Shown: piece after piece, positions 1 to 64,000 of the stretch
Layout of the letters: each line of letters begins with the position of its first letter
Numbering within the stretch: position 1 is the first letter of the stretch
NCBI GenBank assembly: GCA_965662895.1
Contig: CBFIJH010000002.1
Span: forward strand, 1-64,000
Reading direction: 5' to 3'
Length of the DNA stretch: 64,000 nt
Source of the DNA: Candidatus Poseidoniaceae archaeon
Lineage (GTDB): Archaea; Thermoplasmatota; Poseidoniia; Poseidoniales; Poseidoniaceae
Translations under genes and position numbers: made by a program
Notes under the pieces: generated by a model
What the model was told of the DNA's origin: nothing
Seen by the model: the letters and a program-made list of their open reading frames with translations, nothing else
The model's database searches: none

Positions 1-932
1 TTGCATGCGAGAACGTGATACGTTTCGAGGAATCGAATGCTGATCAGTTTCTTAACCAAAGCTCTCCATTTGCTCTGTCGCGATTCTTCGTCAGCCTCAG
101 GAAACGGCTTTTCGAGCATAGGATACGCCCAACGTTCGGCAAAAGGAAGCGTGGAGTAACGTTCCTCAAGATTCCGAGCCATTTGTGCACCGAGTGGCTT
201 GAGTTGCCCTTTCGCACGAGCTTTGCGGGAAGTCGTCATTCCGGTTATCCGGTATATGTTGGAAGAGTTTGGATTGCCGAGATTCTTGATCATTCCAGAA
301 GGTCCGGTCGTGTTGAACGGTTCAATCGCATAAATGCCCCCTTCTTCAACAACCCCTTTGAAGCCCTGATTGTCAGGACCACAAGCATAGGACGGAACGG
401 AAACGCCAGCATGGAGTTCCCATGGTTTGAGTTGATGTCCACACAAATTCCGGATTGGTTGGAAACCGGCATCAAGTGATGGTTGTGCAGCGGCTTGACC
501 GACTTTGTACCATGGTGTCCCCGGATGGAGCATCTCAATCGCAGCATCACGCGCTTCTTTTGCAGCCTTGATTTGTTCCGTATGTTCATTCCCATTTCCG
601 ATTTCAAACGTCAGTGCATTATCTGCAATGTGTCCTTTGATGTGAACTCCGAAATCGATTTTGACACAATCTCCCTTCTGGAGAACCATCTCGCCATCCC
701 AGCCTTCGACCTGACGAATGGCATGATCTGTTGTGAAATGTGCTGCGAGATCGTTCACTGCGATTGTACCGGGAAATGCTGGTTTCCCTCCGTGACGATG
801 AATGTAGCGCTCAGCGGACTCAATGACTTCGTGAAATGTCTTTCCGGGCGTTAATTCAAGCTTCATCGCTTCGAGCGTTCGCCGGGCGACGTGACCTGCA
901 TCTTTCCAATATTTCAGTGTCGATTCTTCCAC
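1..932 (-). CDS. map: Methionine aminopeptidase, type II (3' end runs off the window)
   Basis: Not in the ORF track. Manual minus-strand translation from GTG 932 gives MEESTLKYWKDAGHVARR...KPAFPGTIAVNDLAAHFT...VKIDFGVHIKGHIADNALT...NLCGHQLKPWELHAG...YAIEPFNTTG...RYSTLPFAERW, which carries the MetAP metal ligands and the type II insert. Confidence 0.93.
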   Translation of the reverse strand, partial: MEESTLKYWKDAGHVARRTLEAMKLELTPGKTFHEVIESAERYIHRHGGKPAFPGTIAVNDLAAHFTTDHAIRQVEGWDGEMVLQKGDCVKIDFGVHIKGHIADNALTFEIGNGNEHTEQIKAAKEARDAAIEMLHPGTPWYKVGQAAAQPSLDAGFQPIRNLCGHQLKPWELHAGVSVPSYACGPDNQGFKGVVEEGGIYAIEPFNTTGPSGMIKNLGNPNSSNIYRITGMTTSRKARAKGQLKPLGAQMARNLEERYSTLPFAERWAYPMLEKPFPEADEESRQSKWRALVKKLISIRFLETYHVLAC

Positions 933-1513
933 CAAGTGACCACGTCACGCGAAGGTACCACGCCTTCTCTGATAATAGTTACCAATGGTTCACCGTCATC
1001 GAAATCTAATTTGACAAAGGTGCTTCCAGGCCCCGTGCATCGATTCCCTTCAATAACGGCAAGAGCAGGCAAACCCAATTCTTCGGCTGCTTGTTTGACA
1101 GTGCTTGCGGGTTCTTCACCTGCTTCGTTCGCACTTGTTGCAGTGATGGGTCCAATGACTTCTGAAAGCGCGCGTGCGGCTGGATGTTCAAACACACGTA
1201 TCGCGATGTTTTCGCCTCCCAGACGTGCATCAACTGGTTGTTTTGCAGGATAGAGTATTGTCAGTGCGCCGCGAGGAAACGCTTCAACAAATTCCACAAT
1301 CCTAGAATCAACGGTTACCAAATCAGCGACCTGTTCAAGCGATGCAACGCCAAGCGAAACGGGTTTGTCCGAAGATCTTGATTTGAGTGCGAAGAGGGTG
1401 TCCAATCCTTCCTCTGTCGGTATGCAACCGAGACCAGGTAGGGTCGAAGTAGGGTATGCAACCACACCACCGGATTTGATGTAAGCAATCTGATCATTTG
1501 TGGGAATCGACAT
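914..1513 (-). CDS. L-threonylcarbamoyladenylate synthase (TsaC/Sua5/YrdC family, single domain)
   Basis: GGVVAYPTSTLPGLG, LKSRSSDKP, PITATSANEAG and PGSTFV motifs. Start moved to MSIPTND. Confidence 0.9.
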   Translation of the reverse strand: MSIPTNDQIAYIKSGGVVAYPTSTLPGLGCIPTEEGLDTLFALKSRSSDKPVSLGVASLEQVADLVTVDSRIVEFVEAFPRGALTILYPAKQPVDARLGGENIAIRVFEHPAARALSEVIGPITATSANEAGEEPASTVKQAAEELGLPALAVIEGNRCTGPGSTFVKLDFDDGEPLVTIIREGVVPSRDVVTWWKNRH

Positions 1514-1517
1514 GACA

Positions 1518-1790
1518 TCACTCACGAGTCCAGATGGACATGTGTTTGTTTGCGATTTCTTCTGCAAGTTCCTTGTCAGCAGTCTTGACGAGAAGTTTAC
1601 CGCTCGGATAGAGAGTTAAATCAGCAGGTCCCGTAAACGTACATACAATTCTTGATTGAACGCCAATCTCGAATCCACTTTCCACGATTCGAGCACCAAC
1701 TTGTTCAAGATCAATGGACGTGATTCCGTCTGGAACAATCTGCCATGAGGCTTGATTGCCACACAATTCCATAGCAAATCCGTCACTCAT
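1518..1790 (-). CDS. Hypothetical protein (90 aa)
   Basis: Tightly packed in a co-oriented run with a GAGGTGG RBS upstream. Contains LTLYPSGKLLVKT, resembling small alpha/beta archaeal proteins. Confidence 0.7.
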   Translation of the reverse strand: MSDGFAMELCGNQASWQIVPDGITSIDLEQVGARIVESGFEIGVQSRIVCTFTGPADLTLYPSGKLLVKTADKELAEEIANKHMSIWTRE

Positions 1791-1799
1791 GATTCCACC

Positions 1800-2861
1800 T
1801 CATAGTTCAGGACGCTTTGGTTTGTCTGACGGCGGGCCGCTTGGAGGACCGGAGGGAGGGCCACTGGGAGGGCCGGAAGGTGGACCGCTGGGAGGGCCAC
1901 TAGGAGGACCAGAGGGTGGGCCGCTTGGAGGACCACTTGGAGGACCACTTGGAGGTCCGGATGGAGGGCCACTGGGAGGACCGGATGGTGGCCCGCTTGG
2001 AGGCCCCGATGGAGGGCCGCTCGGAGGACCGGATGGTGGCCCGCTTGGAGGGCCGGATGGGGGTGGAGTTGGAAGAGCCGGGGGTGCAGGTCCAGTTTCA
2101 ACTGCCGGTTCTTGGACCGGAAGAGAAGGCTCAACTGGGGCTTCTAGGGGTGGCGAAGGGGAAACGAGCGGTGTTTGTGTCAGCAGATCAACAGGCGGTT
2201 GTTCGTTCACAACGGGTTTTGAGAGAAGTGGATCGACGGCGGGAGAAGAAAGCAGAGGATCTGGCGCAGATTCAGGCGATGATTCTGGTTTATCTTGTTC
2301 CCAAGGAGGGGTTCGTGGGCCATCTTCTTCGACGGTATCAAACGTACCTGCAGTAATTTTCGTTGAGCCTCCCTCTGCATTTTCACCAAAGAATGTGGAC
2401 ATTTGAACTTGGCTTGCCTCGATAAGTTCTCGTTCTTGCACGTTTCCGAAATCTCCGAGGTTTGCATCAAAAGCCCCCGAAAAGAGGCTTGTTCCGACAG
2501 CGTTTCCGAGTTGCTTTCCTTTTGCTTGTTGAAATTCAAAATCGGCTTCGTACGGTCCGAGCGACAGCGTTTGCCCTTGTCCTTCAAGTGAAAAGGTCCA
2601 TTCCCCATCACTGAGTTTGAATTCGAATGTAAACGAACGAGTTAGTCCTGGTCCAATTGAAGAAATGCCTGAAGTGGGTTCAACCTTCGTTCCAAGGCTT
2701 GTTGTTATCTCTGCATGAATCCCACCGATTGGAATCGCTGACTCATTGGTTAAATCGAGGGTTACCTCGACAATGTCCTCATCATCGTCGTCAATTTCCA
2801 TGCGAACGGTTTGCAAGAGGATTGAAAGGGAACCGGCTGTTGCTGAATGTTCTCCACTCAT
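1800..2861 (-). CDS. Hypothetical protein: N-terminal Ig/CARDB-like beta domain and C-terminal proline-rich (GPPS)n tail
   Basis: AGGTGAG RBS; beta-rich VTLDLTN...IGPGLTRSFTFEF N-terminus; 19 GPPS units near the C-terminus. Confidence 0.8.
   Translation of the reverse strand: MSGEHSATAGSLSILLQTVRMEIDDDDEDIVEVTLDLTNESAIPIGGIHAEITTSLGTKVEPTSGISSIGPGLTRSFTFEFKLSDGEWTFSLEGQGQTLSLGPYEADFEFQQAKGKQLGNAVGTSLFSGAFDANLGDFGNVQERELIEASQVQMSTFFGENAEGGSTKITAGTFDTVEEDGPRTPPWEQDKPESSPESAPDPLLSSPAVDPLLSKPVVNEQPPVDLLTQTPLVSPSPPLEAPVEPSLPVQEPAVETGPAPPALPTPPPSGPPSGPPSGPPSGPPSGPPSGPPSGPPSGPPSGPPSGPPSGPPSGPPSGPPSGPPSGPPSGPPSGPPSGPPSGPPSDKPKRPEL
1827..2066 (-). repeat. Coding 12-bp-period repeat encoding (GPPS)x19
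   Basis: Direct reading: degenerate 12-nt units, perfect at amino-acid level. Confidence 0.95.
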
Positions 2862-2890
2862 CGTCTCACCTGCTTACCGTAAACCCTTCT

Positions 2891-3451
2891 TCATTTTAAG
2901 TTCAGGCGCGTATCACTTGGAAGAGACCAGTCTACTGCAGCCACTGTGTGGTTGCTGACGTCAATGGACGTTCGATATTCTGCAGTTTTCGAACGGGCAC
3001 GCAAAACGTCTCTTAATCCAAACAACCAACCCAAGACAGGGATAAGATACCGAAGTTTGTGAAACGCTCGTGGTCCAAAATGGTGCAGTTCGAGCAAGGT
3101 TCCGTTGTCGTGAACAATCGCAATTCGGAATGCTCGCTGTCCAAGTGACCGACCATACGCTCGGCCTGTGTATTTCCAGTACAACCACAGCGAAGCAAAG
3201 AAAATCACCCAGGTCATGAGGAACGAGGAAGCGTATCGTGCATCTTCTGTAAGATAGGTCCAACTGATGAGAATTTCAAGAAATGTGAACCGACTCAGGA
3301 CCTGCAACAAGAGCGACATTGCAATAACATCGATTGCAAATGCTGCTATGCGACGCCAAACCGGTGCGATCAGCATGCCTTCAGGTGCGTTTGAAAGAAC
3401 CTGTTGTGCAAGTGTTCCGCCTTGATAGACCGTAACGGGGCTTTCCGCCAT
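2891..3451 (-). CDS. RDD family membrane protein
   Basis: APVWRRIAAFAID and GRSLGQRAFRIAIV, the RDD signatures. Start moved to MAESPV. Confidence 0.85.
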   Translation of the reverse strand: MAESPVTVYQGGTLAQQVLSNAPEGMLIAPVWRRIAAFAIDVIAMSLLLQVLSRFTFLEILISWTYLTEDARYASSFLMTWVIFFASLWLYWKYTGRAYGRSLGQRAFRIAIVHDNGTLLELHHFGPRAFHKLRYLIPVLGWLFGLRDVLRARSKTAEYRTSIDVSNHTVAAVDWSLPSDTRLNLK

Positions 3452-3488
3452 AGTGTCGCCAAATGCTGTTCGTTGTTGAACCTGCGTG

Positions 3489-5516
3489 TTAGCCGTTAAC
3501 CAAGTGCCAAGCAAAGAAACCGCGTTCTTCGGCCCAATCCAACCATGAGCGCCACGTTGAATCGTAGCGAAGGGTCTGCGGGTCACCAACAACGACAAGA
3601 CCGCGCTTCGCTCGAGTAATTGCCACATTTAGACGGCGGCGATCACTCAAGAAACCAACGATACCATCTGGGTTTGAACGGACTGCTGAAAAAATGATAA
3701 CATCCTTCTCTCGGCCTTGATATCCATCAACCGTATTGATTTCAAGACCTTCGAATGGCCCACCTTGGTCCCGTCCTTTGTTGCTGTCAAAAATGTCTGA
3801 GAGCGCTCGAACTTGTCCACTGTATGGGGTAATGATGCCAATATCGCTTGGGTTGACGTCGCCAGGTTGGAGTAATCCTTGGACCAAGTCGTAAATGCGA
3901 GCAGCTTCGATAGGGTTGCTGCGGCTTCCTCCTTCTTGTTCCTCATCTTCCACACCTTCAATTGGAATAAATGCGAACGGATGGTCCCAATCGGGCCAAA
4001 GGAATCCGGCAGGAGCAGGACGTTCTGCGGCAGTACAACCATCTTGCAACTTATCTTCGTAGAATCGTGCGCTTGGGAATTCTCTCAAAACAGGATGCAT
4101 TCTGTACTGTACATCGAGAAGATGGGTTTGAATTCCTACATCGACAAGACGCTCAAACAAGGAGCGCCCGAGTCCATTTTTTTGTGCATTGTTTGAGATG
4201 ACGGTCGGTGGTAATTGTCTGTGATCACCAACCAAAATCAATTGGCGGCATCCTTTGGATATCGGAATCAACGCACTCGGCTCGATGGCCTGAGTCGCCT
4301 CATCCATCAGCACAATTGGAAAACGGCGACCATCAAGGAGACGATGTCCTGAGCCAATGTTTGTTGAGCAGAGGACCTGTGCGTTATCGAGAATTGATGC
4401 AATCATTTCCTTTTCAAGACGACGTATCTCTTTCTTGTTGTGTTGAATGTCTCGATGAGCCAACCCCTTTTCTCGCCCTTTGAGTTTCGGCAGTGCTCTC
4501 TGCACCTCATCCATTTCATCGCGAACAATGGCGATTTCATCTTGTTTCGGATGATCCTCCAATTGGGCATCAAGGGTTGCCATTCGCAAGGTTTCACGAA
4601 CCTTGACAGGGCGACCGATTCGAACAGCACGCACACCAAGTTCCAACAGCCCTTCCAACAGATTGTCCACTGCCACGTTGGATTCAGCTGTTGCAAGAAT
4701 CGGCCCCCGCCCTTCACGTGCAAGTTGTGCAAGGGTTGCCACCGCAGTATGTGTTTTTCCGGTTCCTGGGGGACCTTGTATGATGGTGACTCGTCGCGAC
4801 ATAGCGGCCATCTTCGCTTCGTTTTGCGATGGGTTCAAATCAACGGGGACGGGCTCAAGATGGCGAAATTTTCCTGAAATCTTTGGCGGCATGGAAGCAT
4901 TGTCTTCGGGATCATGCACCTGGCCAAGCAAAACATCACGCAGGATTGTACCTCGATCGCCTTCGGTGGAATGGAACATTTCAAGGGCTTCTTTCATTCG
5001 ATCATGAGCGACTCTATTGGCACCCCTGTCGAGGCGCCATGTTCCTTTTCTCAAATCTTTAGGACGTTGAGAAACAACGACGCGTAGACGTGTCGGTCCT
5101 CGTTCAAGAACGATGCCTTCAATGGTTTTCTCGCCGAGTGGTTTCGAGCGACTGATGACGACAATGTCGCCATGAGTGAAACGGTGTTGGCCGAGATGTT
5201 GACGTTCTGGATGCTCAAAGACAAGAATATCGTCTCCGTACAGTTTACCATTCGTCCGAGCACGAAGTCCGAGAAGCGCAAGACCAGAAGCCTGCAAGCG
5301 ATGATGCGACCACGATGACCAGCGTTCTTGAATCATCGATGTTTCTTCTTCCAATTCTTGGTCGAGGAGTTCGTTGAAGTGGCGGAAATGGTCCTGTCCG
5401 CGCCGCCAAATGCCAGCGTCCTCACCTTCAGGTTCGACATCCATGGACGATGATGAACTGTCCATGCGCCGGACTTTTCCTCGCTCGCCCATGGCTTCTC
5501 CACCTGCTGCCATCAT
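3489..5516 (-). CDS. Superfamily 1 helicase, Upf1/DNA2-NAM7/IGHMBP2-like
   Basis: QGPPGTGKT, SNVAVDNL, DEATQ, LVGDHRQLPP, QYRMHP, TVDGYQGREKD and NVAITRAK motifs. Exact start Met uncertain. Confidence 0.93.
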   Translation of the reverse strand: MMAAGGEAMGERGKVRRMDSSSSSMDVEPEGEDAGIWRRGQDHFRHFNELLDQELEEETSMIQERWSSWSHHRLQASGLALLGLRARTNGKLYGDDILVFEHPERQHLGQHRFTHGDIVVISRSKPLGEKTIEGIVLERGPTRLRVVVSQRPKDLRKGTWRLDRGANRVAHDRMKEALEMFHSTEGDRGTILRDVLLGQVHDPEDNASMPPKISGKFRHLEPVPVDLNPSQNEAKMAAMSRRVTIIQGPPGTGKTHTAVATLAQLAREGRGPILATAESNVAVDNLLEGLLELGVRAVRIGRPVKVRETLRMATLDAQLEDHPKQDEIAIVRDEMDEVQRALPKLKGREKGLAHRDIQHNKKEIRRLEKEMIASILDNAQVLCSTNIGSGHRLLDGRRFPIVLMDEATQAIEPSALIPISKGCRQLILVGDHRQLPPTVISNNAQKNGLGRSLFERLVDVGIQTHLLDVQYRMHPVLREFPSARFYEDKLQDGCTAAERPAPAGFLWPDWDHPFAFIPIEGVEDEEQEGGSRSNPIEAARIYDLVQGLLQPGDVNPSDIGIITPYSGQVRALSDIFDSNKGRDQGGPFEGLEINTVDGYQGREKDVIIFSAVRSNPDGIVGFLSDRRRLNVAITRAKRGLVVVGDPQTLRYDSTWRSWLDWAEERGFFAWHLVNG

Positions 5517-5602
5517 TTCAGGCTATGGCGAATGAAGCATTCATCGCTCGCGAGATGGTGATGCTTAAACCACAAGTGCCCGCCGTAAAAATAGGCGAGA
5601 CA

Positions 5603-6646
5603 ATGTTTTGGAAGCGCAAGAAGAATACGGACGAGGAAGGAAATCCTTGTCCGTTTTGCGGTGCTCAGAACGAAGTCGATGCGAACACCTGCGTCCAGTG
5701 CTACTATGACCTGACCAAACCTGCCCGAGACCAACATCTTGAGGTTGGTTCTGACGTACAGAACGATTTGCTTTCAACACTCATGGATGACGATGACACC
5801 GAGGACGATGATGACTTTGCAGTCGAGGCGGTTTTGGACCTCGAAGACGTAACGGTTGAAGTTGAACAGTACGATGATCCGTTGGCGGATGATGATTTTT
5901 CATTTATTGACAGCAAAGGTCCAACACTCTCAGAAACGGTTGAATTCGAAAAACAGGAAAATGTCGAATTAACTGCAGCCGATGCCCCTGTGATTGAAGA
6001 ACGATTTGAGGTTCCTGATGCAAACCCTCTCGATGAAGTCGAAGAGCCAGTACATACAGGCCAAGGGCAGTTGATTCAATCGAGTGATGAAGAAGAAGAC
6101 GTCGATTTCACCGGCACTGTTGGACCCAGTCCAGTCGCCGTTCCGGACCTCCCAGAAGGTGATGACGAAATCCCAATGCCGCCTGAAGCATTTACAATTC
6201 CCGACATACCAGATGATTTCGATGAAGAAGAGGTTCGCATCCCAGATTTGCCTGAAGACGAGGTTGTTCCTGACTTACCTGATGACCAGATCATCGAGGT
6301 TGCTGTGGAAAAAACAGAACCGGAAGATGTTGTTGCTCCAGAGGTCGAAGCGAGTACTCGAATATGGCCATGGCCTGCCGGCGAACCCATGGATCCACGA
6401 GAAGTGCATCGAATTGTTGTTGAATCTCTTGGTTTGGTTCGGGCAGGGCGCATCGCCGAAGCTGAACACAACATCGATACGCTTGGACCTCAATTGGGAG
6501 ACGATGTTTCTTTGCTGTATCATATCGGCCTCATCTTGCAACAGGCAGGAAGAACCGAACATCTCAACTGGATGCTTGAAATGGCACGACGTGTCCATCC
6601 AAACGATGAGAACGTAATGAATGCAATCTCACATTTGTCTTCATGA
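5603..6646 (+). CDS. Zinc-ribbon protein with long acidic/PDLP-repeat linker and C-terminal TPR-like helices
   Basis: CPFC-x10-CVQC; D/E-rich middle; helical C-terminus (LLYHIGLILQQAGR...ARRVHPND). Start moved to MFWKRKK. Confidence 0.75.
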   Translation: MFWKRKKNTDEEGNPCPFCGAQNEVDANTCVQCYYDLTKPARDQHLEVGSDVQNDLLSTLMDDDDTEDDDDFAVEAVLDLEDVTVEVEQYDDPLADDDFSFIDSKGPTLSETVEFEKQENVELTAADAPVIEERFEVPDANPLDEVEEPVHTGQGQLIQSSDEEEDVDFTGTVGPSPVAVPDLPEGDDEIPMPPEAFTIPDIPDDFDEEEVRIPDLPEDEVVPDLPDDQIIEVAVEKTEPEDVVAPEVEASTRIWPWPAGEPMDPREVHRIVVESLGLVRAGRIAEAEHNIDTLGPQLGDDVSLLYHIGLILQQAGRTEHLNWMLEMARRVHPNDENVMNAISHLSS

Positions 6647-7221
6647 GGGATATTATGCCACCAACACCAAATCTTCCCGATTTGACAGGAGGATATTCGT
6701 TGCGTCCTGTTTCCAAAGCCATCCTTCCGATGGTTATTGAAGCATATACAGAAGATCCAGAATCTGCAAAGGCAGCGTTACCATGGCTCAAGAACGATGA
6801 AAACATTACGCGCCAATTGGCCGACATGTTGCATGATTTGGAACATCTTTCGAATGCTGATCGCGTCCATTTTTGGTCCATTCACGATGATGAAAACACA
6901 TTCATCGGCTTGATCGGTCTTGGTGACGAAATGCAACTGGTTCATTCAAATTACAATCTCGGTTATTGGGTGCGGAAGGGATTTCGGAACCGTCGTATTG
7001 CATCAAACGCAGTGGATGCGGTCCTCAATTGGCTTGATTCAAGAGGCACTCCACTTCGCATCGAGATTACCGTTCATCCCAGAAATGAGGCCGGTTTGGT
7101 AACGGCTGAACGTATCTGCCAACGATGGAACGGTCAAATGATTGACGAATTTATTGGAATTGAATTGAATGAGAAGACGGTCCCGCACAAAATCCATGTT
7201 ATTGATTTGCCGCGGATGTGA
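6643..7221 (+). CDS. GNAT N-acetyltransferase (RimJ/RimL type)
   Basis: FIGLIGL, NLGYWVRKGFRNRRIA and VHPRNEAG. Confidence 0.85.
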   Translation: MRDIMPPTPNLPDLTGGYSLRPVSKAILPMVIEAYTEDPESAKAALPWLKNDENITRQLADMLHDLEHLSNADRVHFWSIHDDENTFIGLIGLGDEMQLVHSNYNLGYWVRKGFRNRRIASNAVDAVLNWLDSRGTPLRIEITVHPRNEAGLVTAERICQRWNGQMIDEFIGIELNEKTVPHKIHVIDLPRM

Positions 7222-8015
7222 AAGCCTTGCCTCGCACGTGGTTGACGATTGACACGGATGATGTTCGACACGTTCCTTCCAATCAAGGACATCCAACTCG
7301 CTCGAAACCTGACCAACGTTTGCCAGACCTATCTGAACGCTTCAAATTAGGACTGAAGGGGTTTGCATCTTGGATGAGGACACACGATTATCCTGTCACA
7401 ATGTTCGTTATTGCTGATCAATGTGAATCCGACGAATTTGTTCAACTGATGACAGAACTTTGCGTTGAATTTGGCCATCGCATTACCATTGGATGTCACG
7501 GTTTGCATCACCGCAGTTGGTCGGCATGGCCAAAGGATGTTGATGGATTTTCACAAGACATATCCCAATCCGTCTCTATTTTGAACCATCATTTTCCACA
7601 GCAATTCAAACGATGGTTTCGAGCGCCTGCAGGATACATTGCTTCATGGATGGTTTCGGTATTGGACGAACAGGGCTTTCTGGTTGATTCATCGATTAAC
7701 CCTTCATGGCTGGTTTCCAAGAAATACGGGAAAAATGAGACGTGGAAAACCGTCCAGTCAACAGTGAAGCAAAGCAGGCTTATCGAACGACCATGGAAAA
7801 CAAGATTCTCCCTACCGACATGCGGCCCTGCTCAACACATTCCTGGATTGCGATGGAATGCGAAACGCGCATGGAAACACTTGGAGAAACCACTTACAGT
7901 CGATGAAATGAGTGTTGTAGAAAATCCGGATATTGAATTGGATACCGTCTATTGGCACGTTCTTGATCATGCACGAAACAATGGCACTTGGATTCCAGAT
8001 ATCAAAGGCTTGTAA
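7218..8015 (+). CDS. Polysaccharide deacetylase family protein
   Basis: LTIDTDD, TMFVIA, IGCHGLHH, FRAPAG and VDSS, the NodB-like motifs. Confidence 0.85.
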   Translation: MKALPRTWLTIDTDDVRHVPSNQGHPTRSKPDQRLPDLSERFKLGLKGFASWMRTHDYPVTMFVIADQCESDEFVQLMTELCVEFGHRITIGCHGLHHRSWSAWPKDVDGFSQDISQSVSILNHHFPQQFKRWFRAPAGYIASWMVSVLDEQGFLVDSSINPSWLVSKKYGKNETWKTVQSTVKQSRLIERPWKTRFSLPTCGPAQHIPGLRWNAKRAWKHLEKPLTVDEMSVVENPDIELDTVYWHVLDHARNNGTWIPDIKGL

Positions 8016-10677
8016 TGTCCGCTCGCTCGGTCGATACATCGAACGATGCCAACGCATCTGCATACACTGCTGCCTCTACCTTACCATCACGAACGAGGGA
8101 AGAGAGTGCTGCGAGGGCAACGGCTTCACCATCGATTTCAAAGAAGCGACGTAGCGCAGGGCGGGTATCCGAACGGCCAAACCCATCCGTACCCAATACC
8201 GTATACGGCGCATGGACCCATTCGCGTATCATTTCTGGAACGGCCGCAACGTTATCGGAAACGGCAACAATCGGAGTGGAATCCTTGCCGAGTTGGTGTT
8301 CAACCCATGAGGATTTCATGGCCTCACTTGGATGCAAACGGTTCCACCTTGAAACCTCCATACCCTCACGACGAAGTTCACCATAGGAGGTAGCCGACCA
8401 AATTTCAGAACGCACACCAAACGTTTCCAATTTCTCAACTGCATCCAAGACTTGCAGCATAATTGGTCCCGAACCAATGAGGCGAACCATTGGACCATCT
8501 CCTTCTGGAGCGTTGCGCAGTTTGTACAGCCCTTTGAGTATCCCTTCTTCGCAATCCTTCGGTTTTGCAGGCATCGGATAGTTTTCATTGTAGACAGCGA
8601 GATAATACAACACGTCAACGTTTTTCTCATACATTTCAACAATACCGTTCTTGATGATGGTTGCCAATTCAAACGCGAAAGCAGGATCATAGGCTCGAAC
8701 CGCTGGATTCGAGTGTGCCATCAACAGAGAATGTCCATCCTGATGTTGCAACCCTTCTCCATTGAGTGTTGTTCGACCGGACGTGGCTCCAACAAGGAAA
8801 CCACGCGCCCTGGAATCCGCTGCAGACCAAATTAAGTCGGCAACACGCTGGAAACCGAACATGGAATAGAAGATGTAGAAGGGAATCGTTGGTGAACCCT
8901 GTGTTGCATAGGATGTTGCGGCTGCGATGAATGAAGAGAGCGCTCCCGCTTCGTTGATGCCTTCTTCAAGAATTTGTCCTTTTGCAGACTCTTTGTATTT
9001 CATCAGAACCTTGTGATCGACGGGTTTGTACAACTGACCCTCAGGGTGGTAGATTCCAAACTCTGCAAACAACGGGTCCATTCCAAAGGTCCGAGCTTCA
9101 TCGGGAATGAGTGGAACAACTCGTTCACCAAATCCTTTCGTCTTCATCAAGCCACGCATCAGGCGAACGAACGCCATCGTGGTCGAAACCTGTGAATTTC
9201 CTTTGGTCCCATCGTCAAAGTCCGCATAGACCGAATCTTCGGGAAGCGTCAGGCTCATCTCTGAAACTCGACGCTCTGGCATTGGACCTTTCATTGCCGT
9301 TCGTCGTTTCTTTGCATAGGCCACGACATCGGGAACATCGTTTGGTTGGATAAACGGAAGTTGTTCCAATTCCTCATCGGTGAAGTCCAGACCCATGGCG
9401 TCCCGAATCAATCGTAGATCGTTCTCATCTGCCTTTTTTCGCTGATGTGTCGTGTTTCGACCTGCAAAGGCTGGACCAAGTCCATATCCCTTGATTGTAC
9501 GAGCAAGAATGACAGTTGGTTGCCCTTTGTGCGCACAAGCAGAGGCATAGGCAGCGTGAATCTTGAGGAAATCATGACCACCGAGATCTTCAGTTAGGGC
9601 TTCGAGTTCTTCATCCGAATATTCAGCAACCATTGCTGTCAATTCCTCACCAGCAAACAATTCCTTTCGAATGACAGCTCCTTCAGCAGTGAACAGACGT
9701 TGTTCATCCCCGTCAACAAGATCGGCAAGCCGCTTGGCTAGTTTGCCACCCGTATCCTTTGCAAACAAGGCGTCCCATGATGAGCCCCACAAGACCTTGA
9801 TGACATTCCAGCCAGCACCACGGAATCGTCCTTCCAGTTCTTGGACAATTTTCGAATTCCCGCGAACTGGACCGTCAAGTCGTTGAAGATTGCAGTTCAT
9901 GACCATAACGATGTTGTCCAATCCTTCGCGGGCAGCAAGCGCTAACTCCGAAAGCGATTCAGGTTCGTCGGATTCACCATCGCCCATCGTGTACCAGACA
10001 CGCGACAAGGTGGTATCGACAAGTCCGCGATGGTGGAGGTAACGATTGAATCGAGCTTGGTGAATGGCGGTCATAGCTCCAAGACCCATTGAAACACTTG
10101 GATATTCCCAGAAATCTGGCATCAATCGTGGATGAGGGTATGAGGACAGTCCTTCGCCACCAACTTCTTGTCGGAAATTGTGGATGTTTTCATCGGAAAA
10201 CCGGCCTTCAAGCCAAGCACGGGCATAGATTCCTGGCGAGGCGTGTCCTTGCCAATACACGTGATCGCCCCATCCATCTCCATCCTTCCCTCGATAGAAA
10301 TGGTTGAGGCCAACCTCCCACAAATGCGATGCTGATGCATAGGTCGAGATATGGCCACCAATTCCGTCAACGTACTTGTTCGCCCGTGTAACCATCATCA
10401 TGGCGTTCCATCGATTGATGGTATGAAGTCGCTTTTCCATCTCCAAATCGCCGGGGTAGGAACCTTGCATATCTGGAGCAATCGTGTTGAGGTACGGAGT
10501 CGTTGTCGTATCGATATCGAGACCTGCTTCAGCACCGGCAGCAATCGCACTGTGAAGCAATCGTTCTGCTCGTTGAGTCCCTTGTTGTTCAACAACTTCT
10601 GTGACGGAAACTTCCCATTCATGGGTTTGAACAGGGTCCTCGTCTGGCAAAGAGTTGTGAGCGCCGGCACGTCGCAC
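8002..10677 (-). CDS. aceE: Pyruvate dehydrogenase E1, homodimeric (AceE type)
   Basis: GGHISTYAS, QGHASPGIYARA, SSYPHP, GDGESDEPES, NCNLQRLDGPVRGN, PDEARTFGM and GEGLQHQDG. GTG start at 10677 follows GGAGGG. Confidence 0.96.
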   Translation of the reverse strand: MRRAGAHNSLPDEDPVQTHEWEVSVTEVVEQQGTQRAERLLHSAIAAGAEAGLDIDTTTTPYLNTIAPDMQGSYPGDLEMEKRLHTINRWNAMMMVTRANKYVDGIGGHISTYASASHLWEVGLNHFYRGKDGDGWGDHVYWQGHASPGIYARAWLEGRFSDENIHNFRQEVGGEGLSSYPHPRLMPDFWEYPSVSMGLGAMTAIHQARFNRYLHHRGLVDTTLSRVWYTMGDGESDEPESLSELALAAREGLDNIVMVMNCNLQRLDGPVRGNSKIVQELEGRFRGAGWNVIKVLWGSSWDALFAKDTGGKLAKRLADLVDGDEQRLFTAEGAVIRKELFAGEELTAMVAEYSDEELEALTEDLGGHDFLKIHAAYASACAHKGQPTVILARTIKGYGLGPAFAGRNTTHQRKKADENDLRLIRDAMGLDFTDEELEQLPFIQPNDVPDVVAYAKKRRTAMKGPMPERRVSEMSLTLPEDSVYADFDDGTKGNSQVSTTMAFVRLMRGLMKTKGFGERVVPLIPDEARTFGMDPLFAEFGIYHPEGQLYKPVDHKVLMKYKESAKGQILEEGINEAGALSSFIAAATSYATQGSPTIPFYIFYSMFGFQRVADLIWSAADSRARGFLVGATSGRTTLNGEGLQHQDGHSLLMAHSNPAVRAYDPAFAFELATIIKNGIVEMYEKNVDVLYYLAVYNENYPMPAKPKDCEEGILKGLYKLRNAPEGDGPMVRLIGSGPIMLQVLDAVEKLETFGVRSEIWSATSYGELRREGMEVSRWNRLHPSEAMKSSWVEHQLGKDSTPIVAVSDNVAAVPEMIREWVHAPYTVLGTDGFGRSDTRPALRRFFEIDGEAVALAALSSLVRDGKVEAAVYADALASFDVSTERADITSL

Positions 10678-10732
10678 CTTAGTCCCTCCAGTACAACCCT
10701 CGAGTACGCATGACTTGAACCCCTCGCTGTCA

Positions 10733-12238
10733 TCAAACTGCCCGATAGACCATCCATTCGCCTCCACCATTCAGGAATGGAGCCTCTCCTGATGCCATCT
10801 TTTCCCAACCGGTTGGAACGTCGATAGCGATGTCAGGGGCAACGACAACATAAGCGACTTCGCTCAAGTCACCACGATTCTGGATGTGTTGGCCCTGCAG
10901 TTCAAGCTCCCAATTGCTTTCAGGTGCTCGCCAGTGACCGGTGATGTCCCGATCACCTTGTGGATCGAGTTCCAGCCTGAAGGTGTAAAGCCAATGCATT
11001 GCAAGGGCTTCGTTATCAATGTAGAGGAAATCCTGCCCAACCTCGATATCATCCGAAAACGAGCGTGCTGCATCATCCGTCCACATCGTTTGTCCATGCA
11101 TACCTGCAAGCATCGAGAGCGGTAGAACAATCAAAACAGCAAGCATTCGTGACCTGTCCAAAGCCAGTGATCTTCCTTCCAAGCTGCGATGGACAAGGAG
11201 CAAGAGCGGGAATGCAAGAGCGGTCAAATAGCGTCCATTGTTCCCCATGAGAATCATATTTTTCCAAAGAGGGAGATTCCAACGATCTGCCTCATAGACC
11301 CAAAGCGAGGCCATCCACATGGACATAACAATCGTTCCTGAAACAACAAAGACAATCATGAAGACGTTTTCGTTGTTGGTTGCTTTTCTTGATTGAGAAA
11401 GGAGATCTTGAAGAAAAGGCCAGCAACACAAACCAACAAGCAAGTAGAGGACAAATCCATCGAGGAAAGCAGCGAAAAAGGCCAACGTCCATTCCATTGA
11501 ATGCGTTCGAATCGTACCTAGGGAACCTCCATTGGAAAAAGATGCAAGAATCATTGCAAGCAAGACAACGGGAATTGAAACAGAAAGTCCCATCAAGTGG
11601 TGACGCGAATACAAACGAAATTTTGGAACGGTTCGGTCGAGAGTAATCCATGCAAAGAAGACAGCAATCAACCCCCAACCAATCATGGATGGCAATCCTT
11701 TGACGAGGATTAACAGATGGATGCTTGCAACCGAGAGAAGAATCCATTGAAGCACTGACCATCCTTTTTGTTTGAAGAGGAACAACGATGAGAAGACGAT
11801 TCCTGCAACTGCAAGTGCAACAGTCGATTCGGGATACAGCCGACCGGTAGCAAAAATGAACGATGGATGGATTGCAAGCAAGGCAGCAAGTTGTGGCTGC
11901 CCCCTTGTCATGACAAGAACCAGTGCAAGCAATGCAAGCATCGGTAAAAATGCTGCAAATGGAAGCAACCATGCTGGGTAAAGTTCGAGAATTTGCCACC
12001 ATCCACGCTCAAGAATTTGAACATCTTCTGGATTGCTTGCGGAAGGATCGTCGGGCCGTACATCCCCCCACTCAAGATTCGCAATCCCGTCTTCATTTGA
12101 TTCGATTGCTGCAAGATGAAGATGCGTGTCAAGACCATAATCGCTTGATGCAATGGATGACAGGTGGAGAAGAAGTCCAAGAATGAGCAAGCCCCACCAC
12201 AAGCGATTGTGGCTGGCGTTCTCCTCGCTCATGACCAC
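10733..12238 (-). CDS. Polytopic membrane protein, possibly a GT-C-type glycosyltransferase
   Basis: About 11-12 hydrophobic segments, an N-terminal loop with D-x-H, a GRY motif after the late helices, and a soluble C-terminal domain. Family assignment is tentative. Confidence 0.6.
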   Translation of the reverse strand: MVMSEENASHNRLWWGLLILGLLLHLSSIASSDYGLDTHLHLAAIESNEDGIANLEWGDVRPDDPSASNPEDVQILERGWWQILELYPAWLLPFAAFLPMLALLALVLVMTRGQPQLAALLAIHPSFIFATGRLYPESTVALAVAGIVFSSLFLFKQKGWSVLQWILLSVASIHLLILVKGLPSMIGWGLIAVFFAWITLDRTVPKFRLYSRHHLMGLSVSIPVVLLAMILASFSNGGSLGTIRTHSMEWTLAFFAAFLDGFVLYLLVGLCCWPFLQDLLSQSRKATNNENVFMIVFVVSGTIVMSMWMASLWVYEADRWNLPLWKNMILMGNNGRYLTALAFPLLLLVHRSLEGRSLALDRSRMLAVLIVLPLSMLAGMHGQTMWTDDAARSFSDDIEVGQDFLYIDNEALAMHWLYTFRLELDPQGDRDITGHWRAPESNWELELQGQHIQNRGDLSEVAYVVVAPDIAIDVPTGWEKMASGEAPFLNGGGEWMVYRAV

Positions 12239-12284
12239 AAAGCAAGAGGGTGGGGTTCAACTCTTTCGGATGTCTGGAGGTGTC

Positions 12285-13319
12285 ATGAGCGGAATCTTGG
12301 ATGGAATCAATGTTCTCGATTTGTCCCGAATCTTAGCCGGACCTTACACTGCACAAATGCTCTCTGATTTAGGGGCAAACGTCACCAAAATTGAAGCCCC
12401 ATGGGGCGATGATACACGAACTTGGGGGCCGCCCTTTGCAACGGACTTTGATGGAAAAAGAGTTGCAGCATACTTCCTTTGTTGCAATCGCGGGAAGTCA
12501 ATTCTGCAAATGAACCTCAAAGAAGAAACTGAAGAATTACGCAAGTTGATCGAGTGGGCCGATGTCGTTGTTGAGAATTTCAAACCGGGTACGCTTCAAC
12601 GGCTTATCGGCGATTTGCCAAACGATACGATTGTCTGCTCGATTTCAGGATACGGTGCAACTGGACCTCGTCGAGATGAACCTGGTTACGACCTTGCACT
12701 TCAAGCACGTAGCGGAATCATGAGCATCACTGGAGAAGCTGATGGTCCACCCGTCAAAGTCGGCGTAGCATGGATTGATATCATCACTGGACTTTACGCT
12801 GGAAATGCAATCCTTGCGGCACTCCTCGATCGTGAACGTACAGGGACAATTCGCCACATCGATGTCAGCCTCTGGGATTGCGCCGTGGCATCCCTTGCCA
12901 ATCAAGCACAAAACGTCTTGGCCAGTGGCGTTGATCCCTTGCGAATGGGCTCAGCGCATCCGAATCTCGTCCCGTATCGAGCCTTTGAAGCGAAAGACGG
13001 GTGGTTCGTTGTTGCTGTTGGTTCGGATACACAGTGGGCGAAATTCTGCTCCATCTCTGGAATTCCTCAAACAAAGGAATGGCAGACCAATGCCGGACGG
13101 ATCGAACATCGAGAAGCAATTGAAACGAGAATACAAGAATGGGTCCAAGAGCACACTCGAGAAGCATTGGAAGGCATCTTGGAAGGCATTCCATGTTCTC
13201 CAATCAACACCGTTTCTGAAGCACTTTCTGATGTGCAAAGCGTTGCTCGAGGAGCGCTTTTTGAGGAAAATGGCGTGACGACACTTGCAAGTCCACTTCG
13301 ATTTATGCAATCTCAATGA
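12285..13319 (+). CDS. CoA-transferase family III (CaiB/BaiF)
   Basis: VLDLSRILAGP, GDDTRTWGPP, NRGKS, ADVVVENFKPG and PGYDLALQA; GGAGGTG RBS. Confidence 0.93.
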   Translation: MSGILDGINVLDLSRILAGPYTAQMLSDLGANVTKIEAPWGDDTRTWGPPFATDFDGKRVAAYFLCCNRGKSILQMNLKEETEELRKLIEWADVVVENFKPGTLQRLIGDLPNDTIVCSISGYGATGPRRDEPGYDLALQARSGIMSITGEADGPPVKVGVAWIDIITGLYAGNAILAALLDRERTGTIRHIDVSLWDCAVASLANQAQNVLASGVDPLRMGSAHPNLVPYRAFEAKDGWFVVAVGSDTQWAKFCSISGIPQTKEWQTNAGRIEHREAIETRIQEWVQEHTREALEGILEGIPCSPINTVSEALSDVQSVARGALFEENGVTTLASPLRFMQSQ

Positions 13320-13433
13320 ATTCTGTTCACGAACAATATTCTTGGATTGAAATCTCAAAACCTGTGCATTGTTCGCATGATGTTTCAACAGAACAGGGAA
13401 TGGCTAATGTAGCAAAGACGAGCCATTCGCATC

Positions 13434-14582
13434 ATGGAACCTTCGGATGGGGATACGCCTCTGAAGGTTCTACTTGTTCACGTCTGGTATTGGCCCCACA
13501 TCGGAGGCGGGAATCAGCACGTCGAACACATTGCACGACAATTGGTGGCACGTGGACACAAAGCGACCGTGTGGTGTGCGGACATCCCCGAGCATTCAGA
13601 AAAGCGGTTTGTTCGAGGTGGAGTGGAAGTCATTCGCCTTCCTCCAACGCGAGTTTTGGGCGGCATTGATCCGATCGTTTCCATCAAAGATCTTGACATG
13701 GATTTTGATATCGTTCATCTCCATGATACCTTACCTGTGTTGATACGTCGTTCAGTCAAACGTGCTCGAAAAGAAGGAGTTCCTGTTGTTACGACCTTCC
13801 ACAACGATTACATCAAAACCACCCTCTTCGGAAAGATTCTGAAACACCTACGTTGGGTGCTGCAAGGTCGAAAAACACTGCATGCATCAAATGCTCGCAT
13901 TGCATTAACACCGTATTACGCACGCCATCTCGAAGGGAGAGGCGTTCGACAACCAATCGATGTTTTACCAAATGGATTTGAGCCGGTGGCTGAAGATGCG
14001 ACTCGTCCTTCCACGCTCCCCCCGGATTCTGAAACACAGCCACTTCTGGTCTTTGTTGGGCGACTAAGCGAACAAAAAGGACTGGATGTCCTAATGGACG
14101 CCTGGGATTTACTCTGCGAAACAGGCGAGCCTCAGGCACGTCTTGCTATTGCAGGAAGCGGTGAGTTGGACCAGTGGCTAAACGAACGAATTGCTACCTC
14201 GACCTATCCCGATTCCATCGCAAAATTAGGGCGAGTTAACGATTCGGAAAAACGCTGGCTCTTCGAGCAAGCGAAAGGCGTCTTGATCCCGTCTCGATTT
14301 GAAGGACTCCCGACTGTTCTGCTCGAAGCCATGCATGCAGGAGCGCCAACCGTCATGGCAGATGTCAATGATTTGGGGCGTTTGGTGACAGAACCAAATG
14401 CAGGAATATCGGTAACTCCTGGTGACGCCAAAAGCCTCCTTGATGCAATGATTGCCTTGCTTGAAGCCAATGATGAACAAATCAAAACGTGGTCCACAAA
14501 CGGGCAAAAGGCTTCCAAACCCTACCTTTGGTCAAACGTGGTCGATGATTTGCTCGAAGTCTACATGCGGGTGAGGACATGA
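13434..14582 (+). CDS. Glycosyltransferase family 4
   Basis: PHIGGG, FVGRLSEQKG and PSRFEGLPTVLLEAM. Confidence 0.92.
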   Translation: MEPSDGDTPLKVLLVHVWYWPHIGGGNQHVEHIARQLVARGHKATVWCADIPEHSEKRFVRGGVEVIRLPPTRVLGGIDPIVSIKDLDMDFDIVHLHDTLPVLIRRSVKRARKEGVPVVTTFHNDYIKTTLFGKILKHLRWVLQGRKTLHASNARIALTPYYARHLEGRGVRQPIDVLPNGFEPVAEDATRPSTLPPDSETQPLLVFVGRLSEQKGLDVLMDAWDLLCETGEPQARLAIAGSGELDQWLNERIATSTYPDSIAKLGRVNDSEKRWLFEQAKGVLIPSRFEGLPTVLLEAMHAGAPTVMADVNDLGRLVTEPNAGISVTPGDAKSLLDAMIALLEANDEQIKTWSTNGQKASKPYLWSNVVDDLLEVYMRVRT

Positions 14583-15916
14583 GCAAACCTCGTCTTGTCA
14601 TCCTGCACCGGAATATGGGATTGCTGGGCGGAGCGCAGCGTGACCTCATCGTTGCATTACCAGAGCATGCAAAACGTTGGGCCATTACTCTGGCAACCCT
14701 GAACGCTCCGCAACTTCTGCTCGATCAATGCAAGCAACTCGATATTCAAGTCATCACACCGGATACACCATGGCAACGACCGACCGGAATGGTTGCTGAA
14801 GTGACTGCTCGTGGGAGCCGATCTGCACGCAAAGCGTGGCGGAAGTTACGAACCAAATTGCAATCCGCATTTGATGCAGCAGATGCATGTTACGTCATGC
14901 TTAGCACGGGTGGGATAGAAGTTCTCGATATTCTTCCATCCGATTGCCCATTGTTCGTTTACGCTCATGAGAGGAACAAAGGCATCTACGATGATGTGGA
15001 TCAACGCGATATGGATGGCAAATTACGCTATCCATTGTTCATCAAAAACTTGGCTCTGACCTATCCGCGTCTGTGGAGCCAGCGTTGGCATAAACGACTG
15101 TGGAAGCGCCCAAAAACTGCTGTTTCAGCAAACACTCCTACCAGTTCTCGCTTGCTTGCAATCTCCCATAACTGGCCAACGAGCAGCGATTGGATTGCTG
15201 GGAAGGTCGCATTCCGTGACGAACACCAACGTCCGGCAGAAGTTGGTGTTCTCTGGCCGGCCATTGACCCTACAAAATGGCCTGAAGAAGAAACGGAACA
15301 AGAACGCAAAGCCTGGGAAGATGTTATCGACAAACCTGCTGGCCCATATTTGCTCACCATTGGTCGTGCTTGCTTCATGAAAGGCAGCAAGGAAGCAGTG
15401 CAGATTGCAGCTGCAGCATCACTCCCACTGGTTCATGTTGGAGGAGGTGAAACCGAAGAAATGCAACGTCAAGCGAAGAGATTTGGTGCTGATATAATCG
15501 TCATGCCTCGGCTTGATGAATTGCAAATCGTAGCATTGATGCGGAATGCCCACGCATTGCTTGCAACTGCTCGAACCGAAGGATTCGGCCTAACACCTCT
15601 GGAGGCTGCTATGGTCGGAACGCCTGCTCTGGTCGTCAACGATTGTGGATTTACACATACCATTACCGATGGATTCAACGGCCGACGATTGCCTTGGCCG
15701 GATTCGGACGAACATCTCAAGCAATGGGTTGAAGCCGTTGAACAAGCAGGGGATGAAGCCAATCGTCTCGCCTGGGCAAAAGCTGGTCGGGAACGGATTC
15801 TGAAGCGTTTTACAGCAAAGCATCAGGCTGAAGGATTGGCTCGAAGTCTTGCAGCGATGGGTGTTGACGTTGAAACAACCGACCTCGACATGTTACCAGG
15901 ACTCGACCCTGCCTAA
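14579..15916 (+). CDS. Glycosyltransferase family 4 (divergent, ALG2-like N-terminus)
   Basis: HRNMGLLGGAQR, IGRACFMKG and EGFGLTPLEAAMVGTP; ATGA overlap with the upstream GT. Confidence 0.85.
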   Translation: MSKPRLVILHRNMGLLGGAQRDLIVALPEHAKRWAITLATLNAPQLLLDQCKQLDIQVITPDTPWQRPTGMVAEVTARGSRSARKAWRKLRTKLQSAFDAADACYVMLSTGGIEVLDILPSDCPLFVYAHERNKGIYDDVDQRDMDGKLRYPLFIKNLALTYPRLWSQRWHKRLWKRPKTAVSANTPTSSRLLAISHNWPTSSDWIAGKVAFRDEHQRPAEVGVLWPAIDPTKWPEEETEQERKAWEDVIDKPAGPYLLTIGRACFMKGSKEAVQIAAAASLPLVHVGGGETEEMQRQAKRFGADIIVMPRLDELQIVALMRNAHALLATARTEGFGLTPLEAAMVGTPALVVNDCGFTHTITDGFNGRRLPWPDSDEHLKQWVEAVEQAGDEANRLAWAKAGRERILKRFTAKHQAEGLARSLAAMGVDVETTDLDMLPGLDPA

Positions 15917-15918
15917 TC

Positions 15919-16947
15919 TCAAAATGAGAACAGGGAAGTTTGTCCACCTTCACGAATGAGGTTTCCCTTCCTCAATTTCGTCAGTGCTTCATCGATACGC
16001 CGTTGACTGAACTCACGTTCCTCTTGAAGAAACTGAATCAGCCCCTTGACATCCACTTGGCCGGGTTGAAGTGCCTCGTCTGCTACATTGTTTGATGGAT
16101 GGTTGAGGAAGATTTCTCGTATTTCGTCCAACCGTTCTGGAATTTCTTTCCCTTTCTCTTCACAGATTGCTTCGATTGTTCCCAATGATTTGATGAGTTT
16201 GATTCCGGTTTTCGGGCCAATCCCTTTCAATCCTGGATGGAAGTCCGTTCCGATCATGATGGCCAAATCGACGAGTTGTTCACGTGACAGGTCGTGTTCA
16301 GCGAGCATTTCCGATAGGATGATTTTCTGAGCACGAACGGTTCGCCCATGTCGCTTACTTCCATCGCTCATCAGGTTTCGAACAAGAACTGGACTTCCAT
16401 ACAGCAACGCATCCCAGTCTTGTGTTGCAACGACATCGAGTTGCCCTTTAACAGCCATCACTGCAGCCTGGCCTTCGCCTTCTGCAGCAGCATCGACCCA
16501 TCGTACACCGAGAAGATCCAGCATTTGTTTGGTATCCTCGACCATCTCTGGGCTGTAGTGAACGATGCGTTGCGCCATCTTCTGGGCAGTTTGGTAATCG
16601 CCGTCTTCTAACGCTTGTTTGTGAGCGGCTTCGGCCTCCAGGCGACGAGCCCTTCGTGCTGCAAGTTCATCGGCCTTTAGTTCGGGTGCTGGACCGTCGA
16701 AGATGAAGACCGGTTGAATTCCAAGCGAGAGCATGGTTGTTGTTCTCGTTAAGATTCCCATCAAGTGAGCCACCGTACGGCCTTTGGAATCCCGTAGTGG
16801 ACCTCCATCGCCGGTTGGTGAGCGGTCTCGTATCGTTGTGAGAAATTGAAAAGCCGTCAAGAAAGCATCAATACCAACGCGCTTTCCCTTAAGCTCTGCA
16901 AGATTGATGTCTTCCGCGGTCGCTAAGTCTCGTAAGTTGCAGCCCAT
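15919..16947 (-). CDS. fen: Flap endonuclease 1
   Basis: IDAFLTAFQFLTTIR, FIFDG, EGEGQAA, QDWDALLYG, GTDFHPGLKGIGPKT and a C-terminal PIP box QTSLFSF. Confidence 0.96.
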   Translation of the reverse strand: MGCNLRDLATAEDINLAELKGKRVGIDAFLTAFQFLTTIRDRSPTGDGGPLRDSKGRTVAHLMGILTRTTTMLSLGIQPVFIFDGPAPELKADELAARRARRLEAEAAHKQALEDGDYQTAQKMAQRIVHYSPEMVEDTKQMLDLLGVRWVDAAAEGEGQAAVMAVKGQLDVVATQDWDALLYGSPVLVRNLMSDGSKRHGRTVRAQKIILSEMLAEHDLSREQLVDLAIMIGTDFHPGLKGIGPKTGIKLIKSLGTIEAICEEKGKEIPERLDEIREIFLNHPSNNVADEALQPGQVDVKGLIQFLQEEREFSQRRIDEALTKLRKGNLIREGGQTSLFSF

Positions 16948-17023
16948 GTCCAATCGTTAGGGCCGAGAGTATGTCATGGTTCGCATGCGGTGGCGTGAAG
17001 AACCAGCGGCAGTAGGCAAGTGC

Positions 17024-18139
17024 ATGGGCGAGTGCATCGTTTCCTTACGAGGGTGGCATCCTGCCCTTGCTCAGGCTGAACTCGTTGCTCTTTTTCCCAA
17101 TGCTGAAGTCCGACCGTTATCATCACCTCGACTTGCTCGATTGGCCTGCACCAAGCATGCTCCTGAATTGTCAATTTCTTCGGGAATTGAAGCCGTCTTT
17201 TTGAGCGGAATCAACATCGATTGGAACGATGAAGCTTCGTTGATGCTCGAAGTCCGAAACTACCTTGAATTGCATCCACATGAGAACCAACCTTGCGCTG
17301 TTCATGCTTGGAAACATGGCCAGGGAATTGAAGGCTGCTCCCGGACAAAACTTGCTGGGAAAATTGGTGGCATATTTACGCAAATGGGAGCAACCATCAA
17401 CCTCGAAAATCCGGTAAAATCCTTCGGTTTGTTGCTTGATGAGCATTCGCATAGCGTCACATTTGGATGGCTGTTAAATCACGGTCCGAAGAGCGATTCA
17501 AGCATTGAACGACGAGCAAGTCGACGCCCTTTCTTCAAACCGGTGAGTTTGGAGCCACGACTTGCGCGACTCGCCGTCAACCTAGCATGTGGACCACTTT
17601 CATCCGGAGCATGTCTTGACCCGATGACTGGGACCGGTGGTTTCACCATCGAAGCCATCTTGAGCGGGCGAAATGCAGTTGCGATGGATCTCGATAACGA
17701 AATGCTTCGAGGGGCAAGGAAGAATCTTGAATGGGTTGGTTCGCAATTGAATCCGTTTGTACTCGGTGATGCGACAGCTATCAAAAAGTCACTTCCGGAT
17801 GGAGTGGAAACCTTTGCCGGGGTGGTTCTCGACCCTCCTTACGGACGAAATTCTCAGGGTTCAATCAATCACCATGATCTTCTGCAAGAAACGCTCTCAA
17901 GTGCAGCTGACGTCGTTGAAGGTGGTCTTGCATTAATTCTTCCAACAGAGCCTCGTTCAGAGTTGTTGACTCGCTCACTTCGCGATGATGAACGTCCGAC
18001 GCTCAAGCACTACACGTGGAGTCAATTGGAAGAGATGCTCGAAAGAAGCGGTTGGTTGTATCAGAATGCTTGGTACGTTGCAGTTCATCGCTCTCTTGGG
18101 CGAGTCATCGTTTCCGCAGCAAACGTTCCTCAAGATTGA
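17024..18139 (+). CDS. tRNA (guanine-10-N2)-methyltransferase, Trm11/TrmG10-like
   Basis: RPFFKPVSLEPRLARLAVNL, LDPMTGTGG, DPPYGR and VHRSLGR. Confidence 0.88.
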   Translation: MGECIVSLRGWHPALAQAELVALFPNAEVRPLSSPRLARLACTKHAPELSISSGIEAVFLSGINIDWNDEASLMLEVRNYLELHPHENQPCAVHAWKHGQGIEGCSRTKLAGKIGGIFTQMGATINLENPVKSFGLLLDEHSHSVTFGWLLNHGPKSDSSIERRASRRPFFKPVSLEPRLARLAVNLACGPLSSGACLDPMTGTGGFTIEAILSGRNAVAMDLDNEMLRGARKNLEWVGSQLNPFVLGDATAIKKSLPDGVETFAGVVLDPPYGRNSQGSINHHDLLQETLSSAADVVEGGLALILPTEPRSELLTRSLRDDERPTLKHYTWSQLEEMLERSGWLYQNAWYVAVHRSLGRVIVSAANVPQD

Positions 18140-18509
18140 GCAATTCAATGGCATCGGATTCACTCGGCTGAGGGAAATCTTGTCGATGTGGGCAACCCGA
18201 ATCCAAAATCGCCTGATCATCCGAATTCAGAACCACGGGATATTTTCTGCAGCCTTCTGGCCGAACATCGTAAACCGAACAAATCCCTTCAGCATGAACA
18301 TCCGGACTCGAAGTCAAGAGAAAAACGCAAGCACGCGTTTTCTCGTCGTTCAGCAGTGTAAGGATTCCATTGTTTTCCCATGTGAAAGATTCGAGAGCCA
18401 TCCCCGTCCTGCGTGAGAGCCGTTTCGCTTCAGCCTCAGTCAGCGGCATGGTCGTTTCACGACAACACGCTGAGCAACCCGTCGGAATGCAGGGGAGTTG
18501 CTTGACCAT
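18105..18509 (-). CDS. YkgJ family cysteine-cluster protein
   Basis: CxxxxCSACC...CVFL...CSVYDVRPEGCRKYP. Confidence 0.88.
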   Translation of the reverse strand: MVKQLPCIPTGCSACCRETTMPLTEAEAKRLSRRTGMALESFTWENNGILTLLNDEKTRACVFLLTSSPDVHAEGICSVYDVRPEGCRKYPVVLNSDDQAILDSGCPHRQDFPQPSESDAIELLNLEERLLRKR

Positions 18510-18570
18510 ATCCGTTACCAGAATAGGCCTGCATTTGAACCTCGTTGAAGATTCTCGGGCCAGGAGTCGT

Positions 18571-19026
18571 TTAGAGGGGCAATTCCGAAGGTTCGGTACG
18601 GTGAGAATAGCGCTCAACTGAACCATCTTCACGAACAATGAATTTGTTAAAGTTCCATTTGATGGATTCTCGTCCTTCATGATCTGGAACCTTGCACAAC
18701 TCGGCAAACAGTGGATGGCGGTTGTCCCCATTGACCTCAATCTTGGCCATCATCGGGAAGGTCACACCGTATTCTGTTTCACAAAAGGTTGCAATCTCTT
18801 CGTGCGTACCTGGCTCTTGTGCCCCGAACTGATTGCACGGAAATCCAACAACAACCAAGCCTTCAGATTGCTTTGCTTCATACAGTGTTTGCATACCTTC
18901 GTATTGTCGTGTAAATCCACACGCACTGGCGACGTTAACGATGAGATATGTACTTCCGCCAAGTTGACGGAGAGTTGTTTTGGTTCCATTGATGGTCTCG
19001 ATTTCAATATCACGTAGGTCGGTCAT
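18571..19026 (-). CDS. Glutathione peroxidase (Cys type)
   Basis: VNVASACGFT, GFPCNQFGAQEPG and IKWNFNKF. Confidence 0.95.
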   Translation of the reverse strand: MTDLRDIEIETINGTKTTLRQLGGSTYLIVNVASACGFTRQYEGMQTLYEAKQSEGLVVVGFPCNQFGAQEPGTHEEIATFCETEYGVTFPMMAKIEVNGDNRHPLFAELCKVPDHEGRESIKWNFNKFIVREDGSVERYSHRTEPSELPL

Positions 19027-19180
19027 ACCCCTCAAGATTGGCTTTCTCTTCATGAAGGTGTGGTTGCAATATTGATACATTCAATGCAGTAAAAATATAC
19101 TTTTTGAACCCTGATTGCTCGCCGGAAAAATTGCAAAGGGTGAGGCAAATGCTCTTGAGGTGCGTGCGTGTGGTTGAATC

Positions 19181-19663
19181 ATGCACGTACTCATGGAGAC
19201 ATCAGCAGGGAATATTACCATCGAACTTTTTCACGGAAGCGCCCCAGATACTGTGGCAAATTTTGTCAAACTCGTCAATGACGGGTTCTACGACGGGCTT
19301 CATTTCCATCGTGTCATTGAAGATTTCATGATTCAAGGCGGATGTCCGCACTCAAAAGATCCAATGTCACGCCGCGCTGGAACGGGTGGGCCTGGATGGA
19401 AGATTCCTTGTGAGCCATCCGCTCTAGCACTGAAACACGACAAGCCAGGAGTTCTCTCGATGGCAAATGCTGGCCGCAATACTGGTGGCTCTCAATTTTT
19501 CTTGACGACAGTAGCAACACCATGGCTCAACGGAAACCATGCTGTCTTCGGTCAGGTCTCGGAAGGAATGGATGTTGTTCAGGCAATTGAAGGATGCCAG
19601 AAACTCCCCGGTGACCGTCCTGCACAACCTCAGCAAATCATCCGTTGCTCCGTTGTAGAGTGA
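19181..19663 (+). CDS. Cyclophilin-type peptidyl-prolyl isomerase
   Basis: [29 protein letters not shown] and [10 protein letters not shown]. Confidence 0.96.
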
Positions 19664-19668
19664 ACGCA

Positions 19669-20631
19669 ATGACCGTTCTCGCCATTCATGGTGGGGCTGG
19701 AGGCGATGGTGAATGGCGAGGTTTGACCTCGCTTGACCCAGAACGAATTCGTTGCATGCATCACGTTCTCAATTCGATTGGCAATGCGCTTGAGTCGGGT
19801 TCAATCGACGCATTGGAAGCGGTCACACGGGCCGTCGAGTTGATGGAAGACGAGCCGTTGTTCAATGCTGGAATCGGATCGGTACTCGATGAAGATGGAG
19901 GTGTTACAATGGATGCCTCAATCATGAATGGAGCCGATGGAACTGCAGGCTCTGTGATTAATGTACGGCACATCCGTCATCCGATTCGGGCTGCAAATTG
20001 CATTCTCAAACAAGGCTGGCCAGTGATGCTTAACAGTGAAGCAGCCGACGATTTTGCGATTCAAAACGGTGTTGAAAGCGTCGAACAATCATGGCTTATC
20101 ACCGAACTCCGAAAGAAGCAATGGAATCGCTGGAAGGAGCAAAATGCTCGTCCAGGTGCAACCGACGAAGACGACTCTGTTCTTGATCACGACATGGAGG
20201 GTATGGGCACGGTTGGAGCAGTTGCACTGGATACGAATGGTTGCGTGGCCGCTGCAACATCAACGGGAGGAATGACTGGTAAACCGAAAGGGCGTATTGG
20301 TGACACACCAATCATTGGCGCTGGAACCTGGGCTGACCCGAACATTGCCGTTTCGTGCACGGGTGTCGGAGAAGCCTTCATCCGAATATGCGCTGCGCAT
20401 CGCCTTGCCACAAAATACGATGCTGGATTGGGTCTTAATGAGGCATGTCAAGATATCTTGGCTGCCGTTGAACCAATCGGTGGTCGCGGTGGAGTCATCG
20501 CTGTCACAGCAGATGGAGATGTTGCAACGCCCTTCCAGACCATGCTCATGTATCGAGGGGTTTGGAAGGACGGTGAAATCACCGTTGGAATCGGCCCGGA
20601 TGATGTTGATTTGGATTCGATGGATTCATAA
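19669..20631 (+). CDS. Isoaspartyl peptidase / L-asparaginase (Ntn hydrolase)
   Basis: LAIHGGAG, FNAGIGS, GTVGAVA (Thr nucleophile), TSTGG and GRIGDTPIIGAG. Confidence 0.94.
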   Translation: MTVLAIHGGAGGDGEWRGLTSLDPERIRCMHHVLNSIGNALESGSIDALEAVTRAVELMEDEPLFNAGIGSVLDEDGGVTMDASIMNGADGTAGSVINVRHIRHPIRAANCILKQGWPVMLNSEAADDFAIQNGVESVEQSWLITELRKKQWNRWKEQNARPGATDEDDSVLDHDMEGMGTVGAVALDTNGCVAAATSTGGMTGKPKGRIGDTPIIGAGTWADPNIAVSCTGVGEAFIRICAAHRLATKYDAGLGLNEACQDILAAVEPIGGRGGVIAVTADGDVATPFQTMLMYRGVWKDGEITVGIGPDDVDLDSMDS

Positions 20632-20654
20632 TCAATTGATGCGAGGTGCGCACC

Positions 20655-20918
20655 ATGGGAAATGAGCGAACCTTGTCAAAGGCTCGAAAAATTGCGCGCC
20701 GTCTCGCAGGTCAAATTGAGAAACTGAGCGACGCACTCGAAGATCTTGAACTGGAATTCGCCATGCTGATGAAGACCATCGACAAGATGGAGGCCAAACA
20801 AGGCCAGTCTCGTGGCACACAAATCGATGTTACTGTCAACGTTGATGAGGAAGATGAGAATGATTTCGACGTCACAAATACCTCAGCACCTACCGTTAAG
20901 GGACGACGTAAATTCTGA
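20655..20918 (+). CDS. Hypothetical coiled-coil protein
   Basis: GAGGTG RBS before MGNERT; heptad pattern; fills the gap between neighbours. Confidence 0.65.
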   Translation: MGNERTLSKARKIARRLAGQIEKLSDALEDLELEFAMLMKTIDKMEAKQGQSRGTQIDVTVNVDEEDENDFDVTNTSAPTVKGRRKF

Positions 20919-21305
20919 TTATTCGGTTGCGTTTAGCGCGCCTGACTTACGCGCTTCGATGAAGGACTGTACGCACAAATACGTGTAGATGGACCCTGTC
21001 ACGAGGAGCATCAACATCGAGGATGTTGCATAGTTGAGCCCATCGGACATCACCATGAAAAATCGTGTTCCGCCGAGGGCACAAAGCAGACCAAACGTTA
21101 CTGCGATATGCATCCACAGTTTCCGTTTCTCAGGGTTGCGGGTGGCCAGTATGCCCGAAATCAAGATTGGTGCACCAAGCATTGATGGAAAGTACGATGT
21201 GATCGAATTTGATTCGGAGAGGATTGAAACAACAATGCCCCATACAATGAGCATAGCTCCATATCCAGTTGTCAGGTTTGGCAGAAAATTGGAACGTTCT
21301 TCCAT
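20919..21305 (-). CDS. Small 4-TM membrane protein (TMEM14-like)
   Basis: Four hydrophobic helices; YG..LI..G, SITS..P, RKLWMHIAV and FIEARK. Confidence 0.75.
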   Translation of the reverse strand: MEERSNFLPNLTTGYGAMLIVWGIVVSILSESNSITSYFPSMLGAPILISGILATRNPEKRKLWMHIAVTFGLLCALGGTRFFMVMSDGLNYATSSMLMLLVTGSIYTYLCVQSFIEARKSGALNATE

Positions 21306-21398
21306 GCCCTTTCCAGGGCAAGGAGGTTTATCAGTTCAATTCATGCTTGAGAATCGTTGTTGGGTTGATTTAATAACGGCCGATTTGGGTTAATAATC

Positions 21399-22994
21399 AT
21401 GGCTAAACACAATGTCGGAGACCGTCGAATTGTCTCCGTTAGCATACCCGAAGATGTTGCACAAGAACTCGATCGCTGGACAGGTGGTGGCAAGAATAAG
21501 GGTCGCAGCGCATGGATTGTTCAGGCCATTCGAAACAGACTTGACATCAAAGGAACCTATCATCAACTCAATCGTGAGGCGCGTAAACGATCGCCTCAAT
21601 CCAATGTTGAGTTTCGTATTGAAACCGACACGATGGGTGAAATGCAAGTCCCTGGCGACAAATATTACGGCTGCCAAACCGCTCGGTCGTTGGTCAATTT
21701 CGATATTGGAGACGATCGCATGCCGCGTCCGTTGATTCGAGCGTTTGGAATTCTCAAACTCGCAGCAGCACGGACCAATCGAGATCTTGGCGTTCTCGAC
21801 CGAGAAATTGCCGATTGGATTGTTGATGCCGGTGAAGAAGTAATGCATGGCGATTTGGATGAGCATTTTCCTCTTCGCATTTGGCAAACTGGTTCAGGAA
21901 CACAAACGAACATGAATACCAACGAAGTCATTGCAAACAGGGCCATTGAGATGGCTGGAGGGGTTTTGGGAAGCAAGTCACCTGTCCATCCAAACGACCA
22001 CGTTAACAAAGGCCAATCCTCGAACGATACATTTCCAACCGCGATGCACATTGCAGCAGCTGAAGAAATCGAATACAGTTTGCTGAAATCGGTTCGAAGT
22101 TTAAAGGAAAAACTTCGCTCAAAACAGAAGGAATTCAACTCGATTGTCAAGATTGGCCGCACCCACTTGATGGATGCTACCCCGTTGACACTTGGCCAGG
22201 AATTCAGTGGATATGTTCACATGCTTGAAGCTGACCTTCGACGTATTGAATTTGCACAGAAGGATTTGTTTGAACTTGCTCTTGGAGGAACCGCAGTCGG
22301 GACTGGTTTGAATTCACATCCTGAATTTGCTCAATTGGTTGCAAAGGAAATCGCACATCGGACGCAACTTCCGTTTGTAAGTGCAGAAAATAAATTTGCA
22401 CAACTTGCTGCCCATGATGCGATTGTAGCCGCAAGTGGAGCACTCAACACGCTTGCTGCAAGTTTGATGAAAATCGCCAATGACATGCGCTGGCTTGGCT
22501 CAGGTCCACGGTGCGGTATTGGTGAATTGTCACTCCCTGCCAACGAGCCTGGAAGTTCCATCATGCCTGGAAAAGTCAACCCGACGCAATCCGAGGCGTT
22601 GACCATGGTTTGTTGTCAAGTGATGGGCAATCATACTGCTATTACCATCGGCGGTAGCCAAGGAAACTTCGAATTGAACGTCTTCAAACCGATGATGATC
22701 TACAACCTTCTGCACAGCATTCGAATTCTCAGCGATGCATGTATCGCTTTTGGAGAACGATGCATCGATGGATTGGAAGCCAACAACGAGAACATTCAGA
22801 AGCATCTTGACAACTCATTGATGCTCGTTACTGCGTTAAATAACCACATCGGGTACGACAAGGCGGCTAAGATTGCAAAGAATGCTCACGAGAATGGACT
22901 GACCTTGCGAGAAAGTGCCATAGGTCTCGGTCTGTTAACCAACGAACAGTTCGATGAATGGGTTCGACCAGAAGAAATGACGAGCCCGAAGTAA
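21399..22994 (+). CDS. fumC: Class II fumarate hydratase with an N-terminal ribbon-helix-helix extension
   Basis: [44 protein letters not shown] and [13 protein letters not shown]; about 70 extra N-terminal residues. Confidence 0.95.
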
Positions 22995-22996
22995 GC

Positions 22997-24628
22997 CTAC
23001 AACTTGGTCTGTGAAGCGAGCGATTTAGCTTCTGCAAGGATACGTGTAACGTGTTCGAAGGTTTCTCGATCGTGTTGTTTCTTTTCATCGGACCTTTTTG
23101 TAAGGGTTCGCAATGTCATAGCCAGTCGATGATTGCCAGCAAAGGCATCCTTGTGTCGTTCAAAATAAGCCCAGTACATTGGTGAAATCGGGCAGGTTTT
23201 CGCTGGATGAAATTCACAGGATGAACAAAAGTCTCCCATCTTTTTGATGTACGGCGAACCAGAAACATACGGCTTGGTCATCATTGCATCACCAAGAGCG
23301 AAGGTTCCCATTCCCAGAACATTCGGTTCAACCACCCAATCAAACGCATCGATGAACGCTGCATGGAACCAATCGGTCAATTGACGCGGTTCAATATCCA
23401 TTAGTTGAGCAAGATTGCTGAGAACCATCAATCTTGGAATATGGTGCGTCCATGCTTCATCCATGACGCTTTCGACAGCCCAATCGAGACAATCCATTCC
23501 TGATTTTTGTCCCCAATATGCCATGGGCAACGACTTGCTTTGTTTGAGATGATTGGGATGAGCTGTTTCATCCGGTTCCACCTTCATCGGCCAGCCCGCA
23601 GTCCGGTTCGGTGGCGTCGTCGTCGCAACATCGAGCCGATGGAATCCATCTGTCACTTCGTGGACATGGTGGACGTACTCTCTCCAAATCATTTGTCGCA
23701 AATAGCCTTCTTGAGAGTTTAATGGGACGCTCGCTCTGACGACCACATCGATAACCTCTTGCGGCAAAATTCGATGAATGTTCACGGAAGAAGCAAGACG
23801 AGAATGAAACAATCCTCTGCTCTCTTTGGTCATCGCATCCTCATATGGCCCAAACAACGTCAAAATCTCTGAAAGAAATTCCAACGCTTGCCGGTGATCA
23901 TCGTACGAGGTCGGTAAGTGGTTCAAACGGGCTTCACCCGGATGTTCCTCAAATCGGTGATTGACAAGTGCAATAACTTCTTCATCAATCTCATCAATGG
24001 GATACGCAGGGGCTTGAGGGGGCTGATGCTCTCCTTTCCACGGTTGGCGATTGTCTGCATCATGACTGAACTTTCCTCCAACCGGAGAGTCTCCTTCCAT
24101 GAGCCATCCTTTCTCTTTGCGAACCCTTCGATAGAACTTGTCCATACGGAACGGTGGTTCGTCACCGACTGTTTCAGTGAACCAATCTTGAGGCGTGAGC
24201 CATCCAAGATGTGGATGTTCGATAATCGATTCTTCCTCAATCAATTCGGACAATGTTGATCTTAATTCACGTTCAGCTGCTCGATGCATGTTGATTGGAC
24301 CAAATTCTTGAGCTAATGCTCGAAGAGGTTCGTCGTATTGCTCACTGGTTGAGACATACACAACTGGGATTCCTTTGCGAACAGTTTCAACTGCGAAATG
24401 ACGCATATTGGAAAGAATGTAACACAGTTTTTGTTTGTGATATGGTCTTCTCTTTGCCTGTCTTTCGCTTTCGATCAGGATGATTCCAACGGATTCCTGA
24501 CCCTGTAACAATTCAAGGTTAAGTTGATCGTAAGGCAAGTACCACCAAGAGGCTGCATCTGAAGAATGAAACGATTTCATCTGAGATGAAAATGCCCCAC
24601 TGCCGCCCTCGACTTTCAACCAGCGCAT
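22997..24628 (-). CDS. Cryptochrome/photolyase, FeS-BCP (PhrB/CryB-like) class
   Basis: YDQL, HKQKL, FRMDKFYR, GGKFSHDADNR, FGPYEDAM, HHIPRLMV and TKPYVSG; Cys set (DCL...FCSSC...TCP) suits a 4Fe-4S cluster. Start may be MKSFH. Confidence 0.9.
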   Translation of the reverse strand: MRWLKVEGGSGAFSSQMKSFHSSDAASWWYLPYDQLNLELLQGQESVGIILIESERQAKRRPYHKQKLCYILSNMRHFAVETVRKGIPVVYVSTSEQYDEPLRALAQEFGPINMHRAAERELRSTLSELIEEESIIEHPHLGWLTPQDWFTETVGDEPPFRMDKFYRRVRKEKGWLMEGDSPVGGKFSHDADNRQPWKGEHQPPQAPAYPIDEIDEEVIALVNHRFEEHPGEARLNHLPTSYDDHRQALEFLSEILTLFGPYEDAMTKESRGLFHSRLASSVNIHRILPQEVIDVVVRASVPLNSQEGYLRQMIWREYVHHVHEVTDGFHRLDVATTTPPNRTAGWPMKVEPDETAHPNHLKQSKSLPMAYWGQKSGMDCLDWAVESVMDEAWTHHIPRLMVLSNLAQLMDIEPRQLTDWFHAAFIDAFDWVVEPNVLGMGTFALGDAMMTKPYVSGSPYIKKMGDFCSSCEFHPAKTCPISPMYWAYFERHKDAFAGNHRLAMTLRTLTKRSDEKKQHDRETFEHVTRILAEAKSLASQTKL

Positions 24629-24716
24629 GGATGAAATTTGAACGACGAGGATTTAACCCCGTGTTTCATTGAAGCACTATAGATAGGTTGATGTTCAAAT
24701 GTGGTTTTGGTGAATT

Positions 24717-25454
24717 GTGGATGCAGTACTCATTGTGTTTTGCATGGTTGCAACACTCCTAGCAGCAGCGCTCACCGTACCGGCTGGATTTGGTCTTGCA
24801 ACCATGCTTACTCCAGTCATGCTTCTCTGGCTTGAGCCGCATCTCGCGATTGCAGCAGTCGCAGTAGTGCACGCTGCACACAATGGATGGAAACTTGTTC
24901 TTCTGAAAACCGATGTAGATTTTTCAGCGGTCAAACGCTATGGTTGGGCGATGGTCGTTGGTGCACTGATTGGAGCTTCTCTTAGTACAAGTATCAATCC
25001 GAAACCTCTTCTTATCGTCGTTGGTTTTGCGTTGATTGTTCTCCCCCTCCTTGCGATATCTGAACGTTGGACAAACTATCGCCTGCCTGAAGCAGAAGAC
25101 CGCTGGGGAGGATTTGGATCAGGATTTATGGGTGGTTTAACCGGCCATCAAGGCGCATTAAGAGCCATGTTCCTTCAGCGCCGATTACCAGACAAATCAG
25201 CGTACGCGGCTACGGCAGCACTTCTTGCATTGGTCGTCGACCTATCTCGCCTCCCTGTTTATCTGTACTCGGACGGAGAAGCACTTGCCGAATTCTTTCC
25301 ACTCGTTGCAGGCTCGGTCTTGTCCGCCATCGTCGGCGTTCATCTCGGAAAGCGATGGCTCAAGAAATGGAAGAAGTCACACATCAGTACAATGATTACG
25401 ATTGGAATTGTTCTCTCTGGTATCATGTACGTGTTCGAAGGATTTACGATGTAA
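24717..25454 (+). CDS. TauE/SafE family sulfite exporter-like membrane protein
   Basis: AGFG, SGFMGGLTGHQGALR and Y.AT motifs; about 8 TM helices. Confidence 0.85.
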   Translation: MDAVLIVFCMVATLLAAALTVPAGFGLATMLTPVMLLWLEPHLAIAAVAVVHAAHNGWKLVLLKTDVDFSAVKRYGWAMVVGALIGASLSTSINPKPLLIVVGFALIVLPLLAISERWTNYRLPEAEDRWGGFGSGFMGGLTGHQGALRAMFLQRRLPDKSAYAATAALLALVVDLSRLPVYLYSDGEALAEFFPLVAGSVLSAIVGVHLGKRWLKKWKKSHISTMITIGIVLSGIMYVFEGFTM

Positions 25455-26235
25455 CCGCATCGCTCAAATCGAGAATGACTGGTGCGTGATCAGATATGTC
25501 AATACCGCCTTGTCGATCGATTCGAATGGATTCTATGAATGGCATGAGTGCTTCATTTCCGAGCATGTAATCGAGTCTCCAGCCGCGATCTTTTGCTCGT
25601 GCTTGACCACGATTTGACCACCAGGAGTAAAGTTTCACACCTTCACCAACATGCTCGCGGAACAAGTCATGCCATCCATCACCGAGCAATTGTGAGAACC
25701 ATTCACGTTCCTGTGGAAGAAAACCACTCGATTTTGCGTTTCCTTTTGGATTCCAGATATCGTCTTCTGTATGAGCGATGTTCAAATCGCCAACGACCAA
25801 TACAGGCTTATCGCTTTTCAAATACGATTGGAGCCATGAACGCCATTCATCCATCCAGGCTTCCTTGAACAATTGCCGCTCATCTTTGCTGGAACCACTC
25901 GGAAGATAGGTGTTGATGCAGGTGAGATTTCCATGTTGTGTCACAAGGATTCGTCCTTCAGAATCTGAAGGATCAAGCTTGCTTTCCATTCCTCTTCGAA
26001 ATTCAACCATTTCACAACTCGAAAGTGTTGCGACACCAGAATATCCTTTCTTTTCAGCAGGATGAAGGATTGCTTGATGTGATTTGGGCCAATTCCATCC
26101 CTTCGGAAATTGTTCTTCAAGGACTCGAGTTTCTTGAAGCATCCAAATCTCTGCATCAACATCTTCGAACCAGTTGTCAATGCCTTTACGGATGGCTGCC
26201 CGTAAGCCGTTGACGTTCCATGTCACGATGCGCAT
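25444..26235 (-). CDS. xth: Exodeoxyribonuclease III / AP endonuclease
   Basis: TWNVNGLRA, LQET, GYSGVA, EGR, YLPSG, GDLNIAH, YSWWS, GWRLDY and SDHAPV. Confidence 0.96.
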   Translation of the reverse strand: MRIVTWNVNGLRAAIRKGIDNWFEDVDAEIWMLQETRVLEEQFPKGWNWPKSHQAILHPAEKKGYSGVATLSSCEMVEFRRGMESKLDPSDSEGRILVTQHGNLTCINTYLPSGSSKDERQLFKEAWMDEWRSWLQSYLKSDKPVLVVGDLNIAHTEDDIWNPKGNAKSSGFLPQEREWFSQLLGDGWHDLFREHVGEGVKLYSWWSNRGQARAKDRGWRLDYMLGNEALMPFIESIRIDRQGGIDISDHAPVILDLSDAVTS

Positions 26236-26260
26236 AGTTCACGGATTGCTCCGAGGTTTT

Positions 26261-27340
26261 TCATTGTTGAAGTGGCATCTTACTGATATGTTCTGCTGTG
26301 GTTCGAGATGCTTCAACCGCCCCGTCCGAGAGGATATGCTCGCTTTCAACCCAAGCACCGGTCAGCAATATGCCGTCTTTGCGAGCGAAACCACAAGCGA
26401 CTCGATCGCCGATTGGAGCAATTTTCACATTCTTTTGTTGACGTTCATGGAGGATGTGTGACCTCCACCCAGGAGCTCGTTGATCCATGAAGTGGTGCAA
26501 TTCAGCGAGTCGATCTTCGCCTTTCCCATCTCCAAAATGAACCGCAGACAAAAGAGCGCCAGAAGGAGCAATCCCGGGATGAATCTGTTTCATATCAAAG
26601 ATGGCCATTGAGTGTTCGATATCGAGGATGCCATGGCGCTCACCAAGCGGTAAAGCATCCAAAGCAACGTCAATCGTTGAGGCGGTTACGAACGAAACTT
26701 CAGGCAAATCAGGAACGAGTTTCTTCGCTTGACCATATCCGCAAGCAAGAATGATCACATCAGTCTCAACGTGTCGGCCATCTGCGAGGTGAGCCTTGTG
26801 TTTCTCAACCTTGACAACATTCGCTCCTGTTTCAATTGGAATACCTACCTCATCGAGTGTGACTGCGAGTCGTCCAACCAACCCAGACCATCCTTCTTTC
26901 AAGACCAACAGTTTGCTGTTGAGCAACGCTCGACTTCGTGTTTCATCTTTGAGCCCCCAAGAAGCAAAGTGTTCACTGGCCTGAATCGATGGATGTTCGA
27001 GATTGTAGGCTTTGACAGCCCTGCGATACAATGCAGCATCCATCATTGGTTTACGGGGCTGCATCATACCTTGACCGAGAATTTCGAGGCGATGCGGTCT
27101 GAGTGGTAATGCCGACGGTTTGACCTTGCTCACTTTCCGAACCAATTGATGCAATGGGCCTTTCTTCAACAGAAAATGAGGTCCATAACCTATCGGAAAA
27201 CCATCCCGTGATTCACTTGATGCTCGCCCACCAATGGTCGGCCTTTTCTCGAGGACGACCACGTGATGGCCTCGAACAGAGGCTTCCATGGCTACAGAGA
27301 GGCCTGAAAGCCCTGCACCAACAACAAGGACTCTGGCCAT
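26261..27340 (-). CDS. FAD-dependent oxidoreductase (amine oxidase/phytoene desaturase-like)
   Basis: VVGAGLSGL...EKRPTIGGRA...GPH dinucleotide-binding motif. Confidence 0.8.
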   Translation of the reverse strand: MARVLVVGAGLSGLSVAMEASVRGHHVVVLEKRPTIGGRASSESRDGFPIGYGPHFLLKKGPLHQLVRKVSKVKPSALPLRPHRLEILGQGMMQPRKPMMDAALYRRAVKAYNLEHPSIQASEHFASWGLKDETRSRALLNSKLLVLKEGWSGLVGRLAVTLDEVGIPIETGANVVKVEKHKAHLADGRHVETDVIILACGYGQAKKLVPDLPEVSFVTASTIDVALDALPLGERHGILDIEHSMAIFDMKQIHPGIAPSGALLSAVHFGDGKGEDRLAELHHFMDQRAPGWRSHILHERQQKNVKIAPIGDRVACGFARKDGILLTGAWVESEHILSDGAVEASRTTAEHISKMPLQQ

Positions 27341-27419
27341 AGATGGCCTAAACGGTCCACTTCATCAATCCCTACGCGACAACAGTTTGCTTGAAGTCCT
27401 CATAGACCTAGCATAATCC

Positions 27420-28352
27420 ATGGGCGAGCGCGCGATGTTGCCTCATGACCGTGGCCATCTCCTATGGACTTCAGAAGATGGAGCAAGCCGCATGCTTACG
27501 TCCAGTATGGACCGATGGACTACAGCGATTGTAGGAGATGATGGCATTGATGGACCCGTTATGGGGTTCGGTGAGAAGGTTACAGCACACGTAACATCGA
27601 GAGCAGATGGAACCATTGCTGGCGCTGCAGCCGTCGATTACATGTTGCAGATATGGGCTCCAAGCCTCTCAACATCATGGAAAGCTGGAGACGGTCGACG
27701 AGTCAGCGAAGGCGATGTCATCGTTGAAATCAGCGGCGATTCCGAATCAATTCTACGTATGGAGCGTTCAATCCTCAATATGCTTGGACAACTCTCAGGT
27801 ATTGCCACCAACGCAGCACACTGGGCGACCATCGCTTCACGGCAAGTAGCCGCTACTCGCAAGACGGTTTGGGGTATGCTCGACAAATGGGCTGTTCATC
27901 TTGGTGGAGGATTGACCCATCGACTCAACAAAGACGACGCGACCATGATCAAAGAAAACGATCTCGCCGTAACCGGTGAAGGTGGTATGCAATCCATCGT
28001 TCAACTTCTGTCAACGATAAACGTCGATGATTGTGGAGCGTTTCTAGAATTGGAAGTTACTAGTGAGAAGGACGCTATCGTCGCTGCATCCACTTGGAAA
28101 CAACGACAAGAAAGTGAGTCGTTACCACAACTTGTTCTCATGCTGGACAACTTTGGTCCAGAGCGAAGCAAGGAGATGGTTGGTGAACTCACCGACATGG
28201 GATTGCGTGATGCAGTCGTTCTTGAAGCAAGTGGAAACATTGTCTTCGATGACTTGGAAGCATGGCGAGAATGCGGTGTCGATGTCCTCTCAACCAGTGC
28301 CATCAATCGAGGAACTGCTCCTCTTGATATCAGCATGCTCATCGAGCAATGA
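27420..28352 (+). CDS. nadC: Nicotinate-nucleotide diphosphorylase (quinolinate phosphoribosyltransferase)
   Basis: ERSILN, SGIAT, ATRKT, GGGLTHR, IKEN, MLDNF and EASG. Confidence 0.9.
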   Translation: MGERAMLPHDRGHLLWTSEDGASRMLTSSMDRWTTAIVGDDGIDGPVMGFGEKVTAHVTSRADGTIAGAAAVDYMLQIWAPSLSTSWKAGDGRRVSEGDVIVEISGDSESILRMERSILNMLGQLSGIATNAAHWATIASRQVAATRKTVWGMLDKWAVHLGGGLTHRLNKDDATMIKENDLAVTGEGGMQSIVQLLSTINVDDCGAFLELEVTSEKDAIVAASTWKQRQESESLPQLVLMLDNFGPERSKEMVGELTDMGLRDAVVLEASGNIVFDDLEAWRECGVDVLSTSAINRGTAPLDISMLIEQ

Positions 28353-28361
28353 GGTGGAACC

Positions 28362-29120
28362 ATGGAACATGCCGCTGACCCATCCCATCCACGGTATCGT
28401 TCATTGTTGATGCGTCACCGACTTGAGGTCGCAGCCAAGAAAGGAATGCTTGCTGATTCAGCATTGATCGCCCATGGCCGAGGTGAAGCCTACGATTATC
28501 TCCTTGGTGAAACAACAATTCCGAGTGCAGATGTTGCAACAAAAATTGCACTCCATACACTCCTACAAGCCGAACATCCAGTCCTCTCAGTAAACGGGAA
28601 CGTTGTCGCTCTTGCTGGTGATGAAATGCTCAAACTTGCCGACAAGATTGGTTGTCCGCTCGAAGTCAACATCTTCTACAGGACGCCTGAACGAATGGAA
28701 GCCTTACTCACAGATTTGAACGAGAGGAAAGAGCGACTGAGCCTGAATGTGGACATCCTTGGTGCGAACCCTGATGCAACCATTCCTGGACTCAAGGGAC
28801 CTCGTGCGAAATGCGAATCGAAAGGAATCCTAGAAGCTGATGTTCTTCTCGTACCGCTCGAAGATGGGGACCGTTGTGAAGCCTTAGTCGCCATGGGCAA
28901 GACGGTGATTGTCATCGATCTCAATCCTCTCTCACGTTCGTCGCAACGCGGAAGCATCACCATCGTGGACGAATTGTCAAGATGCTTGGAAAACATGCTC
29001 AGCATGGAGACGGAAACGTTGCCATCTCTCGATTCATACGATCATATGCAAACACTACAAGGCGCACTCAACGCCATCGTTGATGGAATGAAAAACAAAT
29101 TCTCAGAAGCAAAACAATGA
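28362..29120 (+). CDS. Archaeal 4-phosphopantoate--beta-alanine ligase (phosphopantothenate synthetase)
   Basis: HPRYRSL, AHGRGEAYDYLLGE, SVNGN, VPLEDGDR and IDLNPLSR. Confidence 0.93.
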   Translation: MEHAADPSHPRYRSLLMRHRLEVAAKKGMLADSALIAHGRGEAYDYLLGETTIPSADVATKIALHTLLQAEHPVLSVNGNVVALAGDEMLKLADKIGCPLEVNIFYRTPERMEALLTDLNERKERLSLNVDILGANPDATIPGLKGPRAKCESKGILEADVLLVPLEDGDRCEALVAMGKTVIVIDLNPLSRSSQRGSITIVDELSRCLENMLSMETETLPSLDSYDHMQTLQGALNAIVDGMKNKFSEAKQ

Positions 29121-29176
29121 ATCGTTCGAGGATTTATTGGGAAGGCTTCAAAGGCCGTCATCTCTGAGAGTTCATC

Positions 29177-29797
29177 ATGAGTGAGGACGGTCAAGAAACT
29201 CGCGGACTGATTGATATCAACGCGCTTCCGGAACCTGTTCGCCGCATGGCTGAGGTCATGACAGGACTCGATCCTGAATGGACCATCGACGGTTGGCTAA
29301 CACAACAAGCGGAGCAAACACTCGCACTGCTCCGCCACGATCTCAAGCGAGAACGATTGCTCTTGGAGCAACGTAAGTTCCGTCTTGATGACCTTGAACG
29401 AAGAATCGATCCTGAAGAAGCCGCAAAGGATGAACATCAAATGTCCATCTTTGATTGCTTTGGTCTTGACCAGGACAACACGTTCACTGGACTTTCACAA
29501 CGCAATGAGAAGCAACGTATCGAGGAAGGTGAAGCGCACGGAGCAGAAGCCTTCATCGAACTCTTGCCGGATGAGCAAGGAGATGACCCTTTACTTGCAG
29601 TTGCGTGTCAATTGGTTGTCATGATCGTCGATGGTGAAATCGAGAAAGGCGAACCGGTCGCAACACTCGAAGCCATCTTTGAGCGAATGCTTCAACACGG
29701 TGTCGAAGAAGAAGAAATTGACGAAGCCATCGATTATCTCTTGACAACTGGTGGCCTCATCGAAGTTGATGATGATTGCTTCATCTCAACCATCTGA
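29177..29797 (+). CDS. Hypothetical protein (coiled coil, PIP-like motif, C-terminal winged-helix-like domain)
   Basis: Acidic 206-aa ORF with QMSIFDCF; C-terminus EEEIDEAIDYLLTTGGLIEVDDDCF. Confidence 0.7.
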   Translation: MSEDGQETRGLIDINALPEPVRRMAEVMTGLDPEWTIDGWLTQQAEQTLALLRHDLKRERLLLEQRKFRLDDLERRIDPEEAAKDEHQMSIFDCFGLDQDNTFTGLSQRNEKQRIEEGEAHGAEAFIELLPDEQGDDPLLAVACQLVVMIVDGEIEKGEPVATLEAIFERMLQHGVEEEEIDEAIDYLLTTGGLIEVDDDCFISTI

Positions 29798-29853
29798 CCT
29801 CAATCTCGTCAAGTTGCATAAGCAAAATAAGGCAAGAGTCGCAGTGTTTTATC

Positions 29854-30381
29854 ATGAAAAAGTGGCTATTGTTTCTGCTTGCGACACTTCTCTTCCTGGC
29901 GCCTAGCGTCTATGCTGACGATGAAGAGGAGGACGAAGATGATGAAGAAACCATCCTCGGTATTGAAGCCGAAGGTCTTGGCGATGTCGCCCTCTATCTG
30001 ATGGGCGGATCGTTGGCCATTGTGGCATGGAAACCAACCTTCCACTGGCTACGAAAAAACGGTCCGGAACGATTTAATGTTGATGCTCGACCCTTCAAGA
30101 AGAAACTCGGCATTTTCAATCGCCGATTCATGAAAGCACACACATGGCTTGGTTTTGGAGCAGCCATTCTCGGAACCATCCATGGTATCGTTTTGGAATG
30201 GCATTGGACACTGTGGGTCGGTATGGGAGCCATTTGGCTTCTCGTCATCTCAGGATCGATGATGCAATGGCGCTTGCCCCCGAAAGAAGTTCGGAAGGGA
30301 GCGAGGTTGCTCCATCTCCAACGTACGCTGACGATTGTTGCAATTGTCCTTTTGTTGGTCGGTCACAACATCGTCGATTAG
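29854..30381 (+). CDS. Membrane protein with signal peptide and His-bearing helices (cytochrome b561-like?)
   Basis: Signal peptide, acidic patch, four TM helices with His residues (AHTW, IHG, LHLQ, GHN). Confidence 0.65.
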   Translation: MKKWLLFLLATLLFLAPSVYADDEEEDEDDEETILGIEAEGLGDVALYLMGGSLAIVAWKPTFHWLRKNGPERFNVDARPFKKKLGIFNRRFMKAHTWLGFGAAILGTIHGIVLEWHWTLWVGMGAIWLLVISGSMMQWRLPPKEVRKGARLLHLQRTLTIVAIVLLLVGHNIVD

Positions 30382-30399
30382 GACTTATTCAGTTCCTTC

Positions 30400-31257
30400 T
30401 CAATCCTCAAGAATCGTCGTTGCAATCACTCGGATATCGGTTTCCCATTGCGTAAATTCTGGCACATCCAACGGTTCGACACCATGAATTGCATGAAGCC
30501 ATATGAGTGTGCCTGTATCGATCATAATTTCGCCAGCGTGCCCCTTTTCATCGGTAAACACAGAAGTCTGTTTCGACCCTTGTAACTTGTTAACGTCTCC
30601 TTCAAGTTCTCCGGCTTCGAACATCTCACGCAGTTCGTAAGCCACTGCACCATGGTGGAAGGTGAATATCTCATTGTTTGGGAAGTCCACACTAAGGTCC
30701 TGTGAGAGGTTTACCCAATACGGCAAGATGTCGAGTGTTGAGTTAGCTGCGTACTCACTTGCATCCTCGTAGTCTCCAGGGAAATCCTTCCACGGCATAG
30801 CCAAACCAATTCGTATGTTTGGGTTCTTTTCAACTGCATACGAGGTGAAATTCCAGATTGCAGCATCTGATTGGAAATCAGATTCCATAAACTCGATACT
30901 GCAACAAATCATGATGAATACATCAATCTCGCCAGTGTCAAGGTAATCCTTGATGTTCTCACGGTGGCCGTCGTCTTCCCATAATGCATCGGGGGCACCT
31001 GAAGCACCTCCACTCATTTCGATGTACTGCGCGTGATCGGTGAATCCTGTGGTGTGTGCATAATCCTGAAGTGTTTCAGCAAAAACTCGGCCGAAGCTGT
31101 GGCCGATGTAAAGAACATTGTAATCTTCAGCCTTGACTTCTTCGGGCGAACCCATGTTTTTGTCATTCTCACCGTTTCCTCCGCCACGACCCAAACACCC
31201 GGATAAAGAAACCGTAATCATCAACGTGGTGACAAGGAAAACAACCTTTTTGTTCAT
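30400..31257 (-). CDS. Lipoprotein, SGNH-hydrolase-like
   Basis: Lipobox LSGC; LYIGHSF (GxS block I) and C-terminal DEKGH (DxxH-like). Confidence 0.7.
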   Translation of the reverse strand: MNKKVVFLVTTLMITVSLSGCLGRGGGNGENDKNMGSPEEVKAEDYNVLYIGHSFGRVFAETLQDYAHTTGFTDHAQYIEMSGGASGAPDALWEDDGHRENIKDYLDTGEIDVFIMICCSIEFMESDFQSDAAIWNFTSYAVEKNPNIRIGLAMPWKDFPGDYEDASEYAANSTLDILPYWVNLSQDLSVDFPNNEIFTFHHGAVAYELREMFEAGELEGDVNKLQGSKQTSVFTDEKGHAGEIMIDTGTLIWLHAIHGVEPLDVPEFTQWETDIRVIATTILED

Positions 31258-31411
31258 GTGTGTTTACTTCGTAGGCTCGTATATATTGCCTCTGTAACAC
31301 TGGTGTAACCCACTGTATGGGCGTATCACGCGTGGGTACCCTCTGCTCAAACTAGGGCCCCCTTGGACATCCCAATGGTGTCTTATTAGAGTCCCGACAG
31401 ATATTCTCTAC

Positions 31412-31990
31412 ATGAGAATTCTAGTGAGTATGTTCTGTGGCTGGATGGTATGGGCGAGTTTTGTGACATGGCGCTTGGCGCATCCGGAAGTTGCTGTATT
31501 GGCAGGCATTGTCAGCGTCTTCGTTTGTGAGGCGATGATTCATCGTGCTGAGCGAAAGGGATTGCAACGAGAACGAATGCAACTCCGTCAACAGTTGAAT
31601 CTTTCCGCTCACAACATCAACCAACTTCAGGAGTCCTTGTCGAATGTGCAGGCTGAACTTCATCGCAGGGATATCATCGGCACACCTGCTGCTCGAGAAT
31701 TGCTCAAGCGTCAAGAGGAGGCGATGAGCGCCCAATCGTCTGCATTGGAAGATCGGACCAGTCGTCAAGATCGGATGTTCGTCGCTATGGAACGGCTTCT
31801 TGCGTTTCAAACCGAACAAACTGCAGCCATTCAGCAAAGTCTTGCTGAATTGCTCACACAACTTGCTTCTGAACCACGTCAACACGTTACCATGACCGAT
31901 AGTGTTCTTGTACAAAATCGGGAGGAGGAGCGCATGCGAAGACAGTTTAGACGAATGAGTGATGAATTCATTGCTGAATTGTTTGACTAG
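31412..31990 (+). CDS. Hypothetical membrane-anchored coiled-coil protein
   Basis: Two N-terminal hydrophobic helices, a Q/E/R-rich coiled coil and a C-terminal MTDSV motif. Confidence 0.65.
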   Translation: MRILVSMFCGWMVWASFVTWRLAHPEVAVLAGIVSVFVCEAMIHRAERKGLQRERMQLRQQLNLSAHNINQLQESLSNVQAELHRRDIIGTPAARELLKRQEEAMSAQSSALEDRTSRQDRMFVAMERLLAFQTEQTAAIQQSLAELLTQLASEPRQHVTMTDSVLVQNREEERMRRQFRRMSDEFIAELFD

Positions 31991-32026
31991 CGGTATCTTG
32001 AGAACCTCGCGATTGCTGGATAAAGC

Positions 32027-32347
32027 ATGGCGACCAAGCGGGAACATGCAAGAGCCATTCTCGATGCCTTGGATTCAAAAGCCCGATTGACATCAAGAAC
32101 ATTGCTTGGTGCAGGAATTGCAACGGTTTTTCTTCTCGTCATTGCCTACTTTACGATGTGGCAATATGCCGCCGGAGGAGCGTTGTTGATTGCCTTGCTT
32201 TTGCAGATGACGCATGAGCGTCTAACGGTCGCAGCGGATGCGATGATTGCAAGCAACATGGAGAAACTTGGTTGGGATCTTGAAGCGCTTAACGATGATG
32301 AATCAATCTCCAAACTACGGAAACTTGCAAAACGAGACGAGGGTTGA
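32027..32347 (+). CDS. Hypothetical 2-TM protein
   Basis: Co-oriented run; two hydrophobic segments. Confidence 0.65.
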   Translation: MATKREHARAILDALDSKARLTSRTLLGAGIATVFLLVIAYFTMWQYAAGGALLIALLLQMTHERLTVAADAMIASNMEKLGWDLEALNDDESISKLRKLAKRDEG

Positions 32348-32349
32348 CA

Positions 32350-33012
32350 ATGTCCTCTGTTCCACCTGGCATTTACTCATATCAGGATTTACAGAAACGA
32401 TGGTTCGTCTCAGTTGTTACCTTGGGCGCCATAGGCGCAATTTTGGGATATTCGCTCACGAATTCGTGGGTTGTTGCAGCAGCAGGTTTTCTTCTTGGAC
32501 AACTGATTTCTTTTGCGGATTTTTTCCGCTTAAGGAAGGCAACAGATCGATGGATTGAAGAGATGCTGAGCGATTTGCACATTGACCTCGAAGATTTGGG
32601 ATCAAACATTACGCCTGCATTCGTCTTGCAAGAATGGGAATCGCAAATGAAAAAGGAGCGAAAGAATCCAGTCATGACACGTGGAAAAGATGAACGAGGA
32701 TTTACTTCGGGAATCCTCGAGGCTGACTTGGATTCGAACAGAACACCGATTCAGGCAGAGGAACGAGAAGAATATCAAGGACTCGAGGGCGAACTAACAA
32801 TTGCTCAACAGGTCAAAGCTGAAGCTGACAAACGCTATGCTGAACATGCCCAACAGCGATGGGAAGAATCTGAACGGGACGATCCGGATTTGATTGAGGC
32901 TGGAGTCAAACGACTCGGCGACCTGGTGACAACGGATTATTTCGAAAAACATCATGATCCGAATGCAGTTTCGAAGTTGATGAAAGATCACTCTTCCAAT
33001 GAAGACAATTGA
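32350..33012 (+). CDS. Hypothetical protein, 2 TM helices and acidic soluble tail
   Basis: Abuts the upstream stop; hydrophobic N-terminus. Confidence 0.7.
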   Translation: MSSVPPGIYSYQDLQKRWFVSVVTLGAIGAILGYSLTNSWVVAAAGFLLGQLISFADFFRLRKATDRWIEEMLSDLHIDLEDLGSNITPAFVLQEWESQMKKERKNPVMTRGKDERGFTSGILEADLDSNRTPIQAEEREEYQGLEGELTIAQQVKAEADKRYAEHAQQRWEESERDDPDLIEAGVKRLGDLVTTDYFEKHHDPNAVSKLMKDHSSNEDN

Positions 33013-33200
33013 ACCAACAACGCATCGACTGCATCGCGCAATTCACGCATCGTCTCTGCCTCAACAACCACTTCCAGTTGTGTCGTCTCCTCGTTCTTGA
33101 CCGTGAAGTCATAACCAACTTGATTGAGAAGTCCGATGATTGGTTTTGCTTCCACCTTGCTACCTGACCAAGTGATAACGACATGGTGCTCGGACGACAT
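32988..33200 (-). CDS. Putative KEOPS subunit Pcc1-like protein
   Basis: 70 aa ending LEVVVEAETMRELRDAVDALL, similar to the Pcc1 C-terminal beta-strand/helix pattern. Recalled similarity only. Confidence 0.5.
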   Translation of the reverse strand: MSSEHHVVITWSGSKVEAKPIIGLLNQVGYDFTVKNEETTQLEVVVEAETMRELRDAVDALLVQLSSLEE

Positions 33201-33271
33201 GGGCTTGCCTTCGGGTGTACCCATATGAGGATGATGCATGAAATCAAATGTAGTGCATTCAAGCCTTTACC

Positions 33272-34633
33272 ATGGCGGATTCCAAAGCAGACCTTCTTGC
33301 TGGTGCAGGGGGATTGGTTACGGATGAAGCACAATCTGACCACCAAGGCCGCAAAGCGTTGCTACTTGTTCGCAACAACCATGATTGTAGTGAATTTATT
33401 GCATTGGCAGAAACAATGGGAATCAACATCGTTGACCGAGTTGATCAACGCGGGAAGAGTGATGCGAAATGGTTCATGGGTCAAGGGAAACTTCAGGATG
33501 TTGCAGAAGAACTTCAATCCGCAACCCGCGGCCACCCTTGGAACGGCGTGGATTTGCTTTTGTTGCATACCAATGCTACGCCACGTCAACTTGTGGGCGT
33601 AAACGATGCTGTTGGCACTGAGGTTTGGGATCGGGTTCGACTTCTTTTGGCGCTCTTTACTGCGCATGCATCCAGTGTCGAAGCTCGAATTCAAGTTCGG
33701 ATTGCTCGATTGCAATCCGATCGAACCGTCCTCAGAGAAGTTGTCAAACAACAAACAACTGGAGAAAGAGCGGGTTATGGTGGTGCAGGGCGAACTGCTG
33801 CTGGTTCAGTCCTTACCAACGTGAATCGAGAATTGGCGGCTCTTCGCAAGCGCCAACGGAAGCAGGTCAAATCTGCAGCAGAACGACGCAGGCAGCGGAA
33901 AGAGCATGCAATGACCGTCGGTCTTGCAGGCTATACGAATGCTGGAAAATCCAGTCTTTTTCGTCGTTTATCGGGCAAAGAAGTCCTCGTTGAGGATCGA
34001 TTGTTTTCGACCCTTGAATCAACCCTAGGGCGCCTTGAATCAAGTCCACGAGTTCTTCTCGCAGATACTATTGGATTCATCGACGGATTACCAAACGCCA
34101 CGCTTGAGGCGTTTCGAGCAACGCTTGCAGAGGCGATTGAATGCGACCTGCTTCTTCTTCTCGTTGATGCTGGTGATCCACTTGATGAAATGGAACGGAA
34201 ACTTCTGACCTCCATTCGTGAGTTGACAGAGCGTGCTTTGGAAGTTGATGAACCGTCCATCATCGAGCGCATCCAAATTGTGCTCACCAAACTCGACACA
34301 GTTCATCTGGAAACGCTCGAAAGCAAACGAAGGATGATTTCTGAACACGGATTTTCAAATCCTCTTCTCATTTCCTCACACTCTGGCGAAGGAATAGAAG
34401 GATTGCAATCTGCCATCCTTACCACACTTTTTGGCCCCAAACGGACGTTGCTTATTCACAATCCAAAAGAAAACGAAATGGCCTCAGAAGCGATTCTTTC
34501 TCGGGTGTTTGACGCAGTATACGTTCACAAACATGAACAAACGGAACAAGCAATTGAAGTTCGGGTGAGTGCTTCAGATGAAACAATTTCCATCCTCATG
34601 TCGAAACACGGTGAACGCATTGAACTCAAGTAG
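33272..34633 (+). CDS. hflX: GTPase HflX
   Basis: GQGKL, WDRVRLLL.LF, GYTNAGKSS, LFSTL, DTIGFI and TKLD. Confidence 0.92.
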   Translation: MADSKADLLAGAGGLVTDEAQSDHQGRKALLLVRNNHDCSEFIALAETMGINIVDRVDQRGKSDAKWFMGQGKLQDVAEELQSATRGHPWNGVDLLLLHTNATPRQLVGVNDAVGTEVWDRVRLLLALFTAHASSVEARIQVRIARLQSDRTVLREVVKQQTTGERAGYGGAGRTAAGSVLTNVNRELAALRKRQRKQVKSAAERRRQRKEHAMTVGLAGYTNAGKSSLFRRLSGKEVLVEDRLFSTLESTLGRLESSPRVLLADTIGFIDGLPNATLEAFRATLAEAIECDLLLLLVDAGDPLDEMERKLLTSIRELTERALEVDEPSIIERIQIVLTKLDTVHLETLESKRRMISEHGFSNPLLISSHSGEGIEGLQSAILTTLFGPKRTLLIHNPKENEMASEAILSRVFDAVYVHKHEQTEQAIEVRVSASDETISILMSKHGERIELK

Positions 34634-34653
34634 AACAATCAGGTGGGAAAATC

Positions 34654-35571
34654 ATGAGCGAACGTGTGGAGGACGATTGGGTAGGCATCGAAGGCCTACC
34701 TGAATCTGAACCTTCAACGATGTTTGCGACGTCCAACGCAATTTTCACCATCCCCGATACGACGTTGCATCCCATCACAAAATCGATTGCCATCTTCGTC
34801 TTGTTCATAGCTGCTTCTGGATTCCTCAATGGTTTGGATTATGCCTCCCCCGATTCTGGGCTGGTTCAGCCAGATGAGTTCGTGTTCCAGTTGGCGCAAA
34901 CCGCTCCACCAAATTCAGCAATGTTTGATGGCATGGTCTACGACCACCGAGGAGACCCGATCGAAGGTGCGGAGATTGTTCTCGAATGGGAAGAAACCCC
35001 TGGACGGTTCAATTCAAGCGTAACGACCACTGATGCAAATGGTTCGTTCTCGTATGAATACGTCGAACCTGGTCTCGCCAGAATTGATATCACTGTTGAG
35101 CGAGGGAATTATACCGATACACTTGTTGAACGATTGCTGTTGTCTCCTCCTGCATTGATTGAGCCATACGGCTTTACCCGTTTGGATTTCATTGTGCCTT
35201 CTTCTGAAGCGTTTGCAGATGAACCATGCCCATTTGAACAAGAAACGTGCACGAAGCGACTTATCGATCGCAACCTAGAACAGAAAGAGAATCCTCGAAT
35301 GGATCCAAGTGCTGCTGGTATCTACATCATGATTGGATATGGATTCATGGGCGTCTCCGTGATTGCCATCGGATTTGTTGTATGGGCATTACGAACCGGT
35401 TCTGTGGCGGTACTCAGAATGAGCACCATCTTTGCATTCTTTGGTATGGGTCATTATTATGCCGCGTGTATTCTTGGACTGACGGCTTTCTTACTTACAT
35501 TCGCCATTCCGAAACGGAACAAGGCCCTCAATACGAGCCCATTTGATGCAAATACCCAAACGCCCTTATGA
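34654..35571 (+). CDS. Membrane protein with a carboxypeptidase-regulatory-like (prealbumin-fold) domain
   Basis: GMVYDHRGDPIEGAEI...TTTDANGSFSY; N- and C-terminal TM helices. Confidence 0.75.
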   Translation: MSERVEDDWVGIEGLPESEPSTMFATSNAIFTIPDTTLHPITKSIAIFVLFIAASGFLNGLDYASPDSGLVQPDEFVFQLAQTAPPNSAMFDGMVYDHRGDPIEGAEIVLEWEETPGRFNSSVTTTDANGSFSYEYVEPGLARIDITVERGNYTDTLVERLLLSPPALIEPYGFTRLDFIVPSSEAFADEPCPFEQETCTKRLIDRNLEQKENPRMDPSAAGIYIMIGYGFMGVSVIAIGFVVWALRTGSVAVLRMSTIFAFFGMGHYYAACILGLTAFLLTFAIPKRNKALNTSPFDANTQTPL

Positions 35572-36650
35572 GGCGAATTGCATCGCAAGTCATGGACCTG
35601 ACCAATTGTACCTGGATGGTTCGCGAGTTGGGAGAGGCTGTGAGTTGCACTGTCCTTCTCGATGACGATTCGCTGCTCGTTGGCGGATGGGATGGCACGA
35701 TCAAACACTGGTCGGAAGCTGGTGATTTGTTGTGGGAGGCAAAAACTCCAAACCGCGTTTCATCGATGGTTCTCCGAGATGATTCCATCTATGCAACGTC
35801 TGGGTTGCACATTGTATGCCTTGCAGCATCAACAGGAGCGATACGATGGGATGTTGCATTGGAAGGCTCGGCCGATGCGGTCATGACGACGACCGAGTGC
35901 GTTCTTGCTGCATCTTCTGTGTACGATATCGAACACAATGACTTCATCGAATCCGCCATTTGGTCGATTTCATTCGAAGGAGACGTGCTCGCTACACATC
36001 GAATGGATGAGCGCCCATGGACACTTCACCCCTACAACCAAGGAGCAATCGCAGGGTTGGGGCGACCGTTGAACGGCTACCTTCTTCTCGATGCAAACGG
36101 GAACATTCTCGAGCAAAACAAAGACTGGGAGAGCCCAACCATCTGTTCAACAAACGGAAAGAATCCAGTTTTCGGACTTGCCGATGGTTCTGTTCGCTCG
36201 TTGGATGGGATGACCGTACATACGATGCAATCCGCTATCAGCAACATCGTTGAGAACGCAAGTGGATATGTGCTAGCAGATGATGTCGGACTTGTCGAAT
36301 TCTTTGATGATTCAGTCCGCTGGAAGGCAAATGGAAACGAAGTTGTTGCCATATCGCTCGGATTTGACATCGATGGAACGGAATCCTGTTGGGTTGCTCG
36401 TTGGAACGGTTCTCAAGGCGAAGTCATTGTCCATTCAATGAACGGCGGTGAGCAAATTGCTTCGTTCGAAGGTCAACGCGTCCATGACATGGCATTCAAT
36501 GGTCGACGTATTGCAGTGGGGTGTGAGAATGGACAAGTGTTCGTATGGGAGAAAGGACTTTTCCAAAGAAGAATGGAGCAACCAAATCAACAGGAAAACA
36601 ATGCTTCGAGAAGTGCCATGTTCGAGAAACTTCGCGCATTGCGAAAGTGA
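35568..36650 (+). CDS. WD40/PQQ-like beta-propeller protein
   Basis: GGWDGTIKHW, TGAIRW and AVGCENGQVFVW repeats. Confidence 0.8.
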   Translation: MRRIASQVMDLTNCTWMVRELGEAVSCTVLLDDDSLLVGGWDGTIKHWSEAGDLLWEAKTPNRVSSMVLRDDSIYATSGLHIVCLAASTGAIRWDVALEGSADAVMTTTECVLAASSVYDIEHNDFIESAIWSISFEGDVLATHRMDERPWTLHPYNQGAIAGLGRPLNGYLLLDANGNILEQNKDWESPTICSTNGKNPVFGLADGSVRSLDGMTVHTMQSAISNIVENASGYVLADDVGLVEFFDDSVRWKANGNEVVAISLGFDIDGTESCWVARWNGSQGEVIVHSMNGGEQIASFEGQRVHDMAFNGRRIAVGCENGQVFVWEKGLFQRRMEQPNQQENNASRSAMFEKLRALRK

Positions 36651-37334
36651 TCACTCAATGGCTTCAAGATGAATCCATTCGTTTTCAAGAGCATGATGCC
36701 AAAGATCTGCTAATCTCATCAAATTGTATGCAGAACGTTCAAACCTTCGAGCAATAAGATTGAGATTCAAACGTCCTTCTCGACCTGCTACGTTTGATTT
36801 CTGTTCTTCAAGTATGGACAGTGAGATCTCTTCGAAAAGGGACTGAATCGACAACCACTGGTCCTTGAGGCCACTTGGCAATTCGGTTAGCTGTAAGAGA
36901 CAAACTTCCAATTGTTCGAGAATGGCGAAAACGCCCAATCCAAGATCCGTGAGTGACCTAGCCAGATGTTCAGGAATTTCCGCACCATCACTCGACGCAT
37001 TGAATGAATCTTGAGCGTTGGCAATATCACGCGCATGACGAGCGAGGCGTTCAATCACATCAATTCCTCGAAGATAACAGGCTACGATTCTCAAGTCCTG
37101 AAGCAGGGGCTGGTTTAGTGTGAGAACCAACAGCAATTCCTGAGATAAATCTTCAGCTTTTCGCTGCGCCTTCATTCTCTTCTTTTGAACAACTTGAGCG
37201 TCAAGCTCTGTTACGTTCGTGATCCCTTTGATTGTCATGGTGTATGCTTGCTTCACGGGTCGGATGAATTCCTCCAAAGCACTGCGGATGATATTCATTC
37301 GAGCATCAAGATTCGTACGGATAGGTGGTGCCAT
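36651..37334 (-). CDS. PhoU-family phosphate transport regulator
   Basis: QPLLQDLRIV...IERLARHARDIA and RRFERSA, a degenerate PhoU repeat pair; adjacent to the pst genes. Confidence 0.85.
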   Translation of the reverse strand: MAPPIRTNLDARMNIIRSALEEFIRPVKQAYTMTIKGITNVTELDAQVVQKKRMKAQRKAEDLSQELLLVLTLNQPLLQDLRIVACYLRGIDVIERLARHARDIANAQDSFNASSDGAEIPEHLARSLTDLGLGVFAILEQLEVCLLQLTELPSGLKDQWLSIQSLFEEISLSILEEQKSNVAGREGRLNLNLIARRFERSAYNLMRLADLWHHALENEWIHLEAIE

Positions 37335-38386
37335 CAAAACACCCCATCGTTTGATTCCATTAAATTCGTTCGCTCTGCCATCATCATATTGATGAGCGTC
37401 TCTGTTAAATCGATACTGTAGCCACACAGTCTACGGACGGTTTCTGAAATCTTGAATTCAACGAGAACAATTCGCGCTCCGTCTTTCGATGACATGAGCT
37501 CTTCCTCATGCGTCTCTAAATCCAACAATTGATCTTTCAGACGCTGCTTTTCCTCGACAAGGACGGACATTTCCTTTGAGTAGGTATTTCGAATAACTGA
37601 GCGCAGGGCAGACAGCCACACTGGAATCGAAGTCATCGGTAGCGTATCCAGAGAAACAGAGACCTCACCGCTGGTTTCGAAGACCAATTTTGCAAAGCGG
37701 TATGCGTGATCGCCCATTCGTTCAAGATAATGTGACATGGCTGCGTGCTGCATGGCTTGGTATCGATCGACCCCAAGAGCACGTTCAATGTGAGGTGAAT
37801 TGAGGGCCATGGCAACCTGACGATCCACGAGTAGACGACGAGCATCAATTTGCCGTTCTCGGTCTTCATGATCGCTGAGTTCTTCAACGTCCTCTCCGGA
37901 AAGAACCCCATAGGAGTCCTCGACCAGGCTGGTCACGAGAAGATACATTCTGTTGAGGCTGACTTGTAGAGGCAGCTCATTCGGATTGAGAAGCGAGACG
38001 ATTGTTATGGAATTGTCCTCATCAAGAGAAATTTCCATCCCTCGGGTGTCACGCAAGAATTGTCGAATGATTCTACGCTCCTTGCTTCCAACCCCAGTTT
38101 TGTCGCGTATCGTTATGTGGTCTGCTCCGCTCACGTAAATTCCAATCAGATAATCGTAAAGAGCTCCGCGTGGGTATTTGGTTAAATCCAAATCGATGCT
38201 GCGCCGAAGGTTTTTGTTTTCCTTTGGAGAGATTTGAATTTCTCCGGAGGATAAATGTTCGATTCCAACGACATCACTTGGTTTCAGATTGTTCTCCGTA
38301 ATCCAGCGTTTCGGTAAGGAAACGATGTACGTCGAACCGCCTGTAACCTGTAGTTTTCTATATTCGACGCCAATGGAAGATTTCAT
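37334..38386 (-). CDS. AbrB-PhoU archaeal phosphate uptake regulator
   Basis: N-terminal RKLQVTGGSTYIVSLPKRW (AbrB-like DNA-binding domain) followed by PhoU repeats (LERMGDHA). Confidence 0.92.
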   Translation of the reverse strand: MKSSIGVEYRKLQVTGGSTYIVSLPKRWITENNLKPSDVVGIEHLSSGEIQISPKENKNLRRSIDLDLTKYPRGALYDYLIGIYVSGADHITIRDKTGVGSKERRIIRQFLRDTRGMEISLDEDNSITIVSLLNPNELPLQVSLNRMYLLVTSLVEDSYGVLSGEDVEELSDHEDRERQIDARRLLVDRQVAMALNSPHIERALGVDRYQAMQHAAMSHYLERMGDHAYRFAKLVFETSGEVSVSLDTLPMTSIPVWLSALRSVIRNTYSKEMSVLVEEKQRLKDQLLDLETHEEELMSSKDGARIVLVEFKISETVRRLCGYSIDLTETLINMMMAERTNLMESNDGVF

Positions 38387-38399
38387 ATTTCTGCCCCTG

Positions 38400-38486
38400 T
38401 ATAGGAAGTCCTACATTCTACCTTCTAACATCAATTTGTATATAGTTATCTATAGGCATATGTAGTTGAATGTAGGTTCCGTAGGC
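38400..38486. promoter_or_regulatory. Divergent phoU/pstS promoter region with 10-bp-phased T(A/G)TAG repeats and a 9-bp inverted repeat
   Basis: TATAG at 38441 and 38451, TGTAG at 38461 and 38471; CCTACATTC (38410-38418) pairs with GAATGTAGG (38468-38476). Confidence 0.65.
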
Positions 38487-38530
38487 CAATGACAATTAGA
38501 GAAACAATCAGCGAGGGTCGGGAAGAGAAT

Positions 38531-41500
38531 ATGTTATCCCTCGATACGAAGAAAAAAGCAATAGCCCTTATTGCCCTTATGATGGTTTCAGCACTAGCTG
38601 GTTGTCTTGGCAATGACGATGACGATACGGATGACTCATCGGATTCGAACAACAATAACGACAATACCAACAACACAACAACTGTTGATGATAATACCGG
38701 TATTGATGTCGGAACGGTGACTTGTGGACCAGATGGTTCCATCAAGATCGCAGGTTCCTCGACGGTATTGCCTCTTGCAGAAATCTGGGCAGAATACTAC
38801 CAAGAGAACTGTGAAGGCGTCACCATCACCGTCGAAAGCGGCGGATCCGGTGGCGGTGCTGGCCGAGTATGTGCCAACTCCGCTAAGGGTACACCTGTCG
38901 ACATTGGTGACATGTCCCGTGACTGGAAAGACACAGAGGCAACACGTGGTGACGATGGTTACACAATGGACTGTCTCGCAGGCGACACTTCTCGCTCCGC
39001 TCGACAAATCCAGGTTGCTATCGATGGATTGTCCGTTGTCATGAAGAAGGGCGGTGCTGCTGACACTTGTGTCAACACACACCTCGGCGGGCTCACTGTC
39101 GATCAACTCCGCTGGATGTTCTCCGCAGAAGCTGACACAGGCTACACACCTGCCAACGATGACGGAGATGCAGTCAAAGAATGGTCCGACCTCGACGCAG
39201 ACTGCGGTGCGGCAGAAATCGTTCTTGCATACCCTGACGCTGACTCTGGTACCTACGAGTACTTCTACGAAACTGTCCTCGATGAGGCTGAAGAAGGATT
39301 CCGATCCGGTACACAGTCCGCTGACGACAACGTTCTCGTCAACACACTGATCGGTGATGAAACCTCGATTGGTTACTTCGGATACGCATACTACCAAGAG
39401 AACATGGCAACCCTCGCTGCTGCTGCAGTCGAGAACAGTGCCGGAAACATGGTTGCTCCAACCTCCACAAGTGTCGGTGACGGAACCTACAACCCACTTT
39501 CCCGCCCATTGTTCATGAATCTCCTCAACGACGAAGATTCCCTCGAGAACACCGTCCCATTCCTCGAATTTGGACTTGGTGACGGAGGCGACCTCCTCGT
39601 TGCTGAAGTAGGATACGTAGCACTCCCTGACTCCCTTGACACTGTCATGGCCAGTCGTCTGGCTGGAGGCGTAGGTGCTTCATTCTGTGGACCAGATGGT
39701 TCCATCTCCATTGCGGGATCCTCCACTGTTCTACCACTTGCCGAAGCATGGGCAGAAGACTACCAAAATGCGTGTGATGGAGTTACCATCACCGTCGAAA
39801 GCGGTGGATCTGGTGGCGGTGCTGGCCGAGTCTGTGCCAACTCCGCTAAGGGTACACCTGTCGACATTGGTGACATGTCCCGTGACTGGAAGAGCACAGA
39901 AGCTGACCGACAGGCAAACGGATTCATCCTCGACTGTCTCGCTGGCGACACATCTCGTGACGCTGCTCAAATCCAGGTTGCTATCGACGGATTGTCCGTT
40001 GTTATGAAGAAGGGTGGCGCTGCTGACACTTGTGTTAACACACACCTCGGCGGACTCACTGTCCACCAACTCCGTTGGATCTTCTCCGCTGAAACCGATG
40101 CTGAACTCGTAGGTGCAGGTTTGGACCTCGGAACTGAAATTGGAAACGATGACGGTGACACAACCCGAGAATGGTCTGACCTCAACGCAAACTGTGGAGA
40201 TGCTGAAATCGTTCTTGCATACCCAGACGCTGACTCTGGTACATACGAGTACTTCTATGAAACAGCACTCGATGAGGCATCTGCAGGATTCCGTGCAGGT
40301 ACACAATCCGCTGACGACAACGTTCTCGTCAACGCTCTAACCGGCGATGAGACCGCTATCGGATACTTCGGATACGCATACTACCAAGAGAACATGGCAA
40401 CACTCGCTGCTGCTGCTATCGAGAACAGTGATGGTAACATGATCACTCCAAACGCCAACAGCGTTCGTGATGGATCCTACAACCCACTCTCTCGACCGCT
40501 CTTCATGAATCTCCTCGTCGATGGTGCAACTCTCGAGAACACCATCCCATTCATGCTCTATGGATTGGACACCGAGGCTGGAAGTCAAGCTGTTGCAGAA
40601 GTTGGATATGTTTCACTGAACGATTACCAAAAGCACCAGATGGTCTTTGGCCGACTCGCTCACCTCCAAGGGTTCACAACAGAAGGCAACGACCACATCT
40701 TCGAAGACATGTGTGCCGCAGCAGGAAGCATCTCCATTGCTGGTTCGTCAACTGTTCTACCACTTGCTGAAGCATGGGCAGAAGATTACCAAGAAATCTG
40801 TGGTGACACATCCATCACCGTCGAAAGCGGTGGATCTGGTGCTGGTGCTGGCCGAGTTTGTGCCAACTCCGCGAAGGGTACACCTGTCGACATTGGTGAC
40901 ATGTCCCGAGACTGGAAGAGCACAGAAGGTAGCGTTGACGCAAACGGACAACTCAACTGTCTTGTCGGTGACACATCCATTACCGTAACACAACTTGTTG
41001 TTGCAGTCGACGGATTGTCGGTTGTCTCCAAGAAGGGCGGTGCTGCTGACGTTTGTATGCAAAACATGGGCGGTATGACCGCTGCTCAACTCCGATGGGT
41101 CTTCTCTGCTGAGACAGACACTGAGTTGACCGCAGCTGGCCTCGTTCTCTCCAGTGTTGTCCCTAATGATGACGGAGACGGGGTCAAGGAATGGTCCGAT
41201 CTCAGCGCAAACTGTGGCTCAAATGCAATTGTTCTCGCATACCCTGATGCAGACTCTGGAACATACGAGTACTTCTACGAAGAAATCCTCCACGAGGCTG
41301 CTGCTGGATTCGGAACCGGTACACAATCGTCTGATGACAACGTATTGGTCAACGCAATCCTCGGTGATGAGCATGCAATTGGATACTTCGGATACGCATA
41401 CTACCAAGAGAACATGGCAACACTCGGTGCTGTTGCTGTCTCCAACAACCATACACATGGTGTTGCAGACGCTCCTGAAGACGCTGTGGCCCCAACACCA

Positions 41501-41716
41501 CAGACTGTTCGAGACGGAAGCTACGCACCGTTGTCCCGACCGTTGTTCATGAACGTGAACAACGATGCTTGGGACAAAGTCAGCCCATTCCTCCAGTGGG
41601 CGTTCTCTGGGGACGGTAGCGCTGTCATCTCAGAGGTCGGTTACGTACCTCTGGATGACGCCACGTACCAAGAGATGATTCGACGTATCCTCGCAGAGGG
41701 CGTCTACGCTGCTTGA
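38531..41716 (+). CDS. pstS: Phosphate-binding lipoprotein with three tandem PstS domains
   Basis: Lipobox LAGC; three copies each of IAGSSTVLP, ESGGSG.G, DIGDMSR, A(I/V)DGLSVV, DSGTYEYF, IGYFGYAYY and Y.PLSRPLF. Confidence 0.93.
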   Translation: MLSLDTKKKAIALIALMMVSALAGCLGNDDDDTDDSSDSNNNNDNTNNTTTVDDNTGIDVGTVTCGPDGSIKIAGSSTVLPLAEIWAEYYQENCEGVTITVESGGSGGGAGRVCANSAKGTPVDIGDMSRDWKDTEATRGDDGYTMDCLAGDTSRSARQIQVAIDGLSVVMKKGGAADTCVNTHLGGLTVDQLRWMFSAEADTGYTPANDDGDAVKEWSDLDADCGAAEIVLAYPDADSGTYEYFYETVLDEAEEGFRSGTQSADDNVLVNTLIGDETSIGYFGYAYYQENMATLAAAAVENSAGNMVAPTSTSVGDGTYNPLSRPLFMNLLNDEDSLENTVPFLEFGLGDGGDLLVAEVGYVALPDSLDTVMASRLAGGVGASFCGPDGSISIAGSSTVLPLAEAWAEDYQNACDGVTITVESGGSGGGAGRVCANSAKGTPVDIGDMSRDWKSTEADRQANGFILDCLAGDTSRDAAQIQVAIDGLSVVMKKGGAADTCVNTHLGGLTVHQLRWIFSAETDAELVGAGLDLGTEIGNDDGDTTREWSDLNANCGDAEIVLAYPDADSGTYEYFYETALDEASAGFRAGTQSADDNVLVNALTGDETAIGYFGYAYYQENMATLAAAAIENSDGNMITPNANSVRDGSYNPLSRPLFMNLLVDGATLENTIPFMLYGLDTEAGSQAVAEVGYVSLNDYQKHQMVFGRLAHLQGFTTEGNDHIFEDMCAAAGSISIAGSSTVLPLAEAWAEDYQEICGDTSITVESGGSGAGAGRVCANSAKGTPVDIGDMSRDWKSTEGSVDANGQLNCLVGDTSITVTQLVVAVDGLSVVSKKGGAADVCMQNMGGMTAAQLRWVFSAETDTELTAAGLVLSSVVPNDDGDGVKEWSDLSANCGSNAIVLAYPDADSGTYEYFYEEILHEAAAGFGTGTQSSDDNVLVNAILGDEHAIGYFGYAYYQENMATLGAVAVSNNHTHGVADAPEDAVAPTPQTVRDGSYAPLSRPLFMNVNNDAWDKVSPFLQWAFSGDGSAVISEVGYVPLDDATYQEMIRRILAEGVYAA
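38722..41690 (+). repeat. Three ~1-kb internal direct repeats (PstS domains)
   Basis: Units start near 38722, 39686 and 40712; long identical nucleotide stretches are shared between units. Confidence 0.9.
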
Positions 41717-41770
41717 TTAAGTAAGCAAAGGCGATCGTCGTAACCACTAGGAACAATTCCTGGTGTGGCC

Positions 41771-41811
41771 GAGGGGCTGGATACTCCGGTATCCAGTCCC
41801 TCTTTTTTTTT
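41771..41811 (+). terminator. Intrinsic terminator-like hairpin with U-tract after pstS
   Basis: GAGGGGCTGGATAC-TCCG-GTATCCAGTCCCTC: 14-bp stem with one G-U pair and a cUCCGg loop, followed by T9. Confidence 0.85.
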
Positions 41812-41897
41812 ATTTCAATATTCATAGACATATATAGATTATTTAGTGTGAAGCAATGTCCAATCCCGATTAGGCGGCATCAAGGCCGTGGTCGATT

Positions 41898-44339
41898 ATG
41901 CGAATACGAGCCCGAATCGAAGAAGGCGCCCCCGGGTTGGTGCTCTTCGCCCTCGCTGCAACCGTTGTTATGATTACATCGGGAATTGTCTACGTACTGT
42001 TCGACAATGGTTCGAAATTCTATCGTGGCTTCGCTTGTGGCGCAGATGACTTCAAACCTCCACAAGATTGGGATGAAGATCTCAAAGCCAGCATCAAAGA
42101 CGCTGCGAACTATTCCGACGGTTCCATATCAGACCCGCTCTGGTTGAATTCGTTGTGCATTACAGAGTTCGATATGGATCACGAAGTCGTATTGGCTGAT
42201 CCATTGATTGATCGTTTCCAATGGGACGTTGATGCGAAATCCTATCCTGAAGGAGACGATCGTGAAGCTTCGGTGTTCACGCTGGAAGATGGGACAGAAA
42301 TACGTGGGCCGCGAGTCGATGAAGGGCGGCCATATCTAACCGATTATTTCACTCAAAATCCAGACAAATGGGATTCTGAATATCCTACGATCCCTCTCGG
42401 CGTTATTTCTGCCAATGAGAAAGCCCTCATTCTCCACACTCAGAACCCTGACCTGGCCCGTGAGTGGTGGGTCACAATATGGATTGGAGATGATGATGTA
42501 CGCATTGACATGGAAAACTTCTCCCTCGGACTGACCGAGTATTCCATGGGAGCCGTGTACAAAGAAGGTGATTTTGCCCGAGTTGAAGTTGATACCTATT
42601 GTGGGTTTGAAGAAGAGAACCAGGAATCGCTGAACACGATGCTTACAGATGCTGGAATTGAGGTTGTCGACGATTGTTTCACACTTGAGAACCACCTCTA
42701 CCCAAACATCCACGCTCAAGCATCTTCGGATGGGCTGGATGTTGAAACTGAATACCTCGCTTACAAAGCAAATGGATTCCATAAACCAGAGATTGGTGAT
42801 GAGCTGGGCAATGGTTCAACCGCATGGAACCTTGTTGGAGATGCAGACCTCCCGTACGATTACGATCAAGACGGCGTATGGAACACCAAATCCGACGGAC
42901 AAGGTGGCCTTGCAGACAACGATATCGATGGGGATGGAATTGCCAACAAAGTCGACCATGATATGGACAACGATGGCATTCCGAACGCGTATGATAGCGA
43001 CCCGGTGCTTCCTAACGTTGACTGGGTTGGTATTCTTTTGGCATTGCTTACGCTCGGTGTTGTTGCTGGCGCTTATCTGAGTCCGCAGTGGCTGCCCAAA
43101 CTCAGCATAGAAACCATCGATGCAACCATCCCCACCCTCAAGAGCGTAGCCTATCTTGTTGTCTTGATTGGTTTCATGTCGCTTATCAGTCCACCAAGCG
43201 GTATACTCCTGATGACACTGCTTGCTTTGATGGTTATTCTCACGGTTTTGATTCGCCGTATCGATGGAGGGTATCCCATGCCTCTCATCGCAATCGGCCT
43301 TACTTCGCTCTTCTTCGCACTCTTCTCCATCCACAAAATTCAAACAGGCCATACCATCTTCCTTGGCGGAGCGATGATCTTCATGTCCAACGTCATCAGC
43401 GATACCAGAAACCAAGCGGGCGTCGAACGAACGGCAATTATGGAGGGCGATTCTCGTTCATTGATGACACTCATCATTCTCGTTACGTTCATGCTTTGCT
43501 ACTTTGATTTCGTCGCCCGAGTAAACGGGTCCCTCGGAGAGTTCCTCACCCAGACATGGTGGAAGACGGACGTTCGTACCGTGAGCGTCGTTACTGTTGG
43601 TGAAGACCTGCACATGGGTGTCAATTCGTTGTTGCAAACGACACTGCAGGTTGCGCTCGGGGCTCTCGTTATCGCTATCCCAATCGGATTGGGAACTGCG
43701 ATTTACCTCTCCGAATACGCAAGCCAACGAACTGCAAACTTTGTCAAACCGATTCTCGAACTGCTTGCTGGTATTCCATCGGTCGTTTACGGATTCTTTG
43801 CTTTCGTGGTTATCGCTCCAATTGTGGTTGATGTCGGAACGTATTTCTTGGAACGTGGCTGGATTGCTGAAGAACCCCAACTGTTCAATCCACTGAGCGG
43901 TGCAATCGTTGTTGGAATTATGATCACACCACTGATCGCTTCCCTTTCTGAGGACGCACTGCGAGCCGTTCCAGACAACCTTCGCCAAGCATCCTACGCA
44001 CTTGGTGCTACGCCTGTTGAGACAACTGCTCGAGTTACCGTTCCATCGGCGCTTTCAGGAATTCTTGCATCGATTATCCTCGCTCTCTCACGAGCGATTG
44101 GGGAAACAATGGCAGTCACATTGTCTGTAGGAACACTCGCCACTTATTCGAACAACATGTTCCGAAGTGCGCAAACAATGACGGCATACATTGCCCAACG
44201 AATCGGTGGCGAACTCCCGATTGGAACAACTCCGTATTACTCACTCTTCGCTGTCGGATTCTATCTCTTCTTTATCACACTAGGGCTGAATCTCATCGGC
44301 CATAGAATCATGACGCGATTCCGGGAGGCGTACGATTGA
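41898..44339 (+). CDS. pstC: Phosphate ABC permease PstC, greatly extended
   Basis: C-terminal core IPIGLGTAIYLSEYA, KPILELLAGIPSVVYG, SEDALRAVP...ASYALGA and SRAIGETMAV; about 340-aa acidic insert and extra TM helices. Confidence 0.92.
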   Translation: MRIRARIEEGAPGLVLFALAATVVMITSGIVYVLFDNGSKFYRGFACGADDFKPPQDWDEDLKASIKDAANYSDGSISDPLWLNSLCITEFDMDHEVVLADPLIDRFQWDVDAKSYPEGDDREASVFTLEDGTEIRGPRVDEGRPYLTDYFTQNPDKWDSEYPTIPLGVISANEKALILHTQNPDLAREWWVTIWIGDDDVRIDMENFSLGLTEYSMGAVYKEGDFARVEVDTYCGFEEENQESLNTMLTDAGIEVVDDCFTLENHLYPNIHAQASSDGLDVETEYLAYKANGFHKPEIGDELGNGSTAWNLVGDADLPYDYDQDGVWNTKSDGQGGLADNDIDGDGIANKVDHDMDNDGIPNAYDSDPVLPNVDWVGILLALLTLGVVAGAYLSPQWLPKLSIETIDATIPTLKSVAYLVVLIGFMSLISPPSGILLMTLLALMVILTVLIRRIDGGYPMPLIAIGLTSLFFALFSIHKIQTGHTIFLGGAMIFMSNVISDTRNQAGVERTAIMEGDSRSLMTLIILVTFMLCYFDFVARVNGSLGEFLTQTWWKTDVRTVSVVTVGEDLHMGVNSLLQTTLQVALGALVIAIPIGLGTAIYLSEYASQRTANFVKPILELLAGIPSVVYGFFAFVVIAPIVVDVGTYFLERGWIAEEPQLFNPLSGAIVVGIMITPLIASLSEDALRAVPDNLRQASYALGATPVETTARVTVPSALSGILASIILALSRAIGETMAVTLSVGTLATYSNNMFRSAQTMTAYIAQRIGGELPIGTTPYYSLFAVGFYLFFITLGLNLIGHRIMTRFREAYD

Positions 44340-47300
44340 CGAAACAAAAAATCGACCTTTCCGACAAAGGGTTGTTTGGAACCTCCTTGTTGCCAAAGCG
44401 CTCATTGAAGCGCCGGTATCTTGCTGCAAAGACTGGCAAGACCGTGTTTGTTGCCATTGCCATAACATGTGGAATCATTCTCGTCACGCTCCTGACGCAA
44501 ATTTCCAGTGAAGCCTTCGTACCAACAGAAGAATTTGAAGTCGAGCGAAGTGAAACGTACTCAGAGAAGGGGACCAATTCCGGCGTGTTTTATCACAAGC
44601 CCGCTGAAACGCAACTTTCCTGGGAAGCTGAGACATGGAATCCAAATTGGGCTGAAGACGACTTACGCCAAGAACGCGAAAACATCACAATACAAGCTTC
44701 ATGGACGGAGCGTCATTTCCAAGCCTACAACGATGCAGGAGATACCTTCGTTCAAAACGGACAAGACACGTGGGATCTTGAAGAGGACCTCGAGCGCGCC
44801 CTGTGCGATGAAGGGGTTGCTAAAACCACCTACAGGCCGGTCGAACCATGGTCGCTCTCCCACCTTTTGCTCATCGGATCTGCCGACGAATACGAATACA
44901 AACTTGGTGAAGATTGGCGAATTACAATCTATTGGAGAGAGACTGCGCCGACGCCAAATCTCGGAAATTACTGGATTCATATTGATGACAACGACACGTC
45001 CGATGTCAGTGATGATGAGATCATCGAGCGATACGTCTGGCGGGGGCTTCGATGGGAAGTTGTTGGTGAAGACGCCTACCTCGACGAGGCAATGGCCCTT
45101 GCCGGCGATGATCAGTCCACATGGGGCGATGGGAAAATCCGACTCATTTACCGTCAAATCCCATGGACAGGATGGCAAAATGGAGATTTGTTGTTCTACA
45201 ATACGGGACAGGGTACACCTGTCGTTGCTGTTAGCCAGAAAAACATGCCAGACATCCCACTTGACGCAATCAACCCCATCCTCCTCAACCCCGCAGAGAA
45301 CATCAAATCCTTCGTACCTGAATTTTGTACAATGGAAGAGACATCAAAATACATTCTCGATGAAGGGCTCACTGGAAGTTACGTGATCGGTGAAGTCACC
45401 AACGACGATGGATACGTCATCGAAGAGTTGGACGATTCGGGACTATCGGTCATTGCTGAACTTACGATTGCGATTTCTGAAACTGGAGAAGGTCATGATG
45501 AATGGGTCATGATTGACAATCGTGGATTCATCAACTACGACCACGATAACGATGGATACGGAAACATGTTCTGGGATTTAGACAGTGACGGCGATGGTGT
45601 CTGTGATTATTACCCCGAAGAAATACCAGGCGGTCCGTTCAAGTGCAGCAAAGCAGATGGTCCACTTACCGAAGATACAAATCAAGACGGTCGAATTGAC
45701 ATCAACGACTACGGCGAAAATCCTGTCGATTACGGCGTCGAAGTCATCGAAGATACGGACTCCATCTATCACACTCGGACAACGGACGCACTGATTTTGA
45801 GTCCATCTCGAAGTTCTGATAATTGGCTGTATATTCTTCATGACCTGAACTATACAGTAACGATTCAACAAAATTCAGGGCCGCCAATGGATGCAAAAGA
45901 ATCCTCCTACCAAGAAATAGGTGGATTCGCCCTTGGAAGCCCAGTCGATTGGTTCCAGCCAAAATTCATCGGCGATGATGACTTTGACAACGATGGTACC
46001 ATTGATGTCTGTGATGATGATATCGACCAAGATGGAGACAGCAACCCAGTCTATGGTGACGCAGAGAAGTGCCCTGATGCGTACGAATGGATTGAACAGA
46101 AAAATTCCACCCTCGATGCTCTACGTGGGCAGTTGGAATCCATCGATACAAACACTGATGAGTATACAAGAATCTCGGATTTGATCAGTGAAATCGAAGA
46201 TTCAGATTTCGCACTCTTTGTCCATCTTCACGACGAAAACGGAGACGGCGTCCACGATGATGCAAAAGATCGTGATATCGATGGTGATGGTGTTCCCAAC
46301 CTCATCGATGGCCAGGGGACATGGGCAGGACGCTCAATGACTTCTCCATTTTCCGCAGAAGAACAAGAGGCAATCAACCTCTATGTCGAGGAACTCAAAG
46401 AAACCAAGTGCAGTGACACCTACAAGAAAAGCAGCCTGGAGTATGCATCAAAGGATTGCAGTAATGCAAAGGAATTGAACAATTCAAAACCAACAACGCC
46501 TCAGCAATTCTGTGATGGGATTCGTACCCTCAACCAACAGGATTGGTTGATCAGTTGCGCAGCACCCATCAATCATGAATCTGGAGAAGAAATCCTGGAA
46601 CATCGAAACCCTTGGTTACCACTCACTGCTATGATCGGGCTTGTTGGAATGATTGCCATTATGAGGACACCAGAATGGGCCATTCAGAAACTGCGCAACG
46701 GAATGATTTGGATTGGAACCAAAGAAGTTGAATCTGAGAAGTTCACCATGTATTCCTGGTTTTCATACACAAGCGAATTCACAAATCGTTTGATCAGTGT
46801 TCTCCTACGCCTGATTTTCACAGTCATAGGCGGATTGATTTTCTTCTCAACGTTCTCGGATTCTCAACCTGTTCTTCTCGTTCCATTCACCTTCATTATC
46901 GGAGGCGCAGTCACTCTGATGGCGTCAATTGCCCTCGTTTCTGCGGTAATGGACATCGTCCGTTTGAGACCTGAGAAAGTCATTCCAAAAGCAGAGGGTG
47001 TCGTCGATGTTATACTACTGGGCGCTACATTACTTACATGGTACATCGCCATCACATGGGCTCTCGTTGAAGGGTGGATTGTTGGCGGAATCCTCCTTCT
47101 GTTCATTCTTTCAGGTGTTAAGAAACTCGTTCTTGGTGCCTTGCAATTGACGCGTTCAAACACGTTCAAGGACGACCGTCTTCGGCTCGTCGTAAAAGGA
47201 AGAGATGGTTGGCTGATGGCGGCATTTGTCATCCTTGTTATCGCCTTCATTTCCATACCAATAAGCATCCATATCCCATTCATTTGGTCAGATTTTACTT

Positions 47301-48163
47301 CTTCTGAGCCATACAAAGCAGGTTTGCGTGCTGCATTCTGGGGAAGCGTCTATGTGGTGACCTACACGATGCTGTTTGCCATTCCATTATCGCTTGGAGC
47401 TGCAATCTGGCTCGAAGAATACGCACCAAACAACCGATTCCGAAGGGCAATTCAGGCACTTATCACCAATCTTGCAGGTGTACCTGCAATCGTTTTCGGT
47501 CTGTTTGGCCTTGCCCTTTTCCTCACCGATCGGGGAATCGGACTGGGGCTCGGAGGCACAGTCCTGACTGCAGGAATGACCATGGCAACAATGGCCATGC
47601 CAACCATCGTCATCTCATCACAAGAAGCCCTGCGTGCCGTTCCGCCATCGCTTCGTAACGCTGCATTCGGCTTAGGATGTACGAAGTGGCAAGTGACCAA
47701 AGATCACGTTCTACCGCACGCCATGCCTGGAATGATGACGGGAACCATTCTCGCCATGTCAAGAATCATGGGTGAAGCAGCTCCATTGATTCTTGTCGGG
47801 GCTGTTGCGTCTGTCTTTACCGAACCAGATGCGTTCTTCTACATCTCCTACGACTTTGCTCCGAACTTTGATTATCTCTTTGCATGGATTCCTGGCGTTG
47901 AACCATACTTGCAAAACCTTCCGTTCTGGGCAGATCGTGAATTGTTCTCCGCAGATCCAAGTGCATACACTGGTGCCGATACAAACGACCGTGGAGCGTA
48001 CACTGTTCTCCCAGTACAGGTTTATCGATGGACAGACATGCCTGCTACAGGATTCAAGGTTGCAGCAGCAGGAGCGTCCATCGTCCTCCTCGGTACGCTG
48101 CTTGTCGTCAATTCTGCTGCCATTCTTCTCCGTGCTCACTTCAGGAGGTATTCGAACACATGA
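44336..48163 (+). CDS. pstA: Phosphate ABC permease PstA, greatly extended
   Basis: Core [34 protein letters not shown]...AAFGLG and [10 protein letters not shown]; about 700-aa acidic insert; TTG start overlaps the pstC stop. Confidence 0.92.
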
Positions 48164-49332
48164 CGAACAAATCAGATAAAAAAATGCTAACAGTCGGTGA
48201 CTTGTTCACCATGATGAACAAACTTGTTGAAGTGGATGGTGTCGTCGGCGAAGACGGGTTGGTGCACATCGAGACCATCAAGAAAGATCTCGGAAGTGAA
48301 GACGATGAAATCTCCTCAGGCGAAGCGATGAGCATTCTCACTTCTCTCGCTGCTTCAGACTCGGATGAAAGCGATGAAGAGATGCTTGCTATACGCGAGA
48401 TGATCGATTCATATTTTCAAGAATCAAATGCTGAAGAAGAGGAATCCGATGAACCCAACAAAGTCGCCGAAGAGAGTGACGAACAAGAAGAAGATAATAC
48501 GGAAGAGGAGGAAGCAGAAGACGCCGCATCGCCCGAAGAGGACATTCCAGACTCAACACGTAACCTTGACATTGGCGGCGATGCCCACATGTGGATTCAT
48601 GATTTGGATTTGCATTATGGAAATGCACAGGCCATCTACAACGTATCAATTCCGTTTGAACGAAATGCTGTTACAGCATTGATTGGGCCATCAGGTTGCG
48701 GGAAATCGACGCTGCTTCGTTGTCTCAATCGAATGAATGACCTCATTTCAATTTGCAAGATCGACGGGAAAATTGAACTCGAAGATGACAACATCATGAC
48801 CCGTGGTGCCGATTTGGTGACAATTCGTCGACGCGTTGGAATGGTTTTCCAAAAGCCAAACCCATTCCCGAAGTCCATCTACGACAATGTTGCATACGGC
48901 GTTCGATTGCACTACAATCCAAGCCGTCGAGAATTGGACCGCATTGTCGAAAGTGCTCTGCGAAGAGCAGCTTTGTGGGATGAAGTCAGCGATCGACTTC
49001 ACGAACTCGGGACAAGTCTCTCGGGTGGCCAACAGCAACGACTTTGCATCGCCCGAACAATTGCAGTTGAACCTGAAGTCATTCTTATGGACGAACCATG
49101 CTCAGCACTCGATCCAATTGCAACGGCAAAAATCGAAGAATTGATTCTCGAATTGAAGAAACACTTCACAGTTGTAATTGTCACACACTCGATGTCTCAA
49201 GCGCAACGTGTTAGTGACTACACGGCGTTCATGTACCTCGGTCGACTGGTTGAATTCGATAAAACCCCAGTCATTTTTGGTGATCCGAACATGGAATTGA
49301 CACGTCGATACATTTCTGGTCGTTTCGGTTGA
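48160..49332 (+). CDS. pstB: Phosphate ABC ATPase PstB with a ~140-aa N-terminal extension
   Basis: [53 protein letters not shown] and YISGRFG; AGGAGG upstream and ATGA overlap with pstA. Confidence 0.96.
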
Positions 49333-49422
49333 TGCAACAGAATCATCAACAGCCAATGCTTGATGGTTCAATGAAAGTGTTGTTCCATTAAAGGGCAAAG
49401 AAGATGTATCTCGTGCTCAAGA

Positions 49423-50184
49423 GTGGCCACTATGAAGATGAAGGCGATTCTCGTTGCGGGGGGCAAAGGCTCTCGCCTTTATCCCTTTACAAGGTACACC
49501 CAAAAGACGCTGTTACCACTCTACAATCGACCAGTCATCGATTACGCTCTTGGGACAATTCGGCGTGGTGGGATTACTCGAATCACCATCATTTCCAACG
49601 AACACATCGGCCACATTGCAAAACACGTCGGCCAAAGTATGGAAGGTGAGCAAATCCATTACGTCCTCGAAGAAGAACCACAAGGCGTAGCCCAAGCTTT
49701 GCAACTTGCTCGACCTCACAATGAAAACAGCCGATTGATGATCTACTTTTCAGACAACATTACCACCGTTGAATTTGATGAAATTATTCAAGAGTTTAAG
49801 CAAGCAGAACATCCTCCTGGCTGCCTCCTGCTTGCACGAGAAGAAGAGCATCCCCAAGCCTTCGGTGTTGCTGTCCTCGATGAGAATGGAGATATTGTCG
49901 ATGTGGTGGAAAAACCGAAAAATCCACCATCAAATCTTGCAATTGGTGGCATTTACCTCTTTGATGAAACCTTTTGGGACAAACTTGATGATGCAGTCGA
50001 GAAGAAAGGTGATGACTTCTCAATATCTGATATCAATCGGGCATACATTGCTGAAGGAAAGGCAAACTTTGTTTCCGTAGGTGCTGAAACATGGGTCGAT
50101 TGTGGTACGCCTGAAACCCTGCTTCAAGCGAGTATTATGGCGAAAGACGGGAAACTTAACCCGCACCCGTATCGTGAAAGGTGA
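49423..50184 (+). CDS. Sugar-phosphate nucleotidyltransferase (RmlA-like)
   Basis: [16 protein letters not shown]...K.LLP, EKP and WVDCGT. Confidence 0.9.
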
Positions 50185-50188
50185 TTGG

Positions 50189-51013
50189 ATGAAGATTGGA
50201 ATAATTGGGGCAGGAATGGTTGGTGGAGCAATTGAGCATTGCTTTGAACATGCGCACGAACTTTTCGTGCACGATCCTGTGCGTGGAACAGACCTATCCA
50301 TCGTAACAGACAACGTCGATTTTGCTTACATCGCCGTGCCGACCCCTCCGCATCCAGAGACAGGGGCATGCGATACACGCATTGTTGAAGCGACGCTTGA
50401 TGCCTTACCAGATGGATTTACAGCTGTCATCAAAAGTACTGTAGTACCAGGCACGACACAACGCTATCACGAGGAATATCCAAATCTAAAAATTGCATAT
50501 TCCCCTGAATTTTTGGTTGAACGTCAACGATTGGAGGATTTTGCAAATCAAGACATCCTTGTTTGTGGTACGCATCATGCGGATGTTGCAGAGCGCGTCT
50601 TTGAACAACATCGACAAGCAGGTGTGCTTCGCAGAAACCAGACATTTCAAGTTACTCCGACACAGGCTGAATTGGTCAAATACACCAAGAACACATTTTA
50701 TGCAATGAAGGTCACATTCGCAAACCAACTCTACGATATATGCGAAGGATTGGGCGAAGATTGGTACAAGATTCGTGAAATTATTACGGCTGAACAGGCA
50801 CAACCAATTGGGCCCTCTCACCTCGATCCTATCTTTGGATTGAATCGGGGTTTTGGAGGAAAATGCTTGCCGAAAGATTCCTTAGCATTGGGCGTTCTTG
50901 CCGAACAACTTGGTGTAAAGTATGAATGGATGGATGCCATGCAAAACGACAACAATCGTTTGCGTTCCATTTTAACTGGGAAACCAAGCGATGTGGTCAC
51001 CAATGACGACTGA
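50189..51013 (+). CDS. UDP-glucose/GDP-mannose dehydrogenase family protein, short form
   Basis: [33 protein letters not shown] and [10 protein letters not shown]; 274 aa. Confidence 0.88.
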
Positions 51014-51458
51014 TTTCCAAGCACTTCATGGACGGTTTGCCCCCCGCGGATCGTTGGGTCGATTTGCGCTTGCTGGGTGCTTCAACAGCATCGTGTTCTA
51101 CATTACATGGACGTCATCAATGGCTCTTCTTCCGGAAGCCGATGTGCGAATTCTTTGGGGGACTTTCTGGGGCTTAACTGGCCTCATGGGCCATTTTGTT
51201 CATCGTTTGTATACATTCGACAATCACAAATCACTTGCATGGACCCTCCCTGCTGCAGTCCCTGTTTACGTTGGTAGTCTCGTTGGATCGAGTATGACCA
51301 TTGGCTGGTTGTCTGAGCGCTATCCAACGCAGATTGAGTGGCTTGGCATACCAAACATGGTGTGCTGGGGAATTCTCATTTGGTTGTCGATGAGGATTTT
51401 TGTCTTCCAATTCTCACCATCTACACCGCATGCGTCTCAAGAAGATCGAACGGTATAA
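51003..51458 (+). CDS. GtrA-like 4-TM protein
   Basis: [18 protein letters not shown] and C-terminal RIFVF, matching the GtrA pattern. Confidence 0.7.
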
Positions 51459-51783
51459 TGCTCAATGCTTCTTCATGAGTCGCTTCCAAATCAACAGGGC
51501 AAGCGGACCCTGCATGGACTGCGGCAAGCCACGTTCGTGCGCAAACACACCATGAATCACCAGGCTTCAATCCTGGAAATGAGAAATGAGGGGCTGGTGT
51601 CATCAGATCATTTCCCTGAGCTTTTGCATACTCAAGAAAGTCCTGAGTCACAACACAACACACTGTATGCGAACCTCGGTCATTGTCGTCAGTATTGCAG
51701 CACCCGTCTCTGTACCAGCCCGTAAGAGGGTCCGATGAACACGTCTTGAGTTTTGTACCGAGTACATTGACCGATGGATGCAT
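51421..51783 (-). CDS. DUF2237 family protein
   Basis: NVLG..L..CS.DPLTGWYRDGCC, GNDL.TP and FPGLKPGD.WCVCA. Confidence 0.92.
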   Translation of the reverse strand: MHPSVNVLGTKLKTCSSDPLTGWYRDGCCNTDDNDRGSHTVCCVVTQDFLEYAKAQGNDLMTPAPHFSFPGLKPGDSWCVCARTWLAAVHAGSACPVDLEATHEEALSIIPFDLLETHAV

Positions 51784-51899
51784 GATGAACCGTTAAGGTA
51801 CTCACCTATCAATCATGGTGTGGACGCACAGAATTGCCTGAAAAATCACGGGTTTCTTCAAGAGAGGAGGCGAGAGGTTCTTGATGGAGAAGTACGACA

Positions 51900-52340
51900 G
51901 TGGTTCAGATGCTACCTGATACCCTCCAGAATTTGCCTCGTGATGAACGATATGCTTACGCGCGCCTTCTCGCTTACATGGCCCGAGTTGATGAAGAAAT
52001 CACCGTTGACGAACTGGCCATGTTTGAACAACAACTCGGAAAAGCACTCCTTTCACCAAATCAGCGTGAAGTATTGCGAAGGGCCTTGAAGAATCCACCG
52101 ACACTGGAAGAATGCTTGGACGGCCTCGGCCCAGAAGCTGGACGTCTCGCATTGCGTGATGCCGTTCTTATGGCCGCCTCAGATGGAACAGTCGATGATG
52201 ATGAACTTGAGGTTTTGAAAGAAATTGCAGAACATCTCGGACTTGTACCCGATGCTGTCCAGCAACTCATTGAATGGACGAAGACCGGGTATTCGTGGAT
52301 GCAAGATGGTTACGATTTGCTCAACTCACTCGAAGGCTGA
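51900..52340 (+). CDS. TerB-family (tellurite resistance-like) protein
   Basis: MARVDEEITVDE and MAASDGTVDDDELEVLKEIA, the twin TerB motifs. Confidence 0.82.
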   Translation: MVQMLPDTLQNLPRDERYAYARLLAYMARVDEEITVDELAMFEQQLGKALLSPNQREVLRRALKNPPTLEECLDGLGPEAGRLALRDAVLMAASDGTVDDDELEVLKEIAEHLGLVPDAVQQLIEWTKTGYSWMQDGYDLLNSLEG

Positions 52341-52346
52341 TTCGCT

Positions 52347-52796
52347 ATGTTTTGCGACGGTGTCGCTGATTTGGATGCTGCTGAGAGAGCGCGTTACGCT
52401 GACTTGCTTGTTCTCATTGCTGCTGCAGATGGAGAGCTTGTAAGAGAAGAAATCCAATTACTTGAAGCGTTCATGGGTAGGGCGATGGTTCATCCAGAAA
52501 CTCGTACATCGATTCGTCGCGGTTTGTTCGATACGGCTCGTTTGTCAAATCTACTGAAAAATGCTGAAACGGATACACTACGCTATGCATTGAGAGACGG
52601 TCTTCTCCTCGCAGCCGCAGATGGCGATTATGACCGACGAGAAATACGTATTTTGAAAAAAATCGCCTCAACCGCTGAGATTGCAGAAGAAGACCTCAAG
52701 GCCATGTTTGATTGGGTTGCGGAAGGTTGGGAATGGCACAGAAAAGGTACCACCCTCGCAAACTTGCTCGCGCGAGAGAATTTACCCTCAGAATGA
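52347..52796 (+). CDS. TerB-family protein (paralog of the upstream gene)
   Basis: IAAADGELVREE and LAAADGDYDRREIRILKKIA; shares ER..YA.LL, ALRD and W...G..W with the upstream paralog. Confidence 0.82.
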   Translation: MFCDGVADLDAAERARYADLLVLIAAADGELVREEIQLLEAFMGRAMVHPETRTSIRRGLFDTARLSNLLKNAETDTLRYALRDGLLLAAADGDYDRREIRILKKIASTAEIAEEDLKAMFDWVAEGWEWHRKGTTLANLLARENLPSE

Positions 52797-52834
52797 AACA
52801 TTTCATCATTTCAACAGGCACATTCAAACCATGA

Positions 52835-54844
52835 TTGAATACCCACTGGTTGGGGCGGACTATGCAAAACGGAGTTAGCGGCTGGTATGCAAGATTAGAT
52901 CGATGCTTGAACAACAGACAAACACAAATCGAAATGTGGCTTGATGCATGGGAACAGTCGCTTCGAAATCACCAGCCTATTGCAGCCCTTTTGCCAGAAG
53001 ACTGGCCAACACTCCCAGCAAATCTCTTGACCGATCCTGGTCATGTCCTTGACCATCTGCTTGCTCGCCATGATGCAGAGTCGGATGGTCGCTCTCCACG
53101 TGGAGCGCATCCTACTCCTCCTCGCCTTGCAGATTCAATCATCTCTTCTGAAATGCTTGAGGCGACCATTCAGCCAAAAGTCAAGAAGCAAACAACAAAC
53201 ATGCATCTTGCCGATCTCCCCCCAGGCTTTCAAAAACACATCAAGAAACTCAATTTCCCCCCAAGTGAAGAAGAGGTGACACTTGATGAAGACGCAATCG
53301 AAGCAGTCCGTCGTAACGAGCGGACAAGTAGTGGAATCCCTCTCCCATTTTCTGACATGTCTTGTGGCGGTGGAATCTTCCATGCCCGCATGCTCCGTAA
53401 GCACAGTGAGATGTTTGAGGAACAGGACCCCGAACTTCGCAAAGAGGATACAGAACGGCTCTTCCGTGGTTTTCAACTCGTTGATGTTGATGATTTGGTT
53501 GTTCGATCAACCCGAAGGCGATTGCTTTTGGAAGCCATTAAACTCGACCTCGTTGCACTAAGCGGAGAGCAAGAAGGAAAACTCACACGGGGAGTTGTTG
53601 AAGACATTTTGGAACAAAACATCGTTTGTTCTGATACACTGCAAGAACTGTGGCCATGGACTGAAGCGCCCCGTCTAATCATCTCAAACCCTCCGTGGCT
53701 TCGAATAAAAGACCGCTTCCGAGGCATGGAAGATGGCTCCCAGCGACGTAAGGAGTTGAGTGAAAAACTTCGAAACCTCTCGAACGAGGATGGTCCTCGT
53801 TTCTCAACCATGCGTGGCAATGTGAACCTCTACCGTCTCTTTATTGAGCGCGGGATGCAAGTCTTATCCGTTGATGGAAATATGCGGATTGTCGCTCCTG
53901 ACAGCCTCCTGAGAGAACAATCCTCGCATCCGCTCCGCAAACTCCTCGTGGAAAAGCACTCTTGGAACGAAGTTTGGGCAATTGAAGAGGCCAACCTTTT
54001 GTTCCCTGGCATGACGCAGGGAGTTGCAATTCTTGGTATTTCATCAACGCCAAATGGGACGGAAGCTCTCAAGATCATCGGGCCTGTGACTCGGTCTGAT
54101 CTTCGTCGTGTAGGCTCAGGCCTTTCCTCTCGTGTTCCATCGTTCATGCTCAACCAAGAGCAATGGGTTCAGTGGGCAAGAAACACGTGGGCAATTCCAC
54201 GATTGCCGCGCGACCAAATCGAACGAAAGAACATTCTCAAGATCCTTGATAGTATGTCTCAACTACCGCGACTTGGAGACCATGACCATTGGCTTGCAAC
54301 CCATGAGCAAACGGTCAAGGTACGAGTCGGTGAAATCGACCAAACTGCTCATTCAACAAACATCTCAAGTTGGGATAAGACAAAGTCGTCTCGGCCGTTC
54401 ATCCGTGGAGTACACTTCACAGAAGATGAAACTGGGAATGTTTACATCCGCCATCCAGCGTTTCGCAAAGATATCCCGTCCCGAGCCAATGAACGACAGC
54501 TTGCAATGTGGTCTGGAAAAACCGAAGTGCAAACCTATGGTCCGCGACTTGCATGTCAAGCAATTGTCAACGCTCATCAGGAACGACGTCTTCGTTGGGC
54601 CGTCATTCCAGAAGGATGCATATTAGGAAACAGTGTAAACCACATCGAGATGAACCAATCCATCTTAAACAGACTCACTGCTACAAAAGGCAATCTACAG
54701 AAGTCGTTGGAATGGATGTGCGAACAACTTAATCAGCGAGATCTTGACGATTGGGCCAAAGCATGGTCAGCGAACAACAACGTCAACAACTACGAACTGG
54801 AGATGCTCCCCCTCCAACTTAATGTTGAAGAAGTCGTTAATTGA
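52835..54844 (+). CDS. N6-adenine DNA methyltransferase, Eco57I/TaqI-like (gamma order)
   Basis: GAHPTP (motif X-like), DMSCGGGIF (motif I), SNPPW (motif IV), NLYRLFIER and P.SLL; TRD-like C-terminus. Confidence 0.8.
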   Translation: MNTHWLGRTMQNGVSGWYARLDRCLNNRQTQIEMWLDAWEQSLRNHQPIAALLPEDWPTLPANLLTDPGHVLDHLLARHDAESDGRSPRGAHPTPPRLADSIISSEMLEATIQPKVKKQTTNMHLADLPPGFQKHIKKLNFPPSEEEVTLDEDAIEAVRRNERTSSGIPLPFSDMSCGGGIFHARMLRKHSEMFEEQDPELRKEDTERLFRGFQLVDVDDLVVRSTRRRLLLEAIKLDLVALSGEQEGKLTRGVVEDILEQNIVCSDTLQELWPWTEAPRLIISNPPWLRIKDRFRGMEDGSQRRKELSEKLRNLSNEDGPRFSTMRGNVNLYRLFIERGMQVLSVDGNMRIVAPDSLLREQSSHPLRKLLVEKHSWNEVWAIEEANLLFPGMTQGVAILGISSTPNGTEALKIIGPVTRSDLRRVGSGLSSRVPSFMLNQEQWVQWARNTWAIPRLPRDQIERKNILKILDSMSQLPRLGDHDHWLATHEQTVKVRVGEIDQTAHSTNISSWDKTKSSRPFIRGVHFTEDETGNVYIRHPAFRKDIPSRANERQLAMWSGKTEVQTYGPRLACQAIVNAHQERRLRWAVIPEGCILGNSVNHIEMNQSILNRLTATKGNLQKSLEWMCEQLNQRDLDDWAKAWSANNNVNNYELEMLPLQLNVEEVVN

Positions 54845-54940
54845 ATCAAGAACGTCCTTACACAAGTAAATGAATACGATATTTTATATCCAAACCCTTG
54901 GTAGTACAGATTGGTATTTGTCAATTGGAGGATTTTAACA

Positions 54941-55519
54941 ATGGGTATTCATCCTAAAATTGGCATTACGGGTCTCCCCCGTAGTGGAAAATCTGCTGTC
55001 ATGGAAAAGGTCCTTTCCATGCTGAAAGAAGAACGGGAGCGAGAGCTGTCCGCAAGAAATCTCGGCGATACTGAAATTATTGGAGGTATTTGTACAGAGC
55101 CAATCCTCGAAAACGGAGAACGTCTTGGTTACAAGGTCCGAAATTTAGTGACGGGAGATGAAGGAGAAATTGCACACAAGAGCATTGACTCACGATTACG
55201 TGTTCTCGGATATGGACTCAACACAGCCGAACTCGAACGCGTTGCACTTCCTGCCATACAACATGCAATCGACAACTGTGAGGTGATAGTTATTGACGAA
55301 ATTGGTAAATTCGCTGTCGAATCGGAAGCATTCGTAAATTCTGTAAGAAGCGCACTCGAAATCGACAAACCAACGCTTCTTACACTTCACAAAAAAAGCC
55401 GTCATCCTTTGCTTCAAGACATTCGAAGACGTGATGATGGGCGTATTCTCGAAGTTACGCCTGTCAATCGAGCCCTTCTTCCGTACAAGATTCATAAATT
55501 GATGCGAGAAACGTATTGA
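54941..55519 (+). CDS. Nucleoside-triphosphatase, THEP1/NTPase_1 family
   Basis: ITGLPRSGKS, GGI.T, IVIDEIGKF and TLH. Confidence 0.9.
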   Translation: MGIHPKIGITGLPRSGKSAVMEKVLSMLKEERERELSARNLGDTEIIGGICTEPILENGERLGYKVRNLVTGDEGEIAHKSIDSRLRVLGYGLNTAELERVALPAIQHAIDNCEVIVIDEIGKFAVESEAFVNSVRSALEIDKPTLLTLHKKSRHPLLQDIRRRDDGRILEVTPVNRALLPYKIHKLMRETY

Positions 55520-55559
55520 TGACGCTGGTTTCTTACCTTGCACCACATCCGAGGTATCA

Positions 55560-55883
55560 ATGACCCCTGCGGACCGTGCCCGGAAAATCTTAACCGGAAC
55601 GGGACTTTGTCTCATGTTCGTTTTTGCTGTTGGCCTTCAATCTGACCGCTATTCGACTCGTCCGGATATCGGCTGGATTTTTCCTCTTGTTGGGATTCTC
55701 CTCATTGCCTTGGGGATGAAGGCCGGTACATTTAGCCGACAATTTCCTGACGAGTCAGATGATGCAATGGTGCAACGCGTTCAAGAAAATGTTGAACAGA
55801 CGGAACGTGACAAGAATGTTGGTCAAGCGTGGGCTTCATTGGAACAGAATGTTCTAAAATTTGCAATCTCCGAATCAGAATAA
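55560..55883 (+). CDS. Hypothetical 2-TM protein
   Basis: GAGGT RBS; two hydrophobic helices. Confidence 0.65.
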   Translation: MTPADRARKILTGTGLCLMFVFAVGLQSDRYSTRPDIGWIFPLVGILLIALGMKAGTFSRQFPDESDDAMVQRVQENVEQTERDKNVGQAWASLEQNVLKFAISESE

Positions 55884-55942
55884 GAAATTTTCGAAGCGGT
55901 TGTTTCATACCCTTTGTTTGCATGCCTAGGGATAGTGAGAGC

Positions 55943-56326
55943 ATGAGTGAAATACCTACTGAGTTGTATTATACGAAAGAACACGAATGGATTCGACTGG
56001 ATGGAGATATCGCCACAATCGGCATTACGGACCATGCCCAAGATGCGCTAACGGATATTGTGTATATCGAATTACCCGAAGGTGGAGAAGTTCTCGATGA
56101 TATGGGTGAGTTTGCTGTTGTTGAATCAGTAAAATCTGCATCACCTATTTTTGCACCGCTCGCTGGAGAGATTACTGAAGTCAATATGGACCTTGAAGAC
56201 ACACCTGAACTGATGAATTCGAGCCCATACGGAGATGGTTGGATCGTCAAGATGAAACTGACCAATCCAGGGGATGTCTCAACACTCATGTCTGCTGATG
56301 CTTATCGTAGCATGTTGGGCGAGTGA
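55943..56326 (+). CDS. gcvH: Glycine cleavage system H protein
   Basis: YTKEHEW, GITDHAQ, VESVKSAS (lipoyl Lys) and N.SPYGDGW. Confidence 0.96.
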   Translation: MSEIPTELYYTKEHEWIRLDGDIATIGITDHAQDALTDIVYIELPEGGEVLDDMGEFAVVESVKSASPIFAPLAGEITEVNMDLEDTPELMNSSPYGDGWIVKMKLTNPGDVSTLMSADAYRSMLGE

Positions 56327-56871
56327 AGAGATTGAGTGAACCAACTCGGCTTACAATTTACGTCGATGGTTCTTGTGATGGAAATCAAAACGTGGATGCT
56401 TCAACGCCAGCAGGATGGGGTGTTGTCGTCGTCCAGGGCGACTCTGGTCTTGGACGTGGAAGTGGAGAAATCCAAACAGAATTTTCCGGACCTGTATCGA
56501 CATCGCCTGACGATGATGATTTCATAGGGGCTGAAGTTGGTTCAAACAATACAGCAGAACTTTCTGGTCTGTTTGCAGCTTTACGTTGGCTTCTCACAGA
56601 AGGACAATACGATGCAGTCCGAATTCGTCTTGACAGTCAGTATGCAGGAAATATTGCGACGGGTGCGTGGCGAGCAAAGGCAAATCGTGAGTTAGCAGCA
56701 CGGGTTCAATCGGTCTGGAATGAAGTCGCAAAACAGCGTGAATTAACATGGGACCATGTTCGAGCACATCGGGGGCATCGTTGGAATGAACGAGCAGACC
56801 ACCTTGCAAAACGAGCGATGCGTCGTGAGCGTCCTCTTCCTCTGACATTTTGGAAGCCGGGACACGATTAG
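56323..56871 (+). CDS. rnhA: Ribonuclease HI
   Basis: YVDGSC, NNTAEL, DSQY and HVRAHRGHRWNERADHLA. Confidence 0.92.
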   Translation: MKRLSEPTRLTIYVDGSCDGNQNVDASTPAGWGVVVVQGDSGLGRGSGEIQTEFSGPVSTSPDDDDFIGAEVGSNNTAELSGLFAALRWLLTEGQYDAVRIRLDSQYAGNIATGAWRAKANRELAARVQSVWNEVAKQRELTWDHVRAHRGHRWNERADHLAKRAMRRERPLPLTFWKPGHD

Positions 56872-57728
56872 TCGATTCGTTGTTTCAACCACGCATGGAG
56901 ATGTTCTGCGAATTCAGGTCGTTGCAATGCATGATCAATTTGAGATTTCAACCATTCAAGCGGAAGCCCGGAGTCGTACCATGCCACCGAACGATCGAGT
57001 ATGTCTGCTCGAAGATGGCCTTCATTCATCCAGTGTCGCAGCAGTTCAATGGATTGCAACTCTCCGAATTCTTCGACCGAATATTTGTCAAGTAATTCAA
57101 ATGTATTTTCGGAATAGATGTAACGTCCACAGAGCGCATAGGTCGAAGGTGCTTCATCCGGATTTGGTTTTTCAACAATTGATGTAATGATTGTGGCGTC
57201 GAGCGATACAATTCCATAATCGCTCACACGAGCAACGCCTACGTCGTAAATGGATGCGCATGGCTGTCCATACTCCTGAAAGAGGTTGACCAAGTTTTTG
57301 GAAACATCCGACGGTTTGAACGCATCAAGGCTTGCATGGTTGCGCGTGAGAATGTTGTCTCCTAGAAGGACAAGAAATGGCCCCACTATATCCTCCTTCG
57401 CCATCATGATCGCATGGCCGAGACCCTTTTGCTCGTGTTGGACGTGAAAAAAGAATTCCACATCTTCGAGAGGGTTCAGTAAGGATTCACCTTTCTCGAA
57501 TTTAGGGAATGTATGGTTCAAGTCACGTTGCAATGAAGTCAAATCCTTGCTGGGAGATGTAATGATGTGAATTCGAGTGCAACCGGCTTCTCTTGCTTCG
57601 AAGATGAGGTGATGCAATACTGGAACATCGACCAGCGGCAACAATTCCTTGGGAACATATGCGCTCGCAGGAAGCATTCTGGTACCCAGTCCCGCAGCAA
57701 CGATAACAGCATCACGAACCGTGCCCAT
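56868..57728 (-). CDS. UTP--glucose-1-phosphate uridylyltransferase (GalU-like)
   Basis: AVIVAAGLGTRMLPA...PKELLP, Q.EQKGLGHAI, LLGD, VEKP and GRY. Confidence 0.88.
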   Translation of the reverse strand: MGTVRDAVIVAAGLGTRMLPASAYVPKELLPLVDVPVLHHLIFEAREAGCTRIHIITSPSKDLTSLQRDLNHTFPKFEKGESLLNPLEDVEFFFHVQHEQKGLGHAIMMAKEDIVGPFLVLLGDNILTRNHASLDAFKPSDVSKNLVNLFQEYGQPCASIYDVGVARVSDYGIVSLDATIITSIVEKPNPDEAPSTYALCGRYIYSENTFELLDKYSVEEFGELQSIELLRHWMNEGHLRADILDRSVAWYDSGLPLEWLKSQIDHALQRPEFAEHLHAWLKQRID

Positions 57729-57780
57729 GATGCTGCTTGCAAGCGACAGGATATCAAGCGTGCACCTTGTGGTTTGTTCA

Positions 57781-58191
57781 ATGGAGTCAATACGGAAGTT
57801 GATTCTCTTCCCCATCGGATTGGTATTTCTTGCCCTAGCATTTTTCGATTTTTTACCAGCAGGCCCATGGTTGGATGCATCATTCTCGAGAGGTATGAGT
57901 GGTTTACTCGGACTTTCTCTCATCTACCTTAGTTGGTACGAACATGTGTTCAATCAATTTGGAGTGGTTCCTTCAATCAAAATGTGGAAGCAACCTGGAT
58001 CAACCTGGAAATCGGTTGTTGGAATTGGTATTGCCGTGCTTGGCCTTGCTTGGATATCCGGAAATACCTCACTTCAAAACAACCTACCAGAGCCGACAGG
58101 AATTTTGTTGATGCTCATCGGTTTGTTGATCACATACACTGGATTGTATGCATTCCTCATCACATCAGGACCTCTACGAGAAGAAGAGTAA
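57781..58191 (+). CDS. Hypothetical 4-TM membrane protein
   Basis: Four hydrophobic helices; divergent from galU. Confidence 0.65.
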   Translation: MESIRKLILFPIGLVFLALAFFDFLPAGPWLDASFSRGMSGLLGLSLIYLSWYEHVFNQFGVVPSIKMWKQPGSTWKSVVGIGIAVLGLAWISGNTSLQNNLPEPTGILLMLIGLLITYTGLYAFLITSGPLREEE

Positions 58192-58203
58192 TCCAACCTG
58201 GGA

Positions 58204-59682
58204 CTAGTCAATAAATCCAAGCGTATCATCAAGCATATCCAAAGCGTCACTAAGCTCTGGTAGCTCTTCTGGGGCATTCCCCGTGCTTTCATGAACCTCT
58301 TGAATTTGAACAATCGGTTCGGGAAGAGGCGCGTCTTTTGAGAGCCAATTTTTCCATTGTTCGCTACGGCCTTCTCGTCGTGCATCCATTGTCATCCACA
58401 ATGCTTCAAGACGGTCGGGTTTGAGGAGTGGAAGATGTTTTGCAAAACGGTCTGGGTGGATTTCATCCATGCGCATCAGCAATTCGCGTAGACGAATCTG
58501 AACCACTTCATCACCATCGTTCCAAAGTGAGGCGATAATCTGCCGTTCATCGTTTGGATATGCCTCAACATAATCGCGTAGACTCAAAACAATGTTCCTT
58601 CGAACGATTGGAACGGCATGGTCGAGCAATGTCACAAGTCGGTCTGCCCAAACATTCTCATCGAGGAATTTCAAATCACCAACTGTCGCTGAAGCGGCAG
58701 CGAGGACACTCTCATCTTCATCGTTCAACATATCATCGAGAAACGGAACCGCTTCCCAGCCTGCTCTGCGGAAGATACGTGTGAGTACATCAGCCATACC
58801 GCGACGAATCAGCAACTCCTCGCGCTTATGCAATTTTTTTGCAACCTGGAGCCCCTGCTCTTGATCGTACTCCAATAAACGAGCAAGACATAGAATCACC
58901 TTGGATGCGACCTCTTCATGTTCATCGTTGGAAAGACGAATGAGGACATCAACCAACCCAAGTGGCTCGATGAGAGCGGGGCGTTCGAGGAGAAGTTTGA
59001 CCCATTCCATGAGAAGAAGGCGGCGGTCAAGTTCATCATTTTCCAAGCAATTCAACAACCAAACAGCTGCGTCAACTCCTGCCTCATGGGCAACCACAGA
59101 AGTTGTCCTTGGTACGACGGCATTTGGATTCCAGCCCAAATTTTGAGGACCATCCTCAGGTTGAGTATGCCATGTTCCTGGCCGTTCCGCCAATGCGATG
59201 GATTCAACCAGATGGTACCCTTGATGGACTGGTTGGCCGTAAGGCGTTGTTGCAAGCCCATTGATCAGTGCAACGGCAAGCCACCAGCGATCGGTATTCG
59301 GAGCGCTTGGATCAAAGGCTTGGGCGAGCCAATCGGTTGCGATACAGAACAGCATTCGTTGTGCAACATCATCCGTACGGCGTTGCAACCATTTCTGATG
59401 AACTTCAAACGGATCATCGCTCAAATTCATTCGATGCGGGACAATAAGATCAACAATTGTGGAAAGATGACGATCGAACATACCAGCATCAGCATGAAGC
59501 ATCGACAAACCTTGTGAGATCAAGTCTTGATCGCGCTCAGGACTTCGTGGAGGGAAATCAGGGTCGGTCATTGGAGGCGACGGAAGAGGCCAAATCTTTG
59601 TCCCATTCTCCAAAGCCTGCACCAATTGTGTCGCAACAACCTCGAATGTTGCTTTCGCAACCGCATCACGGCTCTTACCCAT
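58204..59682 (-). CDS. HEAT/ARM-repeat protein
   Basis: Repeated L..D....V units (LSNDEHEEVA, LNDEDESVL, LLDHAVPIVR, WNDGDEVVQ); downstream of tfb. Confidence 0.75.
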   Translation of the reverse strand: MGKSRDAVAKATFEVVATQLVQALENGTKIWPLPSPPMTDPDFPPRSPERDQDLISQGLSMLHADAGMFDRHLSTIVDLIVPHRMNLSDDPFEVHQKWLQRRTDDVAQRMLFCIATDWLAQAFDPSAPNTDRWWLAVALINGLATTPYGQPVHQGYHLVESIALAERPGTWHTQPEDGPQNLGWNPNAVVPRTTSVVAHEAGVDAAVWLLNCLENDELDRRLLLMEWVKLLLERPALIEPLGLVDVLIRLSNDEHEEVASKVILCLARLLEYDQEQGLQVAKKLHKREELLIRRGMADVLTRIFRRAGWEAVPFLDDMLNDEDESVLAAASATVGDLKFLDENVWADRLVTLLDHAVPIVRRNIVLSLRDYVEAYPNDERQIIASLWNDGDEVVQIRLRELLMRMDEIHPDRFAKHLPLLKPDRLEALWMTMDARREGRSEQWKNWLSKDAPLPEPIVQIQEVHESTGNAPEELPELSDALDMLDDTLGFID

Positions 59683-59699
59683 GAAGAACCCCCTTTTCC

Positions 59700-60626
59700 T
59701 CAAATGTCCAATTCGATGTTAAGGTTCTGAATCAATTCCTTGTAGCGATTGCGAATTGTAACTTCAGTAACTCCAGCGACTTCTGCAACTTCACGTTGCG
59801 TCCGGCGTTTGCCACACAGAACAGACGCGATGTAAATAATCGAAGCAGCAATACCTGTTGGACCACGCCCGCTTGTCAATTCTTTCTCTTGAGCGGCTTT
59901 GATTAATTCGTAGGCTTTTGCTTCAACTTCTGAATCCAATCCAAGTCCTGAACAGAATCGAGAAATGTAGTCTTCGGGTCCTGTAGGCATGATTTTCATC
60001 TTCAATTCACGAACCATGAATCGGTATGTTCGTCCGATTTCTTTTCGTCCGGTTCGAGAGGCTTGACCAATTTCGTCGAGTGTTCGAGGAACACCGCATT
60101 GACGACATGCTGCATAGAGCGATGCTGCTGCTACGCCCTCGATGGAACGGCCTCGTATGAGGCGCTTATCGACAGCTTTCTTGTAATTGACCGCTGCGGC
60201 CTCGCGAACGGTCTTTGGAAGCTCAAGACGACTTGCCATTCGGTCAAGTTCCGCGAGAGCCATGGCGAGGTTTCGTTCTGTAGCGTTGCTTACACGACTT
60301 CGCTTCTGCCACTTTCGCATTCGGTAAAATTGGGAGCGGTATCGGGAATTGATGGTTTTTCCAGAGTAATCTTTGTTCTGCCAATCAATGTCCGTTGAGA
60401 GACCTTTGTCGTGAAGCATAACTGTCATTGGCGCACCAGTACGAGCCCGTTGATCTCCTTGTTCTGGGGAGAACACTCGCCATTCTGCACCCTGATCAAT
60501 AACGTTGTCTTCTAAGACAAGTCCGCAATCGTCACAAGTGACTTCTCCGCGGGTTTCGTCTCTCGTCAGGCTTCGACCGCCACATTCCTGGCACTTTACA
60601 ATATCTTCAACTTGCTGATCATCCAT
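59700..60626 (-). CDS. tfb: Transcription initiation factor IIB
   Basis: CQEC...CDDCG zinc ribbon, [25 protein letters not shown] and [11 protein letters not shown]. Confidence 0.98.
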
Positions 60627-60679
60627 AACTTCTCACCTCAAGAATATTGAGAAATAGTTATTTGAACGATTGGTAAGGT

Positions 60680-60700
60680 GTTTTTAAACCTTATTCCTCG
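60680..60700 (-). promoter_or_regulatory. Putative BRE/TATA box for tfb
   Basis: Minus strand reads GAGGAATAAGGTTTAAAAAC about 55-75 nt upstream of the ATG; GAGGTGAG RBS next to the start. Confidence 0.5.
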
Positions 60701-60776
60701 TTTTATTTCATCTGAGTGAGGCTCGGCCAGCGAATCGATTAAACATCAATGGCCCCTGAGGTGAATGGGGTTGAGG

Positions 60777-62762
60777 ATGCAAGGTACGCCAGATTCAATT
60801 TCGCTCACCCCCGGGAAGCGTGTCTTGTTTCTCACAAAAGACCTCGATTTGATTCGACAGCAACTGTATGATGGCCTTGATTTACGCATGGAAGATTTGC
60901 GCGTTGAAGACCTCCTCGATGATATCAACACCGATGTGATGACACCGGCATGGGTGTGTTTTGATCACGAGCCAGCAATGATTGCAAAAAATGCCTACGC
61001 AGGTCTTATGCACAACGGCCTTCGTGTTTTCAATGAAAACGCTCTCATCAACGGTGACTTTGAGGTCATTGTTTCAGGTCAAAGAAAAGGTACTGGTTCA
61101 AGCCGAGAAACCGCTGCACAGTGTGAGCGTTGGGCGGGCATACGTATTGTCATTGCTGCATCGTTTGCTCCAATTCATGAACGAAACAACATCAATCTTG
61201 GACAATTGATGGGCGACCATGACATGTTGAAGCGGTTGCAAAATGGGGAGTCGCTCGATCTCGATGAATTCACCTCGCAATATGATGAGGTGACGGGTTT
61301 AATTCTCAAATCTGGCGGTTTGTTTGAATTCTCAAAGCGGCTAAAAAATGGTGAAATCCAGTTGCCTGAATTACCGATGGGGCAGCGCCCAATGACCATG
61401 GCTGAAAAAATCATTGCACGAAATCTCGTAGGTCAGCCTGAAGGAGTTTGTGTCAAACCGGATGACCCGGTCATCGCCCAAGTCCAAGGTGGCTACTCTC
61501 ACGAGTTTACAACAGCTCAAGTCCATACGTTCTTGCAAGAAACATATGGCGAGGATTATCAACTGATGAACCCTCAAAAATTTGGAGTCTTTGAAGACCA
61601 TCTTTTGTACGCTCACCACAATCCAAAATTTGTGCCGTTCATGCATAAAGTCGAAACCTTGCGGACGTTGCAGAAAGCATTCCAAAAGCACACGGGTGTT
61701 CGTGACTATTCTGCTGTTGATGGCGTTTCTCCAGGTATTTGTCATCAAGTCGCACGAGAGGAATTCATCGAAGTATCCGACTTTATCCAAGCAACGGATT
61801 CACACACCTGCATGGGGGGCGCATCCAACGCACTCACGTGGGGAGTAGGTGCAACAGAATATGCAAATCTCGTCTCTGCAGGTTTCACGTTTGTTAAAGT
61901 CCCGGAATCCATCCGCTTCGAGCTCACAGGGTCGCTCAATGAGGGATGCACAGCAAAAGATGTGATTTTGCATATTCTTGCTGATCATGCAAGAAAGGAA
62001 TTGACGCTCAACCGATCGATGGAATTTGGTGGTCCTGGATTGAAAGCCCTATCAGCAGATGAACGAGCAACGCTGTGCAATATGGCAACAGAATGCTCTG
62101 CGCGTACAGGAATCTGTGAAGCGGACGAGGTTCTTTTCGAATGGATGGAGCACCGAATGCCGCACCTCGACATGGATGAGCAACGTCAAAGGGCCATAGC
62201 GCCCGATGAAGGGGCAAAATACCACGGAGGCGTTCATCATATCGACCTCTCTTCAATTCGGCCGATGGTCGCTCACCCGGGGAATCCTGATGAGGGAATC
62301 CCGAGCGATCCGACGAATGGGGCTTACATCGATGACATCGGGAACGTTCCAATCGACATTGCTTATGGGGGCTCCTGTACTGCAGGAAAAATTGACGACA
62401 TTGCATACTATGCTCAAGTCTGTCAAGCGGCGAAAGAGAAGGGGCTCTCAGTCAAGGAAGGGGTTGATTTCTACATCCAATACGGCTCAGGCATCGTCAA
62501 AGACGTTGCAGTAGCGAAGGGCTGGCATCAACTGTTCCTCGATGTTGGCGTAAAACTCATCGATCCAGGTTGCGGTGCTTGCATTGGAGCAGGCCCGGGC
62601 GTTTCGATGACGCCTGAACAGGTCACTGTTTCAGCGATTAACAGGAATTTCCAAGGCCGCTCCGGCCCCGGAAAGTTGTACCTCGCTAGCCCGCTTACCG
62701 TTGCAACAAGTGCTTTTTCTGGGGCAATTCGCTCATGGAATTCTGAATCGATTGGCGATTGA
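60777..62762 (+). CDS. Aconitase-family dehydratase, fused small (LeuD-like) then large (LeuC-like) subunit
   Basis: N-terminal DDINTD, GSSRE and SFAPIHERN; C-terminal TMAEKI, GICHQ, DSHT, GSCT, PGCGACIG and NRNFQGR. Confidence 0.9.
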   Translation: MQGTPDSISLTPGKRVLFLTKDLDLIRQQLYDGLDLRMEDLRVEDLLDDINTDVMTPAWVCFDHEPAMIAKNAYAGLMHNGLRVFNENALINGDFEVIVSGQRKGTGSSRETAAQCERWAGIRIVIAASFAPIHERNNINLGQLMGDHDMLKRLQNGESLDLDEFTSQYDEVTGLILKSGGLFEFSKRLKNGEIQLPELPMGQRPMTMAEKIIARNLVGQPEGVCVKPDDPVIAQVQGGYSHEFTTAQVHTFLQETYGEDYQLMNPQKFGVFEDHLLYAHHNPKFVPFMHKVETLRTLQKAFQKHTGVRDYSAVDGVSPGICHQVAREEFIEVSDFIQATDSHTCMGGASNALTWGVGATEYANLVSAGFTFVKVPESIRFELTGSLNEGCTAKDVILHILADHARKELTLNRSMEFGGPGLKALSADERATLCNMATECSARTGICEADEVLFEWMEHRMPHLDMDEQRQRAIAPDEGAKYHGGVHHIDLSSIRPMVAHPGNPDEGIPSDPTNGAYIDDIGNVPIDIAYGGSCTAGKIDDIAYYAQVCQAAKEKGLSVKEGVDFYIQYGSGIVKDVAVAKGWHQLFLDVGVKLIDPGCGACIGAGPGVSMTPEQVTVSAINRNFQGRSGPGKLYLASPLTVATSAFSGAIRSWNSESIGD

Positions 62763-62909
62763 GGCAATCAACGCGGGCGGTTTCGCTACCCAAACGAGGT
62801 GAAGTCGGTCCACAAGGGGCCGAAATATCAAGTAGCCTCGCCAACCGACTGCTGTTACCTGCTGGCCCAAAGTCTTGGACGGAGGAGGACCAGAGGTGGA
62901 TGTGTCAAG

Positions 62910-64000
62910 ATGAGCATTGCGGAAAAAATGGCAGCCAACCAGAAGCAAGTCGCTATTTCAGAGTTTTTTGAAAAGAACAAGCACTTCCTTGGTTATGATA
63001 CATTAACTCGGGCACTCATCACAGCAGTAAAGGAAGCTGTTGATAATGCACTGGATGCATGTGAGGAAGCGAGAATATTGCCCGAAATCATTGTAAAAAT
63101 TAGTAAAACGGACAGCAAGAAAAACATTCTACAAGTTGAGGTCGAGGACAATGGCCCTGGTATTCCTAGGGGAAGTATCGAAAAGGTGTTCGGGCAATTA
63201 TTGTTCGGATCACGATTCCATGCCATTCGCCAGTCACGCGGCCAACAAGGTATCGGGATTACCGGCGTAGTTATGTATGCTCAACTCACAACGGGCGATC
63301 CTACCCATGTCGAGTCGAAAATTGCCAAAGAAGCAACAGCTGTTTCTGTTGATATTGGTCTCGATACGAGAAAGAACAAAGCCATCAAATCAAATCAAGA
63401 TCGCATCGATTGGGGAGAGAAGGTTCACGGCCTACGGATCAAAACGGAGATGAAAGCAAAATATCAACGTGGACGACAATCTGTATGGCAGTACCTACGG
63501 ATGACGAGTATTGTCAATCCGCATGCTGATATTGTATTCATCGATCCTGATGGAGAACGGCACCACTGGCAACGCGTAACTGAACGACTCCCTGGACGCG
63601 TTGAGGCGATTAAACCACATCCTAAGGGAATTCAATTAGGACAACTGCAACGGCTTTGTTCAGAATCCTCCGAATCAAGAATGACAACCTTCCTTCGACG
63701 TACTTTTTCTGGCGTTTCTGGACGGGCGGCAAAGGAGCTTTGCGAAGTTGCAGAACTCGAGGAGAAACAGAAACCAAAATCACTTTCTTCTCACCAGGTA
63801 CGTTCTTTACTCGAGGCTTTCCAAGGAGAGAGGATGCTAAAAGGGAAACCGGTCAAATTACTGAATCCTCCTACATCGTGTTTGTCTCCAATTGAAGAAT
63901 TACTAATCAAGAAGGGGTTATCCAAAACCATCGATTCAAAGTTCGTCACCACGATGACTCGTGCACCGAGTGTAACCCAAGGAAATCCATTCCAAGTCGA
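62910..64000 (+). CDS. top6B: DNA topoisomerase VI subunit B (3' end runs off the window)
   Basis: Not in the ORF track. Manual translation gives MSIAEKMAANQKQVAISEFFEKNKHFLGYD...KEAVDNALDACEE...VEDNGPGIP...FGQLLFGSRFH...QSRGQQGIGI. Confidence 0.96.
   Translation, partial: MSIAEKMAANQKQVAISEFFEKNKHFLGYDTLTRALITAVKEAVDNALDACEEARILPEIIVKISKTDSKKNILQVEVEDNGPGIPRGSIEKVFGQLLFGSRFHAIRQSRGQQGIGITGVVMYAQLTTGDPTHVESKIAKEATAVSVDIGLDTRKNKAIKSNQDRIDWGEKVHGLRIKTEMKAKYQRGRQSVWQYLRMTSIVNPHADIVFIDPDGERHHWQRVTERLPGRVEAIKPHPKGIQLGQLQRLCSESSESRMTTFLRRTFSGVSGRAAKELCEVAELEEKQKPKSLSSHQVRSLLEAFQGERMLKGKPVKLLNPPTSCLSPIEELLIKKGLSKTIDSKFVTTMTRAPSVTQGNPFQV

Follow-up and report, generated by a model that had tools for sequence, protein, structure and literature searches.

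Trigger enzymes, that is, enzymes that double as transcription factors, are few. The ribbon-helix-helix (RHH) domains discussed here fold as obligate dimers and, where they have been characterised, are mostly sequence-specific repressors. RHH domains feature a G-x-S/T/N turn where helix 2 begins, and the parts that contact DNA in RHH proteins, a basic arm and the G-R-S turn capping helix 2, are dispensable for dimerisation. In the available text of PMC5293562, trifunctional PutA is described as an RHH-enzyme fusion that acts as autogenous repressor of its own regulon. In that of PMC7949043, the regulator NikR is a tetramer in which a central domain carries two flanking RHH domains on flexible linkers and which binds two pseudo-palindromic half-sites. 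The same text includes a Helicobacter pylori ureA operator oligonucleotide that is AT-rich and contains TTATTAA.

Fumarase itself has also been connected with DNA. According to the available parts of the two reports, yeast and human fumarase take part in the DNA-damage response (PMC2834712), and the fumarase of Bacillus subtilis is damage-induced and co-localises with DNA (PMC5711358). We found no description of an RHH-fumarase fusion, nor of fumarase among the trigger enzymes, in the full-text literature (subscription journals were outside the scope of the search). Likewise, a 2026 review on how fumarases evolved (PMC13655608), covered by a term search, makes no mention of ribbon domains, of DNA binding, of a fusion, or of Poseidoniales or Marine Group archaea.

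The protein described here is encoded in the window, by which we mean the whole 64,000-nucleotide stretch that was analysed, from a Candidatus Poseidoniaceae archaeon. A single open reading frame on the + strand (21399..22994) begins with ATG, encodes 531 amino acids and ends in a TAA stop codon (22992-22994). Upstream, the frame is closed by a TGA at 21366-21368, beyond which the first start codon is the ATG at 21399. Four parts can be distinguished, all on the + strand. The start codon and a basic N-terminal arm (residues 1-10; 21399..21428) are marked by invariant residues and by between-genus identity. The RHH core (residues 11-50; 21429..21548) comprises a predicted strand at about residues 10-17, a helix at 18-28, a G-R-S turn at 35-37 and a second helix at 35-50. 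An inter-domain linker (residues 51-71; 21549..21611) is variable, with low between-genus identity, and the FumC (class II fumarate hydratase) domain (residues 72-531 plus the stop; 21612..22994) is delimited by TIGR00979, Lyase_1 and FumaraseC_C. The segment 21399-21620 corresponds to residues 1-74 of the 531-residue frame; RRIVSVSIP is residues 9-17, GRS residues 35-37 and FRIETDTMG residues 72-80.

The preliminary description had placed an RHH pattern in frame with a complete FumC, and the single frame and the full-length enzyme match agree with it. TIGR00979 covers residues 72-528 with all but the last of its 458 model positions (1-457), scoring 771.2 bits where the cut-off is 664.75, and Pfam assigns Lyase_1 to residues 80-410 and FumaraseC_C to residues 476-528. 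Residues 72-531 align end to end with canonical, solved fumarases, with 671.8 bits for human mitochondrial FH and 611.5 bits for E. coli FumC. The catalytic motifs are in place: aligned to human FH, the SSND motif falls at residues 207-210 (22017-22028), the GRTH motif at residues 253-256 (22155-22166) and the SS-loop, with the fumarate-lyase signature GSSxMPxKxN, at residues 385-395 (22551-22583), all on the + strand. The enzyme part is therefore, as far as its motifs tell, a complete and apparently active class II fumarase. Enzymes of this class are homotetramers, and from the 671.8-bit match to human FH we infer both fumarate-to-malate activity and a homotetramer for this protein. The difference from canonical FumC lies at the other end, where residues 1-53 have no counterpart in, and are covered by none of, the 46 matched solved fumarases and aspartases. 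Human FH has a mitochondrial presequence at its N-terminal end.

The N-terminus had been put forward as a typical RHH of the CopG/MetJ type. Pfam RHH_1 matches it below the 20.5-bit cut-off, with 19.1 bits (E 0.0012) at residues 12-49 when the N-terminal piece is scored by itself and 13.8 bits when the full protein is; RHH_1 is nevertheless the top Pfam match in 19 of 19 relatives (best E 1.6e-4). A domain profile built from 19 fusion N-termini gave H. pylori NikR and the EndoAI antitoxin as its best matches in the PDB (residues 12-56, E 0.16). Applied to genomes from the same phylum, the profile also picked out open reading frames of 125-165 amino acids, with E values down to 8.6e-9. Those that were read are genuine NikR proteins; all three that were scanned have NikR_C and two of them have RHH_1, all above cut-off. 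When the domain profile was compared by hhalign with five such NikR sequences, the two aligned with 97.6 % probability (E 3.5e-12) over 46 columns, residues 8-53.

Structure prediction points the same way. An AF2 model computed from 45 sequences has a mean pLDDT of 76.6, with residues 10-17 extended and residues 18-28 and 35-50 helical; it supersedes an earlier model from 19 sequences (pLDDT 57.6), whose Foldseek search had returned a single meaningless row. Among the PDB neighbours listed by Foldseek for the 45-sequence model, almost all are RHH proteins, including MazE-mt10, Arc, CopG-DNA, H. pylori and E. coli NikR, ParD and ORF56. These neighbours have TM scores of 0.6-0.69 and rmsd values of 2.0-2.6 Å; their E values are 0.66 and above, so that none is significant for a domain this short. 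Complex prediction with two copies of residues 1-55 scored 0.37, the mark being 0.42, and is counted neither for nor against a dimer. On the profile match, the predicted fold and its structural neighbours, we accept the N-terminal domain as an RHH. The RHH part of the original assignment thus stands, and the nearest type found is NikR.

The likeness to NikR has several components. NikR proteins are the nearest RHH sequence relatives of the domain, and the inter-helix loop is of equal length and has the G-x-S turn. Adding NikR sequences to the fusions leaves S13, P17, R36 and S37 invariant. The expected architecture, in which two RHH dimers flank a tetrameric core, also recalls NikR as the available text of PMC7949043 describes it. 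With H. pylori NikR in particular, the domain has a Ser-x-Ser in the strand in common, and the TTATTAA in the ureA oligonucleotide of the same source offers a lead, not a test. However, the fusion has no NikR_C, the ACT-like nickel-binding tetramerisation domain of NikR, for which Pfam gave no match; its core is instead a 460-residue enzyme, and its linker is longer and hypervariable. By its domain content, the RHH-fumarase is not a NikR and is NikR-like in the RHH only.

PutA of E. coli and Salmonella resembles the fusion in joining an N-terminal RHH to an enzyme of central metabolism in one polypeptide. The enzymes differ, being a PRODH/P5CDH flavoenzyme in PutA and Lyase_1 plus FumaraseC_C, with the fumarate lyase fold, here, and PutA is bacterial whereas the RHH-fumarase is archaeal. 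PutA switches via flavin reduction and membrane binding, and we know of no comparable switch for FumC. The RHH-fumarase is not in the PutA family, and the likeness is one of mechanism only. With the damage-response fumarases (yeast and human FH and B. subtilis Fum-bc), the fusion shares a class II fumarase at or near DNA, as the available parts of PMC2834712 and PMC5711358 describe it for those enzymes; they have no DNA-binding domain of their own, whereas in the RHH-fumarase the association with DNA is predicted to be built in.

An RHH fold might also be kept without DNA binding, as a dimerisation or docking module that alters assembly, stability or the binding of partners. The Pfam score under threshold would fit such a module, as would an isoleucine where H. 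pylori NikR has its strand arginine (our reading of the alignment and of NikR numbering). However, I or V likewise occupies this place in the strand in NikR proteins from archaea of the same phylum. Furthermore, across the 19 fusion sequences M1, K3, H4, G7 and R10 of the basic arm are invariant, as is G35-R36-S37; the invariance of the arm (K3, H4, R9/R10) and of the turn speaks against a module that has given up DNA. We regard a role without DNA binding as quite unlikely, and DNA binding by the RHH-fumarase as probable, with good confidence.

Several lines of evidence show that the fusion is not a product of assembly or gene calling. Contigs of four public runs span 21200-21900 without an indel and keep the frame continuous; the runs come from one study and possibly include the source. 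They differ from the window only at 21388 (G>A, upstream of the gene) and at 21503 (T>C, a synonymous change of GGT to GGC). Residues 1-75 are matched at 75-91 % identity by 85 protein clusters, all with a lyase domain and 81 of them 529-559 amino acids long. Their precomputed Pfam annotation holds lyase domains only, and the sole name given to them is 'fumarate hydratase, class II'. Close relatives are assigned to Candidatus Poseidoniaceae (MGIIa), Poseidoniales or Thermoplasmatota.

A survey of RHH-FumC fusions, which had also been proposed at the outset, found them in each of the order's two large families. With a 74-residue query, 227 of 301 genomes of the order Poseidoniales gave a match (E <= 1), and nearly all matches, in families f1, f2 and f3, sit in open frames of about 530-575 amino acids. 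By family, the counts were 85/149 for f1, 1/2 for f2 and 140/149 for f3, with all 18 genomes of the window's own genus included. Searching at class level with the domain profile (E <= 1e-5) recovered 41 of 89 genomes in f1 and 62 of 66 in f3, and none of the 45 sister-family genomes (f4, 0/43; f52, 0/2). At phylum level, strong matches (E <= 3.7e-18) are confined to Poseidoniales. The recurrence of the same N-terminus with FumC in one frame, in 85 clusters and 227 of 301 genomes, is more than chance would give.

We read 44 of these loci individually. All begin M-[AGSV]-K-H or similar, are preceded by a stop within a few codons, and have no stop between the RHH and the RIExDTMG motif. Among 37 sequences, mean between-genus identity is 0.76 in the basic arm (residues 1-10), 0.59 in the RHH core (11-49), 0.13 in the linker (50-71) and 0.75 in the enzyme (72-531). 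A conserved arm, RHH and FumC together with a drifting linker are the signature of two selected domains on a free linker. The RHH-fumarase fusion is real and conserved, and no artefact.

These data also bear on the idea that the RHH is never translated and that the product is a plain FumC started at Met79 or at a non-canonical codon. The preliminary description had named the lack of an RHH match, a stop between the domains and a start at the internal methionine as refuting its reading; none of the three was borne out. No stop was seen in relatives or in the contigs of the four runs; strong purifying selection acts on the RHH part in the FumC frame, and the linker drifts and never gains a stop. 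Met79 is itself part of the conserved RIExDTMG motif, and the methionine at which relatives lacking the RHH begin sits 7-8 residues earlier. Reading the sequence directly, we found no in-frame ATG, GTG or TTG between M1 and M79.

The promoter further points to a start at M1. A TATA-like box, TTTAATAA (21369..21376, + strand), has its centre about 27 nt upstream of the ATG, the start of the RHH and not of the enzyme. Each of 25 RHH-fumC promoters, representing 15 genera, has a TTAWTAA beginning at -27 to -31, and there is no conserved Shine-Dalgarno before RHH-fumC. This fixed distance, together with the missing Shine-Dalgarno, suggests a leaderless mRNA, for which TTTAATAA is probably the promoter. 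The arrangement suggests an mRNA beginning at or next to the RHH start codon and thus including the RHH. Taken with the selection on the domain, it makes an untranslated RHH very improbable.

A second TTAATAA (21390..21396, + strand; -9 to -3) lies 20 bp after the first. It could be an AT-rich promoter-proximal element or a candidate second half-site, with TTTAATAA as the candidate first. Second copies of TTAWTAA at -9 occur in 13 of 19 loci of the same genus; more widely, 15 of the 25 RHH-fumC promoters have a further TAATTA or TTAWTAA 8-20 bp downstream of the first, the spacing of the second AT-rich word varying among genera. The fumC genes that lack the RHH also lack the TTAWTAA element, and a single deletion could have taken both.

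Five such Poseidoniaceae genomes, chosen because the domain match was absent, encode a FumC that is 74-77 % identical and starts M-x-x-[VTM]-R-I-E-x-D-T-M-G. A tree built from 44 FumC cores nests the five among RHH-bearing members of genera g2 and g3. The tree, which has a midpoint root only, needs two to three changes, and its starred branches force at least two. The simplest reading is apparently an ancestral fusion with later secondary losses. Losses in some lineages mean that the RHH domain is accessory and dispensable; its loss without replacement is a further point that would suit an RHH that does not bind DNA. In genus g4 the RHH is divergent and its loop shorter, and the fusion to FumC persists.

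Outside these genes, we found no free-standing close homologue of the domain. The window's own genome has no second copy and just one other RHH_1 protein. In a representative library, the domain profile made 47 matches, of which 20 were read: 16 are short contig-end fragments of the same domain, most continuing into the fumarase motif, and none of the 20 is a free-standing close homologue. It should be noted that this library clusters full-length fusions with plain FumC and therefore cannot display them. Two other kinds of candidate were set aside. Some bacterial FumC proteins with N-terminal extensions align from about residue 45-62, and in the 11 loci checked an RHH was present in none except the archaeal L095. 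In two genomes, NikR-like matches lie in frames of 433 and 447 amino acids; these frames are GC-rich read-through ahead of ordinary NikR genes.

If the protein binds DNA, an operator might be recognisable, and we examined the AT-rich words before fumC as candidates. The 1.86-Mb genome contains TTAATAA/TTATTAA only 9 times, with two pairs accounting for 4 of the occurrences. TA-rich AT heptamers are all similarly rare in the genome and promoter-enriched, so the rarity of these words is unspecific. Of 1362 crudely called gene starts in the genome, only 11 have two AT-only runs of at least 7 within -40 to -1. In two near-complete genomes, TTAWTAANNWATTA occurs nowhere but at the fumC promoter, as is expected for a pattern of such a length. 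Conservation is similarly uninformative: a control promoter, that of a cyclophilin gene, is likewise conserved across genera, and conservation of the fumC promoter is therefore no proof of an operator.

The second pair of words (C3:17468) is found upstream of a biotin carboxylase gene, in a gap between divergent genes. Among 21 loci read in relatives, any such word precedes this gene in only two, regardless of RHH status, and a different motif is kept upstream of it, again regardless of RHH status. A regulon including C3:17468 was rejected, as the pair is not conserved in relatives. The genome-wide word search and the relatives' promoters established no specific operator or regulon. The AT-rich words before fumC are operator candidates, and may be just a TATA box and a promoter-proximal element.

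The outcome of the operator search would suit a fumarase that is tethered to DNA rather than one that regulates genes, with an RHH of low specificity bringing the activity to the nucleoid for a local role of fumarate or malate, for example in DNA damage. The enzyme part looks fully active on its motifs, and a photolyase-related gene adjoins fumC convergently in part of the window's own genus. Precedents, in the available parts of the sources, are the yeast and human fumarase that act in the DNA-damage response (PMC2834712) and the damage-induced B. subtilis fumarase that co-localises with DNA (PMC5711358). However, the photolyase neighbour is limited to part of that one genus and to 12 of 54 loci, several of them duplicates of one place, and across the order there is no link of fumC to repair genes. 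The sequence-specific repression that is the usual activity of characterised RHH domains also argues against low-specificity binding. We consider such tethering rather unlikely. That the RHH anchors fumarase on the chromosome for local fumarate/malate chemistry, in a DNA-damage response or in chromatin-level signalling and with or without gene regulation, is likewise improbable in our judgement.

Regulation of transcription by the RHH-fumarase, possibly of its own gene, is the reading that we favour, by somewhat better than even chances. As FumC is a homotetramer and RHH domains are dimers, the particle should carry two RHH dimers. It would then consist of a catalytic core with two RHH dimers on flexible tethers, an architecture equivalent to NikR with FumC replacing the nickel-binding core. 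Such a tetramer could hold on to two half-sites in DNA that are separated by one to two helical turns. Its most likely target would be its own AT-rich promoter, where TTAWTAA coincides with the TATA box and a second AT-rich word follows 8-20 bp downstream. Bound there, the enzyme would repress its own synthesis, with fumarate or malate possibly modulating the repression in the manner of a trigger enzyme. To our knowledge, no ligand-dependent switch has been described in FumC.

The unannotated RHH-fumarase would thus be a new variant on the RHH trigger-enzyme and NikR designs, with a function that we infer from its parts. Marine Group II (Poseidoniales) are among the most abundant planktonic archaea, and the hosts of the fusion are sun-exposed surface-ocean archaea. 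The presence and absence of the domain inside single genera provides natural controls for metatranscriptome comparisons. Were the fumarase anchored on the chromosome, one polypeptide would do what eukaryotes and Bacillus do by relocalisation, and the direct link between fumarase and DNA would be ancient. If the protein binds DNA, it would be a possible prokaryotic counterpart of the eukaryotic damage-response connection between fumarase and DNA, and a natural NikR-like design with an enzyme in place of the sensor core. It would also give this uncultured group a simple link from the state of the TCA cycle to gene expression.

The RHH-fumarase fusion gene, fumC, has a cyclophilin gene upstream of it (window 19181-19663, + strand); this synteny is order-wide within the Poseidoniales and was seen at 34 of 54 loci. 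Between the asparaginase-family gene and fumC lie two ORFs without a Pfam match, one of 90 aa (20646-20918, + strand) and one of 128 aa that encodes a predicted membrane protein (20919-21305, - strand), and both are kept beside fumC inside the source archaeon's own genus (27/54 loci). The 128-aa gene is divergent to fumC, and the 94-bp control region is common to both genes.

On the 3' side, a gene for a photolyase-related protein of 543 aa (22997-24628, - strand; Pfam DPRP and a weak FAD_binding_7 match) is convergent with fumC and, in the window, lies 3 nt past the fumC stop. Of 54 loci, only 12 have this gene beside fumC; all 12 belong to the own genus, and several are duplicates of one place.

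The RHH-fumC ORF of one congeneric species (L006, G074:C21) is 564 aa long compared to 531 aa in the source archaeon, apparently through some 33 extra residues at the C-terminus. An archaeal RHH-fumC with 87 % identity also occurs on a contig (L090) whose bin bears the label of an uncultured Rhodobiaceae bacterium; this contig is probably mis-binned.

Apart from the fusion, the source genome has a single RHH_1 protein (C12:43810-43920, + strand; 31.7 bits), situated within an open frame of 129 aa. RHH proteins of about 129 aa are also found in genomes of f3, a family within the order, where the C-terminal half is unassigned (loci L059 and L060). These f3 proteins are the second match of the sequence profile built on the fumarase N-terminal RHH domains.

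The cyclophilin promoter region carries a word that is not TATA-like, approximately GCTMTTG, at about -35 to -25, and this word is conserved in several genera (loci L012-L053). It hints at a promoter element of an unusual type or at a site for a shared regulator. Elsewhere in the source genome, the biotin carboxylase gene is separated from a divergent 112-aa ORF, which has no Pfam match, by a region that holds a perfect inverted repeat, TTAATAA-N10-TTATTAA (C3:17468-17491, equivalent to 2469-2492 of locus L080). The repeat probably represents two back-to-back TATA boxes, and relatives do not conserve it. At about -42 to -22 before the biotin carboxylase gene (C3:17556 in the source genome; loci L160-L189) stands a motif some 18 nt long, approximately ACCGYTTKSMTCATAGR. 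It is kept in all 21 of the Poseidoniaceae loci read, irrespective of whether FumC carries the RHH domain, and is a candidate regulator site or promoter.

Follow-up and report, generated by a model that had tools for sequence, protein, structure and literature searches.

Organization of the pst locus

We report that the DNA analysed here, a stretch of 64,000 nucleotides from a Candidatus Poseidoniaceae archaeon (the window), carries at positions 36651-49332 two PhoU-type genes on the reverse strand that are divergent from a pstS-pstC-pstA-pstB cluster on the forward strand (Table 1). This arrangement had been proposed in the initial annotation, and the open reading frames were found at the places claimed, with PhoU domains matched in both divergent genes. 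The genes pstC and pstA overlap, the TTG start of pstA overlapping the pstC stop, and the same 4-base overlap is present in relatives. For pstB, the long reading frame opens already at 48028, while an ATG overlapping the pstA stop (ATGA) lies at 48160 and gives 390 aa. The canonical models for PstS, PstC, PstA and PstB comprise 295, 296, 272 and 248 positions, respectively, and the usual Pst subunits are therefore far smaller than the 1061-1075, 813, 1275 and 390 aa predicted here, in keeping with the oversize noted originally; overall, the four parts are enlarged two- to fourfold.

Table 1 Features of the pst locus (positions are those of the window)
Feature	Position	Strand	Description
phoU-like gene 1	36651..37334	-	227 aa from likely ATG at 37334; ORF listed to 37427
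AbrB/MazE-type + PhoU fusion gene	37334..38386	-	350 aa, reads away from pstS
pstS	38489..41716	+	1075 aa; TIGR02136 479.8 bits (cut-off 206.6) in 3 stretches
PstS domain 1 (aa 79-398)	38723..39682	+	TIGR02136 153.7 bits, model positions 40-294/295
PstS domain 2 (aa 399-725)	39683..40663	+	TIGR02136 160.6 bits, model positions 40-294/295
PstS domain 3 (aa 736-1075)	40694..41713	+	TIGR02136 173.3 bits, model positions 39-295/295
pstC	41898..44339	+	813 aa; TIGR02138 245.8 bits (cut-off 196.45), residues 524-808 only
PstC extra N-terminal membrane helix (aa 13-31)	41934..41990	+	hydropathy 2.33; AF2 helix 2-45
PstC outside domain, predicted (aa 32-376)	41991..43025	+	~345 aa, acidic, conserved Cys47 and Cys87
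PstC DxDxDG calcium-type repeats (aa 321-366)	42858..42995	+	motifs at 321, 340, 355
PstC ~five extra membrane helices (aa 377-520)	43026..43457	+	AF2, hydropathy
PstC canonical six-helix core (aa 521-813)	43458..44336	+	TIGR02138, PF00528; EAA loop
pstA	44336..48163	+	1275 aa, TTG start; TIGR00974 210.6 bits (cut-off 193.45), residues 962-1270 only
PstA extra N-terminal membrane helix (aa 36-54)	44441..44497	+	hydropathy 2.51; Lys/Arg-rich stretch before
PstA outside domain, predicted (aa 55-765)	44498..46630	+	~710 aa, acidic, eight invariant cysteines
PstA phage-tail-like repeat, two units (aa 188-319)	44897..45292	+	hhalign, A1 vs P0036
PstA lineage-specific extra DxDxDG repeats (aa 402-425)	45539..45610	+	within insert ~aa 395-485
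PstA invariant DxDxDG block 1 (aa 549-571)	45980..46048	+	alignment
PstA invariant DxDxDG block 2 (aa 633-656)	46232..46303	+	alignment
PstA ~five extra membrane helices (aa 766-955)	46631..47200	+	AF2, pLDDT mostly 70-84
PstA canonical core (aa 956-1275)	47201..48160	+	TIGR00974, PF00528; EAA-type loop
pstB	48160..49332	+	390 aa; TIGR00972 383.3 bits (cut-off 343.2), last 247 residues
PstB N-terminal add-on (aa 1-143)	48160..48588	+	~85-aa two-motif helical module, then acidic low-complexity linker

The NCBIfam equivalog cut-offs are passed by PstC, PstA and PstB, and by PstS as a whole protein. The EAA loops of the permeases and the ATPase motifs of PstB (Walker A, LSGGQ, Walker B ILMDE and the H-loop) are present as read from the translations, and the earlier description of a remodelled system with intact cores thus holds. 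Given these ordinary cores, PstC and PstA are predicted to form the pore, a PstB dimer to drive transport with ATP and PstS to deliver the phosphate. We refer to the system as a variant since each permease has approximately 12 predicted helices and a size of 813 or 1275 aa, where the canonical form has six helices and ~250-350 aa. Very probably, the locus encodes a working, enlarged and lineage-specific form of PstSCAB, the high-affinity phosphate ABC importer, in Poseidoniales (Marine Group II archaea). The genome is 92% complete, and the PstC and PstA of the window are its sole PstA/PstC matches; neither a PHO4/Pit transporter nor an alkaline phosphatase was found in it, and this Pst system appears to be its only recognisable phosphate permease.

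PstS has three predicted phosphate-binding domains

The PstS protein consists of a signal peptide with the lipobox LAGC, a linker rich in Asp, Asn and Thr, and three predicted phosphate-binding domains in tandem. Translation from the ATG at 38531 gives 1061 aa, which agrees with the N-termini of relatives. The triplication proposed originally was confirmed by three separate TIGR02136 stretches that are 64-77% identical in pairwise comparisons, domains 1 and 2 being 77% identical. Each single domain scores below the TIGR02136 cut-off, yet covers all of the mature portion of the model (E≤6e-45), and the motifs GSSTV, ESGGSGxGAGR, DIGDMSRD and DADSGTYEYF are invariant across all three. The nearest solved chain to domain 3 is 4jwo_A (E=1.3e-30). 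PstS is predicted to be a lipid-anchored membrane protein with three complete binding domains on one chain. At the DNA level the repeats have a period of 963-1026 nt and 72-88% identity.

Enlarged PstC and PstA permeases

In both permeases the additions lie in front of the core and comprise one helix, an acidic domain with paired cysteines and DxDxDG repeats, and about five helices. The initial annotation had assigned large acidic outside domains and extra helices to both proteins, and this was corroborated by net charges of -55 (PstC aa 40-380) and -107 (PstA aa 65-760) together with AF2 and hydropathy predictions of the helices. We infer that the large domains are located outside the cell from the Lys/Arg-rich N-terminus that precedes the first helix, the even numbers of conserved cysteines, and loop charges that alternate as the membrane helices predict; in the PstA helix block the Lys/Arg-rich loops, as read from the translation, match the positive-inside rule. 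One added helix together with five would leave the N-terminus of the core inside the cell.

For PstC, the AF2 model places the extra helices at 376-393, 404-430, 435-456, 461-475 and 480-502 (pLDDT 70-90), and the outside domain is confidently modelled only at 92-174 and 204-303. Approximately 130 aa of this domain (roughly 200-320) constitute an insert present in some lineages only. The calcium-type repeats directly precede the membrane re-entry and their Asp and Gly columns are invariant in the alignment. No Pfam or PDB sequence match was obtained for the PstC outside domain; the score to Pfam TSP_3 (PF02412, thrombospondin type 3) was 13.3 bits with a gathering cut-off of 25. The PstA outside domain had no match to TSP_3, nor to anything else in Pfam, the PDB sequences or Atlas, and the DxDxDG motifs should therefore be regarded as having a resemblance only, below the gathering score, to TSP_3. 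The PstC core is 74-98% identical to those of other giant loci, i.e. those with comparably enlarged permeases.

The outside domain of PstA is nearly confined to this lineage, with 4 full-length clusters among 1.84 billion representatives. Its invariant cysteines are C157, C331, C559, C579, C692, C708, C726 and C741. Further invariant residues are D549, D551, D553, G554, D557, C559, D560, D562, D564, D566, N570 and P571 in block 1, and D633, D637, G638, H640, D641, D645, D647, I648, D649, D651 and N655 in block 2. The insert at ~aa 395-485, which holds the additional DxDxDG repeats, is present only in the closest relatives of the window and has an AF2 pLDDT <50. Predicted extra helices cover 760-777, 805-838, 846-875, 885-912 and 915-940, and the core is 69-97% identical to other giant loci and 48% to medium-size systems (see below). 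When a profile of 14 PstA extensions (A1) was aligned using hhalign with the profile P0036, the probability was 96% (E=3.6e-9, 118 columns); P0036, P0137 and P0026 match PHROG "tail protein" families, while the repeat segment of the window alone gave no PHROG match at E≤0.001. Of the 150 best library matches to the PstA profile, about 138 cover the aa 188-319 part only.

Apart from the calcium-type repeats, the PstC and PstA outside domains have no mutual similarity. Both are under purifying selection (dN 0.11-0.14, with synonymous sites saturated). The AF2 models are poor, with mean pLDDT of 52 and 56 and pTM of 0.31 and 0.37, and a structure search with these models gave no fold match at E≤0.001; what the outside domains do can for these reasons only be inferred.

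PstB and the PhoU-type proteins

In PstB, 143 aa precede the last 247 residues that match TIGR00972, which bears out the N-terminal add-on reported for the ATPase. Seven of eight orthologous add-ons match Pfam TerB (PF05099; best E=1.5e-6); the window's own copy gave no match and its motifs look degenerate. The add-on is fast-evolving (dN 0.42-0.46), and in two loci of the second family (L025 and L026) PstB is much shorter, 288 and 292 aa. The earlier statement that all four subunits carry extra domains has to be qualified for PstB, where the addition is short, fast-evolving and partly of low complexity. The TerB-like add-on would be cytoplasmic and might act as a regulatory or tethering module, perhaps together with the two PhoU-type proteins.

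The first of these matches PF01895 PhoU with E=1.4e-5 and TIGR02135 with E=6.1e-9, the latter below its cut-off, and its orthologues of 225-234 aa adjoin giant operons. The second combines an AbrB/MazE-type domain (PF04014, E=1.9e-10, residues 13-57) with a PhoU domain (PF01895, E=4.3e-11, residues 144-235), is kept beside the operon in relatives and is likely a regulator, putatively DNA-binding.

Authenticity and distribution

Extra lengths of this kind might arise from assembly chimeras, from fusion of reading frames through missed stops or from wrong starts, and short-read data give such an artefact some footing, since the pstS repeat region is fragmented into many small pieces in Logan contigs and in one contig 39117 is linked to 40145 through 37 other letters. 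Exactly how many PstS domains a given population has is for this reason less secure than the rest. Against an artefact, however, contigs from three independent studies cross the pstC and pstA junctions: a Logan contig of 9007 nt (P3) spans 41635-49400 with 12 differences, one of 5278 nt (P4) spans 41937-47214, and three contigs (P5) tile 41699-49400. With 16 other sampled genomes carrying the same package, these contigs rule out the assembly chimera across pstC-pstA-pstB that the initial annotation had allowed for. Moreover, the giant reading frames have no internal stop, except for one TGA in one genome (G067), the outside domains are under purifying selection, and the pstS repeats should be resolvable by assemblers since they are only 72-88% identical. 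All 13 giant loci with the pstS region on the contig have at least two PstS domains (three in 10, four in one, at least two in two), and the ten three-domain loci include some that are only 45-49% identical. We consequently regard the chance of an artefact as practically negligible. At least half of the sampled words were present in 17 runs; few exact contigs were found in RNA, in one RNA library only, which may contain DNA.

The giant PstA is present in 17 of the 151 genomes sampled from the order, 13 of family f1 and 4 of family f3, and the giant package occurs in both main families of the order. Medium-size Pst systems were detected in 14 of the 151, never in the same genome as the giant kind, and giant, medium and small forms alternate among close relatives.

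Possible role of the outside domains

Since an archaeon has no closed periplasm, a scaffold at the surface would keep loaded binding domains near the pore. We tentatively suggest, as a possibility, that the two outside domains make up a superstructure over the pore, stiffened by calcium, in which the three-headed PstS is held or guided in a manner similar to MalE by the MalF P2 loop; several loaded binding domains kept next to one pore would then increase the capture rate at low phosphate. For the explanation as a whole, i.e. an enlarged PstSCAB importer in which the outside domains serve as scaffold for the three-headed PstS, we estimate that the chances are about even. Against a scaffold, tandem PstS also occurs without giant permeases, in the medium-size system G018, and tandem PstS proteins are found in diatoms and other prokaryotes too; moreover, strong surface acidity would repel phosphate.

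The domains might also be purely architectural, acting as spacers or anchors through the surface layer with no part in substrate handling. This would fit their size, paired cysteines and calcium-type repeats, the position of the repeats directly before membrane re-entry in both permeases, the dissimilarity of the two domains apart from these repeats, and the scaffold-like tolerance of lineage-specific inserts of ~90-130 aa. We find it unlikely, because sister genomes of the same genera use medium or small Pst systems without such domains, such that the envelope alone does not demand them, and because a function beyond spacing is suggested by the strong purifying selection and by the many invariant residues that are not structural.

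The initial annotation had suggested that the system may capture phosphate from Ca-phosphate, particle or mineral surfaces, or concentrate it at very low levels; with capture from such surfaces the DxDxDG repeats and the acidity are compatible, but no more than that. In the broader form of this idea, the outside domains would be adhesion or capture modules that dock the cell or the transporter on particles, polysaccharide, Ca-phosphate or another P source, allowing uptake of phosphate right where it originates. Phage tail proteins are typically binding structures, and the alignment of PstA 188-319 with phage-tail-like repeats, whose relatives match PHROG tail families, suggests that this part may bind something other than PstS; the window's own segment, however, had no PHROG family match. 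The invariant calcium-type repeats and the strong acidity also fit adhesion, but such repeats are simple structural stiffeners in many surface proteins too. Thrombospondin-type genes are among the adhesion traits listed for this order in PMC6461757. By contrast, Pfam, PDB and Atlas searches revealed no known carbohydrate-, mineral- or phosphate-binding domain, and co-occurrence of the package with multi-domain PstS fits a role inside the transporter equally well. Taken together, we judge adhesion to be unlikely. A stronger version, which we hold to be distinctly improbable, would be a new class of ABC importer in which a calcium-loaded acidic crown with phage-tail-type repeats docks the archaeon or its transporter on a P-bearing surface, which might be particulate, a Ca-phosphate phase, algal or polymeric, and feeds the three tethered PstS heads with the phosphate released there, attachment and uptake being combined in one machine.

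PMC6461757 describes the Marine Group II archaea as the surface ocean's most abundant planktonic archaea, none of which has been cultured. Knowledge of their phosphate acquisition hence comes from genomes alone. What appears to be the only phosphate permease recognisable in the present genome departs strongly from the textbook Pst in its construction. Should the outside domains act on the binding protein or on a surface, the system would represent a new design of type I ABC importer for cells lacking a periplasm. The giant, medium and small forms in close relatives also offer a natural comparison of what the additions are worth across phosphate levels.

Comparison with known systems

The system shares gene order, a nearby phoU, core models, EAA loops, ATPase motifs and binding domains of the PstS family with the canonical PstSCAB of the Escherichia coli type. 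It differs in having a three-domain, lipid-anchored PstS on a single chain, permeases with ~12 instead of six predicted helices and a 345-aa (PstC) or 710-aa (PstA) outside domain, a 143-aa N-terminal PstB add-on, and two PhoU-type genes of which one is fused to an AbrB/MazE-type domain. Our literature search found no account of the enlarged Pst architecture, in agreement with its earlier designation as possibly undescribed.

The medium-size systems come from other Poseidoniales, in part from the very same genus, and likewise have PhoU-type genes alongside, a PstA with an extra first helix, a ~130-aa outside stretch and extra helices, and a PstC with extra helices. Their cores are only 48-61% identical to those of the window, PstC (~450 aa), PstA (568-589 aa) and PstB (271 aa) are smaller, and PstS has a single domain in three of the four loci fetched; in the G018 system it has at least two.

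N-terminal additions to Pst permeases are also known from long bacterial PstC and PstA proteins, where DUF3708 and DUF3333 are reported to accompany BPD_transp_1 and to be prevalent in Alphaproteobacteria (PMC3597751). These are much shorter than the present extensions (DUF3333 profile length 151), which matched neither family at E up to 10; the only match to DUF3333 was a weak one (E=0.0048) in the small fused form of genome G027.

MalFGK2 resembles our system in being a type I ABC importer with a large extra outside domain on a permease. PMC4245157 describes the MalF P2 loop as a receptor that holds the binding protein throughout the cycle. P2, of ~20 kDa, is located between helices 3 and 4, while the domains of the window are 2-4 times larger, come after an added first helix, are present in PstC as well as PstA and had no sequence or fold match to anything solved. 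Importers of the GlnPQ type also present several binding domains on one chain to one pore. In GlnPQ the substrate-binding domains are fused to the permease, whereas the three domains of the present system make up a lipid-anchored protein of their own.

A search by PstS similarity alone also revealed tandem PstS proteins, 600-1850 aa long and with more than one PBP_like_2 domain, in other prokaryotes and in the diatoms Epithemia, Nitzschia, Seminavis and Amphora; our literature search gave no paper on such proteins. Other Thermoplasmatota have a different, enlarged and fused PstC-PstA. With tandem PstS and fused PstC-PstA present elsewhere, the enlargement reported here is not unique in kind, and the differently enlarged permeases of other Thermoplasmatota suggest a wider, undescribed trend.

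Gene calls and core domains

The locus encodes a Pst importer whose cores are intact and whose additions are conserved. ORF listing and translation confirmed the six ORFs of the initial annotation (see the table below), and the 390 aa quoted there for PstB corresponds to the start at the ATG that overlaps the pstA stop. Both minus-strand genes encode PhoU domains, and the one adjoining pstS carries an additional N-terminal MazE/AbrB-type domain. The subunits had been described as oversized with ordinary cores, and the family models indeed cover only part of PstC, PstA and PstB: TIGR02138 (245.8 bits, cut-off 196.45) is confined to residues 524-808 of 813 in PstC, TIGR00974 (210.6 bits, cut-off 193.45) to residues 962-1270 of 1275 in PstA, and TIGR00972 (383.3 bits, cut-off 343.2) to the final 247 residues of PstB. 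The flanking genes are unrelated to Pst and encode an HflX-type GTPase, a beta-propeller protein, a sugar nucleotidyltransferase and UDP-glucose dehydrogenase.

Coordinates of the features (positions in the window unless a locus or contig is given)
Feature	Coordinates	Observation
Giant Pst locus	36651-49332	two PhoU-type genes divergent from pstS-pstC-pstA-pstB
pstS	38489-41716	1075 aa with the first ATG as start; 1061 aa with the ATG that agrees with relatives' N-termini
pstB, ATG start	48160	overlaps the pstA stop (ATGA)
pstB, long ORF	from 48028	overlaps pstA
UDP-glucose/GDP-mannose dehydrogenase	50081-51013; 50991-51458	apparently split across two overlapping ORFs; the first matches just part of the NAD-binding domain and the central domain
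Eco57I-type restriction-modification methylase domain	52835-54844	ORF of 669 aa
Contig, study P3	41635-49400	9007 nt, 12 differences
Contig, study P4	41937-47214	5278 nt
Contigs, study P5	41699-49400	tiled by three contigs
Join in Logan contig, run X12	39117 to 40145	inside pstS, 37 other letters between
Four-domain PstS, same genus (G062)	L013:785-4978	1397 aa; extra domain clusters with domain 1
PBP_like_2 proteins, same genome	G000:C2:123986-124543; G000:C1:221659-222609	open frames 289 and 405 aa

PstS consists of a signal peptide ending in LAGC, an Asp/Asn/Thr-rich linker and three domains. Its triplication was borne out by three matches to TIGR02136 (479.8 bits) and by a mutual domain identity of 64-77%. 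Each domain spans positions 39/40 to 294/295 of the 295-position PstS model (E<=6e-45) and, taken alone, scores under the curated cut-off of that model. The motifs GSSTV, ESGGSGxGAGR, DIGDMSRD and DADSGTYEYF, which we take to be the phosphate-ligand stretches of the PstS family, are invariant across all three.

Independent assemblies

That the added regions might be assembly chimeras was a concern of the initial annotation. The junctions of cores and add-ons recur in contigs from three studies (P3, P4 and P5; see the table for the stretches covered), and hence have been assembled independently. Near-identical pstC-pstA was present in 17 runs that contained at least half of the words sampled, and the 20 holding rows came from 9 studies, four of these rows possibly representing the source sample. 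The pstS region is fragmented in short-word contigs, and the number of PstS domains per population is the least secure point; even so, its repeats are no more than 72-88% identical at the DNA level, and a three-domain PstS recurs in 10 loci. The join within pstS in run X12 could reflect a variant in the population that has a different domain, or an erroneous link from one repeat to another. In the RNA library X18, word depth was far higher over pstS than over pstC and pstA; this was set aside as evidence for expression level because the depth includes contigs from other organisms and DNA may be present in the library, and some pstC/pstA bins without cover likewise carry no meaning.

Distribution within Poseidoniales

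The length and synteny survey proposed in the initial annotation drew on 151 sampled genomes of the order, the window's among them, and the giant package is present in 17 of these. PstA matches were present in 41 genomes: by our count from the table, a giant PstA in 17 (open frames of 1090-1403 aa and one truncated where its contig ends; thirteen in family f1 and four in family f3), a medium form in 14 (578-676 aa), a small fused PstC-PstA of approximately 623-632 aa in seven, and unclear matches in three (G125, G120 and G143). In none of the 151 genomes were the giant and medium forms found together. We fetched 15 giant, four medium and one small locus and compared their ORFs with the parts of the window's system. 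In the giant loci PstC varies between 693 and 835 aa and PstA between 1158 and 1284 aa, with PhoU-type genes alongside, and PstS has at least two domains in all 13 loci (counting the window) whose contig includes that region, i.e. three in 10, four in one (G062) and two or more in each of L016 and L023. The parts of the giant Pst thus travel together as a package. Titled giant-PstA records derive from Poseidoniaceae, Poseidonia, Poseidoniales and Marine Group II genomes, one being titled only 'Methanobacteriota archaeon', and a Planctomycetota record gave one weak match limited to the DxDxDG region. The MAG isolate YZ09aB_8.77 has two different giant PstA loci (L036 and L038; 44% and 36% identical to the query); either this genome has two systems or the bin is mixed.

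In a tree of PstS domains (all 39 rows kept, locus L032 being on a very long branch), domains of giant systems were separated from the medium-system PstS (support 99/100). Family f3 has its three domains in one cluster (100/100), and in f1 domains 1 and 2 cluster by lineage; with 15 of the 36 inner branches open, the tree gave no duplication order.

The permease extensions

PstC and PstA share a common plan, where a Lys/Arg-rich N-terminus is followed by a hydrophobic helix, a large acidic domain, approximately five helices and the six-helix core. The large acidic domains reported for both permeases were confirmed at residues 32-376 of PstC and 55-765 of PstA, and the net charge is -55 (PstC, residues 40-380) and -107 (PstA, residues 65-760). 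One added helix plus five implies that the N-terminus of the core stays cytoplasmic, and in the translations Lys/Arg-rich loops alternate with Lys/Arg-poor ones between the added helices, fitting the positive-inside rule. Alignments of 13 PstC and 14-25 PstA sequences revealed even counts of invariant cysteines (C47 and C87 in PstC; C157, C331, C559, C579, C692, C708, C726 and C741 in PstA) and invariant DxDxDG blocks directly before membrane re-entry. Topology, cysteines and DxDxDG position all fit large domains that, judged from sequence, would face the outside.

Searches for relatives of the added domains gave little. Pfam at E up to 10 returned a sub-threshold TSP_3 match and noise for the three add-ons, the PDB sequence search with both outside domains gave no match at E<=1, and the ESM Atlas search no usable match. 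AF2 models of PstC (13-row alignment; mean pLDDT 52.4, pTM 0.31, with even the known core below 50) and of PstA residues 1-1200 (25 rows; mean pLDDT 56.4, pTM 0.37) were poor, probably limited by shallow alignments, and Foldseek searches with them against PDB and BFVD gave no match at E<=0.001; nothing was drawn from the best rows, which were meaningless helical matches and short UreE-like or ferredoxin-like ones (E approximately 0.35).

Simple duplication as the origin of the PstC and PstA extensions was rejected; alignment between the two is limited to the DxDxDG repeats (BLASTP E=0.011; hhalign 61% across 36 columns), and no similarity was found between the extra-helix blocks.

A profile of the PstA extension matched 923 proteins at E<=0.001 among 1.84 billion representatives. 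Among the best 150 of these, only four span the whole profile (1163-1275 aa), eight are short fragments (counted from the listing) and approximately 138 are restricted to profile positions ~171-310, which a single protein often matches many times. The latter are built from the repeat APTxxGxGDxWxDTDD...YxWxGxxW and match PHROG 'tail protein' families; the PstA profile aligned with one such protein over PstA 188-319 (hhalign probability 96%, E=3.6e-9), and the window's own PstA segment searched alone gave no PHROG family match.

The PstB add-on

The N-terminal 143 aa of PstB comprise a two-motif module of approximately 85 residues and an acidic low-complexity linker. Pfam TerB recognises 7 of the 8 orthologous add-ons (best E=1.5e-6); the window's copy gave no match and, from its sequence, looks degenerate. 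The add-on is long in f1; in f3 two loci have a short PstB (288 and 292 aa) and two a long one (369 aa each). The additions would point out of the cell on the permeases and into the cytoplasm on PstB.

Selection and phosphate uptake

Comparing the window with three close orthologues, dN is 0.02-0.04 for the cores; for the outside domains and the blocks of extra helices it is 0.11-0.19 with saturation at synonymous sites, which indicates purifying selection that is weaker than on the cores. For the PstB add-on dN is 0.42-0.46 and dN/dS, where estimable, 0.23-0.31. The dS of pstS against loci L014 and L015 (0.43-0.69) is far below that of pstC, pstA and pstB, which are saturated in the same genomes; this could be due to codon constraint from high expression or to recent pstS exchange.

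In the rest of the 92%-complete genome no second PstA or PstC match and no PHO4/Pit-type transporter was found, leaving the giant Pst as apparently the only recognisable phosphate permease; no PhoA-type alkaline phosphatase was found either. Two further PBP_like_2 proteins are present.

A possible role for the outside domains

Our preferred reading, which we hold tentatively and regard as possible rather than probable, is that the outside domains of PstC and PstA would form a calcium-stiffened superstructure keeping the lipid-tethered, three-headed PstS at the pore. A precedent is the MalF P2 loop, which, as described in PMC4245157, holds MalE through the transport cycle. Against it, tandem PstS occurs without giant permeases in one sampled genome (G018) and also in diatoms and other prokaryotes, and neither the AF2 models nor the Foldseek searches gave fold or contact information. 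Prediction of a complex of PstS domain 3, the PstC outside domain and PstA 90-395 gave no answer (score 0.00 in two runs without controls), and speaks neither for nor against. The tail-type repeats in PstA and the calcium-type motifs allow for a role in adhesion or capture; a further rival is that the domains serve only the architecture of the cell envelope. The diatom proteins (P0213, P0217, P0220, P0221, P0226 and P0231, from Epithemia, Amphora, Nitzschia and Seminavis) are 740-1274 aa long with several PstS-type domains each.

Comparison with known systems

The initial annotation called the system possibly undescribed, and in the article texts searched, mostly outside subscription journals, we found no description of the giant Pst, the medium Pst or the fused PstC-PstA; the supplements of PMC6461757 may list transporter genes. 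The source annotation of a giant homologue reads just 'phosphate ABC transporter permease PstA'. A transporter specialist would find the giant Pst surprising, and it bears on how an abundant uncultured group takes up phosphorus.

In bacteria, long Pst permeases carrying DUF3708 and DUF3333 are described (PMC3597751), and neither DUF matches the extensions in the window. Beyond the order, 88 of 151 sampled genomes of the phylum Thermoplasmatota had a PstA match, and five loci that we fetched (L041-L045; G191, G162, G245, G256 and G203) have one fused PstC-PstA ORF of 1079-1191 aa, an enlarged form different from the giant Pst. This ORF has a region of approximately 350 aa without assignment before both cores and, in all but one of the five loci, approximately four helices at its N-terminus; the pstB ORF of L041 is 578 aa. 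Closest to the giant Pst are the medium systems found within its own order, which already have the added first helix, a PstA outside stretch of approximately 130 aa and extra helices.

Follow-up and report, generated by a model that had tools for sequence, protein, structure and literature searches.

Substrate-binding domains are fused to the ABC permease in GlnPQ and OpuA, long bacterial PstA proteins have an N-terminal domain known as DUF3333 (PF11812), and the type 3 (TSP3) repeats of thrombospondins bind Ca2+. In the E. coli importer MalFGK2, one of the permease subunits, MalF, includes a large extracytoplasmic domain called P2, which consists of about 185 amino acids, is Ig-like and is located between TM3 and TM4. 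According to a section of PMC6906923, MalE is bound by the P2 loop, which does not let go of it during the transport cycle, and a MalE-MalF fusion from B. bacteriovorus is mentioned there as well. The permeases of the Pst phosphate importer described here resemble MalF in being type I ABC-importer permeases with a large extracytoplasmic domain and extra N-terminal helices, and P2 is, by analogy, the best functional counterpart that we can offer for the ectodomain of PstA. Unlike P2, the ectodomains are found in both subunits (about 705 amino acids in PstA and about 341 in PstC), they are located between an added helix (TM0) and five further added helices, and they bear DxDxDG loops and conserved cysteines, and the PDB searches gave no match in sequence or fold. 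The runs of DxDxDG-type loops with paired flanking cysteines are reminiscent of TSP3 repeats (PF02412; bacterial PF18884), although PstA has two loop pairs only, and these lie within an otherwise unrelated domain. As in GlnPQ, OpuA and the MalE-MalF fusion, several binding domains would be kept at the transporter and their local concentration would increase. However, the three PstS domains are part of a separate lipobox-bearing protein and no PBP family was found by Pfam in the permease ectodomains. Like the PstA proteins with DUF3333, the protein studied here is a Pst permease extended at its N-terminus; PF11812 was absent from its Pfam matches and had no match in this genome, while the same search was positive in two control genomes.

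Marine Group II archaea (Poseidoniales) rank with the most abundant archaea in surface ocean waters, which are poor in phosphate. To our knowledge, their phosphate uptake is known solely from automatic gene names. Databases file the two permeases plainly as "PstA" and "PstC", and our literature search found no account of additions of about 960 residues to PstA and about 520 residues to PstC.

The pst operon and the architecture of its permeases

The window analyzed is the whole 64,000-nucleotide stretch at positions 1 to 64,000 of contig CBFIJH010000002.1 (assembly GCA_965662895.1), from a Poseidoniales archaeon. It includes the adjacent genes PstS, PstC, PstA and PstB on one strand. Three types of pst operon in the order were compared, a giant type such as the one in the window, a mid type (PstA of about 565-585 amino acids) and a type with a fused PstC-PstA (623 amino acids). 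The gene order of the window is repeated in all five of the other giant-type loci.

PstA is an open frame of 1275 amino acids (44336-48163, + strand). Its TTG start overlaps the PstC stop and has the same position in homologues. The protein starts with a cytoplasmic K/R-rich tail (residues 1-35, with 10 K+R) and the signal-anchor helix TM0 (residues 36-56), both encoded in 44336..44503 (+), and continues with an acidic ectodomain of about 705 amino acids (residues 57-760). Hydrophobicity and loop charges then predict five extra helices (residues ~761-785, 819-838, 848-871, 888-909 and 912-931) in the 761-958 region (46616..47209, +), which bring the chain back to the cytoplasm. The rest of the frame (47210..48163, +) encodes the canonical six-helix core, which scores 210.6 bits with TIGR00974 (cut-off 193.45; residues 962-1270 correspond to profile positions 16-271) and 2.3e-18 with the Pfam family BPD_transp_1. 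The initial annotation had described 44510-46610 (residues 59-759) as an insert in PstA followed by about six extra helices. Because the TIGR00974 alignment spans residues 962-1270, the helix at 959-979 is the core TM1, and the number of helices between the ectodomain and the core is five. Since a complete core comes after about 958 residues, the addition is an N-terminal extension module rather than an insert inside the core. The cores of 25 giant PstAs share a mean identity of 77%. The possibilities that the extra helices arose by duplication and decay of the core, or that they are related to the extra helices in PstC, were both rejected (hhalign probabilities of 0.03% and 0.2%, respectively).

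The PstA sequence is not an assembly artefact. A single 5278-nt contig from a DNA run covers 41937-47214 with 16 differences, and 17 runs contain half or more of the words sampled. Near-identical contigs at 45359-45552 and 46642-46891 were found in an RNA library, where their presence is no proof of transcription.

PstC (813 amino acids; 41898..44339, +) follows the same plan as PstA. Its loop charge topology predicts TM0 at residues 13-35 and an ectodomain of 341 amino acids at residues 36-376 (nt 42003-43025, +). These are followed by five extra TM helices (377-503) and a core identified by TIGR02138 (245.8 bits on 524-808). Three TSP3-like DxDxDG loops (residues 321-366; nt 42858-42995, +) are found at the end of the ectodomain, directly before the first extra helix, and are kept in 13/13, 11/13 and 13/13 homologues; C47 and C87 are present in 13/13. 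TSP_3 gave 26.1 bits on an excised piece of 57 amino acids, against a cut-off of 25, and 15.6 bits on the whole ectodomain. The second loop pair of PstA aligns to these PstC loops with an hhalign probability of 83%. The model of the full PstC was poor (mean pLDDT 52.5), and the Foldseek list obtained with it, with a best E of 0.44, is not meaningful.

PstS (1075 amino acids; 38489..41716, +) is a triple fusion with a lipobox-like LAGC, an acidic low-complexity linker and three phosphate-binding domains, which are mutually 61-77% identical; PBP_like_2 and TIGR02136 (479.8 bits) each matched three stretches. PstB (48160..49332, +), which TIGR00972 matches with 383.3 bits over residues 188-434 of the long frame, has an acidic N-terminal extension of about 140 amino acids. 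Its likely start is the ATG at 48160, which has a GGAGG upstream and overlaps the stop codon of PstA in an ATGA. Of the five other giant-type loci in which the extension was sought, G014, G182 and G104 have it. A PhoU-type regulator that carries an AbrB/MazE-like domain at its N-terminus (37334..38386, - strand; Pfam PhoU 4.3e-11, MazE_antitoxin 1.9e-10) is divergent from the operon. A gene of this type adjoins the operon in four of the five other giant-type loci, and none is listed for the remaining one, G067, in the stretch fetched.

Composition, conservation and relatives of the PstA ectodomain

An acidic region of about 700 amino acids with D-rich motifs had been noted after the first TM helix (36-56), and it is real. 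Residues 57-775 contain 11.8% D and 9.5% E and have a net charge of -108, and the five D-rich strings quoted at the time are all present, at residues 402-410, 414-424, 447-458, 547-570 and 633-655. Among 800 open frames of at least 300 amino acids from the same genome, 14 are as acidic per residue, and the composition is like that of the genome's other large, very acidic, DxDxDG-rich open frames. Counts of K+R per segment (10 in the N-tail and 4, 4 and 6 in alternate loops; the short loops that share a side with the ectodomain have 0 and 0) follow the positive-inside pattern, which predicts that the ectodomain is outside the cell. This pattern and eight ectodomain cysteines that are invariant in 25/25 giant PstAs support the extracytoplasmic location assigned in the initial annotation. 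N-glycosylation sequons were uninformative as an outside marker (5 observed and 4.9 expected). At N116 and N505 they are conserved in 24/25 proteins.

The ectodomain can be divided into seven parts. The N-region (residues 57-395; 44504..45520, +) has the invariant cysteines C157 and C331 and a mixed alpha/beta body modelled with confidence at residues 116-391. It is followed by a clade-specific sub-insertion (396-480; 45521..45775, +) with DHDNDG, DLDSDG and DTNQDG loops plus C423 and C437, which is present in 4/25 giant PstAs and was modelled with a confidence under 50. A conserved beta module, referred to as 'mid' (481-546; 45776..45973, +), has invariant columns and the motif NYTVT..Q..GP..DA.E.SY.EIG. 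Next are a candidate TSP3-like Ca-loop pair, a (547-580; 45974..46075, +), in which C559 and C579 form a pair kept in 25/25 proteins, a variable helical hairpin that is enlarged in the window's clade (581-632; 46076..46231, +; helices with pLDDT 76-87), and a second candidate pair, b (633-661; 46232..46318, +), with loops kept in 24/25 and 20/25. The membrane-proximal module (662-760; 46319..46615, +) is helical (pLDDT 72-90) and contains C692, C708, C726 and C741, each in 25/25 proteins, in agreement with the Cys-rich end reported initially. The model of the whole ectodomain had a mean pLDDT of 62.3 and a pTM of 0.41, with values under 50 in the D-rich loops; at residues 61-320, means of 10-residue blocks were mostly 73-89 with two dips (63 and 45).

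Mean pairwise identities are 63% at residues 547-580, 70% at 633-661 and 25-50% in the other ectodomain segments, so that no other segment of the PstA ectodomain is as well conserved as the TSP3-like ones. The fast evolution outside the loops (25-50% vs. 77% in the core) would also fit a role that is unrelated to transport. A rival explanation is a surface decoration driven by viruses or grazers, in which the ectodomain of an exposed and abundant permease varies in an arms race, as a receptor mask or decoy without a function in transport. The low identity outside the loops is compatible with it, as are the nested clade-specific insertions in PstA (396-480 and 581-632, the latter with 46% of its residues aligned in other proteins at 25% identity) and in PstC (about 115 amino acids), and another genome, G099, bears a different large insertion. 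However, the large conserved blocks, the eight invariant cysteines and the conserved loops argue for a fold maintained for its function, and a Foldseek search of viral models (BFVD) with the ectodomain model gave no match at E<=0.001 (best E 0.055). We consider that the chances of this explanation are slim.

Homologues of the ectodomain are few. Ten matches were obtained among 5.8 billion proteins and ten among 1.84 billion representatives, all of them PstA-length proteins or fragments, and all from Poseidoniales PstA; the ectodomain is carried by 19/201 genomes of the order. In 19/19 members of the family, Pfam identified only BPD_transp_1 and weak TSP_3 matches, and the N-region (57-395) had no Pfam match. 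Searches of the PDB yielded no sequence match at E<=1 and no Foldseek match to the ectodomain model at E<=0.001 (best E 0.45). The VIA fold lists for the ectodomain were filled by one helical hairpin and barely probed the N-region. Matches of residues 541-665 to flagellin C-terminal helices in the PDB (E 1-2) fall on the clade-specific helical insertion and were rejected as a coiled-coil chance similarity. Internal repeats in residues 57-546, suggested by a GD[FY]W-like motif, were ruled out (hhalign probability of about 1%).

DxDxDG loops, calcium and the cell surface

PstA has seven D-x-[DN]-x-[DN]-G motifs without overlap and nine counting overlaps. Composition-preserving shuffles had a mean of 0.19, and none of 5000 reached nine. 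The motif at residue 549 is present in 25/25 giant PstAs, the one at 633 in 24/25 and the one at 645 in 20/25, while the motif at 562 has DxDxD in 25/25 and the sixth-position G in 9/25. The conservation of motifs among orthologues expected from the initial annotation was thus observed at 547-570 and 633-655 and failed at 402-458, which is limited to 4/25 proteins. The latter stretch had been called EF-hand/dockerin-like, a label that the searches did not sustain. EF-hand (PF00036) gave 18.1 bits on residues 395-465, under the gathering cut-off of 25.4, and this region was modelled without helices at pLDDT <50. No dockerin family matched the whole domain or an excised piece of 71 amino acids at E<=10, a search in which HMMER filters may miss weak matches. 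The thrombospondin type 3 assignment was not borne out by the profile either. TSP_3 (PF02412) did not match the whole 721-aa domain even at E<=10, and excised pieces scored 15.3 and 7.5 bits, under the gathering score of 25. It was seen in 3/19 giant-PstA members with a best E of 0.013. The feature that PstA does have in common with these repeats is the presence of DxDxDG-type loops with flanking conserved cysteines (C559/C579). Because the TSP3-like segments miss the TSP_3 cut-off, even the predicted Ca2+ binding by PstA is a matter of motif resemblance. Seawater contains about 10 mM Ca2+, and therefore a few sites on the protein would merely be filled and serve a structural purpose.

The initial annotation proposed that Ca2+ chelation could release phosphate from Ca-phosphate. 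In a broader version of this idea, the domain with its bound cations would enrich phosphate locally or set it free (from Ca/Mg-phosphate, particles or organic phosphorus), or it would serve as an electrostatic funnel or as a selectivity filter that could, for instance, keep out arsenate. With a net charge of -108 and many candidate Ca2+ sites, it would be densely surrounded by divalent cations. Contigs of PstS were very deep in the RNA library, in which such depth cannot rank genes. On the other hand, none of the 19 members matched a phosphatase, a nuclease or any other family of hydrolases, no pattern of a His/Asp metal centre is present among the invariant columns, and phosphate would be repelled by so negative a surface if its charge were not completely neutralised. 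The searches found neither a catalytic nor a mineral-binding family. Furthermore, dissolved Ca2+ in seawater vastly exceeds a few protein sites, and we know of no surface-ocean phosphate held as Ca-phosphate mineral. Dissolution of Ca-phosphate by the PstA ectodomain is unlikely, and we regard a substrate-facing role in general as improbable.

The loops themselves are consistent with another explanation, namely that the ectodomains are spacers or anchors that fix the transporter in the surface layer or glycocalyx, or span the gap between the membrane and the surface, with Ca2+-loop modules such as those of large surface proteins and no direct role with PstS. At least three DxDxDG motifs are present in 34 of the 4759 open frames of the genome (up to 38 in one frame), and these modules are common in its big acidic frames and overlap the most acidic ones. 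A part of PMC6461757 reports thrombospondin-type genes as widespread in Poseidoniales and reads them as adhesion proteins. The neighbours of PstA in a protein atlas are TSP_3 / PGF-CTERM surface proteins from Thermoplasmatota; the best score, 0.80, is in a range attained with shuffled proteins in one case out of three, and these neighbours are a lead only. However, the domain is found on Pst permeases only and travels with the triplication of PstS. In addition, neither the N-region nor the other non-repeat parts have a paralogue in the genome, and therefore these parts are not a shared envelope module. An envelope role of this kind does not seem likely to us, although it is a somewhat better candidate than a substrate-facing one.

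Operon types and a possible role of the ectodomains

All six giant-type loci have the PstC ectodomain, the PstA ectodomain and a multi-domain PstS (three domains in five loci and two in the other one). A multi-domain PstS was found in 6/6 giant-type loci vs. 1/13 mid-type loci and 0/6 fused-type loci. The mid-type exception, G018, has at least two PstS domains. The giant ectodomain had no match by tblastn (1e-8) in any of the 17 loci of the other types searched. The co-occurrence of multi-domain PstS and giant permeases would fit the hypothesis that the PstA ectodomain is a scaffold, braced by Ca2+ and disulfides, on which the tethered triple PstS docks in a manner similar to MalE on MalF P2. 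Nonetheless, the cores of the six giant-type loci share one side of a single branch (support 94/89), and thus these loci are not independent; the link may be plain co-inheritance. By analogy with MalF P2, we tentatively favor the scaffold, to which we give somewhat less than an even chance.

According to this scaffold hypothesis, the ectodomain would be the module outside the cell of a Pst phosphate importer that was remodelled specifically in the Poseidoniales lineage, and in which PstA and, in parallel, PstC gained a unit formed by a signal-anchor helix, an acidic ectodomain and five extra helices. In PstA the ectodomain would be a structural body made of the alpha/beta N-region, the beta module, the two TSP3-like loop pairs and a helical base with four cysteines. 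The DxDxDG loops, permanently filled with Ca2+ in seawater, would act together with putative disulfides as rigid braces. The PstA and PstC ectodomains would stand beside the translocation gate, where they would retain or steer the three-domain PstS on its lipid tether, and its loaded binding domains could be handed to the permease in turn. If the ectodomains do organise the triple PstS at the gate, they would represent a new way to capture phosphate with high affinity in cells that lack a closed periplasm and a second, much larger example of the MalF-P2 principle.

A more ambitious and rather doubtful proposal is that the giant type is a distinct grade of ABC importer in Poseidoniales. Both permeases would have independently gained an anchor helix, a Ca2+-loop ectodomain and five helices, for a total of 12 helices per subunit, while PstS was triplicated and PstB acquired an acidic tail. 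The result would be a phosphate-capture machine that marshals three tethered domains and includes, in the N-region of PstA, a fold of about 280 residues without a solved relative.

The fused, mid and giant grades coexist in one order, which makes them a natural comparison against the phosphate concentration of the ocean in metagenome and metatranscriptome surveys. The giant cores and those of the other types are 47-49% identical and are separated by the branch with 94/89 support. The mid-type PstA also has TM0, an outside segment of about 165 amino acids and extra helices ahead of the core. This segment aligned to the giant protein with an hhalign probability of 32% over the N-terminus including TM0, and a local HMM for the 'mid' module of the giant proteins gave weak scores of 13.8-25.3 bits with the shorter Poseidoniales PstAs in a database of seven sequences. 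These similarities are a hint, not an established case, that the giant ectodomain could have grown by accretion.

The pst operon and the architecture of PstA

In this Poseidoniales (Marine Group II) archaeon, the pst operon is encoded on the forward strand in the order pstS (38489-41716), pstC (41898-44339, 813 aa), pstA (44336-48163, 1275 aa) and pstB, and a PhoU-type regulator gene is transcribed divergently from it. PstS is a single 1075-aa triple-fusion protein (479.8 bits against TIGR02136). A lipobox-like LAGC and then a D/N/T-rich acidic linker precede its three phosphate-binding domains, which are arranged in tandem, are seen as three PBP_like_2 stretches and share 61-77% identity with one another. 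The most likely start of PstB is the ATG at 48160, which overlaps the PstA stop codon (ATGA) and is preceded by a GGAGG. A very acidic N-terminal extension of ~140 aa (48160-48580, forward strand) lies ahead of its ATPase and was detectable in three of the five other loci searched of the giant type, i.e., those in which PstA carries a large N-terminal ectodomain.

An assembly artefact was ruled out for the pstA gene because one contig from a DNA run covers 41937-47214 with 16 differences to the window and 17 runs each contained half or more of the sampled words. One metatranscriptomic run contained near-identical contigs (0-2 differences) covering parts of the ectodomain (45359-45552), the added helices (46642-46891) and the PstB extension (48248-48428). 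Since RNA libraries can hold DNA and contig depth cannot rank genes, a limit that applies also to the very deep PstS contigs of this run, these contigs indicate presence and are not proof of transcription.

The NCBIfam PstA model aligned to residues 962-1270 (profile positions 16-271, 210.6 bits, cut-off 193.45). Therefore, the helix at 959-979 is TM1 of the core, and the helices between domain and core number five and not about six, as the initial annotation had counted. It also follows that the domain is not an insert: residues 1 to ~958 form an N-terminal addition ahead of a complete core. Every PstA feature tested was present, and the protein is a true PstA. DUF3333 is an N-terminal domain of long bacterial PstAs; a search of this genome for it gave no match.

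The region first singled out (44510-46610) corresponds to residues 59-759. Its acidic character (21% D+E, net charge -108) was borne out, and it is among the 14 most acidic of the 800 open frames of at least 300 aa in its genome. The N-terminal tail has 10 K+R in its 35 residues, the predicted cytoplasmic loops have 4, 4 and 6, and the short loops on the opposite side have 0 and 0. When the added signal-anchor helix (TM0) and the five helices are counted, the chain reaches core TM1 on the cytoplasmic side, as in an ordinary PstA. This count, together with the K+R pattern, would place the 705-residue domain outside the cell, in agreement with the location originally proposed. In 25/25 giant PstAs the domain keeps the same eight cysteines, which fits an oxidising, extracellular location; the Cys-rich end was also found, with four cysteines in the last 50 residues.

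DxDxDG loops and the identity of the ectodomain

All the D-rich strings first quoted were found in the translation. PstA contains seven non-overlapping D-x-[DN]-x-[DN]-G motifs, or nine with overlaps, against 0.19 expected, and none of 5000 same-residue shuffles reached nine. Conservation of loops and cysteines was scored on an alignment of 25 giant PstAs. Motif 549 is conserved in all of them and motif 633 in 24; motif 645 is full in 20 and motif 562 has its G in nine, with DxDxD present in 25/25 for both. Motifs 402, 414 and 447, with C423 and C437, belong to a sub-insertion of ~85 residues that only four of the proteins share. Conservation among orthologues, on which the early reading depended, thus holds for the 549-562 and 633-645 regions and fails for the 402-447 cluster. 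The two conserved loop regions have the highest mean pairwise identity of the ectodomain segments (63% and 70%), against 25-50% for the others and 77% for the PstA core. Such divergence is what a fast-evolving decoration shaped by viruses might look like, and the invariant cysteines and conserved loops speak against it; we regard this explanation as very improbable.

A Pfam scan of the domain at E<=10 returned nothing, and 19 aligned members gave only BPD_transp_1 and a weak TSP_3. The loops had been labelled thrombospondin type-3-like, and they do resemble these repeats, yet the excised PstA pieces fail the Pfam test with 15.3 and 7.5 bits against TSP_3 (cut-off 25). The EF-hand/dockerin-like label given to the clade-specific cluster was not sustained (18.1 bits against EF-hand_1, cut-off 25.4). 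A PDB sequence search at E<=1 produced no matches. An AlphaFold2 model of the ectodomain built from 19 sequences (mean pLDDT 62.3, pTM 0.41) has a confident mixed alpha/beta body (model residues 60-335, PstA 116-391), a helical hairpin that corresponds to the clade-variable segment and a helical Cys-rich base, with low confidence for the D-rich loops and the sub-insertion. A clade-specific helical insertion (PstA 579-629, 46070-46225, forward strand) matched the C-terminal helix of bacterial flagellins at E 1-2, a non-significant likeness taken as chance coiled-coil resemblance.

Seawater contains about 10 mM Ca2+, which would saturate the DxDxDG loops. Thrombospondin-type repeats are stiffened by their Ca2+-filled loops; by analogy, filled loops would stiffen the ectodomain, as would its four conserved pairs of cysteines. 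A structural role is the most economical reading. A substrate-facing role, including the idea in the initial annotation that Ca2+ binding acts on Ca-phosphate, would draw on the same motifs and appears unlikely.

The parallel plan of PstC

PstC has the same order of parts: TM0, a 341-residue acidic ectodomain, five extra helices and the core. Its ectodomain ends immediately before the membrane with three DxDxDG loops, conserved in 13/13, 11/13 and 13/13 homologues, and when excised this stretch scores 26.1 bits against TSP_3, over the cut-off of 25. In profile comparisons the PstA and PstC ectodomains have only the loops in common (probabilities 83% and 61%, 32-33 columns) and the extra helices are unrelated. 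Therefore, as judged from these profiles, the two subunits appear to have been built up in parallel from different source material with the same loop module. Profile comparison also rejected the extra helices as a degenerate copy of the core. In the clade of the window, PstC has a further insertion of ~115 residues (~205-320, 42510-42860, forward strand) with C235 and C260, found in 5/13 homologues, which parallels the clade-specific insertions of PstA.

The loop module is common among the large acidic open frames of this genome: at least three DxDxDG motifs occur in 34 of 4759 frames, with a maximum of 38. Frames of 1877-2669 aa outside the window (e.g., C2:184447-192453, C3:46655-52285 and C5:121174-127626, with C for contigs of this genome) have 27-38 each and probably correspond to the surface proteins with thrombospondin repeats reported for the order. 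Parts of Rinke et al. (PMC6461757) describe thrombospondin genes as widespread and as adhesion factors, and mention high-affinity phosphate transporters only in passing. The ectodomains might accordingly be an envelope spacer or anchor made from the organism's usual surface-protein module, a reading that the shared loops invite and the unmatched remainder of the PstA domain does not, and one that we hold to be rather unlikely.

Distribution, operon types and a possible docking role

Searches with the PstA ectodomain alone matched 10 proteins in 5.8 billion and 10 among 1.84 billion cluster representatives, all PstA-length proteins or short fragments; a search with the core, aimed at longer proteins, gave a list of 24 cluster representatives (1159-1523 aa). 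No paralogue of the ectodomain was found in its own genome. It occurs in 19 of 201 genomes of the order (with the window's genome excluded, 14/99, 0/2 and 4/99 in families f1, f2 and f3).

PstA scored above the family cut-off in 51/201 genomes, and operon types, set by open-frame length with a sequence-level check for some only, were giant in 18 (1090-1403 aa), mid in 24 (about 576-676 aa, some cut), a single 623-752-aa PstC and PstA frame in eight, and unclear in one. In one additional genome the ectodomain lies on a contig that stops short of the core. The single frames, from f3 (e.g., 5357-7225 of the locus fetched from genome G027), contain PstC-like and PstA matches, look like fused PstC-PstA permeases and adjoin a single PstS. 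The order PstS-PstC(ectodomain)-PstA(ectodomain and helices)-PstB was found in all five other giant loci fetched, four of them with an adjoining PhoU-type gene. Giant-type PstS has three domains in five loci and two in one. Mid-type PstS has one in 12/12 newly fetched loci and at least two in genome G018, and fused-type PstS has one in 5/5 loci and in G027. A tblastn search at 1e-8 matched neither ectodomain in any of 17 loci of the mid or fused type. In G018, the mid-type PstA comprises TM0, an outside segment of ~165 residues and extra helices, and weak profile matches hint that the giant domain may have grown by accretion around a small ancestor of this kind.

A single branch of the core tree parts the giant from the mid forms (support 94/89); therefore, the association of the ectodomain with PstS triplication is roughly one evolutionary event. 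Because large gate-side domains on both subunits are co-inherited with a tethered three-domain PstS, we tentatively propose, as a possibility somewhat short of even, that outside domains beside the gate would dock or marshal this binding protein; the docking scaffold and its three rivals together leave part of the probability unallotted. The known precedent, described in part of PMC6906923, is the MalF P2 loop, which binds the maltose-binding protein throughout the transport cycle.

A literature search for the PstA/PstC extensions found no describing paper; the sequences are already public under automatic names. A more distant giant PstA, the 1523-aa database protein P0066, which the core tree does not firmly place, contains every module of the ectodomain (37-74 bits with local HMMs) and a long extra segment amid its added helices. 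Genome G172, of the same family as the window, has two giant-type pstA genes, on contigs C5 and C56.
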